The notes under the pieces are model-generated. The model had not been told where the DNA came from. It searched no databases and worked only from the letters and a program-made list of their open reading frames with translations. Source: a virus (lineage: Duplodnaviria; Heunggongvirae; Uroviricota; Caudoviricetes). From it: 64,000 nt of DNA. The translations under genes were made by a program, and so were the position numbers. The DNA is taken from the IMG/VR virus record IMGVR_UViG_3300032318_002198. One strand, 5' to 3'. Shown one piece after another: positions 1-64,000 of the stretch. The number at the start of each line of letters is the position of its first letter. Positions within the stretch are counted from its first letter, which is position 1.

Positions 1-1
1 G

Positions 2-3000
2 CATCGTAACGCAAGTGGCTTTGGTAACTTCTTTGCTGGCGGATGTGCTGGCGTGTGTAACACAATAGGCTCTAATAATACCTTCATCGGCCAATCCGCC
101 GGATTTTGTAATACAAGTGGCGCCGGTAACTTCTTTGCTGGTTCGTCTGCCGGAAGAAATAATACAACCGGCTCTAATAACTTCTTTGCTGGTTCGTCTG
201 CCGGAAGAAATAATACAACCGGCTCTGATAACTTCTTTGCTGGATTGTGTGCCGGCCACCGAAACTCAACTGGCAATAGCAACAACTTCTTTGGTTCTTA
301 TGCTGGATTCTGTAACACAATCGGCTCTAATAACTTCTTTGCCGGATCCCGTGCTGGATTCTGTAACACAACTGGCAACGGCAACAACTTCGTTGGTCGT
401 TGTGCTGGTTGCAATAACACAACCGGAAGCAACAACAACTTTATCGGTTCCTCTGCTGGTAGCGGTAACACAACTGGCAGTTACAACACCTTCATCGGTC
501 AGAGTGCTGGCCTAAACAACAGATTTGGTTCTCACAACCACTTCTTTGGCCGATATGCTGGATATTGTAACACTACTGGCTCTAATAACTTGTTCTTTGG
601 TCGTTATGCTGGTTTCCGCAACACAACTGGCTGTAATAACTTCTTTGCTGGTGCATGTGCCGGATATTCTAACACCACTGGCAATGGTAACTTCTTTGCT
701 GGATTCTGTGCTGGAGCGTGTAATACATCAGGTAATAATAACTTCTTTGCCGGTATATGTGCCGGAAGAAGTAATACAACCGGCGATTACAACCATTTCT
801 TTGGTTCTTGTGCCGGTTTTTGTAATACAACTGGTTCTCACAATGTTTTTATTGGGGCGTTAGCAGGTTGCAATAACAGAGAATCTCATAACTTCTTTGT
901 TGGACATTGTGCGGGATTCTGTAACATTACAGGTACCAATAATATTTTCATTGGCAGGTTCGCAGGCTTTTCTAACCGAACCGGCTGTGGTAACTTCTTT
1001 GCCGGATTCTGTGCTGGATTCAGTAACACAACTGGCAGTTACAACACCTTCATCGGTCAGAGTGCTGGTCGTTATAGCATGACCGGAATAAATAACACCT
1101 TTATTGGTGCATTTGCCGGTCGAGATAACAGGGGAATTAATAACACCTTTATTGGTAATGCTGCCGGTGTCGTTAACACCGCCGGTTCTAACAACAACTT
1201 CATTGGTTTTTGTGCCGGATATAATAATACAACCGGAAGCTACAATAACTTCTTTGGTTTCAATACTGGTCGTAGTAACACGACCGGATCTCATAACTTA
1301 TTCGCTGGATTGTGTGCCGGACGCTATAACAACGACGGTTCTAACAATACATTCGTCGGCCAAAATGCAGGAAGAAGTAACACAGACGGAAATAACAATA
1401 CCTTCGTCGGTTCATTGGCTGGGTGCTCCAATACAACCGGCTCCGATAACTTCTTTGCTGGTTTATGGGCAGGAAGAAGTAATACAACTGGTTCTAATAA
1501 CTTCTTTGCTGGATCTTGTGCTGGTGCATGTAGCACAATCGGCAGTTACAATACTTTCATCGGAGAGTGCGCCGGGTTTAGTAACACAACCGGCTCTAGT
1601 AACTTCTTTGCTGGATTGTGTGCCGGTGTATGTAACACTACTGGTTCTGATAACAATTTCATTGGTCAGTATGCTGGAATGTGTAATACATCAGGATGCA
1701 GTAATGTCTTTGTTGGATCCAGTGCTGGACGACAAAACACAACCGGCTTCAATAATAACTTTTTTGGTACATCGGCTGGTCGCTACAACACAACAGGTAG
1801 CAATAACACTTTCATCGGAGGGTGCTCTGGCAGGAACAACACCACAGGAAGTCATAATAATTTTATTGGTTTTGGTGCCGGACAGTGTAATACATTCGGG
1901 GGCTGCAATAACTTCCTAGGTCGCTTGGCAGGGTTTCGCAATAATACTGGTAATCATAACTTCTTCGCTGGATTTTGTGCCGGATATAATAATACAACCG
2001 GAAGCTACAATAACTTCTTTGGTTTCAATACTGGTCGTAGTAACACGACCGGATCTCATAACTTATTCGCTGGATTGTGTGCCGGAGCGTTTAACACAAC
2101 AGGTAGTAACAACAACTTCATTGGTCAATTCGCTGGTTTTTTTAATACTACGGGTAATAACAACAACTTCATTGGCACACAAGCGGGCGAGCGCAATGTT
2201 GCAGGTACTCATAATGTTGCCATTGGATTACACGCCTTGCGTTCTAATAGTACATTATCGTCTTTTGGTGCAATTACGGGCGGTTCACTATATCAAAATG
2301 GCACTTATCCCCTCGTAACATTAGAACTGGACAGCGGCGAAGCACCACTAGTATACCCTGTTGTAAATATTACAGTAAGTGGTAACGCAGTTACTGCCGT
2401 TACCCTAGTAACTGGCGGCAGCGGTGTAGTTGCAGGTGCAACATATACTATTGCTGCCTCAACCATCGGCGGAACTGGTCTTGGATTTAGTGTTGCCTCG
2501 GGTACTATTTTAAGCGGAAGTTTTAATTTTGTTGTGGGGCAATGCGCCGGGTACTTCGCTACAACCGGTTCTGATAATACCTTTATCGGTCAATTTGCTG
2601 GGTTTTGTAATACTATCGGCTCTAATAACTTCTTTGCTAGTTCATTTGCCGGAAGAAATAATACTACCGGATCTCATAACTTCTTTACTGGACAATGTGC
2701 CGGATTCTGTAACTCAACTGGTTGCTATAATAACTTTTTCGGTCGTTGTGCCGGATTCTGTAACTCAACTGGTTGCTATAATAACTTTTTCGGTCGTTGT
2801 GCTGGTTATTCGAACACCACTGGCTCTAATAACAACTTTTTCGGTCAACTCACCGGCTGGCAAAATAGTTCCGGCAACTACAATATTTTTATCGGTTGTA
2901 ATACCGGTTTTAGTAATCAAACCGGATCTTATAACAGCTTTTTAGGATCCGGTGCCGGATATAGTAATACAACTGGGTGTTATAATATCTTTGTTGGACA

Positions 3001-3688
3001 AAATGCAGGTAGAGGTAATACTACTGGTCGTAATAATGTTTTTATTGGATGTGCAGCAGGTCGCAATAATACATTTGGCGAAGCCAATAATTTCATCGGT
3101 CGTTATGCAGGACACCGGAATATATCTGGTTGCTATAATAACTTTTTTGGTTGCGGTGCAGGTCGCTGTAATACAACCGGGTCTAATAACTTCTTTGCAG
3201 GATTATGTGCGGGATTCTGCAATAGTACTGGCTCTAATAATTTGTTCTTTGGTTGCAATGCTGGTGTCGGCACTGCTGGTCTTGCTAATATCACAACAGA
3301 AGCCAATAGAATTATTATGGGCAATTCAAGTCATACTTGTGCTCAAATAGCAATTGGATGGACAACAGTTTCGGATTGCAGAGACAAGCACATATTCTGT
3401 AGATTGGATAAAGGCCGTGGATTCTTGGAAGGCATTAAACCGATTGTTTACAGTTTCAAAGATCGCGAAACCAACGTAATTACTGATATCAAGAAGCGTT
3501 ATGGATTTAGCGCACAAGAAATATTAGACCTAGAAGGTAACGAACCAGTGCTGGTCGGGGTAGACAATCCAGATAAACTAGGATTTACATCCGATTATCT
3601 AGTTCCTATTTTGGTTAATGCGGTAAACGAATTGTCTAAAGAGTTAGAACTGTTAAAAAATAGAGTAAAAGATTTAGAAACTAAATAA
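2..3688 (+). CDS. Long repeat-rich tail fibre/adhesin with C-terminal intramolecular chaperone (Peptidase S74-like); 5'-truncated
   Basis: Frame is open from nt 2 (HRNASGFGNFFAGGCAG...). Dozens of ~17-aa repeats NTTGSNNxFxGxxAGxx; C-terminal SDCRDK...LEGIKPIVYSFK...YGFSAQE...LVPILVNAVNEL plus coiled coil, typical of S74 chaperones. Confidence 0.85.
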   Translation, partial: HRNASGFGNFFAGGCAGVCNTIGSNNTFIGQSAGFCNTSGAGNFFAGSSAGRNNTTGSNNFFAGSSAGRNNTTGSDNFFAGLCAGHRNSTGNSNNFFGSYAGFCNTIGSNNFFAGSRAGFCNTTGNGNNFVGRCAGCNNTTGSNNNFIGSSAGSGNTTGSYNTFIGQSAGLNNRFGSHNHFFGRYAGYCNTTGSNNLFFGRYAGFRNTTGCNNFFAGACAGYSNTTGNGNFFAGFCAGACNTSGNNNFFAGICAGRSNTTGDYNHFFGSCAGFCNTTGSHNVFIGALAGCNNRESHNFFVGHCAGFCNITGTNNIFIGRFAGFSNRTGCGNFFAGFCAGFSNTTGSYNTFIGQSAGRYSMTGINNTFIGAFAGRDNRGINNTFIGNAAGVVNTAGSNNNFIGFCAGYNNTTGSYNNFFGFNTGRSNTTGSHNLFAGLCAGRYNNDGSNNTFVGQNAGRSNTDGNNNTFVGSLAGCSNTTGSDNFFAGLWAGRSNTTGSNNFFAGSCAGACSTIGSYNTFIGECAGFSNTTGSSNFFAGLCAGVCNTTGSDNNFIGQYAGMCNTSGCSNVFVGSSAGRQNTTGFNNNFFGTSAGRYNTTGSNNTFIGGCSGRNNTTGSHNNFIGFGAGQCNTFGGCNNFLGRLAGFRNNTGNHNFFAGFCAGYNNTTGSYNNFFGFNTGRSNTTGSHNLFAGLCAGAFNTTGSNNNFIGQFAGFFNTTGNNNNFIGTQAGERNVAGTHNVAIGLHALRSNSTLSSFGAITGGSLYQNGTYPLVTLELDSGEAPLVYPVVNITVSGNAVTAVTLVTGGSGVVAGATYTIAASTIGGTGLGFSVASGTILSGSFNFVVGQCAGYFATTGSDNTFIGQFAGFCNTIGSNNFFASSFAGRNNTTGSHNFFTGQCAGFCNSTGCYNNFFGRCAGFCNSTGCYNNFFGRCAGYSNTTGSNNNFFGQLTGWQNSSGNYNIFIGCNTGFSNQTGSYNSFLGSGAGYSNTTGCYNIFVGQNAGRGNTTGRNNVFIGCAAGRNNTFGEANNFIGRYAGHRNISGCYNNFFGCGAGRCNTTGSNNFFAGLCAGFCNSTGSNNLFFGCNAGVGTAGLANITTEANRIIMGNSSHTCAQIAIGWTTVSDCRDKHIFCRLDKGRGFLEGIKPIVYSFKDRETNVITDIKKRYGFSAQEILDLEGNEPVLVGVDNPDKLGFTSDYLVPILVNAVNELSKELELLKNRVKDLETK
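1208..2086 (+). repeat. Exact 114-bp duplication within fibre gene (1208-1321 and 1973-2086)
   Basis: Identical nucleotide blocks ttttgtgccggatataat...tgtgtgccgga. Tandem ~51-bp near-exact units also occur near 127-231 and 2696-2800. Confidence 0.9.
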
Positions 3689-3694
3689 AAATCA

Positions 3695-3723
3695 TTGACA
3701 TTTTTATTTTTATCTATTAATAT
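3695..3723 (+). promoter_or_regulatory. Putative sigma70-type promoter for the modification cluster
   Basis: TTGACA-17 nt-TAATAT just upstream of ATG 3730. Confidence 0.5.
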
Positions 3724-3729
3724 TCTATT

Positions 3730-4386
3730 ATGAAACGAGTTCTTATTGCCACACCTTGCCTTGATCAAAAAGTAGATGCTTACTTTGTTCATAGTCTGTG
3801 CGAAAGTATTAAGCTTGGTCTTAAACACGACCTTGATATAAAATGTGTGTTTTTGGCAAACGAAAGCATATTGCCGATGGCTAGAAATGAACTTTTCAAC
3901 CTAGCCTACCACGACAACTATGACATTATGGTTTTTATTGACGATGACGAACAATGGGAACCCGACGCACTAATCGAGGTATTACTGTCTGAAAAAGATG
4001 TTGTTGCTATCCCAGTAGTCAACAAAGGCGACAAAAAAATAGAATTTAATATTTTGTACGATAAAGTTAATCTAGATACGGATGGATTTTTTGAAATCAA
4101 ATCATCCGGCACCGGGTTCCTTAAATTATCGAGAAAAGTTGTAGTAGATTTATATGAGTCAAATACTGAATTGGTGTTTAGAACTAAAAAATTAAGAAAC
4201 ATTTGCGAGTACACATACTTAAATGGTTCATTCGTTGGAGAAGACATAACACTTTGCAGAAAGATAAAAGAATTGGGATATAAAATTTGGGTAAATCCTA
4301 AGTTTACAGTGAATCATATCGGCAATAAAATGTATAAAGGCAATTTTATTGAAAAAATAAATGAACAATCTAACTCTATACTGTAA
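3730..4386 (+). CDS. GT-A fold glycosyltransferase-like protein
   Basis: VLIATP N-terminus, ARN helix, FIDDD (DxD) motif, GTGF and GED motifs. Confidence 0.7.
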   Translation: MKRVLIATPCLDQKVDAYFVHSLCESIKLGLKHDLDIKCVFLANESILPMARNELFNLAYHDNYDIMVFIDDDEQWEPDALIEVLLSEKDVVAIPVVNKGDKKIEFNILYDKVNLDTDGFFEIKSSGTGFLKLSRKVVVDLYESNTELVFRTKKLRNICEYTYLNGSFVGEDITLCRKIKELGYKIWVNPKFTVNHIGNKMYKGNFIEKINEQSNSIL

Positions 4387-5101
4387 CTCACACAACGGTA
4401 AAAAACCATTACATACACAATGTAACCAAATTATCTTAATGAATGGATCATACTTTCTGCCCGAGGAAGTAAAAAAACATTGCATAGAGCAGAATTATAT
4501 ATTAGATGACACCGACACAAACCTATCTCATTTAAATCATTATTTGGGCGACCTGACTGGTTTGTATTGGATATGGAAAAATACCGATCATGAATTTGTT
4601 GGCACTAATCAATATCGTAGATTTTATGACGATGACGAATTAAAAAATATTGATCTAAACGAAAATAACCTATATGTATCTGAATTTTTAAAATTTGATG
4701 TAGATGTTTGGAGCCAATACATTAACAGTCATGGTGCAATAGGTCTCAAAATACTCACTAAAGCAGCAAAACTTAAAAAAATAGCAATCACTGAAAACAT
4801 GATCAATGAATTTTATAAGATTAACTTATTGTCGACTTGTAATTCTTTTTTCTCACACCGGTCATTGTTTGATAAAACTTGTGAAATTTTATTTGAAATG
4901 ATTTTTGAATTATACAATGGTATGAAATATGCGTTGGATTTTGTTCAATTGGGTATTCATACCGGCAGAAGTTTTAATGAAAAAAGACTACTAGCATTTT
5001 TGGCCGAAAGAATGTTAACTGTGATGTATTACAACTCCGATTACTTTTATAACAAAAATATAAACATTGTACCAATAAAATATAAATTAATAAATGAATA
5101 A
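4361..5101 (+). CDS. DUF4422-like putative glycosyltransferase
   Basis: LYWIWKN...FVGTNQYRRF and AFLAER motifs resemble DUF4422 proteins. Confidence 0.55.
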   Translation: MNNLTLYCNSHNGKKPLHTQCNQIILMNGSYFLPEEVKKHCIEQNYILDDTDTNLSHLNHYLGDLTGLYWIWKNTDHEFVGTNQYRRFYDDDELKNIDLNENNLYVSEFLKFDVDVWSQYINSHGAIGLKILTKAAKLKKIAITENMINEFYKINLLSTCNSFFSHRSLFDKTCEILFEMIFELYNGMKYALDFVQLGIHTGRSFNEKRLLAFLAERMLTVMYYNSDYFYNKNINIVPIKYKLINE

Positions 5102-5831
5102 TACAATCGATATTATTATTCCTACGATGTGGAGAGAAGAAAATCTAGTTACATACCTTAAAAACTATGTAGATAGTCAATATATTGGCAAAATTATTGT
5201 AATAGATAATGACTACATAAAAAGGCCAAAGTCTTTAATTTTTCAAAATAAAAAAATAGATATAGTAAATTACGGGCGTAATCTATATGTTAATCCTTCT
5301 TGGAACGAAGGTTATTATAGAAGCAACGCAGATATTCTTTGCATTTTAAATGACGATATTTGTGTAGATAATGATGTGTTTAGATTTATGTCATCTTTGT
5401 ATTTTACAGACATAGACATAATAGGAGTTCACTTAAAAGGCAGTGTCGATAACTTTCATATTATAGAACATCCTGACAAAAAAGAGGAACTGATTAGACT
5501 AAACTTAAATAGACATGAGCCCATTGGCGGACAAAGTTATGCGTTCGGCGTATGCATGTTTATAAAAAGAAGTGCATACAAAGTTATACCCAGTCTGTAT
5601 CAAATTTGGTACGGAGACGATTATTTGATACAACGTAACAAAAACATTTATGCATTAAAGACTAGCAAGATCACTGGAGAGATATCAAAAACTATAGTGG
5701 CATTTGATAAAAACACTGATATTCAAAAAAGAATTATACTAGATTCAAAAAATGCATATAGATTTAATCATTTTTTAAATTCTAAAAATTGGGACCTAGT
5801 AAAACAATATAACAAAAGGCAAATAAATTGA
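5094..5831 (+). CDS. GT2-like glycosyltransferase
   Basis: DIIIPT, IIVIDN, ILNDDI (DxD-like), WYGDD. Confidence 0.7.
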   Translation: MNNTIDIIIPTMWREENLVTYLKNYVDSQYIGKIIVIDNDYIKRPKSLIFQNKKIDIVNYGRNLYVNPSWNEGYYRSNADILCILNDDICVDNDVFRFMSSLYFTDIDIIGVHLKGSVDNFHIIEHPDKKEELIRLNLNRHEPIGGQSYAFGVCMFIKRSAYKVIPSLYQIWYGDDYLIQRNKNIYALKTSKITGEISKTIVAFDKNTDIQKRIILDSKNAYRFNHFLNSKNWDLVKQYNKRQIN

Positions 5832-6727
5832 AATATAGCATTTTTCACCTGCAAGGCGGCATAGGTAAACATGTTGCTGCAACTGCGGTTGCACAGGCAA
5901 TAGCAAACAACCACCCTGATCGTAAACTAATAGTAGTGTGTGCATACCCAGACATATTCATCAATTTAGATTTTGTTTATAGATGTTTTCAATTGGGCAA
6001 TACTAGTTACTTTTATCAAAACTATGTACAAGACAAAGACTCTATCATATTTCACCACGAGCCTTACTATACAACCAATCACATTCACAAACGAAAACTG
6101 CTAATTGAAAATTGGTGCGAAATGTACGGTCTTAAGTACAATGGCGAAAAACCAATTATCAAATTCAATAAGTTGCAATACGATGTTGCTAAACGATTTT
6201 GGAGAAAAAATAAACCCATTATGGTATTGCATACTAATGGCGGCGTAATGACTACCGATGCAAAACCCTATGCATGGACAAGAGACATGCCAGAAAATAT
6301 AGCACAGGCATTAGTAGATCACTATAAAAAAGACTACCATATATATCAGATTACAAAAATAAATTCTCCAAAATTAACAGGAGCCGATCACGTGTTTGCG
6401 ACACCGCAGCAATCATTATCATTAATGGAACTTTTTAGTATACTGTTGCATAGTAGCAAGAGAGTATTAATAGATAGTTGTATGCAGCATGCAGCGGCAG
6501 CATTAAAGAAACCCAGCACTGTGTTATGGAACGGAACTAGTCCTAAGGTTTTTGGATACAACCTTCATGAGAATATTTGCACTAGTGTTCCTTATGATTT
6601 TAAATTACCAAATAGTTATTTGTTTGATTTTGATTTTAATGGAAATGAAACAGAATACCCTTTCACAGAAGATGTAAATCTTTTTAACATAGATGCTATA
6701 ATAGAATCTATAAATAAACAGCAATAA
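5828..6727 (+). CDS. GT-B fold, GT9 (heptosyltransferase)-like protein
   Basis: GGIGKHVAATAV N-terminal motif and IDSCMQHAAAALKKPSTVLW, matching the GT9 DSGxxHxAAAxxxP motif. Confidence 0.6.
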   Translation: MKYSIFHLQGGIGKHVAATAVAQAIANNHPDRKLIVVCAYPDIFINLDFVYRCFQLGNTSYFYQNYVQDKDSIIFHHEPYYTTNHIHKRKLLIENWCEMYGLKYNGEKPIIKFNKLQYDVAKRFWRKNKPIMVLHTNGGVMTTDAKPYAWTRDMPENIAQALVDHYKKDYHIYQITKINSPKLTGADHVFATPQQSLSLMELFSILLHSSKRVLIDSCMQHAAAALKKPSTVLWNGTSPKVFGYNLHENICTSVPYDFKLPNSYLFDFDFNGNETEYPFTEDVNLFNIDAIIESINKQQ

Positions 6728-6739
6728 AGGAAACCTAAA

Positions 6740-7711
6740 ATGAAAGAAATGATACGAGATATTATCAGAGAAGAAATAATGCGCAATGCATCCAAAACAT
6801 ATTATTTTATGGCTGGCTTGCCGAGGTCGGGTAGTACACTGCTTTCGTCATTGCTGAATCAGAATCCTAGATTTCATTCCGGTCCGAGCAGTCCGGTTGT
6901 ACCGACCATTGTGGCATTAGAGCAATCGTTGTCCAATGATGAATTATACCTGGCATACCCAAAGCCTGCACAAGGCGCGAAGATAATATCGAGTGTATTA
7001 GAAAACTGGTACAGTGATGTAGATAAGCCTGTAATATTTGACAAGAATAGATCATGGGTTAATAGATTACATTATATTCCGGGTTACTTTGGAATTCAAC
7101 CAAAAGTATTATATCCGGTCCGCGATATTTCCGAAATATTGGCATCGTTTATTAGTATGTACCATAGGAATCCTTATAAGGGAGAAGGCCGAATTCCTTT
7201 CTTAGATGAAATGCTGATAAAAGGTAATATTCCATTAAGTGACGACAACCGTTGTGAAGCATTATGCAAACCAATGGGTATAGTTGGTGCCAGTTATAAC
7301 GGATTAAAACAAGTCTATACCGAAGGAAAAGAAAGTCAGTTACACATTATTGAGTATAATGACTTGATTTCTAACCCAGAAGAAACTATGAAGAAGATTT
7401 ATGACTTCTTGGGAGAAGAATATTATCAACACAACTTTGAAAATATTGAAAATATTCATAAAGAAAAGGATCAAGAAGTATACGGCTTAGCAGACATGCA
7501 TGATGTAAGGAATACTTTAAGTAAAGTTTCTGTAAAGCCCGAAGATATCTTATCTGAAAATATTTTACAAAAATGTAAAGACGCTGAATTCTGGAGAAAC
7601 GTAAAACCATTAACAGATGTTGATCTAGAAAACTTAGAAGAAGCAAACTATTTGGATGATTTTTCTAACCCACCATTTAATGCTTCAAATAACGAAACTC
7701 TAATAGGATAA
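6740..7711 (+). CDS. PAPS-dependent sulfotransferase
   Basis: 5'-PSB motif GLPRSGSTLL, DKNRSW, 3'-PB-like VRDxxExLAS, IEYxDL..PE. Confidence 0.8.
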   Translation: MKEMIRDIIREEIMRNASKTYYFMAGLPRSGSTLLSSLLNQNPRFHSGPSSPVVPTIVALEQSLSNDELYLAYPKPAQGAKIISSVLENWYSDVDKPVIFDKNRSWVNRLHYIPGYFGIQPKVLYPVRDISEILASFISMYHRNPYKGEGRIPFLDEMLIKGNIPLSDDNRCEALCKPMGIVGASYNGLKQVYTEGKESQLHIIEYNDLISNPEETMKKIYDFLGEEYYQHNFENIENIHKEKDQEVYGLADMHDVRNTLSKVSVKPEDILSENILQKCKDAEFWRNVKPLTDVDLENLEEANYLDDFSNPPFNASNNETLIG

Positions 7712-7723
7712 AAGGAGAATAAT

Positions 7724-7987
7724 ATGAATAATGAACCAATGACAATGCAACAAATAGAAAGTACTGTTCGTGCAGCACGTGACAGTGTTTGGGTCGTAAA
7801 TGATCAACTTGCAAAGTTAACAAATGGTGCTGCCTGGACAGATGCACTCAAAGGCAATATTGAAAGAAATGTGGCACATCTAGAAATAGTAATGGCAAAC
7901 CCAGAAATAACAGGTGCAGGATTAGACCTAACAGATTTAACCGCTGCAATAAATGCAGGAAAGCAAGAATTACAAAATCGTCAATAA
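7724..7987 (+). CDS. Hypothetical protein
   Basis: AAGGAG SD; sits in operon context. Confidence 0.6.
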   Translation: MNNEPMTMQQIESTVRAARDSVWVVNDQLAKLTNGAAWTDALKGNIERNVAHLEIVMANPEITGAGLDLTDLTAAINAGKQELQNRQ

Positions 7988-8830
7988 ATGGCTACAAAAA
8001 TATTAGTAATGGGTTTACCTGGTGCAGGCAAAACATATTTTGCTGAAAAATTAAAAAAGTATCTAGAAGAAAATGCGGCCCCTATTCACTCTATGATCCT
8101 TAATGACAACGGGTATAGCAGTGCTAAGGCAGTAGTGAACTGGTTTAACGCAGATGATGTACGTAAAAAGTACAATGATTGGGATTTTTCTAAAGAAGGA
8201 AGAATTAGACAATCATTGAGAATGGCTAAGTTTGCTATAGAATCGCAGGGCGATTATGCTATCTGTGATTTTGTAGCACCCATTCCTGAAATGCGAGAAA
8301 ACTTTGACGCAGATTGGACCATATGGATAGACACTATTCATGAAGGTCGTTATGAAGATACTAATAAGTTGTTTGTAATGCCAGACAAATACGATTTTCG
8401 TATAACTGAGCAGAGCGCAGAAAAATGGGCTAAAACAGTAGGCGATCACATTATTAGTAATCGTCGCAGACCCGTGTTTGACTGGCGTAAAGAAACAGTT
8501 CAAATGCTAGGCCGGTGGCAACCTTGGCATCAAGGACATCGTGCATTGTTTGAAAGACTGTTGCAGAAGACAGGTCAAGTATGCATAATGATACGAGATT
8601 GTCAAGGATGGCAAGGCACAAATCCGTTTGCAATTGAAGAAATTAAAAACTTTATTCGCCGCGATCTTGATCTGTTGTACCAAGGCCAATATGAAATAAT
8701 GGTAGTACCTAATATTGTTCATATCGGCTGGGGAAGAGGCGTGGGTTATACGTCAGGCGAAGAAATATTTGACGATGAAATTACTAAAATATCCGGAACT
8801 GAAATTAGAAAAAGTATGGGGTTAGGTTAA
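7988..8830 (+). CDS. APS-kinase-like P-loop domain fused to HxGH nucleotidyltransferase (PAPS-synthase-like)
   Basis: GLPGAGKT, NADDVRK...DWDFSKEGRIRQ (CysC-like), then GRWQPWHQGH and ISGTEIRK. Confidence 0.7.
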   Translation: MATKILVMGLPGAGKTYFAEKLKKYLEENAAPIHSMILNDNGYSSAKAVVNWFNADDVRKKYNDWDFSKEGRIRQSLRMAKFAIESQGDYAICDFVAPIPEMRENFDADWTIWIDTIHEGRYEDTNKLFVMPDKYDFRITEQSAEKWAKTVGDHIISNRRRPVFDWRKETVQMLGRWQPWHQGHRALFERLLQKTGQVCIMIRDCQGWQGTNPFAIEEIKNFIRRDLDLLYQGQYEIMVVPNIVHIGWGRGVGYTSGEEIFDDEITKISGTEIRKSMGLG

Positions 8831-8847
8831 TTACCTGACAATAATAT

Positions 8848-9552
8848 ATGTATGATGTACCTTTTGTTCATTCGGTTAAGGATGATTTTCTGGACGAATC
8901 TCTAGCAATTGACTTATCAAATGATTTTTTACCTTTCGAAGATTCAAATTGGTTTTGCTATAGCAATCCACTAGAAAACAAAAAAGCCTTGAACAATTGG
9001 TACTTGTTCCCGGAAAAAACTTATAAATTTTTTAGTTTTTTAAATTCCGAAAAGTTTATTAATAAGTTGCAATTAGAATTTAATTTACCAAATCTATATC
9101 CCGATCCTGGATTACACGGTGCTGGTTGGCATATTCACGGCCGTGGCGGAAAATTAAATGTACATTTAGATTATAATATACATCCAAAATTAAAATTACA
9201 GAGAAAATTGAATTTAATTTTATATCTAACTCCCGATTGGAATCCAGCGTGGGGAGGAAATTTAGAATTTTGGTCTCATGATTCATCTAATAATAGCCCG
9301 AAGCAATTAGAAAAGACTATAGATTGTAAGTTTAATCGTGCTGTTATTTTTGACACCACACAAAATTCTTGGCACGGATTTGCTCAAGAAATAACCTGCC
9401 CTCAAAACATTTATAGAAAAAGCATAGCAATGTATTATCTTGTAGATCCATCGTCTGATACAATCGACCGTTATCGAGCACTTTATGCACCCAGGGAAGA
9501 TCAAAAAAATAATATAGAAATTCAAAAATTAATCCAATCTCGAGTAATATAA
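8848..9552 (+). CDS. 2OG-Fe(II) oxygenase
   Basis: HLD...RKLNLILYL...WGGNLE...FNRAVIF...SWHG...R facial-triad pattern. Confidence 0.8.
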   Translation: MYDVPFVHSVKDDFLDESLAIDLSNDFLPFEDSNWFCYSNPLENKKALNNWYLFPEKTYKFFSFLNSEKFINKLQLEFNLPNLYPDPGLHGAGWHIHGRGGKLNVHLDYNIHPKLKLQRKLNLILYLTPDWNPAWGGNLEFWSHDSSNNSPKQLEKTIDCKFNRAVIFDTTQNSWHGFAQEITCPQNIYRKSIAMYYLVDPSSDTIDRYRALYAPREDQKNNIEIQKLIQSRVI

Positions 9553-9553
9553 T

Positions 9554-10237
9554 ATGATCTATTATCCTTTCTTTTCTGATAAAGGAAAAGAAAAAATTAT
9601 AAAAATTATTTTAGATGAACATTATAAAGATGTATTTTCTGATGTTGTTTTGGCAACAGATTCCATTCCTGTTGACATCTCAAAATATAAAAATATTCAT
9701 CATGGATCTAAGATTGTTTTATTATTAGTCGATGTTGTTGACAATTCTTTTGTTCGAAAATACATTGATAAATTATCAACAGCTGACAAAATATGGTCAA
9801 CTGAGCCTAAGATAGTTGATTATTTGTTAGAGAATAATATACAAGCACAGTTTCTTCAAATAAAACATACTCCTCGATTAAAATACGCAAAGAAAAATAA
9901 TAATCCATATTTAGATGTTTTATTTTATGGTTCTCTTGACTTTTACACCACTAGTATTATAAAATTGTTAATAGATAATGGTTTAAAAGTGTTTCAAACA
10001 GATAATTTTGAAATGTTTAATAGTCATATATCAAATGCTAAGATAGTTTTAACATTGTCATCATTTCCTAATATGTATCAAGAACAAACTATAATACAAT
10101 ATTTGATATCTAATAATAAATTTGTGATTTCCGAAAAAAGAACAGTAAATTATTTTCCTGACATAATTGAAAAAGATAGATACGATTTAATACCAGAAAT
10201 TTTGTCAACGTTACAAAAAATTTCCACAAAAAGTTAG
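9554..10237 (+). CDS. Hypothetical, glycosyltransferase-like
   Basis: DVLFYGS...AKIVL...VISE resembles GT-B C-terminal domains. Confidence 0.4.
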   Translation: MIYYPFFSDKGKEKIIKIILDEHYKDVFSDVVLATDSIPVDISKYKNIHHGSKIVLLLVDVVDNSFVRKYIDKLSTADKIWSTEPKIVDYLLENNIQAQFLQIKHTPRLKYAKKNNNPYLDVLFYGSLDFYTTSIIKLLIDNGLKVFQTDNFEMFNSHISNAKIVLTLSSFPNMYQEQTIIQYLISNNKFVISEKRTVNYFPDIIEKDRYDLIPEILSTLQKISTKS

Positions 10238-10247
10238 AAAGAAAAGC

Positions 10248-12023
10248 ATGAAGAATAAAAACAAAAAATTTGTAATGATGTCGATGTTCAAAAATGAAGC
10301 AAAGACCATTGGGCGGATGTTAGAATCATGTTACAAATATATTGATTTTTGGATATTGCAAGATAATGGATCGTCTGACGGAACTCCAGGAGTTGTAGCT
10401 GACTTTTTTAAAGATAAAAACATCCCAGGTTTTATCTATCAAGTAGCTGAAGGTTGGGTAGGATTTGGATGGAATAGAGACCATTTAGTTAAAACTGTAT
10501 GTAGTTCTAATCACGGATGTGATTGGATATTAAAAATGGACTGTGACGAAACACTAGTAGTCGACGATGATTTTGATTGGAGTGTGTTTGACGATCTGAC
10601 TGTACCAAGTTTTCACGTCCCGGCATTAGCCAACGGTGTTTTTTATCAACGAGCTTGGATATATAATGCAACATTACCGTGGAGATTTAATCACGACGAT
10701 GCGCATGAAACAGTATATATCGAAGGTCAAGGAGAAGGATTTAGAAGAGTTGACTTACCTATAAGTTTTAAACATGTAACATATACTGATGGTGAAAGTT
10801 ACGGTGTAAGAACCAAATATCTTTCAGATGCATTAAAATTTGAAGAAAAACTAATTAGAGAAGAAACACTGTTAACCGATCGATATCATTTCTGGTATAT
10901 AGGTAAGAGTTATTATGATTGTTTTAGAGGAGATTTTTATCCGTTCGGTAAAAAACATTCCGAAGAATTCGCACGTAGAAGTATATTCTATTTTGACGAG
11001 TTTGTAAATGTAACTCATAATTACGAAGTAACTGGTCGTGCTGATCGTATTGACGAGATGGCATATTATGCAATGATGCTTAATGCATTAACTTATAGAT
11101 ACTTAAACAATAAAGAAAAATCTATAGAATATTTACTAAAGGCAAATGATTTCGCACCTGTAAGAAATGAACATTGGATGAGATTAGCCGAGATATATTA
11201 TAATGATAGAGACTTTGAAAAACTTTACGAAACTACCCGTCTAATGTTACGGCCGGAAAGAGTTAATCCATTTCCAGAGTATCATTTTATCATCGAATCC
11301 GACGCATATCATAATACAGGAACTAAAATTATAGATTTGCATAGATATGCCGAAGAACAATTAAAGGAAAATGTTCCAACGATAGTTGAACAAAGTATCA
11401 ATTTATCTAATTCTACGGGGCCCGAAGTCATAGACGTCTCCGCATTAGGATTTAATTTGAAAGTAAGTCAAAATATGAAAAAACGTTTATTCATTGTAGA
11501 TAATTTTTACGACCAGCCTGACGAAGTTAGAAATTTTGCACTGAGTTTAGAATTTAAACCAGATATTCAATGGTACAAAGGATTACGATCAACTACTACT
11601 TGGCGACCAGATATTATTAAAGAAAAATTTGAGTCTATTATGGGAGAAAAGATCAATATGTGGTCGGATCATCACTTTAATGGATGTTTTCAAATAACAA
11701 CCGCAGAAGATCCGCAAGTTTATCATCACGATGCACAAAAATGGGCAGCAATGATTTATCTAACACCTGATGCTCCTATTGAAAGCGGTACGAGATTACA
11801 TCGCTCTAAAATATCGGGTGCAAGACATGCCGACGATCCTAGTATATCTACTGCTTTTTCTGGAGGATTTATTGATAGCACTAAATTTGATGTAGTTGAT
11901 AATGCCGGAAATATATTCAATCGTTTAGTTATAATGGATGCTAAATGTATACATTCTGCAGGCCCGTATTTTGGAACCAACACAAGTACCGGAAGATTGA
12001 TACATTTATTCTTCTTTGATTAA
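10248..12023 (+). CDS. GT2-like glycosyltransferase + TPR-like helices + C-terminal 2OG-Fe(II)-like (DUF6445-like) domain
   Basis: KNEA..I...DNGSSDGT, KMDCDE; helical middle; IVDNFY...HHD...NRLVI...HS. Confidence 0.7.
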   Translation: MKNKNKKFVMMSMFKNEAKTIGRMLESCYKYIDFWILQDNGSSDGTPGVVADFFKDKNIPGFIYQVAEGWVGFGWNRDHLVKTVCSSNHGCDWILKMDCDETLVVDDDFDWSVFDDLTVPSFHVPALANGVFYQRAWIYNATLPWRFNHDDAHETVYIEGQGEGFRRVDLPISFKHVTYTDGESYGVRTKYLSDALKFEEKLIREETLLTDRYHFWYIGKSYYDCFRGDFYPFGKKHSEEFARRSIFYFDEFVNVTHNYEVTGRADRIDEMAYYAMMLNALTYRYLNNKEKSIEYLLKANDFAPVRNEHWMRLAEIYYNDRDFEKLYETTRLMLRPERVNPFPEYHFIIESDAYHNTGTKIIDLHRYAEEQLKENVPTIVEQSINLSNSTGPEVIDVSALGFNLKVSQNMKKRLFIVDNFYDQPDEVRNFALSLEFKPDIQWYKGLRSTTTWRPDIIKEKFESIMGEKINMWSDHHFNGCFQITTAEDPQVYHHDAQKWAAMIYLTPDAPIESGTRLHRSKISGARHADDPSISTAFSGGFIDSTKFDVVDNAGNIFNRLVIMDAKCIHSAGPYFGTNTSTGRLIHLFFFD

Positions 12024-12026
12024 TCC

Positions 12027-12785
12027 ATGTCAAAAATAGCAATATTTTATATGATAGGTCAGTACAGTGATAACTGGAAATCTGATTTCTATGATCATCA
12101 AATAAATTTGTTAAAAACATCGGGCCTGCATGATCAAATACAATTCATAGATATTTTTGTTAAAGGGACAGTTCCTATTATTGACCTCCCAGAAAAAGTT
12201 AATAATGTAACTTATCTAGGAGAATTAGAAGAAGATAGACTCACGAATAAAAAATTATATAGGGCATACAATTATATTCAACAACGAATATGGCATTTTT
12301 CTCAAGCTAATCCAGATTATAAAATTCTGTTCTTTCATTCGTTAGGTGTATCACATACTAACGAACTTTATAAAAAAAATAAACATGCTTGGCGAAGATA
12401 TCTTGAAACATTGTTAATAGAAAATTGGCAAACCTGTATAGAATTATTAGATTATTATGATTGTGTAGGATCCGATTATACTCCTACCGCATCATATGCA
12501 AACGAAACAATAACAATATCGGCACCTCACTATCAAGGATTTTTTTGGTGGGCAAATAGCAACTATATAAAAAGTCTTGATCCAACATATTTTTTTCAAA
12601 ATGTCATATGGCAATCGTGGTTATGTGAACTTTGGATTGGAACAGGAAATCCAAAAGCATATAGTTTCTTTAATAGTAATTTGAATCACTATCTTAACGA
12701 AATAAACCCGCCGTACGAATCTATATTAAAGATTTGTCACGATAATTTAGATTTTTTAAAAAAGAATAATAGAAAGATTATATGA
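12027..12785 (+). CDS. Hypothetical, glycosyltransferase-like
   Basis: FFHSLGVS...WRRYL...YDCVG...HYQGFFWWANS...ELWIG pattern; cluster context. Confidence 0.45.
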   Translation: MSKIAIFYMIGQYSDNWKSDFYDHQINLLKTSGLHDQIQFIDIFVKGTVPIIDLPEKVNNVTYLGELEEDRLTNKKLYRAYNYIQQRIWHFSQANPDYKILFFHSLGVSHTNELYKKNKHAWRRYLETLLIENWQTCIELLDYYDCVGSDYTPTASYANETITISAPHYQGFFWWANSNYIKSLDPTYFFQNVIWQSWLCELWIGTGNPKAYSFFNSNLNHYLNEINPPYESILKICHDNLDFLKKNNRKII

Positions 12786-14041
12786 ATTACAAATTTAGCA
12801 TCATTACGCCTGAACATAATGTTAAAAATATGCCATTTTTATTGGAACTATACGAAAGTATTTTATCTCAAACTTATGATAATTGGGAATGGATACTTTT
12901 CTTAAATGGAAAAATGACCAAAGATAAATTACCGAATAGTATAACTAGCAATAATAAAGTTATTATTATCGAAGATAAATCTGGCAATACAAATATAGGA
13001 TATTTAAAAAATAAAGCATTTTCATCTGGAACAGGAGATGTTTTAGTTGAAGCAGATCACGACGATATATTAATAGATACATGCCTTGAAAAATTAAATC
13101 AAGCATATAAAGATGAATCAATAGGGTTCGTATACAGTGACAATGCTGTATTACACATGACAGAAAAATTTACTCCATTTAATGAATTTTATGGATGGTC
13201 CCATAGAACATTTAAGTGGAAGAATGAAGAACTTATTGCAATGAATTCTTTCAAACCAACTAGCCACTCATTGGGTTATATTTGGTATGCACCGGATCAT
13301 GTTAGATCATGGAGAACATCGGTTTATCACGAAATAGGTGGCCATAATGTAGAACTATCAATATGTGACGACCATGAGCTATGCATTCGAACTTATTTAC
13401 ATACTAAAATGTATCATATCCCTGAGGTATTGTATATCTATAGAATCACTGGTGAAAATACATGGCTTGAACGTAATCAAGCTATACAAATTAAAACAGT
13501 CGAATTATTCAATCAATATGCTATGCAATTAGCAGAGAAAGATGCAGACGATAATGGTTTATTGAAAGTCGATATAGGCGGCGGATTAAATCCTAAACCC
13601 GGATACCTTACTATTGACAAAGAAGGTGCTCAGATAAATCATAATCTAGACAAAGGAATTCCACTACCTGATAATAGTGTTGGTGTGATTAATGCCAGTC
13701 ATGTGATCGAACACTTAAAAGATCCTATTAAAACTATGCGTGAAATACATAGAGTGTTAGCACACGGTGGTTGGGCTTTTATTGAAGTACCGAGCACCGA
13801 TGGTAGGGGAGCATTTCAAGACCCTACACATGTTAGTTATTGGAACGAAAATAGTTTTCTCTACTACACTGATGGATATCTTGCCAACTTCATTAGAAAT
13901 AAAGATATTAGGTTCCAAGAATTTAGAAAAGAAACATGGTTTCCAAATGAATGGCTAAAAAATTTAAATGTTTGTGTTGTAACAGCATGGTTAGTGGCTG
14001 TTAAAGATGGTTCGAGATTGCCACACGCATTGAAAATTTAA
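12782..14041 (+). CDS. GT2 glycosyltransferase fused to class I SAM methyltransferase
   Basis: FSIITP, EADHDD, CDDHEL; then DIGGG, SHVIEHL, EIHRVL..GG, DPTH. Confidence 0.8.
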   Translation: MNYKFSIITPEHNVKNMPFLLELYESILSQTYDNWEWILFLNGKMTKDKLPNSITSNNKVIIIEDKSGNTNIGYLKNKAFSSGTGDVLVEADHDDILIDTCLEKLNQAYKDESIGFVYSDNAVLHMTEKFTPFNEFYGWSHRTFKWKNEELIAMNSFKPTSHSLGYIWYAPDHVRSWRTSVYHEIGGHNVELSICDDHELCIRTYLHTKMYHIPEVLYIYRITGENTWLERNQAIQIKTVELFNQYAMQLAEKDADDNGLLKVDIGGGLNPKPGYLTIDKEGAQINHNLDKGIPLPDNSVGVINASHVIEHLKDPIKTMREIHRVLAHGGWAFIEVPSTDGRGAFQDPTHVSYWNENSFLYYTDGYLANFIRNKDIRFQEFRKETWFPNEWLKNLNVCVVTAWLVAVKDGSRLPHALKI

Positions 14042-14475
14042 TCACATAACAACTCGTGAATGAGTTGTATTTTCATTCGATTATTTTTTGAAGATAATGT
14101 TTGTTTCAAATTCTGATGTAAAGGCTTTGGCCAAGCATTGAAATTACACCATGCATATGCGGAATGCTCAAAATTCAATATGGGGATAAATTCTTTGTCA
14201 ACTAACAGAATATATGTATTATATTGAAAATTAAGATCCTTAGAAATAAACAATTCTAAAGGAATTATTTTCTTAATTTTAGGAATATGCCCTATTTCCT
14301 CACTGATTTCTCGATTCAATCCATCGATTAAAGTGTGATCATGGGGCTCTTTCTTTCCGCCGACAATACTCCAAATACCCAATGTTTTATTTGAAGTTCT
14401 TTGTAAAAATAGAAAACGTTTAGTATCTTGGGATAAAAATAACCCACCACTGCAAATTATAATACTAGCCTCCAT
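14038..14475 (-). CDS. NUDIX hydrolase
   Basis: GGKKEPHD...LNREISEEIG Nudix box. Confidence 0.8.
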   Translation of the reverse strand: MEASIIICSGGLFLSQDTKRFLFLQRTSNKTLGIWSIVGGKKEPHDHTLIDGLNREISEEIGHIPKIKKIIPLELFISKDLNFQYNTYILLVDKEFIPILNFEHSAYAWCNFNAWPKPLHQNLKQTLSSKNNRMKIQLIHELLCD

Positions 14476-15848
14476 AACAGTTGATCGTATACACCTTCAA
14501 AACTCTTGCTCCAACTACCATTGGACCATTTATATTGAATTCCTGTATATGAATTAGTTATATAAGTTACTGTTGAAGTTTGTGTAGAATTGAAAACGAT
14601 ATTCCAACTAGTTCCATTCCATTCTATAATATCATTCGCATATGCTTGAAAGTCTGTACCAGATGAATTTTTCCAAGCATCTGGCCCATCATATCCAAGA
14701 GTGCCGAACTTATCATTGATATTAATATCCTCTAATATCAAATATCTTATACCTGTTGTTTTATTAATCGGATTAAAAGTTTCGGGATTAACTATTGCAT
14801 CAACCGTGCCTCTGCCACTGATAATTGTGTTAGTAGGCACAGTATCAGAATCAATATTCAAAAGCATTTTTGTATCATCGTAAGGATCTAAACTTACATA
14901 TGCAACGATCTCAGTATTATCTGGTTTAGTAAATCTTAATTGACTCAATCCTGCTTTAAATTTTCCTGGATACATGTCCAACAATCTATACCACGATCCT
15001 TTGTTTTGGGGAAGACTGACGTCAATTTCGCCACCCTTACCGTTTCTTTTTATTAAGGTAGCAACATTGTTTAATACCAACAAATCATAATTTCCAGGAG
15101 TAACAACTATTTTTTCGTCAGGTCCGTCTAAAAATTCGACCATATTAGGATCTATAAAATTAGATTCAATAGTACCCGGAGCAATTGCATGAATATTAGC
15201 AATAATTTTTGTGATAATACCTAACTTTTTAATTTTTGCAGGAGGAGTAATCCATATAGGAGCAGAAAAAGTCAATGTTAAAATATCGATATCCTGTTCC
15301 AGTCCTTGTGGAATAGATCTACTGCTCCAATTTTGACCAGTTAGTTCTAATAAACTTAAACTAGTCCAATCAATATAATTATCCGTTGATTGAATTTCTA
15401 AACTAGGATTGAACAATACTACAATTTGTTCCCATAGTTGTAATTTTTGATCGAGATTGGTAGTCCACACATCGGCATTAAATGTAGCCAAATATGGCGT
15501 AGGCATCAGTCTTTCGACAGTGTAGTTTGCTCCTTGAACATTTAAGTATTCGTCATTAGCAGAGTCGAATTCTCTTTCTCGTATTTGTAACTTGCTTACA
15601 AAAGTTGGATCTTGCATTCGTGGACGATCAAATTGTAAATCTTTTATATAACAAGCAATAAACGGAGCACTAGGAATTGTGTTTTCTGAATTTTTCCTTA
15701 AGATTTGTGCAACTTGACGATTCATATCGCCATACCTAACAGGAATTTGAACTAACTGTCCTTTAGCATCCTTATAACTAAAATTGCTCATCGCTCTCAT
15801 AAATTGAGTAAGATAACGCCGACACTGCGAATCGTAAAAATAATCGAT
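14457..15848 (-). CDS. Tail sheath stabiliser/terminator (T4 gp15-like) with C-terminal extension; probable non-ATG (ATC) start
   Basis: gp15-like QIPVRYG, ERLMPTPY, KLQLWEQI..LFNP. The open frame extends 16 codons above the track ATG to ATC-GAT-TAT-TTT-TAC (IDYFYDSQCRRYLTQF), resembling the gp15 N-terminus. Confidence 0.7.
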   Translation of the reverse strand: MDYFYDSQCRRYLTQFMRAMSNFSYKDAKGQLVQIPVRYGDMNRQVAQILRKNSENTIPSAPFIACYIKDLQFDRPRMQDPTFVSKLQIREREFDSANDEYLNVQGANYTVERLMPTPYLATFNADVWTTNLDQKLQLWEQIVVLFNPSLEIQSTDNYIDWTSLSLLELTGQNWSSRSIPQGLEQDIDILTLTFSAPIWITPPAKIKKLGIITKIIANIHAIAPGTIESNFIDPNMVEFLDGPDEKIVVTPGNYDLLVLNNVATLIKRNGKGGEIDVSLPQNKGSWYRLLDMYPGKFKAGLSQLRFTKPDNTEIVAYVSLDPYDDTKMLLNIDSDTVPTNTIISGRGTVDAIVNPETFNPINKTTGIRYLILEDININDKFGTLGYDGPDAWKNSSGTDFQAYANDIIEWNGTSWNIVFNSTQTSTVTYITNSYTGIQYKWSNGSWSKSFEGVYDQLLWRLVL

Positions 15849-15863
15849 GATTGTACAGTGGTA

Positions 15864-16400
15864 TTAAACCACAGCCTCCTTGTCTAGCCATACTCTTTTA
15901 CCGTTAATAACTTTCCAAGTTTTTCCAGTATAATGTTGTGCTTTTAAATGTGCTTCTCGGTTTTTTTGTTTGTGTTCTTCTGAACAAATTTTACCTTTCA
16001 TAGGACCTCCGTCTTTTCTTTTCCAACCGCCGTCTCTTCCTTCTGATTTTCTTTTAGCATGTGCTAGCCTTTGTGCTTCCTTCATACGTTCGATACTATC
16101 AGGGCTGTGTTTTTTATTGTTCCCTGGTTGTCTAATATTGTAATCATTATTAATAGAATCATATTGCAAAACATATTTTTCTTCTAATAAATTTAATTCT
16201 TCTATTGAACTAGCAGTATCAATGACTTCCCATGTAAATGCATCTATACCGTATTTTCTCAATGCATTATGAAAATAATATGTTTTAGTTGAATGCTTGC
16301 TATCATTAATATGTTCGTATCTTCGTCGATTAGGATGCTGAATAGATTGACCTATATAGCATTTTCCAGAGTCTTTATGAGTCCATTTGTAAATGTGCAT
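15864..16400 (-). mobile_element. Free-standing GIY-YIG homing endonuclease with NUMOD3-like repeats
   Basis: HIYKWT...CYIGQS...RR.EH...ALRKYG...E...YN; KKHSPDSIERMK and GKICSEEHKQK. Confidence 0.85.
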
Positions 16401-16404
16401 TTAA

Positions 16405-17610
16405 TTATCCGTCTGCTTTTGGTTTCAAAGCTTTACTTAATGCTTGACGTTCTGGTACAACTTCACCAGCAATAGTTGCAGTATTGGTATTATTGATAAA
16501 ACCAGTTTTTTGTGTTTTACGAACTGCTTTGCCTGCATTAGGCCCGGTACTAACATCGTCGACACCGAAGTTATTCAACGTCATTCTAACATTATCTTCG
16601 TATTTAAGCCAATGTTGTCCATCAAATCTAAATAATCTATTTGGTAGATAATCTGTTCTAAGATAGAATTGTCCTCTAACAGCATTATTGGGAAATGTTA
16701 TACCGAATCCATATGGCGATCCATTAGTGGGAACACCATCGCCTGTTAGATACCCGACATACAGATCTTTCTTCGGACTATGCAATACTATACTTGCATC
16801 GTAACTGGCATTTTCAATACTTGCATCCTGATCTACGGTGGATGCATCGGCGATATCTAACAAACCATCTTCTCTTTTTGGTAAAACGTAAAGATGTTGA
16901 GTATCGTAACCGCTGAGAGGAGCATCTTCTTCGGCTTGTGCTATAATTTGATTATTAATATCGATACTTTGTTTATATGACGACAACAGATCTCGTAATG
17001 TACTACCGTCTCCTGCTCCCGAATCTTGATCGAGTATTTCTTTGAATTCCTGACTATCAACTAACGGAACACATTTGGCTCTTAATAAATGAGGATACCA
17101 TGTTGCACTGAAACCCGCCGCAGGTCTTGTAACATCTTGAACTACATAAAATCTACGTAATGCAACCAAGCTATCATCCAATGCATATTCGTCTTTTAAA
17201 TGAGGTAACTCTATAACATCGCCAGTCATGATTTTTCTACCTACCATATCGACACAATTTCTTAAATGAAAATGAATCATAATAGTATCGTTATTAAGAA
17301 ATAATCCAAATTGACTTAGATTAAAATCTAAATCTTGCATTTGGTAAATACCCCGCATTACATAGATATCCGGATCGTAATGTCTATCACGATTTTCCAT
17401 AAAAATTAGGTCTTGTATGCCTAATTCTGAAATAGGATTTGTATTATTTGGTAGTGAAGGAGAGCTTGCTCCATCTGCTGGATTTACAGGACCTAGATAT
17501 TTGTGTAAAAAACAATCAGTTCCTCCAACCTGGAACTGTTCGTTAATTACACGATCTAAAAATCGAAAATCGTTGCCCTTCTCGGGCCTATAAATGGAAA
17601 GACGTGGCAT
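16405..17610 (-). CDS. Neck/head-tail structural protein (gp14-like)
   Basis: IQDLIFMENRDR, LSQFGLFL, GDVIELPH; divergent from the gp13-like gene; late promoter TAAATA at 17618-17623 (-). Confidence 0.55.
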   Translation of the reverse strand: MPRLSIYRPEKGNDFRFLDRVINEQFQVGGTDCFLHKYLGPVNPADGASSPSLPNNTNPISELGIQDLIFMENRDRHYDPDIYVMRGIYQMQDLDFNLSQFGLFLNNDTIMIHFHLRNCVDMVGRKIMTGDVIELPHLKDEYALDDSLVALRRFYVVQDVTRPAAGFSATWYPHLLRAKCVPLVDSQEFKEILDQDSGAGDGSTLRDLLSSYKQSIDINNQIIAQAEEDAPLSGYDTQHLYVLPKREDGLLDIADASTVDQDASIENASYDASIVLHSPKKDLYVGYLTGDGVPTNGSPYGFGITFPNNAVRGQFYLRTDYLPNRLFRFDGQHWLKYEDNVRMTLNNFGVDDVSTGPNAGKAVRKTQKTGFINNTNTATIAGEVVPERQALSKALKPKADG

Positions 17611-17674
17611 AATAGTATATTTATCGAATAATATCTTAGAAATATTATCTTAACATGAAAAGATAAATATTACT

Positions 17675-18433
17675 ATGAATGAAAACGAATCAGAACGCCA
17701 AAAAGTAATCGAATATTGTCAACTTATGTTAGGCAGTGGTATTGTGGACGTGGAGTTAGATCCTGTACATTATAATATTGCGATAGATCGTGCCTTAAGT
17801 AAGTTCAGACAGCGTAGCAGCAATGCTATCGAAGAAAGTTATGCGTTTTTAACATTACAAGTTGATGTAAATGAGTATATTCTTCCAAAAGAAGTAATGC
17901 AAGTTCGTCAACTTTTTCGTCGTTCTATAGGTAGTCGTAGTGGCGGTGGTGATGGCGGGACATTATTTGAGCCATTCAATTTAGCATATTCAAATACGTA
18001 TCTATTAAGTAGTACACATATGGGCGGTTTAGCCACATATTATGCTTTTGCAAGTTATCAAAAAATGGTCGGTAAAATGTTTGGTAGTGATATTAATTTT
18101 ACATTTAATAAAACAACCAAGGTACTAACGTTAATGCAACGTCCTAGAGCTGAAGAAGAATTACTATTGTGGCAGTATAATTATCGTCCGGATTTTAATC
18201 TGTTGCAAGATCCATATGCAGGACACTGGTTAAAGGATTATAGCCTAGCCACTTCAAAAATTATTTTAGGCGAAGGACGAGAAAAATTCGCTCAAATCGC
18301 CAGCCCGCAAGGTGGAACGTCGTTAAACGGACAGGCTTTGAAGGCCGAAGGTAAAGCCGAAATTGAAGTTTTAGAATTAGATCTGATCAATTACAAGGCC
18401 GGCGACTCGCCGCTCACTTGGATCACCGGATAA
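17675..18433 (+). CDS. Neck protein (T4 gp13-like)
   Basis: LG...VDVELD, WLKDYSLA...GEGREKF...GGTSLNG; TAAATA at 17664-17669. Confidence 0.75.
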   Translation: MNENESERQKVIEYCQLMLGSGIVDVELDPVHYNIAIDRALSKFRQRSSNAIEESYAFLTLQVDVNEYILPKEVMQVRQLFRRSIGSRSGGGDGGTLFEPFNLAYSNTYLLSSTHMGGLATYYAFASYQKMVGKMFGSDINFTFNKTTKVLTLMQRPRAEEELLLWQYNYRPDFNLLQDPYAGHWLKDYSLATSKIILGEGREKFAQIASPQGGTSLNGQALKAEGKAEIEVLELDLINYKAGDSPLTWITG

Positions 18434-18523
18434 TTTGTCAAAATAGCCCACATCCTTTTAAAATCATTGACTTTGTAACAATATAGTAATAAATTATACT
18501 ATATTCTTAACGGGGAAATATTT

Positions 18524-19162
18524 ATGATAGTAGGATTTACGGGCTTTATCTCGAGCGGCAAAGACACAGCAGCAGATTATCTTTGTAACATGCATGGTTT
18601 TAGACGAGATAGTTTTGCAAATTCTTTAAAAGATGCTGTAGCAAATGTATTCGGATGGGATAGAATCTTATTGGAAGGAAGAACCAAAGAAGCTCGTGAA
18701 TGGCGAGAACAAAAAGATGAATGGTGGTCTGAAAGATTAGGCAAAGATATAACACCCCGTTGGATTTTACAATATTGGGGAACAGAAGTATGCAGGCAAG
18801 GGTTTCACGACGATATCTGGATAGCCAGTTTAGAACACAGATTATTAAAAACCAAGGATGATGTTGTAATCAGTGATGTTCGTTTTCCAAATGAACTATT
18901 AGCAATCAAAAGAGCTGGCGGAAAAGTTATAAGAATAGTACGCGGTGAAGATCCTGAATGGTATGAAGATGCTAAATTAGCCAATGCAGGAGATCATGTT
19001 GTTGGATCGGCATTGGCTCGTGCTAGAATGAGAAATAGAGGTATCCACAGTTCTGAGTGGGCCTGGATAGGCAATCACATCGATTTTGAAATCGATAATA
19101 ACAACTCCATGGATAACCTCTTTAATCAACTTAAAAATAAAGTTTTAATTGGCAACCGTTGA
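18524..19162 (+). CDS. Deoxynucleoside monophosphate kinase (T4 gp1-like)
   Basis: GFISSGKDT, SFANSLKD, TPRWILQYWGTE, ISDVRFPNE. Confidence 0.85.
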   Translation: MIVGFTGFISSGKDTAADYLCNMHGFRRDSFANSLKDAVANVFGWDRILLEGRTKEAREWREQKDEWWSERLGKDITPRWILQYWGTEVCRQGFHDDIWIASLEHRLLKTKDDVVISDVRFPNELLAIKRAGGKVIRIVRGEDPEWYEDAKLANAGDHVVGSALARARMRNRGIHSSEWAWIGNHIDFEIDNNNSMDNLFNQLKNKVLIGNR

Positions 19163-19510
19163 TTTAGATTTTTTAGGATTATCAGGAATCAAGTCTCCTT
19201 GTTTCCATGGTAATTTTAGTCTATGTAAAATTCGTTGACAATTTGCACAAACAGTTTTTAAATTTGAAAACTGACAATTAGATGGATTTCCGTCTACATA
19301 AAAAACATCAAATTGTTCGGCAAATTTTGATGTATACCCACAACGATCACATACACACTTTTTTTTATATCCTGACAGTGCCCATAATGGATTCCCATTG
19401 ATCCTTTTTTTAGAGCAATGATCACATTTTGATCTATAAAATACCTGATCATTCCTGTGATAGTTTACAGCCACTGGCCTTCTCATACATTGTTTACAAA
19501 GATTCCTCAT
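19145..19510 (-). CDS. Zn-finger/HNH-like small protein
   Basis: Four CxxC pairs; DGNPSNCQFSNLKTVCANC. Confidence 0.6.
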   Translation of the reverse strand: MRNLCKQCMRRPVAVNYHRNDQVFYRSKCDHCSKKRINGNPLWALSGYKKKCVCDRCGYTSKFAEQFDVFYVDGNPSNCQFSNLKTVCANCQRILHRLKLPWKQGDLIPDNPKKSKSTVAN

Positions 19511-19607
19511 ATACCCGCCCTTTAGTACACCTTTCTGAGTTTTATTTACCTTAAATTTTTTGGATTATTGCTAAATAATTGAAACAATCCATTTAAGGAG
19601 ATAAACA

Positions 19608-22550
19608 ATGGCACTAATGTCACCAGGAATTGAAGTAAATGTAATAGATGAGAGTTTTTATACTCCAGCAGCACCAGGAACAATTCCTTTAATATTTGTC
19701 GCGTCGTCACAAGATAAAACTAATGCATCCGGAACAGGAATTGCACAAGGAACAACAGCAGCAAATGCTGGTAAAGTCTATGTAATCACTAGTCAACGCG
19801 ATTTAACAGATACTTTTGGAACACCTTACTTCTATACAGATGCAAATGGTAATTCTGTTCATGGCAGCGAAATTAATGAATATGGTTTACAAGCAGCATA
19901 CAGTTTACTAGGTGTCAGCAGCAGAGCTTATATAGCAAGGGCAGACATCGACTTAGCACAATTAAATCCTACTACAGATGCGCCCACAGGCGACCCTGTT
20001 AGCGGAACGTATTGGTTTGATACTGATTCTACATTATATGGTATTAACGAATGGAATAGTACTACAGAAAGTTTTACTGTAAAAACACCGTTAATAATCA
20101 ACGACGACAATTACTTAACAGTAAGTTCCGGTGGAACCCCGAATAGCGATTTTGGTGATCAAGGTGACTATGCAATTTACGCTACTGCCAGCGGTTTGGT
20201 AAAATTATGGTATAAAACTACAGCAACAACCAATCCATGGGTAGCAGTATCTCAAGGGTTCAATGGTGGTAAAGAAGTAGCAATTACTCCTCACACTCAA
20301 TATCCGGAATGGACTTCGGCAAATCTTACAGGCAGTGTTTGGATTAAAACAACTACTCCTAGCAAAGGAGCAAACTATTCTGTTAAGTATTATAACGGTA
20401 CTACACAAACATGGTCTACCATTCCCGCACCAATTTATAATAATGCACTAAAATCATTTGATGGTCTTGACCTTGCAGGCGGCGGAAAAAATATTGCTGC
20501 TGGAACCGTATTTGTCGAATCAAGCCCTAGCCAACAAGGCATGGATACAACTGCTGAATTTAGAATAATGAGGCGCAACAGTGTCGGAAATACCGCGGTA
20601 ACCTCCAATGCTAATACAGCTACAAATGTGTCTACTGCAACTTTCTTTATTAGGGAAACTGTTAAGGTCGGATCTACTTGGACATGGTCAAGTACAGTTA
20701 CAGCAACTATTACACCTAGCACAACTACTAGTGTATTGAGCCGTTTACCCGCAGCTATTACTGGCTTAACAAACGTATCTGTTTCTTACGATAATACATC
20801 TAAGAAAATAACATTTACCCATTTGAAGGGCGGCGAAATACAATTTAGTAATGAGTTTACTAATTATGGATTAACAACGGCTAATACTAATGTTTACACT
20901 GTACTCGGTGCCAGTATTTTCACATTAGCTGGTTCAAATTGGAAGCCATTGACATTCGAATCTAAAAACAACGCACCTACTACGGATGCTCCGGATGGAA
21001 CACTGTGGTTCAACAATACTGTCGATGAAGTGGACATTATGATTCATGATGGTACTAAATGGGTAGGATATAAAAACTATGCTGCCACAAATGGTACAAA
21101 CCCAACCGGCCCTATTGTTAGTGCATTGGAACCTACTACACAATCAGACGGTACTACTGCACTTGTCGATGGTGATATTTGGATATCTACTGCCAATATG
21201 GAGAGATATGGCAAAGATATCTATGTTTACGACGGTATTAACAGCGTTTGGGTATTACAAGATGTAACAGATCAAGATAGTCCAGATGGTTGGTTATTTG
21301 CTGACGCACGTTGGGCAACAACCGGAACAACTATTACAAAATCGTCAATTGTTAGCCTGTTAAGCAGCAATTACGTTGATCCGGATTCTCCGGATCCTGC
21401 ACTATATCCAAAAGGTATGCGTTTGTGGAACACTCGTCGAAGTGGTTACAATGTTAAGAAATTTGTCAAAGGACATATTAACATTTACGCCAACAACGGT
21501 AACAATCAACGCTTCCCGTATGGTGCCGGTGAACCAATGGAAAACTATGAGACAGATCGTTGGATTAGCGCAAGTCCTAATAACGAAGACGGTTCAGGTA
21601 CTTTTGGCCGTTGGGCTCAACGAGCAACAGTGGTTAAAGAATTAAAGTCATTAATCGATACAAATGCAGCAGTTAGAGATACTGATACATTACCGTTCAA
21701 CTTAATTTCTTGCCCGGGTTATCCTGAGGCTATACAGAACATGGTTGGATTGAATGTAGACCGTGGTTTAACAGCATTTGTTGTTGGAGATACTCCATTC
21801 AGATTACAGCCTAACGGAACTGTTTTAACAAATTGGGGTAATAATGCAAGTTTAGCATTTGATAATGGTGATGACGGTGCAGTAAGTTACGACGAATATA
21901 TGGCCATGTTCTATCCAAGTGGTTACACTACCGATAATGCAGGCAATAGAATTGTTGTGCCAGCAAGTCACATGATGTTACGCACAATAATCAATAGCGA
22001 TTCTAAGAGTTATCAATGGTTTGCTCCGGCAGGTACACGTCGTGGCGGTGTCGACAATGTTACTTCTGTGGGTTATATTGATGCAGATAGCGGTGAATTC
22101 AAAACTGTCGCATTATATCAAGGTCTACGCGACGTATTAGCAGGAGTAAAAGTTAATCCAATTACAACTTTACCTGGAGTAGGTATTGTTAATTTTGGTC
22201 AATATACTCGTGCAAGAAATGCAAGTGCATTGGATAGAATTAATGTTGCTAGATTGGTTGCATTTATGCGTAGACAGCTTGAAATTCTCGCCAAGCCATA
22301 CCTTTTTGAACCAAACGATGCTCAAACACGTAGAGAAATCAAAGCAGCCGCAGAAAGTTTCTTACTTGAGTTAGCAGGTCAAAGAGCACTTTACGATTTT
22401 ATCATAATTTGCGATGAATCTAATAATACCCCGGCAAGAATTGATCGCAGCGAATTGTACATGGATATTGCGATAGAACCAGTTAAGGCTATAGAATTTA
22501 TCTATATTCCATTGCGTATAAAGAATACTGGTGAAATAGCATCAGGTTAA
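19608..22550 (+). CDS. Contractile tail sheath protein (gp18-like)
   Basis: MALMSPGIEVNVIDES; WFAPAGTRRG; RINVARL; FEPND; CDESNNTP; IEPVKAIEFIYIP; late promoter at 19572. Confidence 0.95.
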   Translation: MALMSPGIEVNVIDESFYTPAAPGTIPLIFVASSQDKTNASGTGIAQGTTAANAGKVYVITSQRDLTDTFGTPYFYTDANGNSVHGSEINEYGLQAAYSLLGVSSRAYIARADIDLAQLNPTTDAPTGDPVSGTYWFDTDSTLYGINEWNSTTESFTVKTPLIINDDNYLTVSSGGTPNSDFGDQGDYAIYATASGLVKLWYKTTATTNPWVAVSQGFNGGKEVAITPHTQYPEWTSANLTGSVWIKTTTPSKGANYSVKYYNGTTQTWSTIPAPIYNNALKSFDGLDLAGGGKNIAAGTVFVESSPSQQGMDTTAEFRIMRRNSVGNTAVTSNANTATNVSTATFFIRETVKVGSTWTWSSTVTATITPSTTTSVLSRLPAAITGLTNVSVSYDNTSKKITFTHLKGGEIQFSNEFTNYGLTTANTNVYTVLGASIFTLAGSNWKPLTFESKNNAPTTDAPDGTLWFNNTVDEVDIMIHDGTKWVGYKNYAATNGTNPTGPIVSALEPTTQSDGTTALVDGDIWISTANMERYGKDIYVYDGINSVWVLQDVTDQDSPDGWLFADARWATTGTTITKSSIVSLLSSNYVDPDSPDPALYPKGMRLWNTRRSGYNVKKFVKGHINIYANNGNNQRFPYGAGEPMENYETDRWISASPNNEDGSGTFGRWAQRATVVKELKSLIDTNAAVRDTDTLPFNLISCPGYPEAIQNMVGLNVDRGLTAFVVGDTPFRLQPNGTVLTNWGNNASLAFDNGDDGAVSYDEYMAMFYPSGYTTDNAGNRIVVPASHMMLRTIINSDSKSYQWFAPAGTRRGGVDNVTSVGYIDADSGEFKTVALYQGLRDVLAGVKVNPITTLPGVGIVNFGQYTRARNASALDRINVARLVAFMRRQLEILAKPYLFEPNDAQTRREIKAAAESFLLELAGQRALYDFIIICDESNNTPARIDRSELYMDIAIEPVKAIEFIYIPLRIKNTGEIASG

Positions 22551-22568
22551 TATAGGTTACACCTAAAT

Positions 22569-22596
22569 AAAAAGTCCGCATTGTGCGGACTTTTTT
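22569..22596 (+). terminator. Rho-independent terminator after sheath
   Basis: aaaaagtccgca-ttg-tgcggactttttt. Confidence 0.85.
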
Positions 22597-22605
22597 GTGA
22601 CTAAT

Positions 22606-22613
22606 TATAAATA
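22606..22613 (+). promoter_or_regulatory. T4-type late promoter TATAAATA
   Basis: Exact T4 late consensus upstream of the endonuclease gene. TAAATA cores also lie at 17664, 19572, 24211, 24923, 27399, 28899, 31866, 47517 and 51441, just before gene starts. Confidence 0.7.
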
Positions 22614-22646
22614 ATTGCGTAATAACATTTATTGGGATCAATTTCT

Positions 22647-24191
22647 ATGTCTATAATTTGTAAAATTTGTAATAACGAGTTTAAAAAAATTATTCCTTGG
22701 CAACATTTAAAAACACATAACATCTCTTCGAGTGAATATCGAGATCAGCATGGGTCGTTGTATAGTCAACAAACCTTAGAAAAACACAAAAACAAAGTGC
22801 CTCATAATTTAGGAAAAAAAGTAACTGATCCTGAGCAGTTAAAAAAGATAAGAGAATCAATTGCTCGTCGAGAAGAGAAATTTCACCGCGGTGAAATTTC
22901 TAGAGGAGCCAAAAAGACTCAAGAGCAGAAAGCTCTATTGAGTTTAAAAACTAAAGAATATGCTGCTCAGCATACCGATGAACTTAAACTACGAGCACTC
23001 AAAGCCACACTAACCAAAATTAATAATGGATTTGATTTTGGCTCTCCTATGCGAGGGAAAAAACATTCAGAGGATACTAAACAAAAACTCAAAATACATA
23101 GAGAACTTGCAAATAAAAAGAAATCAGAGAAGTCGTATTCTCGTATTTTCGAACTACTTGACCAATATCGATTAACATTAAAGAACTCATTAACAGAAAA
23201 TATATTAAATCTTCAATGTAATCAATGTTCTACGCAATTTTCTTTCGGTAAGCAATATTTTACACCAAGCAAGACATTTAGCCAACTTTGTCCCGGGTGT
23301 TTTCCCCGAGAGCAAATTAGAAAAAGCAAAGGAGAACTAGAACTTTTTGATTTTATTGTTTCTATTTGTCCCGACGCCGTATCTGGTCATCGATCTCATT
23401 ACCACGACAAGGAAATAGATGTGTATATTCCTTCAAAAAAAATAGGGTTCGAATATAATGGTTTATATTGGCATTCTGAATCTGTTTTGGTTTCTAATAA
23501 TAAAGACCCAAAATCTGATTTTAAAAAATATCTTTATTTCAAACAAGATCAAATAAGAGTATTTGGAATTTTTAGCGACGAATGGGAGACTCACCCCGAT
23601 ATTGTTAAAAGTAGGATTAAAAATATTCTAGGAGTTACTCCACATAAAATATTTGCACGAAAATGTACAATCAAAGAAGTTAGTGTAAAAGATGCAGCGC
23701 AATTTTGTCATGATAACCATATAATGGGTCGAGGTCGTAGCAACATCAGGCTAGGATTATATTACGATAACTTATTGGTATCATTAATGACATTTGTTAA
23801 TACAAATTTATCTAGAAAATCTAAAGTTTGGGAAATTAATAGATTTGTATCGTCGAGGGACACTGTAGTAGTCGGGGGTGCAAATAAATTATTTAAAGAA
23901 TTTTTAAAAATAAAAAACCCTCAAACGGTAATATCATATGCAGACTCGCGTTGGTCCGACGGAAAGTTATATCAGGTATTAGGATTTGAAAAAACGTCAG
24001 ACGGAACACCAAACTATTGGTATTTTTTGCCTAATGCAAAATCAAGAATTCACAGGTTCACGCTGAGAAAAAACTCATCAGACAATCCGATGCTAACCGA
24101 ATACGAAAATCGAACAGCACAGGGATATCTAAGAATATGGGATTACGGCAGCAGCAAATGGGAGTGGAATAATCAATCGAATAGGCCTTAA
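22647..24191 (+). mobile_element. Free-standing Hef-like (Vsr/DUF559-type) homing endonuclease between sheath and tube genes
   Basis: Zn fingers, NUMOD3-like GKKHSEDTKQK, EIDVYIP...FEYNGLYWH, then ARK...NH...RF...GGANKL...SYAD...IWDYG domain. Confidence 0.7.
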
Positions 24192-24239
24192 TTTTTCGAC
24201 GTCCAAATGATAAATAATTACAAACAAAGGAGCACTTAG

Positions 24240-24875
24240 ATGCCTATCGCAAGTTTAAATAGATTTACTGTACCCTTATCAACAGATCAAAGTTCTGCTG
24301 TTCAAGGCCTATTAATGCCGAAACTGAAATATCGTTTCCGAGTAACATTAGATAGCTTTGGTGTTGCTGGAACTCCAAGTACAGAATTAACAAAACAAGT
24401 AATGAACGTAACTCGTCCGGATGTTACTTTTGCTGACATAACACTTAACGTGTATAATAGCACGGTTAAATTGGCAGGAAAACCAACATTTGCAAATGCA
24501 ACATTAACACTTCGTGATGATGTTACTGGTGCAACTACTCGTAAAGTTGGCGAACAATTGCAGAAACAATTTGATTTCTTTGAACAAAGTAGTGCTGCTA
24601 GCGGTATTGACTATAAGTTTAGAATGCGTGTTGAAATTCTTGACGGCGGCAATGGTGCATATGAGCCAACAAGTTTAGAAAGCTTCGAATACCTTGGATG
24701 CTATTTGCAAAACGTCAAATATCAAGGTGGCGATTACACCAGTAATGATCCAATGGATATTGCATTGACAATTTCTTACGATAATGCAATACAATTGAAC
24801 CGTCCGGGCGGCGAACGTGCTGGATTAGGTGTCGAAGTAGGACGTACAATACGTACCTTGGCACTTGGTGGTTAA
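24240..24875 (+). CDS. Tail tube protein (gp19-like)
   Basis: PKLKYRFRV, ELTKQV...RP, LAGK, YDNAIQ; SD AAGGAG; follows sheath. Confidence 0.85.
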   Translation: MPIASLNRFTVPLSTDQSSAVQGLLMPKLKYRFRVTLDSFGVAGTPSTELTKQVMNVTRPDVTFADITLNVYNSTVKLAGKPTFANATLTLRDDVTGATTRKVGEQLQKQFDFFEQSSAASGIDYKFRMRVEILDGGNGAYEPTSLESFEYLGCYLQNVKYQGGDYTSNDPMDIALTISYDNAIQLNRPGGERAGLGVEVGRTIRTLALGG

Positions 24876-24891
24876 TCGATAATCACTCCAG

Positions 24892-24916
24892 AAACCCGGT
24901 ATCTACCGGGTTTTTT
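24892..24916 (+). terminator. Rho-independent terminator
   Basis: aaacccggta-tc-taccgggtttttt. Confidence 0.8.
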
Positions 24917-24935
24917 ATTGGCTAAATAATACACT

Positions 24936-26078
24936 ATGAGCAATGCATTTACAAATTTCTTAGGTAGTGTGGCATCGGGTATTTTTGATACTTCTGCTGA
25001 TTTGAAAACATATCAACATGCAGATAGATTATATGTCAAAGATACATATGCACGTTCTCCTAAACTAGGCTTTTTATATTATGTCATTTTTGACATTAAT
25101 CGAGCTGCATTGAAAGATGCTAAATGGATTGATAGAAGTAAAAATGCTGTCGGTGTATTAGTTAAAACCATAGATCTCCCAAAGTTTCAAATTGCTGTCG
25201 AAGAAGTAAATCAATATAATCGCAAAACATTAATACAAACTAAAATTAAATATCAACCGATAAACATAACATTTCATGATGATAACAGTAACATCATAAC
25301 TGACTTGTGGAAAAATTATTATCAATATTATTTTGCAGATAGTAATTATGGTTCAACAAATAGAACAAATATAGAATCTTACCGAGATACAAAATATAAC
25401 GAAACTAGTTATACATATGGTCTAGCTAACTTTCAAAAAGATCCATTTTTTAATAAAATAGAAATATATGTTTTTCACCAACAGAAATATTCACAATATA
25501 GTTTAATAAATCCATTAGTATCGGATTGGTCTCATGATTCGTTGGAACAAGATCAAGGATCAAAAACTTTAACAAATAGAATGACAGTAAATTACGAAAA
25601 TGTAATTTACAATACTGATCCTGCTAATCGTGTTACAAAAAATAAGCCCGAAGGATTCAATCAATATTATGATAAAACACCTAGTCCGTTAAGCGTAGGC
25701 GGGAATGGTACCAACACAATATTTGGTCCTGGTGGTGTTATAGCCGGTTCCGACGGTGTTTTGGGTTCGGTAATGAACGCAAAAAGCCCATTGGATTTCT
25801 TAGGAGCAGGAATACAAGTAGTTCAATTAGGAAAAAATGTAAAATCTCTAAGTAAAGCAGGATTAAAATCTGAAGGATATAGTATCCTCGGAGGAGTATT
25901 AGGAAATATACAAACTACAGGAAATCAACCCGGGGGTGTTACTGATAGTATACGAGGATCTATTAACAACGGAAATTTTGGTGCATTGGGACAAACTGGT
26001 GTAGGGTTATTTAAAAATGCAACAGTCGATAGTACCACAACGGGTAATCTTAAAAAATTAACAAATAGAGGCGGCTAA
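24936..26078 (+). CDS. Tube-related baseplate protein (gp54/gp48-like)
   Basis: DLPKF...NQYNRK...YQPINITFHDD tube-fold motif; late promoter. Confidence 0.55.
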   Translation: MSNAFTNFLGSVASGIFDTSADLKTYQHADRLYVKDTYARSPKLGFLYYVIFDINRAALKDAKWIDRSKNAVGVLVKTIDLPKFQIAVEEVNQYNRKTLIQTKIKYQPINITFHDDNSNIITDLWKNYYQYYFADSNYGSTNRTNIESYRDTKYNETSYTYGLANFQKDPFFNKIEIYVFHQQKYSQYSLINPLVSDWSHDSLEQDQGSKTLTNRMTVNYENVIYNTDPANRVTKNKPEGFNQYYDKTPSPLSVGGNGTNTIFGPGGVIAGSDGVLGSVMNAKSPLDFLGAGIQVVQLGKNVKSLSKAGLKSEGYSILGGVLGNIQTTGNQPGGVTDSIRGSINNGNFGALGQTGVGLFKNATVDSTTTGNLKKLTNRGG

Positions 26079-26461
26079 TGGCAAAAGCAATATATAGTAA
26101 CTTACCTTCAACTACATCTAAAAAAAGCAGTAGTGATTTAACTGTTACTGCATTCGATACGTATTACTCAAAGCCATTAGAAATTAGTTCCGATGTTTTA
26201 AATGCTATAAGTGGGTATTTTCAAAACAAAGGTTTTAGCGAAGTTGCAGCAGAAAATGTTGCAATAGTTATTATTTCTCAGGCTAAAAAAGACAATTATA
26301 ATCCTATGCAAATATTAGATACATTAAAAGGATTAGATAGTGTTGAGATCAGTGCATTGGTTTCTGAAATATTAAATTACAATAGACTAAAAACTAGTTT
26401 TTTAGGGTATGCATTAAGTCCGGTTGCATTTGATGAAGTAGTAAGAAACATACAAGCATGA
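26078..26461 (+). CDS. Hypothetical virion-cluster protein
   Basis: Translationally coupled in the structural operon. Confidence 0.6.
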   Translation: MAKAIYSNLPSTTSKKSSSDLTVTAFDTYYSKPLEISSDVLNAISGYFQNKGFSEVAAENVAIVIISQAKKDNYNPMQILDTLKGLDSVEISALVSEILNYNRLKTSFLGYALSPVAFDEVVRNIQA

Positions 26462-26904
26462 GTTTACAGTTCAGTAAAGGCGCATTCAAACTCAAACACC
26501 CGGAAAAATATGTGGGCAATAGACTTCCTATATATAGAAGTAGTTGGGAGTTTTCGGTAATGACAATGTGCGACAATAATCCTGCTATTCAACAATGGAG
26601 CAGCGAGCCTGTAAAGATCCCATATAGAGATCCGTTAACTGGAAAAAATACAGTATATGTTCCTGATTTTTTGGTTGTATATGTTGATAAAAATTTAAAA
26701 AAACATGCAGAACTGTGGGAAGTTAAACCAGCAAAACAAACATTTAGAGAACAAGTAGGAAAAAATCCCTACGATCAAGCACAATTCATTAAAAATCAAG
26801 TTAAGTGGGAAGCCGCTAGTAGATGGGCTAAAAATCATAATGTTCATTTTAGAATAATAACCGAAAACGAAATTTATGTTGGTATTAAAAAAAGAAATAA
26901 GTAA
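26458..26904 (+). CDS. Head completion nuclease (T4 gp4-like)
   Basis: PEKYVG...YRSSWE...CD...WSSE...IPY...YVPDF...EVKP...KWEAA...FRIITE. Confidence 0.85.
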   Translation: MSLQFSKGAFKLKHPEKYVGNRLPIYRSSWEFSVMTMCDNNPAIQQWSSEPVKIPYRDPLTGKNTVYVPDFLVVYVDKNLKKHAELWEVKPAKQTFREQVGKNPYDQAQFIKNQVKWEAASRWAKNHNVHFRIITENEIYVGIKKRNK

Positions 26905-26922
26905 AGATAAAAGGATTACATT

Positions 26923-27405
26923 ATGACTCGCAGACTTGAAGAAATTTTAAATATTGAACCTGCAGATAAAGAACCGATTATTCACCCTGAACCCGAAGAA
27001 GTTACTTCTTCTCAAATAGATTTACAAGACAGACTAGAAGAATTTGATAAAATAGCATCTGCATTGCCAAAAGTGGTAGGATTAGGAGAGTTAGCTGATC
27101 AAGAATTAGATGATTTAGCAAAAAAAGCAGAAGAAGCATATGGCAATTTAATGGATTTAGGTATGAGTGTCGAACCAAGATATGGCACACGTATGTTTGA
27201 GGTGGCAGCACAGATGATGAACGCTGCAATAACAGCTAAATCTCATAAAATTGACAAGAAGTTAAAAATGGTTGACTTGCAACTTAAAAAACTAGCGATA
27301 GAGAAAAAATCATCAACTAAAGAAGAAACTCCTATCGAAGGAGAAGGTTATATTATTACTGATCGTAATAGTATCCTCCAAAAACTTAAGAATTTGAATA
27401 AATAA
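26923..27405 (+). CDS. Hypothetical helical protein (possible terminase small subunit)
   Basis: Helical/coiled-coil, upstream of terL; assignment by position only. Confidence 0.35.
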   Translation: MTRRLEEILNIEPADKEPIIHPEPEEVTSSQIDLQDRLEEFDKIASALPKVVGLGELADQELDDLAKKAEEAYGNLMDLGMSVEPRYGTRMFEVAAQMMNAAITAKSHKIDKKLKMVDLQLKKLAIEKKSSTKEETPIEGEGYIITDRNSILQKLKNLNK

Positions 27406-27411
27406 TTAACT

Positions 27412-27999
27412 ATGAAAAATTTTAAAGACTATCTAACCGAATCAAAAAAGAATTATGATTTTCGAGTAAAAGTTGCAGGTGAATTTACCACCGAACAAGA
27501 ATCAAAATTAAAAGATCTTTTAAACCGATATACTGTTAGTGAATTCAAAAAGAAAGGTAAAACTCCTATACAAGAGTTACCATTGGATTTCCCTCAGGTA
27601 AAAAACTGTGAAGTGAATATTTTTGAATTTACTGTTGATTATCCAACTACATCATTTGAACTAACAGAATATCTAAGTTCTGGTTTAGGATTACATAAAA
27701 AATATTTGGTTGTACGTCGTCCGGGTGAGCCCGGCGAAGAATATCAACAGCCAGTAGAGGAACGAAAAGGTGCATTATTAACAGATCCTGATTATAAAGA
27801 AGCTCCTAATGCAAAATTTGAAGATTATTACGGCGACAAATACAATAGCGGTTTTGTCAAAGAATTAAACGACCTTCTTAAACTTCAACGTAAAGAACGC
27901 GGCGAAGAAATTCCAGCAACTGAAGCAGTAAAATATAATACTGATTCAGAAGCAGGAAAAACAACTGTGTTAAAAACATCACCCGACCCAAGGAAATAA
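27412..27999 (+). CDS. Hypothetical head-associated protein
   Basis: MKNFKDYLTES N-terminus typical of T4-like internal/core proteins; late promoter. Confidence 0.5.
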   Translation: MKNFKDYLTESKKNYDFRVKVAGEFTTEQESKLKDLLNRYTVSEFKKKGKTPIQELPLDFPQVKNCEVNIFEFTVDYPTTSFELTEYLSSGLGLHKKYLVVRRPGEPGEEYQQPVEERKGALLTDPDYKEAPNAKFEDYYGDKYNSGFVKELNDLLKLQRKERGEEIPATEAVKYNTDSEAGKTTVLKTSPDPRK

Positions 28000-28001
28000 C
28001 C

Positions 28002-28850
28002 ATGCAAATGATCAATGTATTAAAACGTCTACAAGAATTAGATGAAAAAAATCCACAAGTTGTTAAAGAATCTCAACTCACCGTTGAAGAGTGTGGCATG
28101 TTAGGGATGGGTGGTATGAATCAACCACATACACCTGCAAGCATCAATATGACTGCGAACAGTGGTCCGGAATTAACAGGAATGTTGAAAGACATAATGA
28201 GTCTTGCAGGATTAAAACCTGTTGGTGATAATGACCTCGGTAATGAACCTCCTCCTGCTATTGTGAGCACAGAGCCTGGAATGAGCGTAGCAAATGTCGA
28301 TGGTGATCAATCAGTTGGCGATGATGGTATGGCAGGTAACGATACTGGTGAAGAGCCGTTTGATATGAAAAATTTGGTTGCTAAAATCGATACTTTAAAT
28401 GAACCTGCCGACGACCAAGAAGAAAAAATCAAAGAGTGGGATAACGAACCTACAGACGACGTTGACGGTCAATTAGATAACGATGCTATGTTAAATACCG
28501 GCATGCATAATCAAGATCCTGCCGGAAACCCAGGAGTTGGTGACAGAATGGACGGTGATCGCCCAAGAGCATTTACAAAAGATGCAGCATATGAATCACT
28601 AATGGCAGAATATCAAAAATTTATTAATGAAGATAAGGAAGAAGATTCTCCGTTTGCAGATTTATACAACGAGAATGACGTAGACGACGGCGAAAAAGCT
28701 CATGCAAAAATTCATACTCCGGCAGTAACAAGAAAAGCGCAAGGTGGAGACTGGAAAGTTACTAAGAAAGATTTAGAAACAGAACCAGCAAGAACTGGAA
28801 CAAGTCCTGAAGGTTTAGATGCAATTAAAAAATTAGCAGGCCTAAAATAA
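28002..28850 (+). CDS. Acidic hypothetical (possible prohead core/internal) protein
   Basis: Very acidic; LAGLK motif internally and at the C-terminus. Confidence 0.5.
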   Translation: MQMINVLKRLQELDEKNPQVVKESQLTVEECGMLGMGGMNQPHTPASINMTANSGPELTGMLKDIMSLAGLKPVGDNDLGNEPPPAIVSTEPGMSVANVDGDQSVGDDGMAGNDTGEEPFDMKNLVAKIDTLNEPADDQEEKIKEWDNEPTDDVDGQLDNDAMLNTGMHNQDPAGNPGVGDRMDGDRPRAFTKDAAYESLMAEYQKFINEDKEEDSPFADLYNENDVDDGEKAHAKIHTPAVTRKAQGGDWKVTKKDLETEPARTGTSPEGLDAIKKLAGLK

Positions 28851-28866
28851 TCAACGCATGCAAATC

Positions 28867-28895
28867 AAAATAGCCACCGCAGTGGCTATTTTTTT
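28867..28895 (+). terminator. Rho-independent terminator
   Basis: aaaatagccac-cgca-gtggctattttttt. Confidence 0.85.
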
Positions 28896-28909
28896 CATTA
28901 AATACATAT

Positions 28910-29551
28910 ATGGGCAGCAAAAATCTTGACGGAAAAATTGTAAAACAGGCACACGCCACACAACGTTTTACAGAAGAAGATTTAGAAAATCTAACTAAAT
29001 GCATGGATCCAATTAATGGTCCACATTTCTTTCTTGAAAACTTTTTCTATATACAACATCCTGTTAAAGGAAGGATGAAGTATCAGCCGTTTGAATATCA
29101 ACGCAGGCTAATAGATAGTTATCATCAACATAGATTTAATGTAAATCTGTTAGGACGTCAGTTAGGAAAAACCACAACAGCATCTGGCTATCTATTATGG
29201 TATGCAATGTTTATACCGGATAGTACAATTCTTATAGCAGCACACAAATATACCGGTGCTAAGGAAATTATGCAACGTATTCGTTATGCATACGAAATGT
29301 GTCCTGATAATATTAGAGCAGGTTGTACAAGTTATAATAAAGAAAGTATAGAATTTGAAAACGGTAGTCGTATAGTTGCACAAACAACAACTGAAACAAC
29401 CGGACGGGGTATGTCCTTGTCACTATTATATTGTTTAGACGGAGAAACGTCATTCGTTAAGGTAAGAAATAAAAAAACCCTAATTGAAGAAGAAATTTCT
29501 CTCACCGAATTATATACAAGACTGTATAATCCTGTTAAAATTATCGAGTGA
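28910..29551 (+). CDS. terL: Terminase large subunit N-terminal half fused to 39-aa N-intein
   Basis: YQRRL, Walker A GRQLGKTT, ENGS, GRGMSLSLLY, then intein block A CLDGET... Confidence 0.9.
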   Translation: MGSKNLDGKIVKQAHATQRFTEEDLENLTKCMDPINGPHFFLENFFYIQHPVKGRMKYQPFEYQRRLIDSYHQHRFNVNLLGRQLGKTTTASGYLLWYAMFIPDSTILIAAHKYTGAKEIMQRIRYAYEMCPDNIRAGCTSYNKESIEFENGSRIVAQTTTETTGRGMSLSLLYCLDGETSFVKVRNKKTLIEEEISLTELYTRLYNPVKIIE

Positions 29552-29565
29552 CGAATTTGCTTTCG

Positions 29566-29573
29566 TATAAATA
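29566..29573 (+). promoter_or_regulatory. T4-type late promoter TATAAATA overlapping a copy of the terL DEFAFV-coding sequence
   Basis: gacgaatttgctttcgTATAAATAgccgcATG. Confidence 0.75.
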
Positions 29574-29578
29574 GCCGC

Positions 29579-30469
29579 ATGAATACTAAATTAACTCAAT
29601 TCATTAAAAGAAATCAGGTGCGAAATGCACACTTATATCAACCTGGATTAACACCGGGGTATGATTATGTGGTTTGCCCGGTCAGTAATCAAAGAATGAG
29701 CATGATAAAATCTTCTTATATAGAAAAGGTGTTAGGGCTAAGAGTAGATCAATATGATCAATTATATCCTGGTGCTAAGTCTGTATGCTCTAAAAGAAGC
29801 GAAAATATTAAAACTGGATTAAAACAAATTGATCCAAATACAGGTCTAACAAAATATCAAATTTCTCAAAAAAAAGCCAAACAACTTTTATCAACTCCGG
29901 ATCAAAATGGGATAACTGGTTATCAAAAGAAAGGTCAAAAGACTCGAAATACACATATGAGTAAAATTGATCAATTTGGTAGAAATGGATATTCTCAACT
30001 AGCATCCAGGGCAATTATCAAAGGAAATAATACAAAAGCCATTAAAGGAATAATTTCCTTAAATAAGGATGTATTTAAAAGATATAAAACAATTGTTTTA
30101 TATTTAACGGAAAAACACAGAAAAAAAATAACTGTTGGGTATGTTACGGGGTTAGCAGGAAAGGAAAATGCATGGCATATTGATCATAAATTTTCAATTC
30201 TAAAAGGTTATCAACAAAAAGTTAGTCCTTTTATAATTGGACATTTGTATAATTTAGAAATGGTGCCATGGAAAGAAAACATATCAAAACATTCAAAATG
30301 TAGCATAGATTTAAAAGAATTATTATTAAAATGTGATTACAATTTAAATCAATCAAATATTGAATTCAATAAAATTATTCAGTTAATCAACGAAGATATT
30401 AAAAATAGTATTCCGCCAAATGCTGCTTATTTAATAGAAAGATACAATGGAACAAATTTATTGCCCTAA
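29579..30469 (+). mobile_element. HNH-like endonuclease gene between split-intein halves
   Basis: WHIDHKFSI...HLYNLEMVPWKENISK; basic N-terminal region; overlaps the start of the IntC ORF. Confidence 0.7.
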
Positions 30470-31847
30470 CACCGATTACGAAATTTTGACACCAAATGGG
30501 TGGGAAGATTTTGAAGGAATATTTTTAAATAAAAACGCAAATAAAAAATCTAAAAAAATATTGTTTTCAAACAATACATTTATTACGGCAACAAACGAAC
30601 ACAAATTTTTTAAAGATAAAAAAGAAAGTATGGTAGACACATTAAATATCGGAGATTTTTTAGATTCAGAAGACGGGCCTTTAGAAATTACTGATATTAT
30701 TGAAACAACTCTTGAAGATACCTATGAAATTTTTAATGCAACTAACCATGTAATATTTGTAAATAAGATTAATTCGCACCAGTGCGATGAATTTGCGTTC
30801 GTAGCACCAAATATTGCATCCGAATTCTGGACTTCAATATCGCCCACTTTGGCAACAGGTGGTAAAGCAATTATAACCAGCACTCCGAATAGCGACGAAG
30901 ATCAATTTGCACAAATCTGGAAAGAAGCTAATAAGAGATTTGATGAGCATGGAAATACTACTGAAGTTGGACAAAATGGATTCTTTCCGTTCAGTGCTAA
31001 ATGGAATGAACATCCCGACCGCGACGAAGCTTGGGCCAATACAGAACGTAGTCGTATCGGCGACGAAAGATTTCGCCGAGAACATGATATTGAATTCTTA
31101 GTTTTTGATGAAACTTTAATTAGTTCAATAAAATTGGCCGAATTGAAAGGTCAAGAACCTATTATGAAAATGGGTCAATGCCGTTGGTATAAAAAAATTA
31201 ATCCAAAAAATACCTATATTATTGCTTTGGATCCAAGTTTAGGTACCGGAGGTGACCCAGCAGCAATACAGGTTATAGAATTACCTACTTTCGATCAAGT
31301 TGCAGAATGGACTCACAATCTAACACCTGTTCAAGGGCAAGTTAGAATTTTAAGAGACATTTGCAATTATATTAAAGACGAAGCTGCGAGAAAGAAATCT
31401 GACGTTTCTCTCTACTATAGTATCGAAAACAATACGGTTGGCGAAGCAGCATTAGTTGCAATGAGCGAAATAGGCGAGGAAAGCGTACATGGTTTATTTT
31501 TAAGTGAACCAATTAAAAAAGGACATGCCAGACGTTTTAGAAAAGGATTCAATACAACTCATTCTAGCAAAATTGCTATATGCGCAAAATTAAAACATTT
31601 AATTGAATCAGATAGAATGAAATTAAATTCTAAACAATTAATAAGTGAACTTAAAACATATGTTGCAAAAGGAATAAGTTTTGCAGGTAAGGGTGACATG
31701 AACGATGATTTAGTTAGTGCTATTCTATTAGCCCTGAGAATGATCATGATATTACAAGAATGGGATCCAGCAGTTTATGATAAACTTAGAGAAGAAATGC
31801 AGGACGAATGGATCATGCCTATGCCGATTTATATTAACAGCTTCTAA
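30447..31847 (+). CDS. terL: 112-aa C-intein fused to terminase large subunit C-terminal half
   Basis: ILTPNGWEDF, block B TNEHKF, block F/G DTYEI...INSHQ|CDEFAFV (Walker B); ITSTP; nuclease DPSLGTGGD, ENN, DDLVSA. Confidence 0.9.
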   Translation: MEQIYCPNTDYEILTPNGWEDFEGIFLNKNANKKSKKILFSNNTFITATNEHKFFKDKKESMVDTLNIGDFLDSEDGPLEITDIIETTLEDTYEIFNATNHVIFVNKINSHQCDEFAFVAPNIASEFWTSISPTLATGGKAIITSTPNSDEDQFAQIWKEANKRFDEHGNTTEVGQNGFFPFSAKWNEHPDRDEAWANTERSRIGDERFRREHDIEFLVFDETLISSIKLAELKGQEPIMKMGQCRWYKKINPKNTYIIALDPSLGTGGDPAAIQVIELPTFDQVAEWTHNLTPVQGQVRILRDICNYIKDEAARKKSDVSLYYSIENNTVGEAALVAMSEIGEESVHGLFLSEPIKKGHARRFRKGFNTTHSSKIAICAKLKHLIESDRMKLNSKQLISELKTYVAKGISFAGKGDMNDDLVSAILLALRMIMILQEWDPAVYDKLREEMQDEWIMPMPIYINSF

Positions 31848-31875
31848 ATATCTTATATAAAAGGCTAAATACAGG

Positions 31876-33828
31876 ATGAAACCAATACAAATAATTTCTC
31901 AAGATCTGTTTGATAAAATTCGTAGTCGTTTTAATAATTTAGAAATGGGCGGCGAAGACGGCAATGTGACTATTGATCCAGCCGATGCAAGATTTTATGA
32001 TTTTGATTTTGTTATTCAAGAACAAAATTTAGGTAGAGTAAGTATCAGTATTAATGATCTTGGCAGTTTAAAAATATATTACAGTCAAGGAATTACAGAA
32101 AATCAAGATTCGGAAATTAAAAAATATTGGTATAGTTTCTTACGAGAAATGAGATATTTTGCAATGAGAAGATTATTAAGATTTGATACCAGGGACATAT
32201 CAAAAACTAATCTGGATAAAAATGATTTTCAATATCTTGCAACCACTAAGCCCAAGGATGAAAAGAATATGAACATGAATGAATCTCGTTGGACTGGTAG
32301 AAATACCAGCAAAACTAGCAGACGTGTACAAGGTAAGACACAAGTTATTGTTCGTCACAAAGATCGAGTAAACGAAATGTTACCTTCTGCTCGTAGCAAA
32401 CCATCGAATATTACTTCGATTTTTATTCAAAATGCCGACGGCGAGAGATTTAAAGCTCCATTTAATTATTTGCCTTTGGCATTTGCATTGGCTCAACATA
32501 TCGATCACGGCGGTGTACCATATGATTCACCTGCTAAAAAAATTATAGGAATGTGTGAACAAATCGCACAACTAAGTGAATTTAGAAAACATATAAAATC
32601 ATCAAAATTACATGGCGATAGTTTGGGAATTGTAGATAGGGCTGTAAGCCGTTTAAACGAACTGAAGAACACATTAGAACTATTAAGCAAACGTCGACAT
32701 TATGAATCATGGCTAGCTGAATTTAACGAAAGTGGAGAAGGAACCGAAGATGAGTTAATTGAATTATCTCCGACACAATTTGAAGATTATAAATCAAAAT
32801 TTACTCAAAGCGAATTTAACGAAACCCTAACACAATATTTTCCGCTAATACATAGTATTATGCAGGAAAAAATTAATCTAGAAGATTACGTAAGTGAAAA
32901 TGAAAACTCTGAAATAAAAAACGAAGAACAAGCAGTTAATGAATTCAATCAATTTGAAGAATGGGCAGAAATAGTCGAATCTGGCAATTTAGATGTATCT
33001 GCAATTAAGAATAATCTAAATGGACAAGATTTAGTGGCAACACTTTCTGAAATACCGTTAGGTCCCGGAGGTTCCGTAGCATGGGCTGAATTGAGTAATA
33101 TATTTGACCTAGATGAACGAGACGAAGATGACGAGGCATTGAAATCTCAATTGGCTGCAAAAGCAGAAACCGCCGATCAAACTACTGTTGGAATGGATGG
33201 CCCTGCTATGGATATTTTTAAAAGTTGGATCAAAGATACCTTCCCACAATGGCAACAAGATTTACCAGAATTATTCCAACAACAACAAGAACCCCAACAA
33301 CAAACAACTCCTCAACCTGAAACTGGTATGCAACCCGCACCAGCACCGCAACCGGGTGTAAACCCAAATGCAACACCTAGCCCTGAAATGGGGATGAATC
33401 CTGCTGCTAAACCGGTTGCCGAAGGCAAAGGCAATATGATGCAAGAAATTGCAGAAACAGTAAAACGTTTTTATAATGCATCTAACGAAGATGTTGGACC
33501 ATTTAGAAGCGAAGAATCAGTTTGTTTAGAAGTTCAAAAAACCATAAGTGAAAAATATGGTGAATCTCAAGGAAAACGAGCTGGATTGATTGCTAAGAAA
33601 TTTATGGAAAAATTAACCAAAGCATGGGAAATGAAACACCATAAAGACAAAGAAGAATTAGCACCAGTCGCCGACGACGGTTTGGCGAGATTGAAAGAGT
33701 TGCTAGGAAATGTCAAAACCAAATTTGAAAATATCAATAAAGATAATACAGAAATAAACTCAGGATCTCAAGGTATATCAGAAAGTGAAATGTCTGCAAT
33801 ATTAAAATTAGCCGGTTTGGCAAAATAA
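31876..33828 (+). CDS. Conserved large hypothetical (probable virion/head) protein
   Basis: Late promoter; acidic and Pro/Gln linkers; C-terminal ILKLAGLAK. Confidence 0.55.
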   Translation: MKPIQIISQDLFDKIRSRFNNLEMGGEDGNVTIDPADARFYDFDFVIQEQNLGRVSISINDLGSLKIYYSQGITENQDSEIKKYWYSFLREMRYFAMRRLLRFDTRDISKTNLDKNDFQYLATTKPKDEKNMNMNESRWTGRNTSKTSRRVQGKTQVIVRHKDRVNEMLPSARSKPSNITSIFIQNADGERFKAPFNYLPLAFALAQHIDHGGVPYDSPAKKIIGMCEQIAQLSEFRKHIKSSKLHGDSLGIVDRAVSRLNELKNTLELLSKRRHYESWLAEFNESGEGTEDELIELSPTQFEDYKSKFTQSEFNETLTQYFPLIHSIMQEKINLEDYVSENENSEIKNEEQAVNEFNQFEEWAEIVESGNLDVSAIKNNLNGQDLVATLSEIPLGPGGSVAWAELSNIFDLDERDEDDEALKSQLAAKAETADQTTVGMDGPAMDIFKSWIKDTFPQWQQDLPELFQQQQEPQQQTTPQPETGMQPAPAPQPGVNPNATPSPEMGMNPAAKPVAEGKGNMMQEIAETVKRFYNASNEDVGPFRSEESVCLEVQKTISEKYGESQGKRAGLIAKKFMEKLTKAWEMKHHKDKEELAPVADDGLARLKELLGNVKTKFENINKDNTEINSGSQGISESEMSAILKLAGLAK

Positions 33829-33953
33829 TTTCACCATATCTTATTGTTTTATATAAATAAAGTGTGTATATTAAAACATACACACTTTTTCTTTTTAGTC
33901 AGTGGGCTTTAAAGAAGTGGCAAATACATAATTAAACATTAAGGAGAAACATT

Positions 33954-34937
33954 ATGGCAACGTTAGCAGAAATTCGCGCAAAATTACAACAAGCAAGTCA
34001 AGGAGCAACTGGCTCCACAGGCAGTGACAATGGTGTATATCCCCATTGGAACATCGCAGAAGGTCAAACCGCAACAGTTAGATTCTTACCAGACGGCGAT
34101 TCGTCTAACACTTTTTTCTGGGTAGAAAGAGCAATGATCAAATTGCCTTTTGCCGGTGTTAAAGGTGAAACTAATTCCAAACCAGTAACAGTTCAAGTTC
34201 CATGTATGGAAATGTGGAATGAAACATGTCCTATTCTTACAGAGGTGCGCCCTTGGTTCAAGGATAAGAACTTAGAAGAAATGGGTAGAAAATATTGGAA
34301 GAAGAAGAGCTATTTGTTCCAGGGATTTGTAGTCGATTCTAAATATCAAGAAGAAGGTAAAATACCTGAAAATCCTATCCGTAGGTTTATTATCGGTAGT
34401 CAAATTTTTAACATTGTTAAGAATGCTCTTATGGATAGCGAAATCGAAGAACTACCAACAGACTATGTTCGTGGGTTAGATTTCAAGATTGCTAAGACTA
34501 GTAAGGGTGGTTATGCCGACTATTCTACTTCAAATTGGTCACGTAGAGAACGTGCTTTGAATGAAAACGAACAAGCTGCAATTAAGCAATATGGTTTGTT
34601 TAATCTTAAGGATTTCTTACCTAAGAAACCCGGAGAAGTTGAACTTAAAGTCATTAAGGAAATGTTCGAAGCCAGTGTCGACGGCGAAGCCTTTGATATG
34701 GATCGTTGGGGTCAATATTTTAAACCAGCAGGTTATGCTAGTACTGTTGCAGGTCAAGCAAGATCTAAGGTCGACGCCGATGATAGTGATGACTCGAATG
34801 TAACTACTACTGCACCGGTTGTTAAGGCCGCTGTAACAGAAGAAGCTCCTAAAGCATCATCTGCTGCTCCCAATGAAGCAAGTAGTAGAGCTGCGGAAAT
34901 TTTAAATACTATCCGCATGCGTAATGCTGCAAAATAA
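33954..34937 (+). CDS. Single-stranded DNA-binding protein (gp32-like)
   Basis: VRFLPD, CPIL, YWKK, GYADYSTS, acidic/Ala tail; TATAAATA at 33852-33859. Confidence 0.85.
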   Translation: MATLAEIRAKLQQASQGATGSTGSDNGVYPHWNIAEGQTATVRFLPDGDSSNTFFWVERAMIKLPFAGVKGETNSKPVTVQVPCMEMWNETCPILTEVRPWFKDKNLEEMGRKYWKKKSYLFQGFVVDSKYQEEGKIPENPIRRFIIGSQIFNIVKNALMDSEIEELPTDYVRGLDFKIAKTSKGGYADYSTSNWSRRERALNENEQAAIKQYGLFNLKDFLPKKPGEVELKVIKEMFEASVDGEAFDMDRWGQYFKPAGYASTVAGQARSKVDADDSDDSNVTTTAPVVKAAVTEEAPKASSAAPNEASSRAAEILNTIRMRNAAK

Positions 34938-34948
34938 GGAGATATTTA

Positions 34949-36007
34949 ATGGGAAAACCGTTTGATATTTCTAAGTTCAGAAAAAGTATTACCAAATCTA
35001 TTGATGGACTTGGAGTAGGATTTAATGATCCTACTGATTGGGTTTCGACTGGTAATTATTCGCTAAACTATCTTATAAGTGGGGACTTCTTCAAGGGGGT
35101 CCCCCTTGGTAAGGTAACAGTGTTTGCCGGCGAATCGGGTGCTGGAAAAAGCTATATTTGTTCAGGCAATATTATACGTCATGCACAAGAACAAGGCATT
35201 TATGTAATTCTTGTAGATAGCGAAAATGCTCTCGACGAATCATGGTTGCATGCACTTGGAGTGGATACCAGCGAAGAAAAATTACTTAAACTCAACATGG
35301 CAATGATCGACGATGTTGCAAAAACAATTAGTGAGTTTATGAAAGAATACAAAGTATTGCCAAAGGAAGAACGCCCTAAGGTTCTATTTGTAATCGATTC
35401 ATTGGGTATGTTGTTAACACCTACCGATTTAAATCAATTCGAAGCCGGTGATTTAAAAGGTGATATGGGACGCAAACCCAAAGCATTGACTGCTTTGGTA
35501 CGTAACTGTGTTAACATGTTTGGTAGCTATAATGTAGGATTGGTTGCTACTAATCATACCTATGCAAGCCAAGATATGTTTGATCCTGATGATAAAATCT
35601 CAGGTGGTCAGGGTTTTATATATGCTTCTAGTATAGTAGTAGCTATGAAGAAACTTAAACTTAAAGAAGACGAAGATGGTAATAAAGTCAGCGATGTACT
35701 AGGCATTCGTTCAGCATGTAAAATCATGAAGACTAGATATGCTAAACCTTTTGAATCTGTTCAAGTTAAGATTCCATATTCAACTGGAATGAGTCCTACC
35801 TCCGGATTAGTTGACATGTTCGAGAAGATGAATGTATTATCTAAAGTAGGTAATAAACTTGCTTATACAAGCAAAGAAACAAGAGAAATTGTTGCAGAGT
35901 TTCGTAAAAATTGGACCGAAGATAAGTTGATGAAAATCATGCTTGAATGGGACGAAGGCGCGCTGCAATCAGTATCAACTGAAACTACTTCATCTGAGGA
36001 AGAATAA
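34949..36007 (+). CDS. uvsX: RecA-like recombinase
   Basis: GESGAGKS, DSENA, VIDSLG, NHTY, SGG motif, KTRY. Confidence 0.92.
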   Translation: MGKPFDISKFRKSITKSIDGLGVGFNDPTDWVSTGNYSLNYLISGDFFKGVPLGKVTVFAGESGAGKSYICSGNIIRHAQEQGIYVILVDSENALDESWLHALGVDTSEEKLLKLNMAMIDDVAKTISEFMKEYKVLPKEERPKVLFVIDSLGMLLTPTDLNQFEAGDLKGDMGRKPKALTALVRNCVNMFGSYNVGLVATNHTYASQDMFDPDDKISGGQGFIYASSIVVAMKKLKLKEDEDGNKVSDVLGIRSACKIMKTRYAKPFESVQVKIPYSTGMSPTSGLVDMFEKMNVLSKVGNKLAYTSKETREIVAEFRKNWTEDKLMKIMLEWDEGALQSVSTETTSSEEE

Positions 36008-36258
36008 TGGAAGAACAACTAATTTTTGATGTCTGGGATACATTCAGAGAACATATTCCAGAAAAAGGTCGGGGTATAGCTGCCGAACAATACGTAGATT
36101 TCTTAGTCAGCAAAGATGTTGATATAGATACATTCGAAGGTTTGATGGGATATGATCCTCATCTTGATTCAGCTATTCAACTTGTATTAGATGAACATCA
36201 AAACAATGACGAAAATGAATACGAAGATTTCGAGGACGACGAAGAAGAGGACTATTAA
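36007..36258 (+). CDS. Small acidic hypothetical protein
   Basis: Coupled between uvsX and uvsY. Confidence 0.6.
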   Translation: MEEQLIFDVWDTFREHIPEKGRGIAAEQYVDFLVSKDVDIDTFEGLMGYDPHLDSAIQLVLDEHQNNDENEYEDFEDDEEEDY

Positions 36259-36713
36259 TGGGTTGGTATTCTAGAGTTAGCAAAGACATAACAAATTTGC
36301 CAGACTGCATAGAATACTTTTATAAAGAACTAGATAGTGCCAAAGCCGAAGCAAAAATCTACGGAAAAGTAGAAAAAGCTTCGGCTGATTTACCTGGAGT
36401 AGTTGAACATAGATTCAATCAATTACAGGAAATTGAAGCTATACTTGAATATCTAAATATAGAACTTCGAAAAACTCGAAGCAAAATATTTAGAAAATAT
36501 CTAGAAAATTATCAAAGAGCACTAAGCAGCCGGGATGTTGAAAAATATGTCGACGGCGAAGAAGATGTAGTAGACATGGAAAAAATTATTAACGAATTTG
36601 CCATGCTCAGAAATCAATGGTTAGGCATAACTAAAGCCTTGGAAATTAAAGGCTTTCAACTTAACAATATTATTAAATTAAGAGCCGCAGGGCTAGACGA
36701 TATAGTGATTTAA
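36258..36713 (+). CDS. uvsY: Recombination mediator
   Basis: Coiled coil, KYVDGE, KGFQLNNIIKLRAAG; synteny. Confidence 0.7.
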   Translation: MGWYSRVSKDITNLPDCIEYFYKELDSAKAEAKIYGKVEKASADLPGVVEHRFNQLQEIEAILEYLNIELRKTRSKIFRKYLENYQRALSSRDVEKYVDGEEDVVDMEKIINEFAMLRNQWLGITKALEIKGFQLNNIIKLRAAGLDDIVI

Positions 36714-36716
36714 CAT

Positions 36717-37880
36717 ATGTACAGCGAAGATTTACTTTCATTTTTGTTAAAGTCAAACATAAGAATCGATCCTTATGATCTTGTGGTTCTAAAAAGTCTG
36801 CACTCACAATATTCGTCGGGCAATCTTTTTACCGAAAAACAATCATTACTCTTAGTTAAATTATTGAAAAAATATGAACTGTGTTTACGTTCTATATATC
36901 CAAATATAGATCTTTCGGACCCAATATTTAAATCGCCATTTAGAAAAATAAATATGACGAAAAAAATATCTATAGATGCAAATCCTATAGGGAAAACAAT
37001 CAAGATTAATTTTCCTTACGACGAAACAATAGTTAATTCACTTAAGGAAATATCAAAAAGCAAAGTAACATTTGGTTATCAAGCCGGTGATAAAACTTGG
37101 ACCTGTTTACTTAATGAAAAAAATATAATCTCTCTAATGCCTTTTATTGAACAATTTCAATTCGAAGTCGAAGAAGAATTTTCTCAATATATAGATCAAA
37201 TCAACTTGATAAAAGAAAATATCGAAAAATATATCCCTTGTTTGATTTTTAACAACAATTCATATCAAATAATTAATTTACCACCTAATGTAGATATACC
37301 TCAATTAGATACATTGGAAAATGCTGTGTTTACTGCAAGAAAATTTGGAGTTACAGTTTGGGATAATGAAATAGAAAAACAAATTCACGAAGAATTTGAT
37401 GATACAACTATCAAATACTTAAAAAGTAATCCTAAGGAAATTTTTGATCCAAAAGCGATGGAAAAATCGCTCGATGACATTAAGGTGATTGTAAAAAATC
37501 TATTGCCTTGTGCGGTAATCATACCACCTGGGATTGAACTTAAGAAATTAAAAGTATCATTAGAATTTTTTAATCAAATAGGTATTGCTAACGAAGAAAT
37601 GTCAGTATTATTTAGATTATCAAATGCTACTGATGAAGAATTTAATCAATATGTCAAAGCTAATAGTTTAAATTCTCCCCTGTCTAATCAAACATCAGTG
37701 GTTTTTTTAAATCAACAATTACCTAAAACAATTTTATTGTCCAACATAAAATTTAATTCTATTTTAAATTTTAGTGGTTTTGCTTTGCAGAATTCACTAT
37801 CAAAGTTTGTACGATATCATGAAAATATCATCAATGTAGTTGATTATACTCAAGGGAGATTTTCATTTGCCAGTTTGTAA
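36717..37880 (+). CDS. Hypothetical protein
   Basis: Long ORF between uvsY and uvsW. Confidence 0.6.
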   Translation: MYSEDLLSFLLKSNIRIDPYDLVVLKSLHSQYSSGNLFTEKQSLLLVKLLKKYELCLRSIYPNIDLSDPIFKSPFRKINMTKKISIDANPIGKTIKINFPYDETIVNSLKEISKSKVTFGYQAGDKTWTCLLNEKNIISLMPFIEQFQFEVEEEFSQYIDQINLIKENIEKYIPCLIFNNNSYQIINLPPNVDIPQLDTLENAVFTARKFGVTVWDNEIEKQIHEEFDDTTIKYLKSNPKEIFDPKAMEKSLDDIKVIVKNLLPCAVIIPPGIELKKLKVSLEFFNQIGIANEEMSVLFRLSNATDEEFNQYVKANSLNSPLSNQTSVVFLNQQLPKTILLSNIKFNSILNFSGFALQNSLSKFVRYHENIINVVDYTQGRFSFASL

Positions 37881-39330
37881 AATTGAGATCATCGACGAAG
37901 TTAATGTTAAAATATCAAATTTAGATTTAGATACTAGAAAATTCTTAGTTAAGAAATTTAAATACGAAGATCCAACTGCAAGGTATCGCCCAGCATATAA
38001 GTTAGGTAGATGGGACGGTACTGTTAGTTTTTTTGGGTTAGGCGGAACTACCTATCTCTCAATGTTACCTACAGTATTAGAGTACCTCGAAGAGAGAAAT
38101 TATACAATTGAACTAGAAGATAAAAGAAATCCAATATCATTGTCATTTGATCATATAAATGAGGAATTTTGGGGGGATAAAGTATGGCCCTCGGGGCATC
38201 AACTCGAAGGCAAACTTATCAGACTAAGAGATTATCAAATAGATGTAATTAATAAATTTTTAGAAAATCCACAATCTATACAATCGGTATCAACAGGAGC
38301 CGGCAAAACTATCATAACGGCTACTTTAGCAAAAATCTGTGAGAAATACGGTAGAACAATCACTATTGTTCCTAATAAAAGTCTTGTTGAACAAACCGAA
38401 GAAGATTTTATTAATTGTGATCTTGATGTTGGAGTTTATTACGGAGATAGAAAAGACATTGGAAAAACTCATACAATCACAACTTGGCAAAGTTTAAATA
38501 TCTTAGATAAAAAAGCGAAAGATCTTCCGGCAGAAAAATTAAAATTAGAAAATTTTTTGTCCAACGTTAGTGCCGTTATTGTTGACGAATGTCATGGTGT
38601 AAAAGCCGATGTATTAAAAAATCTATTAACAAATCAACTATCTCACGTATTTGTTCGATGGGGTTTAACAGGAACTATACCCAAAGACGATATTTCTTTT
38701 ACAAATCTTAATGTTTCTTTGGGAGAAGTAGTTAATAAAGTCAGTGCTAGTAATTTACAAGAACAAGGAGTTCTTTCCAAATGTAATGTAAATATTTTAC
38801 AATTTTTAGAATATCGAGAATTTAATAGTTATGCCGAAGAATTAAAGTTTTTAGTTACAAATCAAGAAAGATTAGATTATATTGCCGAATTAATTGATCA
38901 AACTTCAAAATCGAGCAACAGTTTAATTTTAGTAGATAGAATTGAAACAGGAAAGTACTTACAATTACAAATAAAAGATAGTGTTTTTATTTCAGGTCAA
39001 GTAAAAACTAAAGATAGAAAGTCTGAGTACGATGAAGTTAAAACAGCACAAAATAAAGTAATTATCGCTACCTATGGAGTTGCGGCCGTTGGTATAAATA
39101 TTGTTAGATTACACAATTTGTTTATGATTGAACCCGGAAAAAGTTTTATAAGAGTAATACAGTCTATTGGACGAGGATTACGAAAAGGACATGACAAAAA
39201 TCATGTCGAAATATATGATATTACATCTACATGTAAGTTTTCTAAAAAACATTTAACTGAACGAAAAAAATATTATGCCGAAGCCAACTACCCTTACACC
39301 ATTAGAAAAATCAACTATTCTTCAACATAA
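37867..39330 (+). CDS. uvsW: SF2 DNA helicase
   Basis: LRDYQ, TGAGKT, DECH, GLTGT, QSIGRGLR; TTG start after AGGGAG. Confidence 0.88.
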   Translation: MPVCKIEIIDEVNVKISNLDLDTRKFLVKKFKYEDPTARYRPAYKLGRWDGTVSFFGLGGTTYLSMLPTVLEYLEERNYTIELEDKRNPISLSFDHINEEFWGDKVWPSGHQLEGKLIRLRDYQIDVINKFLENPQSIQSVSTGAGKTIITATLAKICEKYGRTITIVPNKSLVEQTEEDFINCDLDVGVYYGDRKDIGKTHTITTWQSLNILDKKAKDLPAEKLKLENFLSNVSAVIVDECHGVKADVLKNLLTNQLSHVFVRWGLTGTIPKDDISFTNLNVSLGEVVNKVSASNLQEQGVLSKCNVNILQFLEYREFNSYAEELKFLVTNQERLDYIAELIDQTSKSSNSLILVDRIETGKYLQLQIKDSVFISGQVKTKDRKSEYDEVKTAQNKVIIATYGVAAVGINIVRLHNLFMIEPGKSFIRVIQSIGRGLRKGHDKNHVEIYDITSTCKFSKKHLTERKKYYAEANYPYTIRKINYSST

Positions 39331-41017
39331 AGATAAGTTACTTAATCTCCGATTATTTAAAAAAATAAAAAATTTTTTAAATACATTAGGAATTGAGAAA
39401 ATTGACCAAACAGAATTATATGATTTATTGTTCAATTCATCGCTTAAAAATTGTAACAATTCTAAATTTGTGTCGTTTTCAGTAGGTTATCGGGCATGCG
39501 AAAAAGGATGTGAATGTTATTTAAAAAATCTTTCAAATAAGATATCAACTATAAAATCAACAACAACTGTTGAGCAACAAAAAGAAATTAATGAAAAAAG
39601 AAAACAAACTACTTATCTCAAGTATGGGGTAGAAAATGTATTTGCACTCGACGATATAAAAGAAAAGAGCAAACAAACTAAAAAATTAAAATATGGAGAT
39701 GAAAATTATCGCAATGATCAAAAAATAATAGAAACTAATATTAAAAAATATGGTGTCGATAATCCAATGAAATCGACCGAAATTAGAGAATTGTATTATA
39801 AAGATTTTATACTTAGAGATTTTGCTGCATCTGTTAGAAAAGCTAAACAAACTAAAAAATTAAAATATGGAGATGAAAATTATCGCAATGATCAAAAAAT
39901 AATAGAAACTAATATTAAAAAATATGGTGTCGATAATCCGTCAAAATCTCTGGTTGTACAACAGAAAATATCAAAAAATCTTAGATCTACCTTATATGAT
40001 AGAACTGTTGAAAGATATTCTTCATTTATAAAACCGCTGTTCGATAAAGAAAAATATTTAAATGGTTTATCTAATTCTTGGGAGTGTGTTAGATGTCAAA
40101 CCATATTGACGGGTTCTATTATTAACGGCATTATTCCGAGATGTCAGACATGCTTTCCTTATTCAATATCCAAATTTGAGTTAGAGGTTCGAGATTTTTT
40201 GAAAACATTAGTGAATCCTGATCTTTTAATATTCAATGATCGAACTTTAATATCTCCTCAAGAATTAGATATAGTAATTCCATCTAAACATCTTGCATTT
40301 GAATGCAACGGTGCATATCGACATTGCGAAAATTCCGGATTAAAATATAGAAATTATCATCTTAATAAATCTACTAATGCCACTAAATCTGGTTATTCAT
40401 TAATGCACATTTTAGATGTTGATTGGTATCATTCTCAAAATATTGTTAAATCTATGATTAAACATAAACTGGGGTTGAGCACTCGTATCGGCGCTAGAAA
40501 AACTCGATTAGTTACATTGACCCATGACCAAGCAATTAAATTTTTTAATTCAAATCATCTTCAAGGCGGTATTCCTGCGCGAATAACATATGGATTACTT
40601 GTCCAAGATCAAATTGTTGCAGCCATGAGTTTCTCAAAGTCTAGATATACAACCGATGCAACATGGGAAATTATCAGATTTTGTAATAAAAATGATCATG
40701 TTATATTAGGAGCAGCATCGAAATTATTAACGCATTTCAGAAAAAATCATTCGGGTTCTATATTAACATATGCTGATAGGAGCTTTGGTTCAACAAATTT
40801 TTATGAAGAAATTGGATTTTCGTATTTGTCAGCATCTCCTCCGGGATATCGATATTATAAAGATGGCTTATTGTTTTCAAGGATTCAATTTCAAAAACAT
40901 AAATTATCGAACTTATTACAAGAGTATGATCCAAATAAAAGTGAATGGGAAAACATGCAAAATAATGGGTTTGACAGATTATGGGATTGTGGAAATTCAA
41001 TATTTGTATTAAAATAA
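39275..41017 (+). mobile_element. Free-standing Hef-like homing endonuclease with KYGVDNP repeats
   Basis: KYGVENV/KYGVDNP repeats, CxxC, ELDIVIP...FECNG, ARK...NHLQG...RFC...YAD...LWDCG; overlaps the uvsW 3' end. Confidence 0.7.
39671..39939 (+). repeat. Exact 95-bp direct repeat (39671-39765 and 39845-39939)
   Basis: Identical aaacaaactaaaaaatt...gtcgataatcc encoding KQTKKLKYGDENYRNDQKIIETNIKKYGVDNP. Confidence 0.9.
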
Positions 41018-41045
41018 GAATATTATAATAATTAAGGAGACTAAC

Positions 41046-41549
41046 ATTCAGATTCTTACCCTTGAAAATCAACCGTATTATCTTAATAATTTACCTGATG
41101 AAATTGTAGACGATTTAAGATTTGCTGTGCTTGATAATAGTGATAATCAAAATCCAGATCACTTTTTTGTTCCATTGATATTTCTTGAAAGTTTTACAGG
41201 ACCTGCTGTAGTCCTCCGAATAGGACCACATGAACTTACTATGCCATTGGATTGGTGTGCAGTTGTAGGCGATCCAGAAGGACCGGACATGGAAGTTTTA
41301 CCTCTTACAAGTCTAAACGATAGAGGATTTAAATCTTTCTGTTTTAATCCAGTGAGCAGTTTTAGACCTCAATTTTTGGATATAGATATTATAGATATAT
41401 ACCAAGATGTAAAATGGTATTTTCCTAAAATGCGGCCCGGACAAATATTATGCACACCTTTGGAAAATAAAGAAAAACCCGTCTGTGCCTATTTTGTTAA
41501 GGAAATTAGCAGACAAAGTGAATTAATAGACTATACAAAGTGTTGGTAA
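41046..41549 (+). CDS. Conserved hypothetical protein; probable ATT start
   Basis: AAGGAGA (41034-41040), 5 nt, then ATT CAG ATT CTT ACC; open frame with no ATG/GTG/TTG until 41127. Confidence 0.7.
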   Translation: MQILTLENQPYYLNNLPDEIVDDLRFAVLDNSDNQNPDHFFVPLIFLESFTGPAVVLRIGPHELTMPLDWCAVVGDPEGPDMEVLPLTSLNDRGFKSFCFNPVSSFRPQFLDIDIIDIYQDVKWYFPKMRPGQILCTPLENKEKPVCAYFVKEISRQSELIDYTKCW

Positions 41550-41550
41550 T

Positions 41551-41790
41551 ATGACAAAAATATACGAAAGTTCCGATGGCGGAAAAACTGTTTATGTCAG
41601 AGAGATGGGCGGAAAAGAAAAGAAGATACACTATGTTAGCCCGTCTGCTGTTGAAGATATGAAAGAAACATTGCTAGTACAAGAATGGATGGAAATACGT
41701 CATGCCGCAGAACGCCATCCGGCCTTGCAAAAATCTGTAGATCATTGTAAACTATTATATAGGATGATCAAATATGGCAGCGACTCTTGA
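41551..41790 (+). CDS. Hypothetical protein
   Basis: IYESSDGGKTVY motif; operon context. Confidence 0.6.
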   Translation: MTKIYESSDGGKTVYVREMGGKEKKIHYVSPSAVEDMKETLLVQEWMEIRHAAERHPALQKSVDHCKLLYRMIKYGSDS

Positions 41791-42235
41791 TATCAAACGA
41801 GAACTCTTAGCAGTAGATACTAAAAACTACGATTTTTATTCTAACTTAACAGACGAAGAACGTAAAGGATTTAGTCCCTATATTCTTATGAGATACGTAT
41901 CTTCAGCTCGCGGAGATCCGGATATCCAGGAATGGTTCGTTGAAATGGTTAACGAATGTATTAATAAAAATCACTGGGATCTGACTAAAAATCACAAAGA
42001 ACTACTTTGGAAATTGTTTGCTGTAACCGGAGTAGGCGTAAGCACTTTCCACCCTTATTTGGCCGCTGGTAAAAAAGAGAAACTTGATAAAATAGAAAAA
42101 CTATTATCAGAACTATATCCAACTTATAAACTTCAAGATATTAAATTTTTAGCCAAATTGATGGATGAAAAGGATCGAGAAGAACTATTTGATAACATGG
42201 GCTTCGATAAAAAACAACGTAAAGAATACGAATAA
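41774..42235 (+). CDS. Clamp-loader small subunit-like (gp62-like)
   Basis: FSPYILMRYVS...VNE...N pattern. Confidence 0.45.
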   Translation: MAATLDIKRELLAVDTKNYDFYSNLTDEERKGFSPYILMRYVSSARGDPDIQEWFVEMVNECINKNHWDLTKNHKELLWKLFAVTGVGVSTFHPYLAAGKKEKLDKIEKLLSELYPTYKLQDIKFLAKLMDEKDREELFDNMGFDKKQRKEYE

Positions 42236-42237
42236 AC

Positions 42238-42933
42238 ATGATTGCACTAGTAGAACAACCGCATATTTGCGTACATTGCAACAAACGATTTATGCAGGCG
42301 CGGACACTTATATCGCATTTATGTGAACGTAAACGTCGAGCATTACAACGAGATGAAAAACGTGTCCAAGCAGGATTCCTAGCATATAATAGATTTTGGC
42401 AATTGACACAAAATGCTCGTAAACCGAAAACTTATGATGAATTTGCTGACAGCAGTTATTATAATGCCTTTGTAAAATTCGGAAGTTACATCAATAATAT
42501 CAATCCGTTATATCCAGATAAATTCATCGACTACGTTATTAAAACGGGTGAAAAATTAGATAATTGGTGTAAAGATAAAGTATACGAAACATATCTATAC
42601 GAAACACTTAAAACTGAACCAGTAGAATCTGCTATACAACGTACATTGCAAACAATGATGGAATGGGGAGATTCACATAATGCGAACTTTGCCCATTACT
42701 TCGATTATGCTAGTTTGAATTTGGTTGTACATGATATTATTAATGGAAAAATTAGTTGTTGGCTATTATTGAATAGCACATCGGGAAAAAAAGTCATACA
42801 AAATATGTCAGACGAACAGTTAACAATGATAGCACCGGCATTCGATATTAAATTTTGGATGAAAAAATTTAAAGAAGTTCCGGCTGATGTTATATTGGTA
42901 AAGGAAATTTGTAAAGAAATAGGACTAGAATGA
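42238..42933 (+). CDS. Zn-finger-containing hypothetical protein
   Basis: CVHCNKRF...HLC. Confidence 0.6.
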   Translation: MIALVEQPHICVHCNKRFMQARTLISHLCERKRRALQRDEKRVQAGFLAYNRFWQLTQNARKPKTYDEFADSSYYNAFVKFGSYINNINPLYPDKFIDYVIKTGEKLDNWCKDKVYETYLYETLKTEPVESAIQRTLQTMMEWGDSHNANFAHYFDYASLNLVVHDIINGKISCWLLLNSTSGKKVIQNMSDEQLTMIAPAFDIKFWMKKFKEVPADVILVKEICKEIGLE

Positions 42934-43808
42934 CAGATAAAATATCAGTATTCGGAGGATCGGGATTTATTGGAAGTAGGTTCTGTGAGTTATATTCCGA
43001 TCAATCCATTAAGATTGATAGAGATGATTATATACCAAAAAGCGACAACATATTATATTTTATAAGTACGATCGATAATTACAACATACATCAAGATTTG
43101 TACCTAGACATCGATACAAATTTAACGGTATTGATGAAAATGTTAGAAAACATTGATAAAAATAATAAGAATGTTGTAATCAATTTTGTTAGTTCTTGGT
43201 TTGTATATGGAAAGAACGAAATTCTTCCGTTTAGAGAAGATACTACACATTGTAATCCAACTGGGTTTTATTCTATAACAAAAAGATGTGCAGAACAAAT
43301 GTTAATATGTTTCTGTGAGACTTTTGATATAAAATATAGAATTTTTCGACTATCTAATGTTTTAGGTGTCGGGGACAAAAAGATATCAAAAAAGAAAAAT
43401 GCATTTCAATACATGGTAAAAGAAATTGTTAATAATCGAGATATAGAATTATATTATGACGGCAATGTTATTCGAGACTTTATACATGTAGATGATGTAT
43501 GTACAGGAATAAAAACATGCTTAGATAATGCCAAATATAATGAAATAATAAACATAGGTAGTGGGGTCCCCACACTAATTGTTGATTTGTTAAAAACAAC
43601 CCATGCGTTATCTAATTCAACAGCAGAATTAAAATTTATTAATCCTACTAAATTTCATAACATAGTTCAAACTCGAAACTCATACTTAGATATTACTAAA
43701 CTAAAAAAATATGGATTTGAACCAAAATATAATGTATACGAAACTATAAATGAATTAATAGAATATTATAAGGATAAACAACATTACAGCCCGATGCTCA
43801 AAATGTAG
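42930..43808 (+). CDS. NAD-dependent sugar epimerase/dehydratase (extended SDR)
   Basis: GGSGFIG, SSWFVYG, YSITK, RDFIHVDD. Confidence 0.85.
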   Translation: MTDKISVFGGSGFIGSRFCELYSDQSIKIDRDDYIPKSDNILYFISTIDNYNIHQDLYLDIDTNLTVLMKMLENIDKNNKNVVINFVSSWFVYGKNEILPFREDTTHCNPTGFYSITKRCAEQMLICFCETFDIKYRIFRLSNVLGVGDKKISKKKNAFQYMVKEIVNNRDIELYYDGNVIRDFIHVDDVCTGIKTCLDNAKYNEIINIGSGVPTLIVDLLKTTHALSNSTAELKFINPTKFHNIVQTRNSYLDITKLKKYGFEPKYNVYETINELIEYYKDKQHYSPMLKM

Positions 43809-43822
43809 GAAAGTGGAAAATT

Positions 43823-44179
43823 ATGAGATTAGAAGGATTTGTACCTAAAGGTTGGGGCCATGAACTCATATGGGCCACCAATGAAAAATACTGCGGAAAA
43901 CTATTAAAATTTAACAGAAATGCTAAATTTTCAATGCATTTTCATGCCGAAAAAGACGAAACTTGGTATGTTTTGGAGGGAAAATTTTTAGTGAGGTATA
44001 TTGATACATCTGATGCAACTACACGCGAAATAACCTTAGAAACCGGATCTATTTGGCATAATCCACCAAAACTACCACATCAAGTTATTTGTCTAGAAGA
44101 AGGTACTATCATAGAAGTTAGTACACCAGATAGCGTAGAAGATAATTATCGAATAGCCAAAGGAGATAGTCAACAATGA
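43823..44179 (+). CDS. Cupin (sugar isomerase-like)
   Basis: KGWGHE, SMHFHAEKDETW, PH, EVST. Confidence 0.75.
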   Translation: MRLEGFVPKGWGHELIWATNEKYCGKLLKFNRNAKFSMHFHAEKDETWYVLEGKFLVRYIDTSDATTREITLETGSIWHNPPKLPHQVICLEEGTIIEVSTPDSVEDNYRIAKGDSQQ

Positions 44180-44661
44180 AAACAATATATCTTGATATGG
44201 ATGGAGTAGTCGCTGACTTTAATTCATATGCCAAAAAAGTTCTTAACACTACAGAAAAAAATCATAATTGGCCTAATGAAGAATGGATAAAAATTGGTAG
44301 AAATCCACGTCTCTATCGAGATTTAGATAAAACCCCAGAAGCAGACGAATTGGTAACATTTTGTCGAAACATGTGCAAAGAAAATAATTGGAATTTATTT
44401 TTTCTTACCGCAGTTCCAAAAAATAATGATATGCCTTGGGCATATTACGATAAAATACAATGGATATTAAAATATTACCCAGACATTCCTGTATTTTTTG
44501 GACCATATAGCTTTAGTAAATGGACACATTGTAAAAATCAAGATATATTAATTGATGATCGTCCTAGCAATTGTGATCAGTGGACTGCGGTTGGAGGCAT
44601 TTCGATCTTGCATCAAGGTGACATTGCTGAAACTTTACAACGTTTACGAAACTTATCATGA
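44176..44661 (+). CDS. HAD-family 5'(3')-nucleotidase-like phosphatase
   Basis: YLDMDGVVADF, LTA, K, LIDDR. Confidence 0.8.
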   Translation: MKTIYLDMDGVVADFNSYAKKVLNTTEKNHNWPNEEWIKIGRNPRLYRDLDKTPEADELVTFCRNMCKENNWNLFFLTAVPKNNDMPWAYYDKIQWILKYYPDIPVFFGPYSFSKWTHCKNQDILIDDRPSNCDQWTAVGGISILHQGDIAETLQRLRNLS

Positions 44662-45434
44662 AAATACTAATAACAGGACATCGAGGATTTATTGGCCAAA
44701 ATATGGTCAATGCATTAAAAGATCACCATACACTTAGTTTTTACGAGTGGGGAGATTCTCCACCGGAGATCGAAGGACTCGATTGGGTGATACATCTTGG
44801 TGCTATCAGTAGTACAACCGAACAAGACGTTGATAAAATAATGAAACAAAATCACGATTTTAGTTGCATTATGTTGATGGCTTGTCAGATACATGGCGTT
44901 AATTTACAATACGCTAGCTCAGCAAGCGTATACGGTTTGAATACTAGAAACTTTAAAGAAGACGCAGATCTACAACCATCTAGTCCATATTCATGGAGTA
45001 AATATCTTTTTGACAGACATGTAAAAACACAAAAATTTAATAATATCTACGTACAAGGTTTTAGATATTTTAATGTATATGGGTCATTTGAAGATCATAA
45101 AAAAGACCAAGCTAGCCCATATCATAAATTTGAACAACAGGCAAAAACAACCGGGATTATAAAATTATTCGAAAATTCCACTCAATATTATAGAGACTTT
45201 GTTCCGGTCGAGACCGTGATTGATGTACATAAGCAATTTTTTAATGTTAAGAAATCTGGTATATGGAATGTGGGTACAGGAAAGGCAAGAAGTTTCCAAG
45301 ACGTAGCTGATGAAATCGCCAAAAAATATAATGCTAAGATTGAATATATACCAATGCCCGAAGAATTAAAAAATCAATATCAAACTTATACTCAGGCCGA
45401 TGTAACAGAGTTAAAAAAATATTACAATGTATGA
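44658..45434 (+). CDS. hldD: ADP-L-glycero-D-manno-heptose 6-epimerase-like
   Basis: GHRGFIG, HLGAISSTTE, YASSASVYG, YSWSK, GFRYFNVYG, RDFV, YQTYTQAD. Confidence 0.75.
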   Translation: MKILITGHRGFIGQNMVNALKDHHTLSFYEWGDSPPEIEGLDWVIHLGAISSTTEQDVDKIMKQNHDFSCIMLMACQIHGVNLQYASSASVYGLNTRNFKEDADLQPSSPYSWSKYLFDRHVKTQKFNNIYVQGFRYFNVYGSFEDHKKDQASPYHKFEQQAKTTGIIKLFENSTQYYRDFVPVETVIDVHKQFFNVKKSGIWNVGTGKARSFQDVADEIAKKYNAKIEYIPMPEELKNQYQTYTQADVTELKKYYNV

Positions 45435-45835
45435 CTAAAATTGTAGTTAATGGATCATTTGATATATTACATGTAGGACATGTACGTTTATTGGAATATG
45501 CAAAATCATATCCAAATGCATATGTATTAGTATTAATCGATAGTGATACCAGAATACAACAATTAAAAGGTGAAAATCGGCCTGTTAATACCGAATACGA
45601 ACGTGCTACAATGTTATCAGCATTTAGAGCAGTCGATCAAGTAGAAATATTCAACACAGATCAAGAATTAATAGACTACATAAAAAACTACAATCCGGAT
45701 ATTATGATCAAAGGTAGTGATTACATCGATAAACCAATCATAGGTGCTGAATTTTGTAAAAAGATTATATTTTATGACCGACTTGGAAAATACTCCACAA
45801 CCAACAAAATACAAGATATTGCTCATAGGGGATAG
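45431..45835 (+). CDS. Heptose-1-phosphate adenylyltransferase-like (HldE domain II/HldC)
   Basis: NGSFDILHVGH, KGENRPVN, KGSDY, STT. Confidence 0.8.
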   Translation: MTKIVVNGSFDILHVGHVRLLEYAKSYPNAYVLVLIDSDTRIQQLKGENRPVNTEYERATMLSAFRAVDQVEIFNTDQELIDYIKNYNPDIMIKGSDYIDKPIIGAEFCKKIIFYDRLGKYSTTNKIQDIAHRG

Positions 45836-46559
45836 TTGTATAGATGAGTACTATTATGGTACTTGTGATCGTTTAAACCCTGAAGCTCCTGTACCGGTAT
45901 TGAAAATCACAAGATCGAGTACAAGCCTCGGTATGGCCGCGAATGTTAAATCAAATTTAGAATCATTCGGCTGCGATGTTGATTTTATGACCGGTGGTAA
46001 AAAATCAATCAAACGAAGATATATAGATGAACGTAGTAAACAACATATAGTAAGAGTTGATGAGGACTACAATAGTACACCATTTAATCCCTATCAACCA
46101 TCATTGGCTTACATACAATATAATGCTATAGTTATCTCAGATTACAATAAAGGATTTATAACCTACGATAATATTCAAGCTATTAGAGAACAATATGATG
46201 GGCCTATATTCATTGATAGCAAAAAGAATGACCTAATTCGATTCGAAGGTTGCTATATGAAGATTAATGAAAATGAATATAAACAAACTATCTCACAATG
46301 TTCCGATCTTATCGTGACATTGGGAGAACGAGGAGCACAATATAAAGATCAATTATATCCCACCCAAAAAGTTGAAGTAGTTGATGTATGTGGTGCAGGT
46401 GATACTTTCCTTGCCGCATTGTCTTATTACTATTTGAAGAATAATCACTCCATCGAATCTGCTATAATCTATGCTAATAAATGTTCAGCCATTGCTGTAC
46501 AACATAGGGGTGTATATTCACTAACACAACAAGATATAGATGTAATCGAAAATGACTGA
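45774..46559 (+). CDS. Heptose-7-phosphate kinase-like (HldE domain I, PfkB)
   Basis: IGDSCIDEY, RLNPEAPVPV, GMAANV, SDYNKG, DVCGAGDTF. Confidence 0.8.
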   Translation: MTDLENTPQPTKYKILLIGDSCIDEYYYGTCDRLNPEAPVPVLKITRSSTSLGMAANVKSNLESFGCDVDFMTGGKKSIKRRYIDERSKQHIVRVDEDYNSTPFNPYQPSLAYIQYNAIVISDYNKGFITYDNIQAIREQYDGPIFIDSKKNDLIRFEGCYMKINENEYKQTISQCSDLIVTLGERGAQYKDQLYPTQKVEVVDVCGAGDTFLAALSYYYLKNNHSIESAIIYANKCSAIAVQHRGVYSLTQQDIDVIEND

Positions 46560-47127
46560 CATTGATATAGATTTCCCAGATAGAACTCAAATTCTTGATA
46601 TAATTAAACATATACCAGCTTCTATTATTGAAAATAACATAGTTAAAAAACATAATACTGGGATTTATTGTCAAACAATTCCGGTAAATCCTCTCACTAA
46701 GTCAGCTAGTATTGACTATAAAATAGCCGAAGATCGGGGCTATTTTAAAATAGACTTTCTCAATGTTAATGTTTACAAAGGTGTTAAAAACGAAGAACAT
46801 TTGTTAGAATTAATGAATACTGAACCACTATGGGATCTGTTGCTACAACAAGATTTCGTTGACCTATTATTTCATTTAAACGGGCATATCGATGTTCTAA
46901 AAATAACTAAACCTAGATCCATAGAACAATTAGCCGCAGTATTGGCTATGATAAGACCCGCTAAAAGACATTTAATAGGAGCTAGTTGGGATCAAATTTT
47001 CAATAACGTGTGGGTTAAACCTGAGAATAGTGAATACTATTGGAAGAAGAGCCATGCATTTGCTTATTCAATGGCTATTGTGGTACAAATGAACCTCATT
47101 TGTCAAAACATTTCATCGGAAAATTAA
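46552..47127 (+). CDS. DNA polymerase III alpha (DnaE)-like fragment
   Basis: DIDIDF, KHNTGIY, YFKIDFL, LAMIRP, KKSHAFAY. Confidence 0.75.
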   Translation: MTDIDIDFPDRTQILDIIKHIPASIIENNIVKKHNTGIYCQTIPVNPLTKSASIDYKIAEDRGYFKIDFLNVNVYKGVKNEEHLLELMNTEPLWDLLLQQDFVDLLFHLNGHIDVLKITKPRSIEQLAAVLAMIRPAKRHLIGASWDQIFNNVWVKPENSEYYWKKSHAFAYSMAIVVQMNLICQNISSEN

Positions 47128-47498
47128 ACTTTAGGAATACGTATTAGTTGAATTGACTTGCGTTTTATTCTTTTTTCTGCAAGATCATTGAGACTTAATT
47201 GATGTCCAAATACTAAAACTATATCTTTACTGTTGAATGTTTTTATAGAATATTTGAATATATTCATTTCTTGTTTAAGAAAAATGTTTATAGGAATTTT
47301 TCTATTACTTTCCCACCACCAAGCTTCTCCTAATTCTAAGAATAATCGTCGCTCGTTATCGGATTTAATAACACTTAAATCATAGATCGAGGCAAAAGTA
47401 TTGTCAAAATTGATAATTATTCCTATATATTCGATATCATTGCTTTTAATACAGCTTAAAAACGGATATTGATTTTTAAATTCGTCTACTGATTTCAT
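47124..47498 (-). CDS. Conserved hypothetical protein
   Basis: YPFLS...YIGII...FLELGEAWWWESNRKIPINIFL. Confidence 0.6.
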   Translation of the reverse strand: MKSVDEFKNQYPFLSCIKSNDIEYIGIIINFDNTFASIYDLSVIKSDNERRLFLELGEAWWWESNRKIPINIFLKQEMNIFKYSIKTFNSKDIVLVFGHQLSLNDLAEKRIKRKSIQLIRIPKV

Positions 47499-47527
47499 AC
47501 CTCTCACTATTTCAAATAAATAAAAAC

Positions 47528-48364
47528 ATGCAAAACCTACCAGTCTATTTATATCCAAACTCGATCACTCTGACATTAGATCTGGATATTAACACCCGAG
47601 GAGTTAACCAAGTTATGTATCAAAGAGATCTAAAAATACAAAAAGGAATTAAAAATCAAATTAGAGTACAATTTAAAAATAGTGATCAAAAAAATGTAAA
47701 AATATATTCGACACAAACATTTGTGTTTAGCATGTTTGATGCAACAGAACAAAGATTACTTATTGAAAAAAATCTCGATATTTTGGATGTCAATACCACT
47801 TCTACTAGAGGACAGGCTCTTTTAACACTATCTGAAAGCGATACAATTGATCTCCCTAAATCTGACTATACCTATAGTGTAAAAGTATTAGATACCGACG
47901 GAAGTTATCTTCCTGCATATTCTAATACATATTATGGAATGGCTGGTACATTACATCTTACTGAGGAAATATATCCGAAATTGATCCCCAGTCGAGAAAT
48001 AAAGTCATTCTTACCAACTTTTAACGGTAATACTAATCTCTACGAACATAGAAGCGATAATATCTACGCATATCCAGAATATAACGGAAATAGTGCATTG
48101 CATACAGTTGCCTTATATATGACTGGTTTTAGAGGAACAGTATATTTACAAGCAACATTATACAATACTCCTGCATCTTTTGATAGATATGCAACTATAA
48201 CTTCTCGTACCTATAACAATTTTACTGGTGTAGATTATATTAACTTTAATGGTGTATACAGTTACATTAGGTTGATGTATATTCCATCAACTAAACCCGG
48301 CGAATCTACTAACGATAATCCCACATACTTCGGTTCGTTTGACAAAGTGTTATATAGAAATTAA
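47528..48364 (+). CDS. Hypothetical (late, possibly structural) protein
   Basis: TAAATA at 47517; beta-rich sequence. Confidence 0.55.
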   Translation: MQNLPVYLYPNSITLTLDLDINTRGVNQVMYQRDLKIQKGIKNQIRVQFKNSDQKNVKIYSTQTFVFSMFDATEQRLLIEKNLDILDVNTTSTRGQALLTLSESDTIDLPKSDYTYSVKVLDTDGSYLPAYSNTYYGMAGTLHLTEEIYPKLIPSREIKSFLPTFNGNTNLYEHRSDNIYAYPEYNGNSALHTVALYMTGFRGTVYLQATLYNTPASFDRYATITSRTYNNFTGVDYINFNGVYSYIRLMYIPSTKPGESTNDNPTYFGSFDKVLYRN

Positions 48365-48400
48365 AATTAATATAGTATCCCTGAGAGGATTAATATATTA

Positions 48401-49411
48401 ATGTCCGATATTTCCGAAACTGCTTTACTGCTATTCACCCAAGGAAGAAAAACCAAATCTACTCCAAGTGGTTGGATAGCAGGTAACGCACCTTGTTGCC
48501 ATAATCGCGGAGAAACACGAGATACAAAAAGTCGCGGCGGTCTACTTATGACTACGACTGGCGGATTCAACTATCACTGTTTTAACTGCAACTTTAAGGC
48601 AGGTTGGGCACCTGGGCATCTTTTATCTAAAAATACTAAAAATTTATTTAGATGGTTAGGAATGCCCGATGAAGAAATAGACAAACTGTATTTTTATACG
48701 ATCAAAAATAAGTCAGATCAAATAAAAGAAGATAAAGTTTTAAATTTTAATCTCAACGAAACAACACTACCCGAAAATACTAAATCTATTGAACAATGGT
48801 CTAAAGAAAATTGTCAAGACCCACAATTACTTGAGATAATTAAATACATCATTGATGAGCGAAAATTAAATTGGGACTGGTATCCGTGGCATTGGTCCAT
48901 AGAAAACGGATATCGAGATCGTGTAATCATACCGTTTTATCATGATAACAAAATAGTCGGTTGGACTGGAAGAAAAATAACCGAGGGTAAACCAAAATAT
49001 CTTACACATGCTCAACCAGGATATGTGTTTAATATTGATAAACAAATATATTCCAGAGATTATGTCATAGTAGTTGAAGGACAGTTTGATGCTATAGCCA
49101 TCGATGGCGTAGCAATAATGCATAATGAACCAAACGAAGTACAATGCATTAGAATTAATAGATTAGGTAAACAAGTAATAGTGGTTCCTGATCGAGATAA
49201 AGCAGGAATAACAATGATAAATGCAGCATTGAATAACAATTGGACTGTCAGCATGCCGCCCTGGGAAGACGATATAAAGGATGTAGCAGATGCTGTAAAA
49301 AGATACGGAAGACTTTATACTTTAACTTCTATATTAACACATAAAGAAACTAATGAACTAAAAATTCAATTAATGAAAAAAAAATTAGAAAATATTCATG
49401 CAAAAATTTAA
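48401..49411 (+). CDS. DNA primase (gp61-like)
   Basis: Zn finger PCC...HCFNC, IIPF, GR, KYL, Toprim VEGQFDA, PDRDKAG, KD; TTGACA-17-TAAAAT at 48339-48367. Confidence 0.85.
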   Translation: MSDISETALLLFTQGRKTKSTPSGWIAGNAPCCHNRGETRDTKSRGGLLMTTTGGFNYHCFNCNFKAGWAPGHLLSKNTKNLFRWLGMPDEEIDKLYFYTIKNKSDQIKEDKVLNFNLNETTLPENTKSIEQWSKENCQDPQLLEIIKYIIDERKLNWDWYPWHWSIENGYRDRVIIPFYHDNKIVGWTGRKITEGKPKYLTHAQPGYVFNIDKQIYSRDYVIVVEGQFDAIAIDGVAIMHNEPNEVQCIRINRLGKQVIVVPDRDKAGITMINAALNNNWTVSMPPWEDDIKDVADAVKRYGRLYTLTSILTHKETNELKIQLMKKKLENIHAKI

Positions 49412-50768
49412 CTACAACTTAGAAACACAAAAAATATATTTAGAAATGTTTTTGTCTGATGCAGAAACATTCTTACGCTGTCAAAACATTTTTGACCCTG
49501 AAAACTTTGATAGAAAATTACAATCTACGGCAGAATTTATTAAAAATTATGTAGATCAGTATAAAGTAATGCCAGATGTTGAAATTGTTAATGCTACTTG
49601 TGAAACCAGTTTACAAAATATAAAACTACCTATTGAAAATTATGATTGGTTACGAGACGAGTTTGAACAATTTAGTCGTCATAAAGCATTAAATCGTGCA
49701 ATATTGAAATCAGCCGATCTTTTAGAAAAAGGAGAATATGGCCCGGTTGAAAAATTAATTCGAGATGCTATTCAGATTAGTTTGAATCGAGACATGGGCC
49801 TCGATTACTTTGAAGATCCTAGAGCACGTTTAACTAAACTTAAAGACGGTAATGGTCAAATTAGTACTGGTTGGCCTAGTATTGATAAAAAACTCTACGG
49901 TGGTTTTAATCGAGGCGAACTTAATATATTTTGTGCAGGATCCGGTGGAGGAAAATCTTTATTCTTAGCAAACCTTGGCGTTAATTGGGCATTAATGGGA
50001 TTAAACGTTTTGTATCTAACCTTTGAACTTAGCGAAGGATTAGTTGCAATGCGTCTTGATAGTATGATGACTGGAATTTCTACTAGAGAAATTTTTAAAA
50101 ATATCGATGATGTAGAACTTAAGGTTAAAATTATAGGAAAAAAATCAGGAAGCATTCAAGTTAAATATATGCCTTCGGGTAAAAATTGTAACGATATAAG
50201 AGCATATCTAAAAGAATATCAAGTTAAAAAAGGTGTAAAACCTGACGTTATTTTAATAGATTACTTGGATCTTATGATGCCATTGAGCGTTAAGGTTAGT
50301 CCCAGTGATCTGTTTGTTAAAGACAAATATGTATCCGAAGAAATAAGAAATCTTGCGATGGAAACACAATCGATTACAGTTACAGCAAGTCAGCTTAATA
50401 GATCAGCAGTAGAAGAAATTGAATTCGATCATAGCCATATATCTGGAGGTTTGAGTAAGATTATGACTGCTGATAATGTGATTGGTATCTTTACCAGTCG
50501 AGCTATGAAGGAACGCGGTAGATATCAAATTCAATTTATGAAAACACGTTCTAGCTCAGGTGTGGGACAGAAAGTAGATTTAGAATTTAATATGGAAAGT
50601 TTGAGAATAACCGATCTGGGCGAAGAAGAAAATACTAGACCAGAACCTCAAATAGCATTGAATACATTGAAAAGAACTAGTACAACTAATTCTCCTGCTC
50701 CTGCTCCGACTAAAGCTGCAACAAATATACGATCAATTTTAGAACAACTTAATCAAGAAAAAGATTGA
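49398..50768 (+). CDS. Replicative DnaB-like helicase (gp41-like)
   Basis: GSGGGKS, LTFEL, IDYLDL, ASQLNR, TAD, MKTR. Confidence 0.9.
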   Translation: MQKFNYNLETQKIYLEMFLSDAETFLRCQNIFDPENFDRKLQSTAEFIKNYVDQYKVMPDVEIVNATCETSLQNIKLPIENYDWLRDEFEQFSRHKALNRAILKSADLLEKGEYGPVEKLIRDAIQISLNRDMGLDYFEDPRARLTKLKDGNGQISTGWPSIDKKLYGGFNRGELNIFCAGSGGGKSLFLANLGVNWALMGLNVLYLTFELSEGLVAMRLDSMMTGISTREIFKNIDDVELKVKIIGKKSGSIQVKYMPSGKNCNDIRAYLKEYQVKKGVKPDVILIDYLDLMMPLSVKVSPSDLFVKDKYVSEEIRNLAMETQSITVTASQLNRSAVEEIEFDHSHISGGLSKIMTADNVIGIFTSRAMKERGRYQIQFMKTRSSSGVGQKVDLEFNMESLRITDLGEEENTRPEPQIALNTLKRTSTTNSPAPAPTKAATNIRSILEQLNQEKD

Positions 50769-51385
50769 TTGATCCAACAACGACTTTGCATTTGAGCACT
50801 GTTTTCCATTACTCGGGTCCATTGTGCTTCACCATCATAATTAAAAACTAACGAAGAATTGACCCGGGAAACTTCCCATAAATGATCCTGAACATCAACA
50901 TCAGGATCTAAATTGAAAATTTGCTCTTTTAATGTCTCCATGTCCCAACGCCAACTGCCTACACATGCTCTATATAATTTTGGACCCTGATTACCACATA
51001 ATGCACTTAATATACTGAGATCGCTGGTAATACCTATACAATTATCAACTGTTATCGTACTGGGTCCAGTCCAATCTAAACTATGAACAAAATGCATACG
51101 ATTTGAACCTAATACACCACCTTGATATACATTATCCTGTATTATCTTCTCCGCACTTTCAAAACCTAGGTTAGATACTATACGTTTTAAGTTTATTCCT
51201 TCGAGTCTACGGTTTAATTGCAATCCTAATACACTATTATCAATTTGATGAAATAATAGTATAACTCCTTTGTATAAAGAATCTCTTGGATTTTTAGGAT
51301 TACCGCCTAATAATAAACCACGACCCCATACCTCAGTAGTATCAATCGAAAATATATTTGAATTAGAAACAATATTACTCATCAT
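50753..51385 (-). CDS. YqgE/AlgH (DUF179)-like protein
   Basis: LL..P...D..VILL.H...GLQLNR...YQGG...HS...RACVG..RW...L..Q...W; TAAATA at 51391-51396 (-). Confidence 0.65.
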   Translation of the reverse strand: MMSNIVSNSNIFSIDTTEVWGRGLLLGGNPKNPRDSLYKGVILLFHQIDNSVLGLQLNRRLEGINLKRIVSNLGFESAEKIIQDNVYQGGVLGSNRMHFVHSLDWTGPSTITVDNCIGITSDLSILSALCGNQGPKLYRACVGSWRWDMETLKEQIFNLDPDVDVQDHLWEVSRVNSSLVFNYDGEAQWTRVMENSAQMQSRCWINQSFS

Positions 51386-51453
51386 ATTACTATTTAACAT
51401 AACCGATTTCATATATGTAAATTAACTAATCTTTTTTATTTAAATATAATCAT

Positions 51454-51735
51454 ATGTTGAATAAAAAAGATTATATACCAAAAAACCTACGTAAATCCAT
51501 AATTGAAAGAGATGGATATTATTGTGTATATTGCGACGATGATCTTAAAGATCAAGAAATACACATAGATCACGTAATACCCGAATCTCGAGGCGGTACA
51601 ACAACTAGAGATAATTTACAGGTTACTTGTCGTAAATGTAACTTGTCCAAAGGTACTTTGTCAGAAAAAGAATTTACAGATAAACTTAGAACCCGAGCTT
51701 TGAATATTCTTTCCCGTTTGGGATATAATAATTAA
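51454..51735 (+). CDS. Small HNH endonuclease
   Basis: RDGYYCVYC...HIDHVIPESRGG...NLQVTCRKCNLSK. Confidence 0.85.
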   Translation: MLNKKDYIPKNLRKSIIERDGYYCVYCDDDLKDQEIHIDHVIPESRGGTTTRDNLQVTCRKCNLSKGTLSEKEFTDKLRTRALNILSRLGYNN

Positions 51736-52862
51736 ACAGCAGGTAATGCCGGCGGAGGATTTTCTTCACTGTCATCTTTTTTGTCTTTTACTACAGGACG
51801 AGGTTGATCGAGCATCCAACCAGTATTGATAAATTTACCCAATTTTGTAATTTCACGATCTAAATTATACTTCATAATTTTACTGTCATCTTTTGCCATT
51901 AATTCTTCGTCTTCTGAATTGGTTTTTATATAATTTTCTATGTCTGATTTTTGTGCGGTTAATGCAGTTACTAGGTCGCGATAAAGATATGGAAAACGTT
52001 GTTTTATATAATCTCGATCAGGCGGCAAATCGGCAATATTCATAAAATTCACAAATTGAGTATCCTCTTCCCTCGATGCATCAAATTGATACCGCTCTTT
52101 TCCTTCGATCTGTCTAGTACCTTTTTGAATACTGACCTCAGGAGCGTCATACGGAAATAATTGAAATAGCATTGATCTGTTTGCATAGGTAAAATAATAA
52201 CCACCAGTATTATCACTACCAGATGTACACCAAGTTGTTCCTTGCCCTAAAAAGATATTTGATGAACGATTTAACGTAATATAAATCTTATAATCCTCAT
52301 TATCAATTAACTTCCAAGCTCGAATACTCTTTTTCATGGCCATAGCCTTCATCTTTTCATTATAATCCGACAAGGCTTGCTCATAATGATATACAAGATA
52401 TTGACCTAGATCACGTATACTTTTAAAAATAGGAAGATTTTGATGTAACGGATCCAATAGATTACGCTTCTTCAAGTAATCATATTTGGATAGATTCATA
52501 CCCATCGTGCCATTGATATCTTCCCAAGTATGACCGCCAGAAATATATTTGTCAACTATCCAAGGTACATATTGGCCATTTTTACTGTATGGGATCCCTT
52601 CATACCCTTGCTTTTCTTTGTTGTCCAACTGAGTTAAAAACCACTCAACTAACGCTCGATCATCTATTTTTTCAGCAGTAACAGAAAATCTAGGCTCAAA
52701 TCCTCCGGGATTTAACCGAGCATCACGACGTATGCGACGCGCTAAATCAGGAACCAATTTTTGATTATTAATAACCGATTGGCTACCTTTGGTCAATTGA
52801 ACATTTTCATATAAAAAAGATTCAACTAACCTGATTAATGATCTGATGTTACTGCTATCCAT
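51732..52862 (-). CDS. Hypothetical protein
   Basis: GQGTTWCTS...RYQF motif; N-terminal IRSLIRLVES. Confidence 0.6.
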   Translation of the reverse strand: MDSSNIRSLIRLVESFLYENVQLTKGSQSVINNQKLVPDLARRIRRDARLNPGGFEPRFSVTAEKIDDRALVEWFLTQLDNKEKQGYEGIPYSKNGQYVPWIVDKYISGGHTWEDINGTMGMNLSKYDYLKKRNLLDPLHQNLPIFKSIRDLGQYLVYHYEQALSDYNEKMKAMAMKKSIRAWKLIDNEDYKIYITLNRSSNIFLGQGTTWCTSGSDNTGGYYFTYANRSMLFQLFPYDAPEVSIQKGTRQIEGKERYQFDASREEDTQFVNFMNIADLPPDRDYIKQRFPYLYRDLVTALTAQKSDIENYIKTNSEDEELMAKDDSKIMKYNLDREITKLGKFINTGWMLDQPRPVVKDKKDDSEENPPPALPAV

Positions 52863-52868
52863 ATTCTT

Positions 52869-54866
52869 TTAATATGCTGATCTGATTAAATTTGTTTTTA
52901 TGGCAGACATTAATCCTTGCATAGTCGACGGAGATAACTTTGTCAATAACTGATCAAGATATATATCTTGCGATACTTTTTCTTCAGCCGCAGCATCGTT
53001 AATTGAACGATTTAACAATTGAACTACTGGACTGTTAAAATCACTTAAAGATATCGCACCTTGTTTATTTATGGATACTAATATAGCATCTACCTTCTTT
53101 GCCATATCGGTCCACTTACCGACACGATCATATGCTCCAGCTTGAATGGCATCTTGAATTTCATCTCGTATGTCTAATAACGCCACATTACCGATACGCT
53201 TCATCAAAGGCTTTATAATTGGAGTGAGCTTTGTGAAAAGTTCTTGCTTTGCAGACATAGCACTTCTAATAACTTTTTCAGCAGGCTTTCTGCCTGCAAT
53301 CTTTTCACGCTCAATACCACCGTGAGAAATCCCCACTTCACGCCCAGCACCTGGCGAGTAATTTTTGACAAAACCCTTGTCTTGTTTACGTCCTAACTCA
53401 CTAGTACGACCCTTACTGATATAAATTGCTTGCAATTTTCCAATTTGATTGGCTAACGATTGAAAAATGTTATAACCAGTCATTGGCTCTATTTTACCGG
53501 GCACTCCACCACGAGCTTTCATAATGGTAGGATCAACTTCAGTCTTAACTTCCTCGGGGTTACGAATTAACTCAGGATCAATCTGCTCACCATCCCTGAA
53601 CGCAATTATTTGATAACGCAACGTATTATCCCTTGCAGGATCGTACACTCGATTAGACTTGCTAGCTTTTTCTTCTCCACGAAGAATGTCTTCTTCATAC
53701 GGCTTAATCCCAGCTACACCACGCTGTGCTGTAATAATTATAAACTGATCTGGATGATTCTTGAACTCCGTCCACATTACACGCTGATCCATGGGATGCT
53801 CTTCCCAATCAGCAACATTACTTAATCGATGACGCGCATGCATCCAACGCACTAAATATTGACCCGACGGCGCATCTCCGATTAACTTACTTAACGTGCT
53901 TTCTTTGAGCAAATGTCGATAAACCGCTTGCCCAATACTTTCCTCTAATTGAACACTCTTACGATAATTGTCCAACCCTTCACGTAAATACTTGACCATA
54001 CTTTGCTTTGTTTTCATATTACTTTCTCTCGCTATCCTTGTTGTCGGCTCCCCACCGATTACAGCATCACTTTCGGGAAAAGCATATATGTATACACCCG
54101 CAAAATCTCGAATTACATGAAATCGAATCCCACGAGCACTATACTCCCTTACTTCCGGACGATACCCAGGTATGGCAGCTCCATAATCCATCTCAACTTC
54201 ACCACGGTCCTCACCATGAGCACGTAACCACGCCGCAACAGCTGACATCTCCGCAGCACTGTTTGGCCCTTGTCCATTTACATTGGCTATGGTTAATATG
54301 TCCTCCAACGGGGTGCGTGTGAACATCCTGAATATCTGACGTCCCATCCCCCTGATCGCACGCTGCATATACCCGGGCAAATTATTGATGGTACTCCACT
54401 CTGGCATTAATCGGCCACCCTCGGCCCTTATGTCCCTGTTTAACACTTGCGGTACATCACGCATACTACGAACTACTACTTCATCATTCCCCTGACGAAT
54501 ATCTAACCCAGCCCTACGTGCAGCTTCTGCATCATCAATCTCATCATCTTGGTCACGGTTGATAACATTTAACATCCTGCGAATTTCATCATTGGCACCG
54601 ATATTACTTACCTTAGAACGCGTCTTTGCTCCAGATGCCCGCGCTAAATCATCAATCCCATTAATGTCATCACCATTACCCTGATCATCACTTCGGTTAT
54701 CACTTCGGTTATCACTATTAGGCACACTGGGCAAATTACGATTGTCACTACTACCGATTTCATCATCGATATCATTTAAGAAATCAAACGGAGAATCTAC
54801 CTTGTCCTTGACATCGACTTTTCCATCTTTTTTCTTGCTATTGTCATCAAATAATAAACTGTGCAT
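52869..54866 (-). CDS. Large hypothetical (probable virion) protein
   Basis: Two TATAAATA late boxes upstream (54899-54906, 54910-54917, - strand); acidic N-terminus. Confidence 0.6.
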   Translation of the reverse strand: MHSLLFDDNSKKKDGKVDVKDKVDSPFDFLNDIDDEIGSSDNRNLPSVPNSDNRSDNRSDDQGNGDDINGIDDLARASGAKTRSKVSNIGANDEIRRMLNVINRDQDDEIDDAEAARRAGLDIRQGNDEVVVRSMRDVPQVLNRDIRAEGGRLMPEWSTINNLPGYMQRAIRGMGRQIFRMFTRTPLEDILTIANVNGQGPNSAAEMSAVAAWLRAHGEDRGEVEMDYGAAIPGYRPEVREYSARGIRFHVIRDFAGVYIYAFPESDAVIGGEPTTRIARESNMKTKQSMVKYLREGLDNYRKSVQLEESIGQAVYRHLLKESTLSKLIGDAPSGQYLVRWMHARHRLSNVADWEEHPMDQRVMWTEFKNHPDQFIIITAQRGVAGIKPYEEDILRGEEKASKSNRVYDPARDNTLRYQIIAFRDGEQIDPELIRNPEEVKTEVDPTIMKARGGVPGKIEPMTGYNIFQSLANQIGKLQAIYISKGRTSELGRKQDKGFVKNYSPGAGREVGISHGGIEREKIAGRKPAEKVIRSAMSAKQELFTKLTPIIKPLMKRIGNVALLDIRDEIQDAIQAGAYDRVGKWTDMAKKVDAILVSINKQGAISLSDFNSPVVQLLNRSINDAAAEEKVSQDIYLDQLLTKLSPSTMQGLMSAIKTNLIRSAY

Positions 54867-55328
54867 GATATAAATGTTAAACTCCGAAATTTATACAATA
54901 TTTATACTCTATTTATATTTTTCACTACCACCCATGCCCCTCTATATACATACTATAAAAAAATTTTGCAAAAAAAATTTTGAAATACGATTTCTACCAC
55001 TACCCAAGAATTTTATATACACTATCAAAAATTTTGCTGCACAATTTTTTAAAGGTCTGGAGATCTCGGCCCCAGGTGATACAGTCTAACCCATACTGGA
55101 TTTTGAGGCTTTGAGAGAGATTTGGCAAGCCAAAAGTTGTATTTTTACAACAGTGCTATATACTACCCCTCCCCCCTGTGGGGTCCTAGCCCCTCCTGCT
55201 TGTCTCCGGTAGCTGCCACGCCGCCCGTGGGATTCTGCACTAATTTTTTAAAACCCCACGACTTATTTTATTACGGTATGACAAGGTGCTGTCCTGCCAT
55301 GGGGTTCAATAGTGTAGTGTTTTAGTAT

Positions 55329-55366
55329 GCTATTATAACATGCCCCAAGTAGTATGTTATAATAGC
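55329..55366. repeat. 13-bp perfect inverted repeat carrying back-to-back TATAAT boxes
   Basis: gctattataacat ... atgttataatagc. Confidence 0.8.
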
Positions 55367-55458
55367 GCACAAGTAAACAGTAAGCAGTAGTGTGACTATA
55401 CACAATTGGACCCACATGAGCTAATGTTATTCACAAGTGTTGTAGCTTGGGGTAGTAA

Positions 55459-55512
55459 TAGTGTAGTGTTTTAGTGTGTTATTGCTTGCGTGTGTGTTTT
55501 TTGCTGTATACT
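55459..55512 (+). promoter_or_regulatory. Repeated 32-bp promoter module (identical copy at 57126-57157) with TATACT -10
   Basis: tagtgtagtgttttagtgtgttattgcttgcg followed at the same spacing by TATACT; partial copy at 55310-55326. Confidence 0.65.
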
Positions 55513-55556
55513 TGCACTTGCTGCAACAACGCAGTGCAACGCAAACAGTACGCAAC

Positions 55557-56168
55557 ATGCCAAAACTTACAGCACAGCAAGCACAGCAAGCAATTGCTAT
55601 GCATGCAAACTCCCACACAATAACTGCACAGCAAATTACTGCTGCCCTTGGGAACGCTAGTGTTACTTTCGCGCAACTTTTGTACGTTACGCAAGTGCAA
55701 CTAGCAGCACAGCACCGGGGCCAGTGTATACAAAAAGTTACAAGTGCAAATGTAATTTTGTGCAGCAACGTAACAGCAACGTCCCGTGTGTATGCGCGCA
55801 AAGTGCAGCGTAGTGCGTTGGGGTATGCACAAAACGCAGCAGCAGCAATCGCAGCATTTACAGCACAACAAAACTACTACACGCACACCCCATGCTACAG
55901 CGTTGTGCAGCATGCACAGCACGCTGAGAAGTTGTATTTGTATGCACTCTACAACACTGCAAGCAGTGTATACATGCACAATAATGCTGTTGTTAGCAAG
56001 CAACAAGTAGCGCTGTATTGCACCCCAAGTGCAGCAGCAAAATTGTTGCAAGATGGGAGTGAGGTACATAACAAAACGCACAACATAGTGCATAATGTGC
56101 ATGTGCGTACAATTGCACTTAGCAATTTAGTGCATATGCGTGTGCGTAAGCAATTGCTTACAGTGTAA
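55557..56168 (+). CDS. Hypothetical protein almost devoid of Asp/Glu, in GA/TC-depleted DNA
   Basis: 203-aa ORF downstream of the promoter module; 1 Asp, 2 Glu, no Trp; Q/H/N/A-rich. Confidence 0.7.
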   Translation: MPKLTAQQAQQAIAMHANSHTITAQQITAALGNASVTFAQLLYVTQVQLAAQHRGQCIQKVTSANVILCSNVTATSRVYARKVQRSALGYAQNAAAAIAAFTAQQNYYTHTPCYSVVQHAQHAEKLYLYALYNTASSVYMHNNAVVSKQQVALYCTPSAAAKLLQDGSEVHNKTHNIVHNVHVRTIALSNLVHMRVRKQLLTV

Positions 56169-56443
56169 CGCAGGACCCCATGTATAGCACACGCAGCAGT
56201 TGTGTGCTGGTGCGTGGGGTTCGCTGCTGCCCCACGCAGGCTACTATGATACAGCAGGTGATTGTTGAGGGGTTTGCCCCACGCGAACGCCGTCGTAAAT
56301 TTAATTTTGAGGTTTGGGGTTAGCCCCACGCTAGCTGCATCGTGTGCATTTAGCTGCCCGTGGGGTTATTAACCCTAAGGGTAGTAGGGTTATTGCAGAA
56401 ATTGCTATGTGGTGTTATACTGATTTGAGTGTTAGGAGTAGTC

Positions 56444-56710
56444 ATGTTTCTCGTGCCCGCAAACACCGTAATTCAAGTGCAAGCACCGAAAAGCTTGCAT
56501 CATTTCAACTGGTGTGGGTGGATTTCGTATACCACGCCTGCGGATCGGCTCTACGAGAAGGAGGATGTGTGGGATCCTGTTGCGCTGCATTATCGAATTG
56601 ATGTACCCCAGTGGATTGCTCGAAACGTACTGGAACACAATCGTGTGGTGATTCATTGCAAGGGTAAGTATGCTCTTGTCCTGCCCAAAGACATTCGTTA
56701 CTTGGATTAA
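56444..56710 (+). CDS. Hypothetical protein
   Basis: AGGAG SD; TTGCAG-17-TATACT upstream. Confidence 0.6.
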   Translation: MFLVPANTVIQVQAPKSLHHFNWCGWISYTTPADRLYEKEDVWDPVALHYRIDVPQWIARNVLEHNRVVIHCKGKYALVLPKDIRYLD

Positions 56711-56715
56711 AAATT

Positions 56716-56934
56716 ATGCCAACAACCCCTTGTCGTGTGCTTGTTCGAGCGACTCTAGTAGTGCGGGACGTTTACATCTGTCGTAAATGCGACGCTCGTC
56801 AGACAGGCGAAGCGTACTCTGTAGAGACCAGTGACCCGTTGCATACACTCTCTCAGAACCTCCCGAAACCGCGTTTCATGCCTGTTGGCTGGGCAAGCTA
56901 TCTCGACGGGTTTGATTGCCCTAACCATCACTAA
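56716..56934 (+). CDS. Small Cys-containing hypothetical protein
   Basis: CRKC...MPVGW...CP.H; follows the previous gene. Confidence 0.5.
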   Translation: MPTTPCRVLVRATLVVRDVYICRKCDARQTGEAYSVETSDPLHTLSQNLPKPRFMPVGWASYLDGFDCPNHH

Positions 56935-56978
56935 TTCGTTAATAATTGAACTGTAGGTGGTTTACAGCGGGGTTTTCA

Positions 56979-57057
56979 GCCCCACTACGAACAAAAGAAA
57001 CCCACAGAACCTGCGCATGGGGCCCCACTACGAACAAAAGAAACCCACAGAACCTGC
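56979..57057 (+). repeat. 36-bp direct repeat x2 (period 43)
   Basis: gccccactacgaacaaaagaaacccacagaacctgc at 56979 and 57022; partial third near 57079. Confidence 0.9.
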
Positions 57058-57205
57058 TTGTGGGGTAGGTTCACTTTCGCCCCACTACAAGGAGTATGGA
57101 ACCCAGTAATGTTGTAGTGAGGCCTTAGTGTAGTGTTTTAGTGTGTTATTGCTTGCGCTATGTATTTGTGTGCTATACTACTCACAGCAACAAAGAAAGC
57201 AAACT

Positions 57206-57370
57206 ATGGCGAAATTTGTATACAAGCAGACACAAACTTTTTATTTGCACATAGATGCAGACACGCAAGAGGAAGCAGACGCTATTGCGGAAAAAACGGA
57301 AACATATGCAGACGACGTATCTGCTACAGAGTTAACCGGCTGGGAGTTAGAGCTCCCCACTAATAGCTAA
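57206..57370 (+). CDS. Small acidic hypothetical protein
   Basis: Downstream of the second promoter module; IDADTQEEADAIA motif. Confidence 0.6.
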   Translation: MAKFVYKQTQTFYLHIDADTQEEADAIAEKTETYADDVSATELTGWELELPTNS

Positions 57371-57459
57371 CTGGCAACTGATGCAGCTGACATGGGGTTT
57401 GCCCCACAGGATGCGCCCAGTTGCCTAAGAAAGCTGCCCTGGGGTCCTTGTGCCCCACT

Positions 57460-57780
57460 TCAGGGTTTCGATTCTTCGTCAACAGGTCCGTCGTTCACCT
57501 CACGGCAGTGAGCCAGACAGGCTTCAAGATTTTTCAGAGCCTCCTCCGGGGTGCTGATGCCAAGAGATATGTTCCGCACCCATTGAATACCGTTTGTGGC
57601 CATATCTGCCCACTCGTTTGCGGCGTGCTGCCAATTCTTTCGCTCCGGCTGCTCTAGCGCGGCGCGGAGGGCAAAACCGGCGCGCCTGCACTTGTCGCTT
57701 TGTGCTTTTGGCAAGAGCATTTGCAAAGACTCATCCAACGCTTCCAGCGCCTGATTAACAGCAACTATCAACTGATCCAT
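57460..57780 (-). CDS. Hypothetical protein
   Basis: GAGGGG SD; AANEWADMATNG.QW motif. Confidence 0.55.
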   Translation of the reverse strand: MDQLIVAVNQALEALDESLQMLLPKAQSDKCRRAGFALRAALEQPERKNWQHAANEWADMATNGIQWVRNISLGISTPEEALKNLEACLAHCREVNDGPVDEESKP

Positions 57781-57793
57781 GTTTCACCCCTCT

Positions 57794-58003
57794 TCAAAAA
57801 AGCTGATGTTGTCGCCATACATCTTTTGCCAGGTCAAGGTCCAGGGTATAGACCGCCATCACCAAGCAATATAGCCCCAAGGCAACGTAGTAGAACGGCA
57901 TCAACAACAGATTCCACAGTATGCGGACAGGGTTATGCAGTCGCATCTGATTCCAGTACCAACCACGCTTGTTGATTTCGAACTTGCCCACTTTTAAGTT
58001 CAT
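57794..58003 (-). CDS. Small membrane protein
   Basis: One hydrophobic helix; promoter TTGACT-17-TATACT at 58030-58058 (-). Confidence 0.6.
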   Translation of the reverse strand: MNLKVGKFEINKRGWYWNQMRLHNPVRILWNLLLMPFYYVALGLYCLVMAVYTLDLDLAKDVWRQHQLF

Positions 58004-58112
58004 GTGTTGCCTCTATTGCCTATGTGTGCAGTATAGTTGATCCTGTGGTAGAAGTCAAGACCTTTGCAGCGGGGTTTATATATGCAAGGCCTCTACAGCG
58101 GGGTATTGCCGC

Positions 58113-58286
58113 TCAACTGCTCTTCAAGAAATCCGAAAGATGTCTCATAGACATACTGAGGAACGCGACGGAGCAAATAGCCCATGCACAGGCTGCTTCT
58201 TTGTTGCCTTCGCGGTATGCCGATACCCCAACGCCGATGAAGCACCCGGCAAGGATCGATCCTGCGATAAACATGAACAATGACAT
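58113..58286 (-). CDS. Small membrane protein (57 aa, not in ORF track)
   Basis: MSLFMFIAGSILAGCFIGVGV...; AAGGA SD; promoter at 58320-58348. Confidence 0.55.
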   Translation of the reverse strand: MSLFMFIAGSILAGCFIGVGVSAYREGNKEAACAWAICSVAFLSMSMRHLSDFLKSS

Positions 58287-58319
58287 TGTAGTTCCTTATT
58301 CCTGTGTTGCGATATGAGT

Positions 58320-58348
58320 ACTATAGCAAATGCCGAAGACCCTGTCAA
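58320..58348 (-). promoter_or_regulatory. Sigma70 promoter (one of a TTGACAGGGT family)
   Basis: TTGACA-17-TATAGT; related copies at 58882-58910, 60055-60083, 60314-60342, 63344-63372. Confidence 0.8.
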
Positions 58349-58356
58349 CCGAAAGG

Positions 58357-58599
58357 TTATTGCCGTCGCATCCTGCCCCACACACGAGCAAAGAAAGTCT
58401 TAGGTTCTTGTTGCGGGGCCCACCATGCACCCTCTTCACCGCAGGATGTACGAATTGATGGGCCGGGCGTCCTGTGAGTAGTACAGAAGATCCAGTGATA
58501 AGCGATCTTGCCCGTGTCTGCATCGATCCAGTCGATATTCTGTGGGGCAAGGCATTGCTGTGTTTGATGATGACGGCAAGTGGAACAGTCGCGTGACAT
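58357..58599 (-). CDS. Small Cys-rich hypothetical protein
   Basis: CSTCRH...C...C..R...CG..G.WW pattern; GAGG SD. Confidence 0.55.
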   Translation of the reverse strand: MSRDCSTCRHHQTQQCLAPQNIDWIDADTGKIAYHWIFCTTHRTPGPSIRTSCGEEGAWWAPQQEPKTFFARVWGRMRRQ

Positions 58600-58610
58600 A
58601 CAGTTTTACC

Positions 58611-58850
58611 TCACTCCGGAATCAGTTTGGTGCCACTGTGCAGGTAAATCTCTGCCCCTGGACGACACGTCCACACAGCAGCTTCGAGTATCTCAAAGAT
58701 GAGCTTCGTCTCGAGGGGTTGATTCACGCTGCGATAGTGACGAAAATGACCCTTCGTTTGGCAGATGATCATCTGTGCCGTATGATTGTCGACCTTCATC
58801 AGTGAGATGCCGTTTTCGTCTCGGATCATGTAATTCATAATATAATTCAC
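58611..58850 (-). CDS. Hypothetical protein
   Basis: AAGGAG SD before GTG; promoter at 58882-58910. Confidence 0.45.
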   Translation of the reverse strand: MNYIMNYMIRDENGISLMKVDNHTAQMIICQTKGHFRHYRSVNQPLETKLIFEILEAAVWTCRPGAEIYLHSGTKLIPE

Positions 58851-58922
58851 AGCCGACTCCTTTGTGTTACACAATACCGATATGTTAACACTGATCAAAA
58901 ACCCTGTCAATTCAACGGGCTT

Positions 58923-59420
58923 TTAGATAAGACCCCGTTCGGCGAAACTGACAACCGAGTTGCCTACGACAAAGTGATCCAAGACTCGAACATCCACCAA
59001 CTGTAGGGATGACTTGAGGGTTTGTGTCAAGTATTCATCTGCTCGCGAAGGTTCTGCTGAGCCTGAGGGATGATTGTGTGCAAGCACCACAGCAGCTGAA
59101 TTCAGCAGGATAGACTCGCGTACTACCTCCCGAGGGTATACACTGGTCTGCGTTAGTGTCCCGCGGAACAAGGTGCGAGCTTCGATCAAGCGATGATGAG
59201 CATCAAGGAACAACACAGCAAACTCCTCACGACCCTGCTGCGATGCTTCGGCGAAGTAGAGTCTGAGGTAATCTTTGATGCTCACAGGGCTATCGAATAT
59301 CGGTCCCGTGCGAACACGAGCCGACAAGATACGTAGAGCCTGTGCTACGATGTCCTCATCGGTTGACGATGAGTGGTTGACAACGTACACAGGGGGATCA
59401 CACGACTGAGCAGTTGTCAT
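58923..59420 (-). CDS. radC: RadC-like JAB-domain protein
   Basis: [40 protein letters not shown]. Confidence 0.9.
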
Positions 59421-59436
59421 GCTGTTCCCCTTGCGA

Positions 59437-59619
59437 TTATCGCTTGATGTTCTTCTTGCTCTTCTGAGGAGCGCGGGATTGTTCGGCGAACGTGGCCGGT
59501 TTGGTTCCCACTGCGTGTTCTGCGGCCCAGATCAACACAACCTTGTCCTTCTCGGCTTGGAGTTTCCGTTGATTCTCGGGGAGCATGTATGCAGGCATGG
59601 CTTGACGGGTTTTGGACAC
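59437..59619 (-). CDS. Small basic hypothetical protein
   Basis: AAGGA SD; TATAAT upstream within a 12-bp inverted repeat (59657-59693). Confidence 0.5.
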
Positions 59620-59703
59620 GATTTGGGTTCCTTGTTGTTGAGCGAGTGATTAGATTATAGCAGGGTCTCAGTAAAATACAAAGACCCTGCTATGTGTACG
59701 GAT

Positions 59704-60018
59704 TTAGGCCATCTCCGCTTCACGTGCAGCAGCACGGGCACGAGCCTCACGCTTACGGATCGCATCGGGCGTCATGCTCAACGTGCGAGCGGGCTTTGCA
59801 GCAGGTGCAGCAGGCGCAGCAGCAACGGGCGCAGCGAGCACAGCAGCTTCAGCGCGGTCCCAGTTGGACTTGATGTAAGCACGCGCCAGTTGACGTGCGA
59901 AGCCGAGGCCCATCACTGCCGGGATGACGGACACTTGGTCTTGTCCGTTGCTCTTAGCTGCGGCGATAATATCGCGCACACGTTGGGCCTTGGAGTTCTT
60001 TTGCAAGGTATTTGCCAT
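59704..60018 (-). CDS. Ala-rich basic hypothetical protein
   Basis: AAGGA SD; promoter at 60055-60083. Confidence 0.6.
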   Translation of the reverse strand: MANTLQKNSKAQRVRDIIAAAKSNGQDQVSVIPAVMGLGFARQLARAYIKSNWDRAEAAVLAAPVAAAPAAPAAKPARTLSMTPDAIRKREARARAAAREAEMA

Positions 60019-60102
60019 TTCTGTTTCCTTTCACTGCAACATCGCAGTACTAGTAATGTAACACAGATCAGAAACCCTATCAACCGACAGGGTATTCTGA
60101 TT

Positions 60103-60273
60103 TCAACGCTTTTGGCGCTTGGTCTTCATTTCGCGATTGGCCTCAGAACGAGCAGCCTTGTTCGCAGCCGCGCGGCGCTTGCGAGCCAGTTCCAGCATGC
60201 GCTCTTGGGGATCATCCTCCATCGCCATGAGACCCATAGTAGCACGAAGATCGTTCGCTTGCTTCCGATTCAT
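60103..60273 (-). CDS. Small basic hypothetical protein
   Basis: AGGAG SD; promoter at 60314-60342. Confidence 0.55.
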   Translation of the reverse strand: MNRKQANDLRATMGLMAMEDDPQERMLELARKRRAAANKAARSEANREMKTKRQKR

Positions 60274-60660
60274 CTCAACTCCTGAGTGGCTACTGCAACT
60301 TCGCAGTATCAATAATGTAATAGGATTGAAAAACCCTGTCAATCACTTGGATATAGTTTTTTCTGTGTTACAACGATGTATGGCGTTAGCACCAAAAAGA
60401 AACCATATCAACCGATCGGGTATTACCCCATTCTGCTCGATCACTGGGCCTTCTTCGCCTTTCGTGGGGATGGCCCCACGTTTCGTCGTCCTGGTTCTTC
60501 TGCGATCGTGTGGGGTTCTACAGCCCCACAAAACGATACCCAGTGGACCTAGATAGGACATGGGGTAACAAACCCCGTGAGAAGATCACCTAGTGAACCT
60601 AAGTGATCAGTGAGAGTGATGTGATGATCTAACCACTATGAAAGTGGTTAGATGATGTGG

Positions 60661-61122
60661 TTAGGTTTGGAGTTGGAGTTGTTCCAACTTTGCCATAATC
60701 TCTGTGTAGAAGATTTGATATTTGACCATACGGGCGATATCCTTTTCAGTAATGCCCTTGAGTCTACGGATATCTGTGTTGTGACGTAGATCCGCAAGTT
60801 TTACACGCATAGCATCCACGTTTGCAAATACAGTTTGTTTGTATTCGTCGTAGGTCTGTCCGGGCTGTTTAGTCAAGGCTGTTATGCCCTTGATTACACG
60901 TTCAGTGATTCCTGCTTCACGCAAGTCCTTATATGTAACGTTGGTATCTTCAATGACATCGTGCCCCAGAGCAATGCTCATGAGTTCTTCGTCATCCGTC
61001 TTAAGATAGTGCATAACCTTAAGGGGATGGAGGATATAGGGGTTGCCACCCTTGTCGTATTGTCCAGCATGAGCATTAGTGACTATCACCAACATCTTGC
61101 CTAATAGTTCGCCTTTTTTCAT
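60661..61122 (-). CDS. HD-domain hydrolase, SpoT/Mesh1-like
   Basis: AHAGQYDKGGNPYILHP, LGHDVIED, VKLADLRHN. Confidence 0.8.
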   Translation of the reverse strand: MKKGELLGKMLVIVTNAHAGQYDKGGNPYILHPLKVMHYLKTDDEELMSIALGHDVIEDTNVTYKDLREAGITERVIKGITALTKQPGQTYDEYKQTVFANVDAMRVKLADLRHNTDIRRLKGITEKDIARMVKYQIFYTEIMAKLEQLQLQT

Positions 61123-61219
61123 AGTTGCCTAATTGTTGTACAGCGGGGTTTATATATGTAAGAACCTTACAGCGGGGTATTTACGTTCTTGCTATATACA
61201 TACTTGTAGTATATTGCCA

Positions 61220-61450
61220 TCACAGTGTAGTGTCAAGAGACCAACCTTCTATCTCAAGTTCTTCCACAGCTTGGTTAAATAGATCTTCCCAAAAGTGTAC
61301 ACTTTCTGCTACCCTAATATCTTTCTTTCTTTTTGAAAGATGAGTTCCTTTTTGGTATACGATCCACACATGATTTTCGCAATAGCTACGATTAGGCACA
61401 GTGGGATGTGTACAACCCTCTCCATGTCCTATCCAAGTACAAGTTTTCAT
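61220..61450 (-). CDS. GcrA C-terminal-domain-like small protein
   Basis: TCTWIG...C...SYCENH..IVYQ resembles the GcrA CxWPxG...C...YCxxH...YQ motif. Confidence 0.5.
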   Translation of the reverse strand: MKTCTWIGHGEGCTHPTVPNRSYCENHVWIVYQKGTHLSKRKKDIRVAESVHFWEDLFNQAVEELEIEGWSLDTTL

Positions 61451-61680
61451 TTCCCCTCCTCCAAGATTCTGTCAATGTCACGACGTTCCTTGGGGGAAGC
61501 ATTCTTGTAATATTGTATACCGACCATGACTCCATTACGATAAGCAATGAATTCTAATACTAGAACGATAGCTAGAAAAGAAAGGATCAACCACCAATGA
61601 GTGCCTGTGGGGTCAACAGCATAAGCCATTAACCCTACACAAGACAACGCCGCAAGTTTTTGTAACCAAGTATTAATCAT
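61447..61680 (-). CDS. Small membrane protein
   Basis: Two hydrophobic segments; coupled to neighbours. Confidence 0.55.
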   Translation of the reverse strand: MINTWLQKLAALSCVGLMAYAVDPTGTHWWLILSFLAIVLVLEFIAYRNGVMVGIQYYKNASPKERRDIDRILEEGK

Positions 61681-62543
61681 GTGCGACGCATAACTGTAGT
61701 CTTTGCCATAGCTTGCCAGTTTTCTGGAAATGCTTCGCGTAAATCTGCAACCTTCAGGATTGTTCTCAATGACAGTTCTCGGAGATTGTCTTGATTACCT
61801 ACTACAAATTCGACTACTTCGTCCTTGGCAATATCGGATAAACCATCTCGATCATCTAACATTCCATCATCGACTACTTGTTTAATTCTTAGCATTCTTT
61901 CTCGAGTTGTTGACATCTCGAGGTCAATATAATGACAACGTGATTCTAATGCTTCGAGGTGGGCACGAATCTTTTTACTACGAACAAGATCAAACTTAAT
62001 ATTGGTGATAAAAATGGCACTCCCACTGAACTCAAATCGGTCCGGAATGCCTTCTGAACGAAGAATACGACTATCGGTGTTCCATGCGATCCATCTTCGT
62101 TTACTCGAATCCAGTGCTCCTTTGAGCAAATTCAACGATAATTCATCCATAAGGATATCGTCACAGTCATCGAAGACTAGTACGTTCTTAGGCTTGGAAT
62201 ATTCGTAGAGTTTAGAATAAAGGCCGATTGCCGATGAAGCACCCTTGACAATCTCGTATCTGGGTTTCTTTTCGGCGATGGTATTGAATAGATCGTCTTT
62301 TTGGAGCACTTCTTCTACTCCAAAACTCTTGCCCACACCCGGTGGACCACTAACGATCATAGCACGAACAATGCCTTGTTTTACAGCCTTGGTCATGTCT
62401 GTGAGGATTTGAAATCTCTCACGTAATCGATCAATGATTTGTTGATCGGTTTCTCTAGCTACTGCTAGTTCTCTCTGTTTGATTGCATCCGAATCAAATT
62501 CGAGAATTGTACTGCCTTTATCTGCTTTCGATGGTCTACCCAT
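61677..62543 (-). CDS. P-loop/AAA-type ATPase
   Basis: GPPGVGKS, LVFDDCD, IFITN, SR; promoter TTGACT-18-TATAAT at 62577-62606. Confidence 0.8.
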   Translation of the reverse strand: MGRPSKADKGSTILEFDSDAIKQRELAVARETDQQIIDRLRERFQILTDMTKAVKQGIVRAMIVSGPPGVGKSFGVEEVLQKDDLFNTIAEKKPRYEIVKGASSAIGLYSKLYEYSKPKNVLVFDDCDDILMDELSLNLLKGALDSSKRRWIAWNTDSRILRSEGIPDRFEFSGSAIFITNIKFDLVRSKKIRAHLEALESRCHYIDLEMSTTRERMLRIKQVVDDGMLDDRDGLSDIAKDEVVEFVVGNQDNLRELSLRTILKVADLREAFPENWQAMAKTTVMRRT

Positions 62544-62602
62544 TAAATTACCTCCGATTGGTTATAACATTTGTGTATTATAACCTCTCGGGGGTATTAA
62601 AG

Positions 62603-62788
62603 TCAATCGCGTTCTCGTCCAAGTCGATTTTGTATCAATGCTTTTCGGCGTTCTTCCCAATCACGATCTTCTCTGGTGGGTTTGGGTGCAGGCTTGCGAC
62701 CACTGACAGTAACAGGTTCATCATTTTGGATGTCCAGGGAATCCTCGTTGTCAAAATCGAGGTAATCATCTGGGTTAATACGCGGCAC
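62603..62788 (-). CDS. Small hypothetical protein (GTG start)
   Basis: AAGGAG SD before GTG at 62788, immediately downstream of the tRNA. Confidence 0.5.
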   Translation of the reverse strand: MPRINPDDYLDFDNEDSLDIQNDEPVTVSGRKPAPKPTREDRDWEERRKALIQNRLGRERD

Positions 62789-62816
62789 TTTCTTTCTCCT
62801 TTGGGTTTTAAATGTT

Positions 62817-62893
<77 letters not shown>

Positions 62894-62929
62894 ACATTGA
62901 TCTTATTATATGGTGGATTTATTTATCCG

Positions 62930-63136
62930 TCAAGATTCTGACTTAGTGATACTCGGCTTGAACAAAAACGAACACAATATCGAAATCCCCCAAGCCTGTA
63001 GCCAGGTAATTTCATTCACACCGGTGATTGCACCGACCAAAGCTTTGTTCCACAACCACCAAACGGGCAATGACAACACTGCACTGAGCAGCACACCGAT
63101 AATAATCGTGCCAATGAAAACCGTTACTACGTTCAT
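62930..63136 (-). CDS. Small membrane protein
   Basis: WWLWN...ITWLQAWGISIL pattern; GGAG SD. Confidence 0.6.
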   Translation of the reverse strand: MNVVTVFIGTIIIGVLLSAVLSLPVWWLWNKALVGAITGVNEITWLQAWGISILCSFLFKPSITKSES

Positions 63137-63138
63137 GT

Positions 63139-63315
63139 TCAAACTCCAAACAGAAAGTAATCCAACTCAACAGTCAGTTGAGCACTCTTTTGTTCTTCTG
63201 CAATCTCTTGCAGTTCAGCGTTGGTTTCCTGTTCAACACCTTCAACGAACAAAGCCCACAAAGAGTCATGACGTTCTTCGACGCTATTACGCTTTACAAA
63301 TGCAATATATTTCAT
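63139..63315 (-). CDS. Small acidic protein (58 aa, not in ORF track)
   Basis: MKYIAFVKRN...; AGGAG SD; promoter at 63344-63372. Confidence 0.55.
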   Translation of the reverse strand: MKYIAFVKRNSVEERHDSLWALFVEGVEQETNAELQEIAEEQKSAQLTVELDYFLFGV

Positions 63316-63481
63316 ATCGACTCCTGTGTGTTACTGTTCTTGCAGTTTATGCTCGAACAAAGACCCTGTCAACCAATCGAGTATGTTTCGCCGCGGCGCA
63401 CGCCAATCTTGTCCAACAGTTCCTCGTTCGTTATGCTCAGCCGGCAAAGTTCCACAGCGGCCTGATCCATCTGGGCCAGTG

Positions 63482-63538
63482 TCACGCCCGTGTGGTCTTG
63501 CCGCTTCCGGGCAGGCCACGAATACGTACCAATTCCAT
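63482..63538 (-). pseudogene. Remnant N-terminus of a P-loop kinase
   Basis: AGGAG SD then MELVRIRGLPGSGKTTRA-stop. Confidence 0.6.
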
Positions 63539-63557
63539 TGTGTTCTCCTGTGTTTGT

Positions 63558-63577
63558 AAAGCCCGCCGAAGCGGGCT
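63558..63577 (-). terminator. Hairpin with cUUCGg loop just after stop 63581
   Basis: agcccgc-ttcg-gcgggcttt on the - strand. Confidence 0.7.
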
Positions 63578-63580
63578 GGT

Positions 63581-64000
63581 TCATGCTTCGATCAACCGTT
63601 CCAGCAGCATGCAAGGGTCGAAGGTTTCCCACGGCCCCGCCGCCTGTGCCACCGTCACCACCGCACAGCGCTGACCCGCGCCGGCCAGCGCCGCCCACGC
63701 CGCCGCCGCCGCCGTCTCCGCCGCCTCCGCCGCCTCCGCCGCCTCCGCCGGCCAGCGCCGCTTCCGCCGCCTCCGCCGCCTCCCTCGCCGCCTCCGCCGC
63801 AGCCTTTGTGCGCTCGGTGGTCATGGTCCGCCATTCACGGCCAAACCCGTGTTTGTCCGCCAACGGTTGGAGCGTAGGCAACACAGCACCCCACATCCAA
63901 TCCAAAATTATGGCTAGGCGTTCCTTTTCCTTCGCCCGCCCTGTACCCGCTGCGCGTGGCAGCAGAGACTTCCAACGGTCGGAGTTGCGCATGTTGTCGG
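63581..64000 (-). pseudogene. Ala-rich repeat protein, 5'-truncated by the window, +1 frameshift near 63750
   Basis: The Ala-repeat frame resumes after one extra base and ends WETFDPCMLLERLIEA-TGA at 63581, followed by the hairpin. Confidence 0.65.

Follow-up and report, generated by a model that had tools for sequence, protein, structure and literature searches.

A conserved copy of the terL insertion-site sequence precedes the endonuclease gene of a split-intein cassette: a candidate autorepression operator

The terL gene of the window, by which we mean the whole 64-kb stretch of phage DNA that was analysed, is laid out as three tightly packed ORFs (28910-29551, 29579-30469 and 30447-31847), the start of the C-intein overlapping the 3′ end of the endonuclease gene by 23 nt. 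The locus comprises the following features.

28910..29431, + strand: terL N-extein, 174 codons, ending ...SLSLLY (Pfam Terminase_6N; PHROG terminase large subunit)
29432..29551, + strand: N-intein fragment, 39 aa (CLDGETS...KIIE), block A opening with Cys, TGA stop at 29549-29551
29550..29567, + strand: 18-nt copy of the C-extein D-E-F-A-F-V coding sequence, candidate operator (16/18 to 30786-30803)
29566..29573, + strand: TATAAATA, T4-type late-promoter-like octamer (gene-start association)
29579..30469, + strand: putative free-standing HNH-like homing endonuclease, 296 aa (PHROG 5104 and 1035 'endonuclease VII')
30447..30782, + strand: C-intein fragment, 112 aa, block B T-N-E-H, C-terminal S-H-Q (phmmer)
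30783..31847, + strand: terL C-extein, Cys+1 first (Pfam Terminase_6C)
30786-30803, + strand: genuine D-E-F-A-F-V (Walker B) coding sequence at the start of the C-extein, the model for the copy

The splice point of the N-extein was set by alignment with intein-less alleles. Joined, the exteins give a TerL of 528 aa that reads SLLY-CDEFAFV over the junction and aligns end to end with the intein-less alleles; among cultured phages, PA5oct-like and other jumbo phages have the closest terL genes (~54% identity). The host gene is split at the intein point, with intein halves on both sides and an endonuclease ORF between them, and the locus is in this respect a fractured gene. As in the fractured genes described before (Dassa et al. 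2009, PMC2677866; Aeh1 nrdA/mobE), the N-part with the N-intein is followed by the endonuclease and then by the C-intein with the C-part, the 3′ end of the endonuclease gene overlaps the next start and the 5′ region of the endonuclease contains TATAAATA; one of the examples given by Dassa et al. 2009 (PMC2677866) was a terminase locus. By its atypical split into a short N-fragment and a long C-fragment carrying block B, and by its sequence relationship to the family, the intein is of the AceL/GOS-TerL type. The consensus TerL intein CatC (PDB 6dsl_B) is a phmmer match of the C-intein fragment (E = 7e-6, residues 10-113), and the present intein resides in the same host protein as AceL-TerL, GOS-TerL and Cat-TerL (PDB 6dsl), with a similarly long C-fragment (112 aa here) containing block B and an N-fragment that is short in both cases (25-37 aa in AceL/GOS-TerL, 39 aa here; PMC11766414). 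It ends, however, in Gln and not in Asn. Primary papers aside, the AceL/GOS-TerL literature handles the intein as a protein-engineering tool. Trans-splicing is predicted from the intact Cys1, block B His, terminal His-Gln and Cys+1. Directly 5′ of the promoter-like ATTAAATA of terL-N, a terminator-like hairpin followed by a T-run was seen at 28870-28895.

The endonuclease has no match in Pfam even at E = 5, its profile found no match among PDB sequences, and a Foldseek search with its predicted model, which is confident (pLDDT 90), gave nothing at E ≤ 0.001. With VIA the whole model gave only Z < 4 and the N-terminal domain nothing convincing. PHROG 1035 'endonuclease VII' does match, at E = 7e-5, an H-I-D-H ... 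N-L ... N-x-x-K-H motif is kept in 33 endonuclease homologues, and residues 160-238 of the model are weakly similar to the GVE2 HNH endonuclease 5h0o (Z 3.9, rmsd 3.6 Å over 69 residues). The PHROG match, the motif, the model and the structural match support an HNH-like (beta-beta-alpha-metal) nuclease domain at residues about 160-240, an assignment made from weak hits. The Atlas look-alikes (NUMOD3, HNH and ROS/MucR clusters) all scored <0.9 and serve as leads only.

The copy opens at the second base of the N-intein TGA, one base out of frame with the N-intein, and its two mismatches to the C-extein (GAC/GAT and GCT/GCG) are both synonymous in the D-E-F-A-F-V reading. Its last two bases are the first two of TATAAATA, a 2-bp overlap; GCCGC then follows, and after this 5 nt gap the endonuclease ATG at 29579. 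The preliminary description had reported the 16/18 match, the synonymous differences, the out-of-frame position, the run into TATAAATA and the 5 nt to the ATG, and recomputation confirmed every one of these. No likeness to the C-extein was seen in the flanks of the 18-mer. When spacers were shuffled and compared with the 120 nt flanking the splice junctions, a 16/18 hit arose in 1 of 2000, and the exact degenerate D-E-F-A-F-V coding pattern occurs at two sites only in the 64 kb, namely the copy and the genuine C-extein.

In this phage TATAAATA behaves as a gene-start signal. Of its eight exact occurrences in the window, seven are correctly oriented and no more than 110 nt ahead of a gene start, a zone that makes up 5% of oriented positions (p = 7e-9). 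ORFs resembling gp55 were found in 5/5 related long contigs (E 1e-6 to 1e-8) and none in the 64-kb window. The arrangement TAAATA-N4-7-ATG without a Shine–Dalgarno sequence is found at 9/64 gene starts compared with 12/2345 of all ATGs (p = 5e-11); the nine genes include terL-N and the gene in portal position, while other genes carry strong AAGGAG sites. TAAATA arrangements of this kind were noted at 28897-28912, 31860-31878, 16405-17630 (- strand), 17655-17677, 24916-24938, 27392-27414, 47508-47530 and 51434-51456. The late octamer of T4 sits at -13 to -6. Applied here, this spacing would make the A of the ATG, or a base beside it, the first to be transcribed, which suggests a leaderless late mRNA; if transcription does start at the ATG, the copy would occupy about -29 to -12. 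That the late endonuclease transcript is probably leaderless also follows from the ATG lying 4-6 nt past TATAAATA with no Shine–Dalgarno sequence. The nine TAAATA genes suggest that some late mRNAs of this giant phage form a leaderless class, and the TATAAATA-N4-6-ATG layout which the endonuclease has in common with terL-N and the portal-position gene hints at the same for the phage group.

Related loci were gathered independently of the motif, through the C-intein/terL-C protein in IMG/VR and through an alignment of endonuclease homologues in metagenomes, and the copy was scored as present at ≥13/18 to the copy consensus GACGAGTTTGCATTTGTA. Conservation of the copy in related cassettes had been singled out as telling in the preliminary description, and the copy is indeed kept in 49 of 60 distinct homology-selected cassettes, the endonucleases of which are only 50-68% identical to that of the window. 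In nearly all cases (T)ATAAATA is joined to it and the ATG comes 4-6 nt later, and it is the best-conserved block of the junction, exceeding the flanking coding DNA on both sides. When all IMG/VR was scanned for the exact degenerate motif, 44 of the 47 stretches obtained belonged to this cassette.

Variation in the copy falls almost entirely on the codon third bases of the real target: positions 3, 6, 9, 12, 15 and 18 have a mean entropy of 0.86 bit compared with 0.14 elsewhere (exact permutation p = 1.1e-4). The entropy profile of the copy follows that of the intein-less targets, of which 43 distinct ones were compared (Spearman 0.66, p = 0.003), and the two consensus sequences agree at 17/18 positions. 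Eleven of the 18 positions are invariant or nearly so, while the spacer and the third bases of the flanking codons are randomised. Position 4 is changed from G to A in 9/58 copies, producing the codon AAG which is absent from every real target. We found no sign of concerted evolution of the copy with the C-extein of its own cassette (2.83 wobble matches vs 2.71 permuted, p = 0.27), and gene conversion with the local extein was rejected, there being no excess similarity of the copy to its own C-extein. This pattern would be most simply caused by a reader whose evolved target is a coding sequence and which disregards the degenerate positions in it, and that reader would be the homing endonuclease. 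The genuine D-E-F-A-F-V sequence of cassette alleles prefers GAT GAA ... GTG, while the copy and the intein-less targets have GAC GAG ... GTA; this shift in codon preference beside the intein could be a lineage effect or a drift off the best-recognised sequence.

Several ways of translating the copy were considered. A +1 shift at TGA-C of the RF2 kind, which would yield D-E-F-A-F-V-stop, was rejected, as the codon before the stop varies and a slippery site is absent; moreover, L135, L175, L177, L179 and L183 have a TAA as their stop, placed 1-3 nt upstream of the copy in other registers. A read-through fusion was rejected because the distance from the stop to the ATG is not frame-conserved; the register of the copy relative to both the N-intein stop and the endonuclease ATG differs between cassettes. 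An antisense ORF (29332-29580) was likewise rejected, since its third positions would fall on the most conserved phase. Because the registers vary, a TAA lies upstream in five cassettes and the antisense phase is wrong, the copy is untranslated.

Several loci in which parts of the cassette are missing or exchanged tie the copy to the endonuclease module. The same intein occurs as a contiguous mini-intein with neither endonuclease nor copy in L030/31 (about 700-900), and L060/61 (about 2800-2830) have a split intein in which the N-intein stop overlaps the C-intein ATG (ATGA), again with neither endonuclease nor copy. In L067 (3380-4010) an unrelated ORF of ~125 aa replaces the endonuclease and a decayed copy persists; in this single case, which serves as a natural control, the copy is changed at positions 1, 11 and 17, which elsewhere are invariant in 55-58 of 58 copies. 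These loci line up as a natural intein series, from a contiguous mini-intein through a split intein without endonuclease to a split intein with a replacement ORF and a decayed copy. L190 and L060 have in common a short stretch ending at the 3′ end of the N-intein, their other flanks being only about 51% identical, and beyond this stretch come, in L190, a few codons and then the copy, TATAAATA and the endonuclease. As L190 departs from L060 just before the copy, the endonuclease module has the copy at its left edge. Taken with its conservation, this makes it very probable that the 18-mer is functional and belongs to that module.

A second type of endonuclease, found at L168:2001-2936 and in similar form in L083, L095, L097, L112, L121, L126, L163 and L169-L183, has the N-terminal ~142 aa and the upstream copy in common with the first type and a different C-terminal domain, for which there is no Pfam hit; the accompanying C-intein is only 33-41% identical. 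It looks as if nuclease and intein had been swapped as modules while the recognition domain stayed constant. The conserved N-terminal domain (residues 1 to about 142) probably serves DNA recognition, and because the two types differ elsewhere yet keep the copy, this domain is the best candidate reader of the 18-mer. That the endonuclease reads the 18-mer at all we consider fairly likely.

The presumed targets of such an enzyme are intein-less alleles; close terL relatives (72-87% aa identity) were found without the cassette at exactly the same site. Their +1 residue, encoded by the codon aligned to 30783-30785, is mostly Ala (GCN), giving LLY-Ala-DEFAFV, and sometimes Leu, whereas all cassette alleles have Cys at +1. 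A minority of intein-less alleles, among L002-L080, read LLY-C-DEFAYV. The exteins of the window resemble those of intein-less alleles along their whole length, which fits a lateral arrival of the cassette. A co-conversion tract around the splice site was not seen: the exteins are intein-less-like throughout and the junction is too conserved to reveal one.

In phage T4, the endonuclease I-TevI represses its own synthesis through a homing-site-like operator (15/20) at a TATAAATA late promoter (PMC2988022). We think that the present endonuclease does the same, repressing its own late promoter via the copy as a homing-site-like operator, and give this reading somewhat better than even chances. 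In intein-less terL, the N-terminal domain would recognise the DNA that codes for D-E-F-A-F-V (Walker B), and the enzyme would cut nearby, probably on the N-extein side, which in cassette genomes is 1.35 kb off. The same domain would bind the half-site imitation overlapping TATAAATA by 2 bp, and the endonuclease sitting on the copy would keep its own gene from being transcribed late, in the manner of I-TevI in T4. On a terL read-through mRNA the internal endonuclease AUG, having no Shine–Dalgarno sequence, would be poorly translated. Were the 18-mer enough for binding, one would expect the enzyme on the phage's own C-extein as well, and since this intact site would be bound, immunity would have to rest on separate binding and cleavage sites. 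The parallel with I-TevI lies in a homing-site-like sequence placed directly at TATAAATA before the endonuclease ORF (16/18 here, 15/20 in I-TevI), in an operator that is expected to be bound and not efficiently cut, and in the proposed logic of late-only, self-limited expression. There are also differences. I-TevI is a GIY-YIG enzyme in a group I intron and not a free-standing HNH-like enzyme in a split intein, the presumed recognition domain is N-terminal here, the copy spans only the C-extein side of the insertion site, and the ATG lies 4-6 nt past the promoter with neither a Shine–Dalgarno sequence nor an RBS-sequestering hairpin. We would accordingly file the arrangement as a known kind of regulation, with good comparative support; its carrier would be new, namely a split intein together with an HNH-like enzyme that is free-standing. 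A more elaborate version, which we regard as rather doubtful, would make the cassette a target-sensing circuit: with one domain reading both operator and homing site, intein-less terL genomes arriving in a mixed infection would titrate the endonuclease off its operator and thereby cause de-repression when there is something to invade. Recognition domain and operator would, moreover, move through evolution as a single module able to join various nuclease domains and inteins.

An element acting at the RNA level might account for the copy instead, whether as a hairpin (ACGAA / loop / TTCGT) or as another motif on the terL read-through mRNA that controls translation, coupling or processing. Positions 2-6 can pair with positions 13-17 in 54-56 of 56 distinct copies, the sole non-wobble variant, G to A at position 4, retains its possible base pair with T15, and a strong GC hairpin is present at the same place in L184. 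Moreover, 15/16 such 5′ regions were found to bear hairpins, often containing TATAAATA (Dassa et al. 2009, PMC2677866). The stem in the window is nevertheless weak (-4.3 kcal/mol, z = +0.2 vs shuffles), the cassette mean is -2.2 kcal/mol with the stem appearing in the local minimum-energy fold of only 8/56, and the start codon is left uncovered. Positions 7-11, which would form the loop, hardly vary, stem changes able to preserve or reinforce the pairing (G at 2 or 5, C at 13) were never seen, and the partial palindrome is an automatic outcome of the D-E and F-V codons. We therefore hold a role of this kind to be unlikely. It is in this point that the locus departs from the known fractured genes: Dassa et al. 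2009 (PMC2677866) describe hairpins and two short conserved motifs and no copy of an extein target, while in the present locus there is only a marginal hairpin and it is the homing site that the conserved element imitates; the endonuclease is HNH-like here and GIY-YIG or Vsr-like there.

The comparative evidence for an operator would serve equally well if the endonuclease bound the copy for some other purpose, such as activation, tethering of the enzyme to its own genome or insulation of terL-C expression, the last of which could matter as transcripts would run on through the 23 nt overlap into the C-intein/terL-C gene. A position of about -29 to -12, overlapping the octamer, is however the classical place for steric repression, and repression is the only tested precedent, which leaves these purposes unlikely. 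Very improbable, in our estimation, is a promoter-associated element read by another phage or host factor, the extein likeness being a historical accident of the entry of the endonuclease gene. In favour of such an element, the copy is almost always fused to (T)ATAAATA. It is missing, though, from the other TATAAATA sites of the window, where the motif occurs nowhere else apart from the genuine C-extein; it is essentially confined to this cassette in all IMG/VR; and an unrelated reader would not be expected to free exactly the codon third positions. A general promoter element was rejected on the same grounds, other TATAAATA sites of the window lacking the copy and the IMG/VR motif being confined to the cassette. 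Least credible, and as good as excluded, is that the copy might be a neutral, functionless relic, left either by a target-site duplication, as the preliminary description had considered, or by the first invasion event. The copy does lie exactly at the left edge of the endonuclease module, where an illegitimate insertion would be expected to leave scars. Against this, 11/18 positions have remained (nearly) invariant while the proteins diverged to 50-60% identity, a divergence which also rules out a very recent common copying, and there is no homogenisation with the local extein. The conservation of the copy by itself excludes a relic; its linkage to the endonuclease, the adjoining gene-start motif and a variation that mirrors codon wobble all fit recognition by the endonuclease.

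If repression by the endonuclease through the copy is confirmed, self-repression via a mimic of the homing site would extend from the group I introns of T4 to free-standing endonucleases associated with inteins, and to uncultured giant phages. It would also mean that a recognition code can be read from genomes alone, with drift occurring only where codon degeneracy must be tolerated; the bases of the copy that do not drift would probably be the contacted ones, in an endonuclease family without a solved structure.

Not every cassette possesses the copy. Endonucleases that look intact occur without it in L176, in L184, where the GC hairpin stands where the copy would be, in several members of <50% identity and in the cultured Salicola phage SCTP-2, from which it follows that the copy is dispensable in some cassettes. 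In some of the copy-less cassettes with endonucleases of <50% identity, the endonuclease is fused in frame to upstream sequence. SCTP-2 (L196; MF360958.1, 215233-222132) has the endonuclease homologue, gene 225 (36% identical), directly 5′ of the C-intein/terL-C gene, with an ordinary Shine–Dalgarno sequence and no terL-N upstream. The upstream genes are on the opposite strand, so the gene for terL-N and the N-intein must be located in another part of the SCTP-2 genome. The annotated terminase large subunit, gene 224, begins with the C-intein, ending SQ|CDEFAFV, and contains a further contiguous intein.

An ordinary layout is combined with the copy in the distant cassettes L124, L167 and L192, where the copy and ATAAATA are followed by ~20 nt with GGAG and then the ATG. 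L124, a very distant cassette with a terL-C only 26% identical, has tandem partial copies in the first 170 nt (reverse strand), AAATTTGCTTTCGTA and AAATTCGCTTTTGTA, followed by TATAAATA, GGAGG and the ATG. Further intein-like insertions were noticed downstream of the first ~102 C-extein residues in L091, L114, L116, L130, L135, L137 and L150, and in the N-extein of L073, L186 and L005/L007, and some relatives carry upstream a second, distant terL-N-like segment of 33-38% identity.

Follow-up and report, generated by a model that had tools for sequence, protein, structure and literature searches.

A predicted AUU start codon with a strong Shine-Dalgarno sequence at an insertion-prone gene junction of giant phages

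Introduction

A conserved gene, referred to here as gene X, appears to begin with ATT directly behind an inserted endonuclease gene in a 64,000-nucleotide stretch of viral DNA (the window). This arrangement raises the questions of whether ATT is the genuine initiation codon and why it stands in place of ATG. Known AUU-initiated genes of Escherichia coli are infC, which encodes initiation factor IF3, and pcnB. To our knowledge, curated bacterial annotation contains very few real AUU starts, with two confirmed in E. coli. The initial annotation of the window offered two explanations for a change of ATG to ATT, namely that it made the allele immune to the adjacent Hef-like nuclease or that it tuned expression. 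Here the locus is compared with its relatives and both explanations are weighed.

Results and Discussion

Organization of the locus

The window comes from an uncultured giant phage that is distantly related, among annotated phages, to Sinorhizobium phage Phosso, Pseudomonas phage PA5oct, Agrobacterium phage Atu_ph07 and the RaK2/121Q group. The endonuclease ORF overlaps the 3' end of the helicase gene by 56 nt in a different frame, and its stop codon (41015-41017) is followed by AAGGAG, the spacer ACTAAC and the ATT of gene X (Table 1). The sequence reads as initially annotated, with AAGGAGA and a spacer (6 nt after AAGGAG) before ATT CAG ATT CTT ACC CTT GAA AAT. The annotated closure of the frame at 41010 and the lack of ATG, GTG or TTG for 27 codons are likewise correct; the closing codon is TAA (41010-41012) and the first canonical start-type codon is GTG 41127, codon 28.

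Near-cognate starts were counted among the long ORFs of the 64-kb window. Gene X has 38 codons between its upstream stop and its first canonical start, and the sole other start-less leader not explained by overlap or untranslated intergenic sequence belongs to a gp15-like gene at 15848 (21 codons). No further clear case was seen in the long ORFs of the window.

The candidate promoter in the 3' end of the endonuclease ORF, TTGTGG-17-TAAAAT, aligns with TTGTAA-17-TAAAAT in the endonuclease-free spacer of a close relative (L174). A scan for consensus promoters listed no site directly upstream of ATT, the candidate at 40987-41015 lying below threshold. RNA folding of positions 41000-41090 gave nothing better than shuffled sequences (z 1.13) and an Rfam search of positions 39000-42000 returned no match, so no leader RNA element is proposed at the 41046 site.

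Table 1. Positions of the features discussed, numbered along the window
Feature	Position	Strand	Evidence
UvsW-like DEAD/ResIII helicase gene, 496 aa	37840..39330	+	Pfam ResIII, DEAD, Helicase_C; weak UvsW_N match
Hef-like free-standing homing endonuclease ORF (predicted activity), intact, 580 aa	39275..41017	+	phrog_3339, phrog_559, Pfam DUF7487, tblastn
Candidate promoter inside endonuclease 3' end, TTGTGG-17 nt-TAAAAT	40987..41015	+	Alignment with L174 spacer (putative)
Shine-Dalgarno AAGGAG, 6 nt before ATT	41034..41039	+	Sequence; duplex energy -9.2 kcal/mol (assumed anti-SD)
Predicted ATT initiation codon, gene X	41046..41048	+	Aligns with homologues' start codon, 83 loci
Gene X, conserved 167-aa jumbo-phage protein, phrog_11279, modelled as Hint fold lacking catalytic residues	41046..41549	+	Homologues, AF2 model, structural matches
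GTG, first in-frame canonical start-type codon; internal Val codon	41127..41129	+	Residue 28 conservation
GIY-YIG homing endonuclease gene, upstream of second site	15864..16400	-	ORF and GIY-YIG-type N-terminal sequence
Second-site SD GGAGG (15879-15875) and 7-pair hairpin (15874-15868 with 15862-15856)	15856..15879	-	Covariation
gp15-like tail sheath stabiliser/completion gene; ATC 15848-15846 matches the Met codon of endonuclease-free alleles	14457..15848	-	tblastn to annotated phages; 80-locus codon tally

Initiation codon of gene X

Comparison with homologues indicates, with high confidence, that ATT 41046 is the real initiation codon of gene X. In a codon-by-codon alignment its counterpart is ATG in Phosso and Atu_ph07 and TTG in PA5oct. 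Across 83 loci, which comprise these three phages and 80 close IMG/VR relatives (78-86% amino acid identity), the homologous codon was ATG in 70, ATT in five, GTG in four, and CTG and TTG in two each, and ATT was present at this codon in many further metagenome contigs. Full-length distant family members, found by a search of 1.8 billion representative proteins, matched at residue 2-3 to residue 2-3 of gene X. Three features of a near-cognate start thus occur together: no canonical start after the upstream stop, ATT at the start position of the homologues and a well-spaced Shine-Dalgarno (SD) sequence.

The codons behind the ATT are conserved as coding sequence. Among 81 close-clade genes, the entropy of codons 2-27 was 0.53, 0.14 and 1.31 at codon positions 1, 2 and 3, respectively, and the same type of conservation was seen in the ATT and CTG alleles alone. 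Residues 2-8 of these genes were Q (79) or K (2), I, L, T, L, E/D/N and N/D, and the N-terminus that had been given for related phage proteins, M[R/Q]ILTL[D/E]N, was right. The dN/dS ratio was 0.06 between the window and L174, both of which have ATT, and comparison of ATT or CTG alleles with their ATG sisters gave 0.01-0.02 (0.01 for L073). These low values show that the ATT alleles are not pseudogenes.

If ATT were not the start, gene X would have to be initiated at GTG 41127 or be reached by readthrough or frameshifting from the endonuclease ORF. That GTG is the earliest canonical start-type codon in frame, and gene callers have placed the start of ATT-start relatives elsewhere than at ATT: the closest relative (P0012) was cut to 152 aa from an internal Leu codon, and P0017, P0036 and P0117 were lengthened to 171-177 aa from upstream ATGs. 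These public calls are wrong, and database entries of relatives carry the mis-called lengths. A start other than ATT is nevertheless very improbable, given the purifying selection on residues 2-27, a structural model of the product that needs residues 1-27 (strands at 2-4 and 10-12), and the presence of the same ATT in the endonuclease-free L174. Homologues do not start at the GTG position; its counterpart in alleles with an ATG start is a conserved internal Val, and at residue 28 the 81 genes have V (76 genes) or I (five). Readthrough is opposed by the different frame of the endonuclease ORF and by the stop at 41010 in the frame of gene X. A +1 frameshift at the endonuclease stop, which would yield an endonuclease-Hint fusion, was considered and rejected, because the sequence there is not slippery and alleles with no endonuclease carry the same ATT. 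A read error, which the initial annotation had kept in view, is ruled out by the identical SD-ATT string in three independent assemblies (L174-L176, from NCBI, ENA and Logan). By analogy with other AUU starts, an N-terminal Met and IF3-sensitive initiation are expected.

Predicted fold of the gene X product

The gene X protein has more than 6600 homologues (phrog_11279) and no Pfam match. An AF2 model based on a 48-sequence alignment was confident and all-beta (pLDDT 93.2), with pLDDT values of 96 and 86 for the first two 10-residue blocks. The top structural matches were all inteins, Hedgehog or BIL domains, the best being the Ssp DnaE intein (1zd7_A; Z 13.0, rmsd 2.6 Å, 134 residues), followed by about 35 further matches at Z 11-13. 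The residues used in splicing are absent: the protein starts with M-Q-I-L, has LTMPLDW at block B and ends in TKCW, and it is encoded by a separate ORF. As modelled, the gene X product is a free-standing, catalytically dead Hint fold and not an intein. Gene X is normally coupled translationally to the UvsW-like helicase, and the helicase as partner of its product is a guess. The 79-aa ORF at 41551-41790 was considered as an equivalent of UvsW.1, an arrangement that would place gene X as a dead intein between two helicase parts, and was discarded for lack of Pfam support.

Insertions between the helicase gene and gene X

A TAATG overlap between the stop of the helicase gene and the ATG of gene X is present in 59 of the 80 close relatives. 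These coupled junctions all have ATG, with no SD core, defined as GGAG, GAGG or AGGA 4-8 nt upstream of the start. The remaining 21 relatives have inserted sequence between the two genes. The inserts include short spacers (about 20-70 nt), several of which contain sigma-70-like boxes; a same-strand HNH gene that took over the native TAATG and rebuilds the native junction, with ATG, at its own 3' end; a 231-235-aa ORF; and an opposite-strand HNH gene. Hef-like genes 38-40% identical to that of the window occupy the same junction in L164, L177/L178 and L180. The junction is a mobile-insertion hot spot, as seen in L004-L083, L164, L174-L182, L194-L199, L210, L235, L236 and L265.

At least five kinds of occupant were recorded at the junction, among them Hef-like genes, HNH genes on either strand, the 231-235-aa ORF and short promoter-like spacers. 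Some same-strand HNH alleles are near-identical to endonuclease-free sisters (a single difference in 498 nt separates L022 from L025; L030/L019 and L053/L046 are also close), which suggests that homing is ongoing. A sister clade about 60% identical (L298, L312, L320 and others) joins the helicase and gene X in a third manner, with the helicase stop TAG lying within the SD of gene X (TAGGAGAACAA-ATG). Separate histories for the helicase and gene X of the window were considered and set aside; the helicase is more divergent everywhere (median identity 66% vs. 81%).

ATT starts were found behind many of these inserts. The closest relatives of the window (L174-L176, 93% amino acid identity) have a 63-nt spacer, no endonuclease and the exact string AATTAAGGAGACTAAC-ATT-CAGATTCTTACC. 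A pattern scan added at least 15 further ATT loci among the matches listed, and the types of junction with ATT number at least 16, covering Hef-like genes, HNH genes in both orientations, an HNH remnant and short spacers. L182 carries an HNH gene 73% identical to one of the ATG type (L022), yet has AAGGAG-ATT downstream; L210 and L236 have ATT behind a 36-aa HNH remnant; and L265 (11 nt, the shortest), L196, L235 and L198 have it behind spacers of 11-60 nt. L179 has kept the native TAATG, which is followed by an 11-codon mini-ORF (MTQYYFDKSNH), AAGGAG and ATT, the stop of the mini-ORF overlapping AAGGAG. This arrangement looks like the scar of an excised insert.

The Hef-like gene and immunity

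The description of the upstream ORF as a Hef-like homing endonuclease inserted at the helicase/gene X junction was borne out by its phrog matches and by the relatives with the TAATG overlap. The 580-aa ORF matched phrog_3339 ('homing endonuclease'; 5e-105) and phrog_559 (5e-80, residues 33-579), and tblastn found genes named 'Hef' or homing endonuclease in Campylobacter and RaK2-like phages. Near full-length membership of the family is combined with presence/absence polymorphism at a fixed junction: the ORF is missing there from all 80 close IMG/VR relatives and from L174-L176. Cleavage and homing activity are predicted from sequence. A search of all IMG/VR sites found no close relative of the protein, the best match being 38% identical.

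Several features of the Hef-like ORFs were recorded. Positions 39584-39948 of the window hold five repeats of about 54 nt, two of them within a 104-nt duplication that is 96% identical, and the repeats encode KYG-type modules in the DUF7487 region. In the window (39275-39330) and in L177 (region 520-700), the Hef-like ORF starts within the helicase 3' end in another frame. In L164 (region 2280-2460), the Hef-like gene has its start at the native TAATG, with initial codons that look like a shifted copy of the end of the helicase gene.

The immunity explanation holds that the enzyme recognises a site spanning the start codon and that the protein-silent change of ATG to ATT blocks self-cleavage. 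Free-standing endonuclease genes of T4-type phages do depend on differences at the target site, and the sequence flanking the donor gene is co-converted (PMC2988022). Gene conversion tracts are present at the 5' end of gene X. HNH-bearing alleles share CAG ATA CTT ACA together with ATT while the rest of the gene resembles another, coupled sister (L073/L054, L036/L046), and similarity between the window and L174 is about 95% over the stretch that runs from 41019 to ~150 nt into the gene and about 87% beyond. Endonuclease-free ATT alleles could, moreover, be resistant survivors.

The distribution of the variant codon argues against immunity. Alignment with endonuclease-free relatives, a check that had been suggested with the claim, gave the outcome that the initial annotation had named as refuting: ATT stands behind the identical SD (AATTAAGGAGACTAAC-ATT) in L174-L176, and ATT was present in the endonuclease-free alleles L006, L265, L196, L198, L235 and L179 as well; the variant base is therefore not confined to endonuclease-bearing alleles. 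ATT accompanies three unrelated types of nuclease in both orientations, whereas ATG is kept beside the Hef-like gene of L164, beside the recent HNH inserts of L022, L030 and L053 and beside the 231-235-aa ORF. Any insertion already breaks the native TAATG junction, which makes a further change needless, and immunity leaves the correlation between start codon and SD strength unexplained. Since ATT is shared with endonuclease-free sisters, the module is no response to the present Hef-like neighbour. Immunity as the reason for ATT is thus unsupported, and we consider it unlikely.

Over its final ~30 nt the Hef-like ORF is similar to the spacer of L174, TTGTnn-17-TAAAAT included, and global alignment of that spacer with the window insert showed clear homology only from 41019 onward. 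An L174-like 3' end of the Hef ORF is compatible with insertion upstream of a promoter already in place and equally with loss of an endonuclease that left its 3' end behind. The pair of alleles with and without the Hef-like gene behind the same start signal provides concrete material for studying the target choice of Hef.

Start codon and Shine-Dalgarno strength

The second explanation in the initial annotation, tuning of expression, fits the relation between the start codon and its SD. Among the 80 relatives and the window, the 59 coupled alleles all have ATG, and the 22 uncoupled alleles have ATG (9), ATT (6), GTG (4), CTG (2) or TTG (1), so that non-ATG starts occur in 13 of 22 uncoupled and 0 of 59 coupled alleles. 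An SD core was present in all 13 non-ATG alleles and in none of the 68 ATG alleles. Mean SD duplex energies, calculated with an assumed E. coli-type anti-SD that may not be the host's, were -1.6 to -2.7 kcal/mol for ATG, -5.6 for GTG, -6.2 for TTG, -7.5 for CTG and -7.8 for ATT, and the value for the window (-9.2 kcal/mol) was the strongest in the sample. The SD is thus stronger as the start is weaker. One HNH family occurs at the same site in two forms, with a weak AAGGT SD and ATG (L022) or with AAGGAG and ATT (L182). Tuning is favoured because of this graded relation and because the HNH cassette exists in both a weak SD-ATG and a strong SD-ATT form.

The non-ATG alleles are scattered on the gene X tree and require at least 10 changes. 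In a conservative test on independent pairs, two to four pairs showed a start-codon change in the predicted direction and none the reverse, the number of supported pairs being too small for significance (median p 0.25). ATG with a strong SD does exist in sister clades of at most 63% identity, either as TAGGAGAACAA-ATG or as TTGACA-17-TATAAT followed by AGGAG and ATG, and the combination is therefore not intrinsically harmful to the gene X family. Two pattern scans, which were samples giving minimum counts, found GGAG with ATT only in the 72-93% clade and GGAG with ATG only in clades of 63% identity or less, among the matches listed. The ATT modules resemble one another (GGAGAAT(A/T)AAA-ATT), and may share a single origin and have spread by recombination, which would leave fewer independent events.

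The gp15-like gene as a second site

The initial annotation reported the same pattern at 15848, where a GIY-YIG gene (16400-15864) precedes the gp15-like tail-completion gene on the minus strand. The common theme stood: at both sites an endonuclease gene lies at the start of a host gene that has a strong SD and a weak start. The details differ, in that the codon matching the Met of endonuclease-free alleles is ATC rather than ATT, and the SD, GGAGG, lies 23 nt upstream of it and is bridged by a 7-pair hairpin whose loop holds the TAA of the endonuclease gene (15866-15864).

Among the 80 relatives examined at this site, endonuclease-free alleles had ATG at the same codon in 29 loci and one codon earlier in 22, and TTG or GTG in five, while endonuclease-bearing relatives had ATA, ATC or ATT in 20 loci and TCG in four. 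Covariation supports the hairpin; four of the seven pairs changed on both sides, and 84.5% of cells were paired compared with at most 60.7% when partners were slid. A distant SD bridged by a conserved hairpin was thus found, as in split ribosome-binding sites, without the AUG start.

The four endonuclease-bearing alleles with TCG at the start position are L137, L141, L142 and L149. Three of these have one extra base in the spacer and a frame that stays open upstream. No plausible start codon was found in the four alleles.

A replacement for translational coupling

From the ATT start, the insertion polymorphism and the relation between SD and start codon, all of which are observed, we infer a low output of gene X, selection for low output and an order of events. 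In the ancestral state the ATG of gene X would have overlapped the helicase stop (TAATG), with no real SD. Any insertion at the junction would break the coupling of helicase and gene X, and displaced gene X in this clade would then be served by GGAG(A), 4-7 nt and ATT or, less often, CTG, GTG or TTG. The 30S subunit would bind the well-spaced AAGGAG in an unstructured A/U-rich leader, and fMet-tRNA would pair with AUU despite the third-position mismatch. The strong SD would be offset by the weak start, so that output would be held in a low range, and the module would persist once the endonuclease decays or disappears.

In E. coli, AUU, AUA, AUC and CUG support initiation at about 1-2% of the level of AUG, or 0.02-3% in a second assay (bioRxiv 10.1101/063800), and IF3 disfavours non-canonical starts (PMC2268962). 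Judged from these E. coli figures (for AUU, roughly 1-3% of AUG), which may not be the host's, the output of gene X from AUU should be low. Overall, a module of strong SD and weak start that replaces translational coupling and outlives the inserts is the reading we favour, and it is probably, though by no means certainly, correct.

A neutral history would account for the same alleles if a spacer with SD and ATT arose once by drift, was moved by recombination and later offered endonucleases the only safe, non-overlapping site to land in, ATT itself not being adaptive. The likeness of the ATT modules, the confinement of GGAG with ATT and of GGAG with ATG to different clades among the matches listed, and the conversion tracts at the gene X 5' end all agree with such hitch-hiking. 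However, ATT has been kept across lineages with saturated synonymous sites (pS 0.4-0.9), although a single T>G change would restore ATG, and the graded SD strength (ATG < GTG/TTG < CTG/ATT) is not expected from drift. The GTG, TTG and CTG alleles also stand in differing SD contexts, which points to several origins at least. We regard hitch-hiking as rather improbable, though a more serious contender than immunity.

The replacement of coupling by a strong SD and a weak start may extend beyond this junction. Endonuclease cassettes at gene starts might routinely give the displaced gene a portable strong SD and a near-cognate start (AUU, AUA, AUC or CUG), which would hold the former coupled low output, create dependence on the cassette and survive as a scar. 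This generalization is tentative and we would not yet bet on it. If it were true, an AUU-type start in a phage or bacterial genome would often be a sign of earlier homing-endonuclease traffic. At the present junction, one gene that toggles between AUG and AUU with junction architecture and SD strength amounts to a natural experiment on the balance of initiation. On the favoured reading, traffic of mobile elements alters the start codon of a neighbour here, and not only promoters as in T4, and the trace outlasts the element.

Comparison with known systems

AUU starts, homing endonuclease genes (HEGs) with embedded downstream signals and split ribosome-binding sites are already known. A literature search for homing endonucleases linked with ATT or non-canonical starts found nothing relevant, and in the literature searched we found no account of insertions that break coupling being answered by a near-cognate start with a strong SD, which both replaces the lost signal and stays behind as a trace.

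The product of gene X resembles inteins, Hedgehog and BIL domains in the predicted Hint fold over residues 1-152. Unlike these, gene X is free-standing and has no exteins, no N-terminal Cys/Ser, no block-B His and no terminal His-Asn.

T4 genes 38 and 25 have split ribosome-binding sites (Nivinskas et al., 1999; Malys and Nivinskas, 2009; as summarised in the review PMC3014915). The likeness concerns the second site only, where an SD 23 nt off is brought near by a conserved hairpin with compensatory changes. The start there is AUC, AUA or AUU and not AUG, however, and the loop holds the stop codon of the GIY-YIG gene; the 41046 site needs no hairpin.

Free-standing HEGs of the T4 type include seg and mob genes and the Hef of phage U5 (Sandegren et al., 2005, PMC1275590, as cited in PMC2988022), and promoters are embedded in T4 HEGs (PMC2988022). 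The present junction is similar in that the insert is intergenic between conserved genes and its ORF overlaps the upstream gene, in that signals of the downstream gene lie in or at the end of the endonuclease gene, and in that several nuclease classes use one site. It differs in that the T4 review (PMC2988022) describes embedded promoters and not a near-cognate swap of the downstream start codon.

Translational coupling through TAATG or ATGA overlaps is the ancestral junction state here and is retained by 59 of the 80 relatives, whereas the window has independent initiation at an SD and AUU instead. Gene X is like infC and pcnB in combining AUU with an SD, and a low, IF3-sensitive output is expected of it. 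It has no evident counterpart of the autoregulatory loop of infC. In contrast to infC and pcnB, the AUU of phage gene X is polymorphic with AUG among close relatives and is tied to the architecture of the junction.
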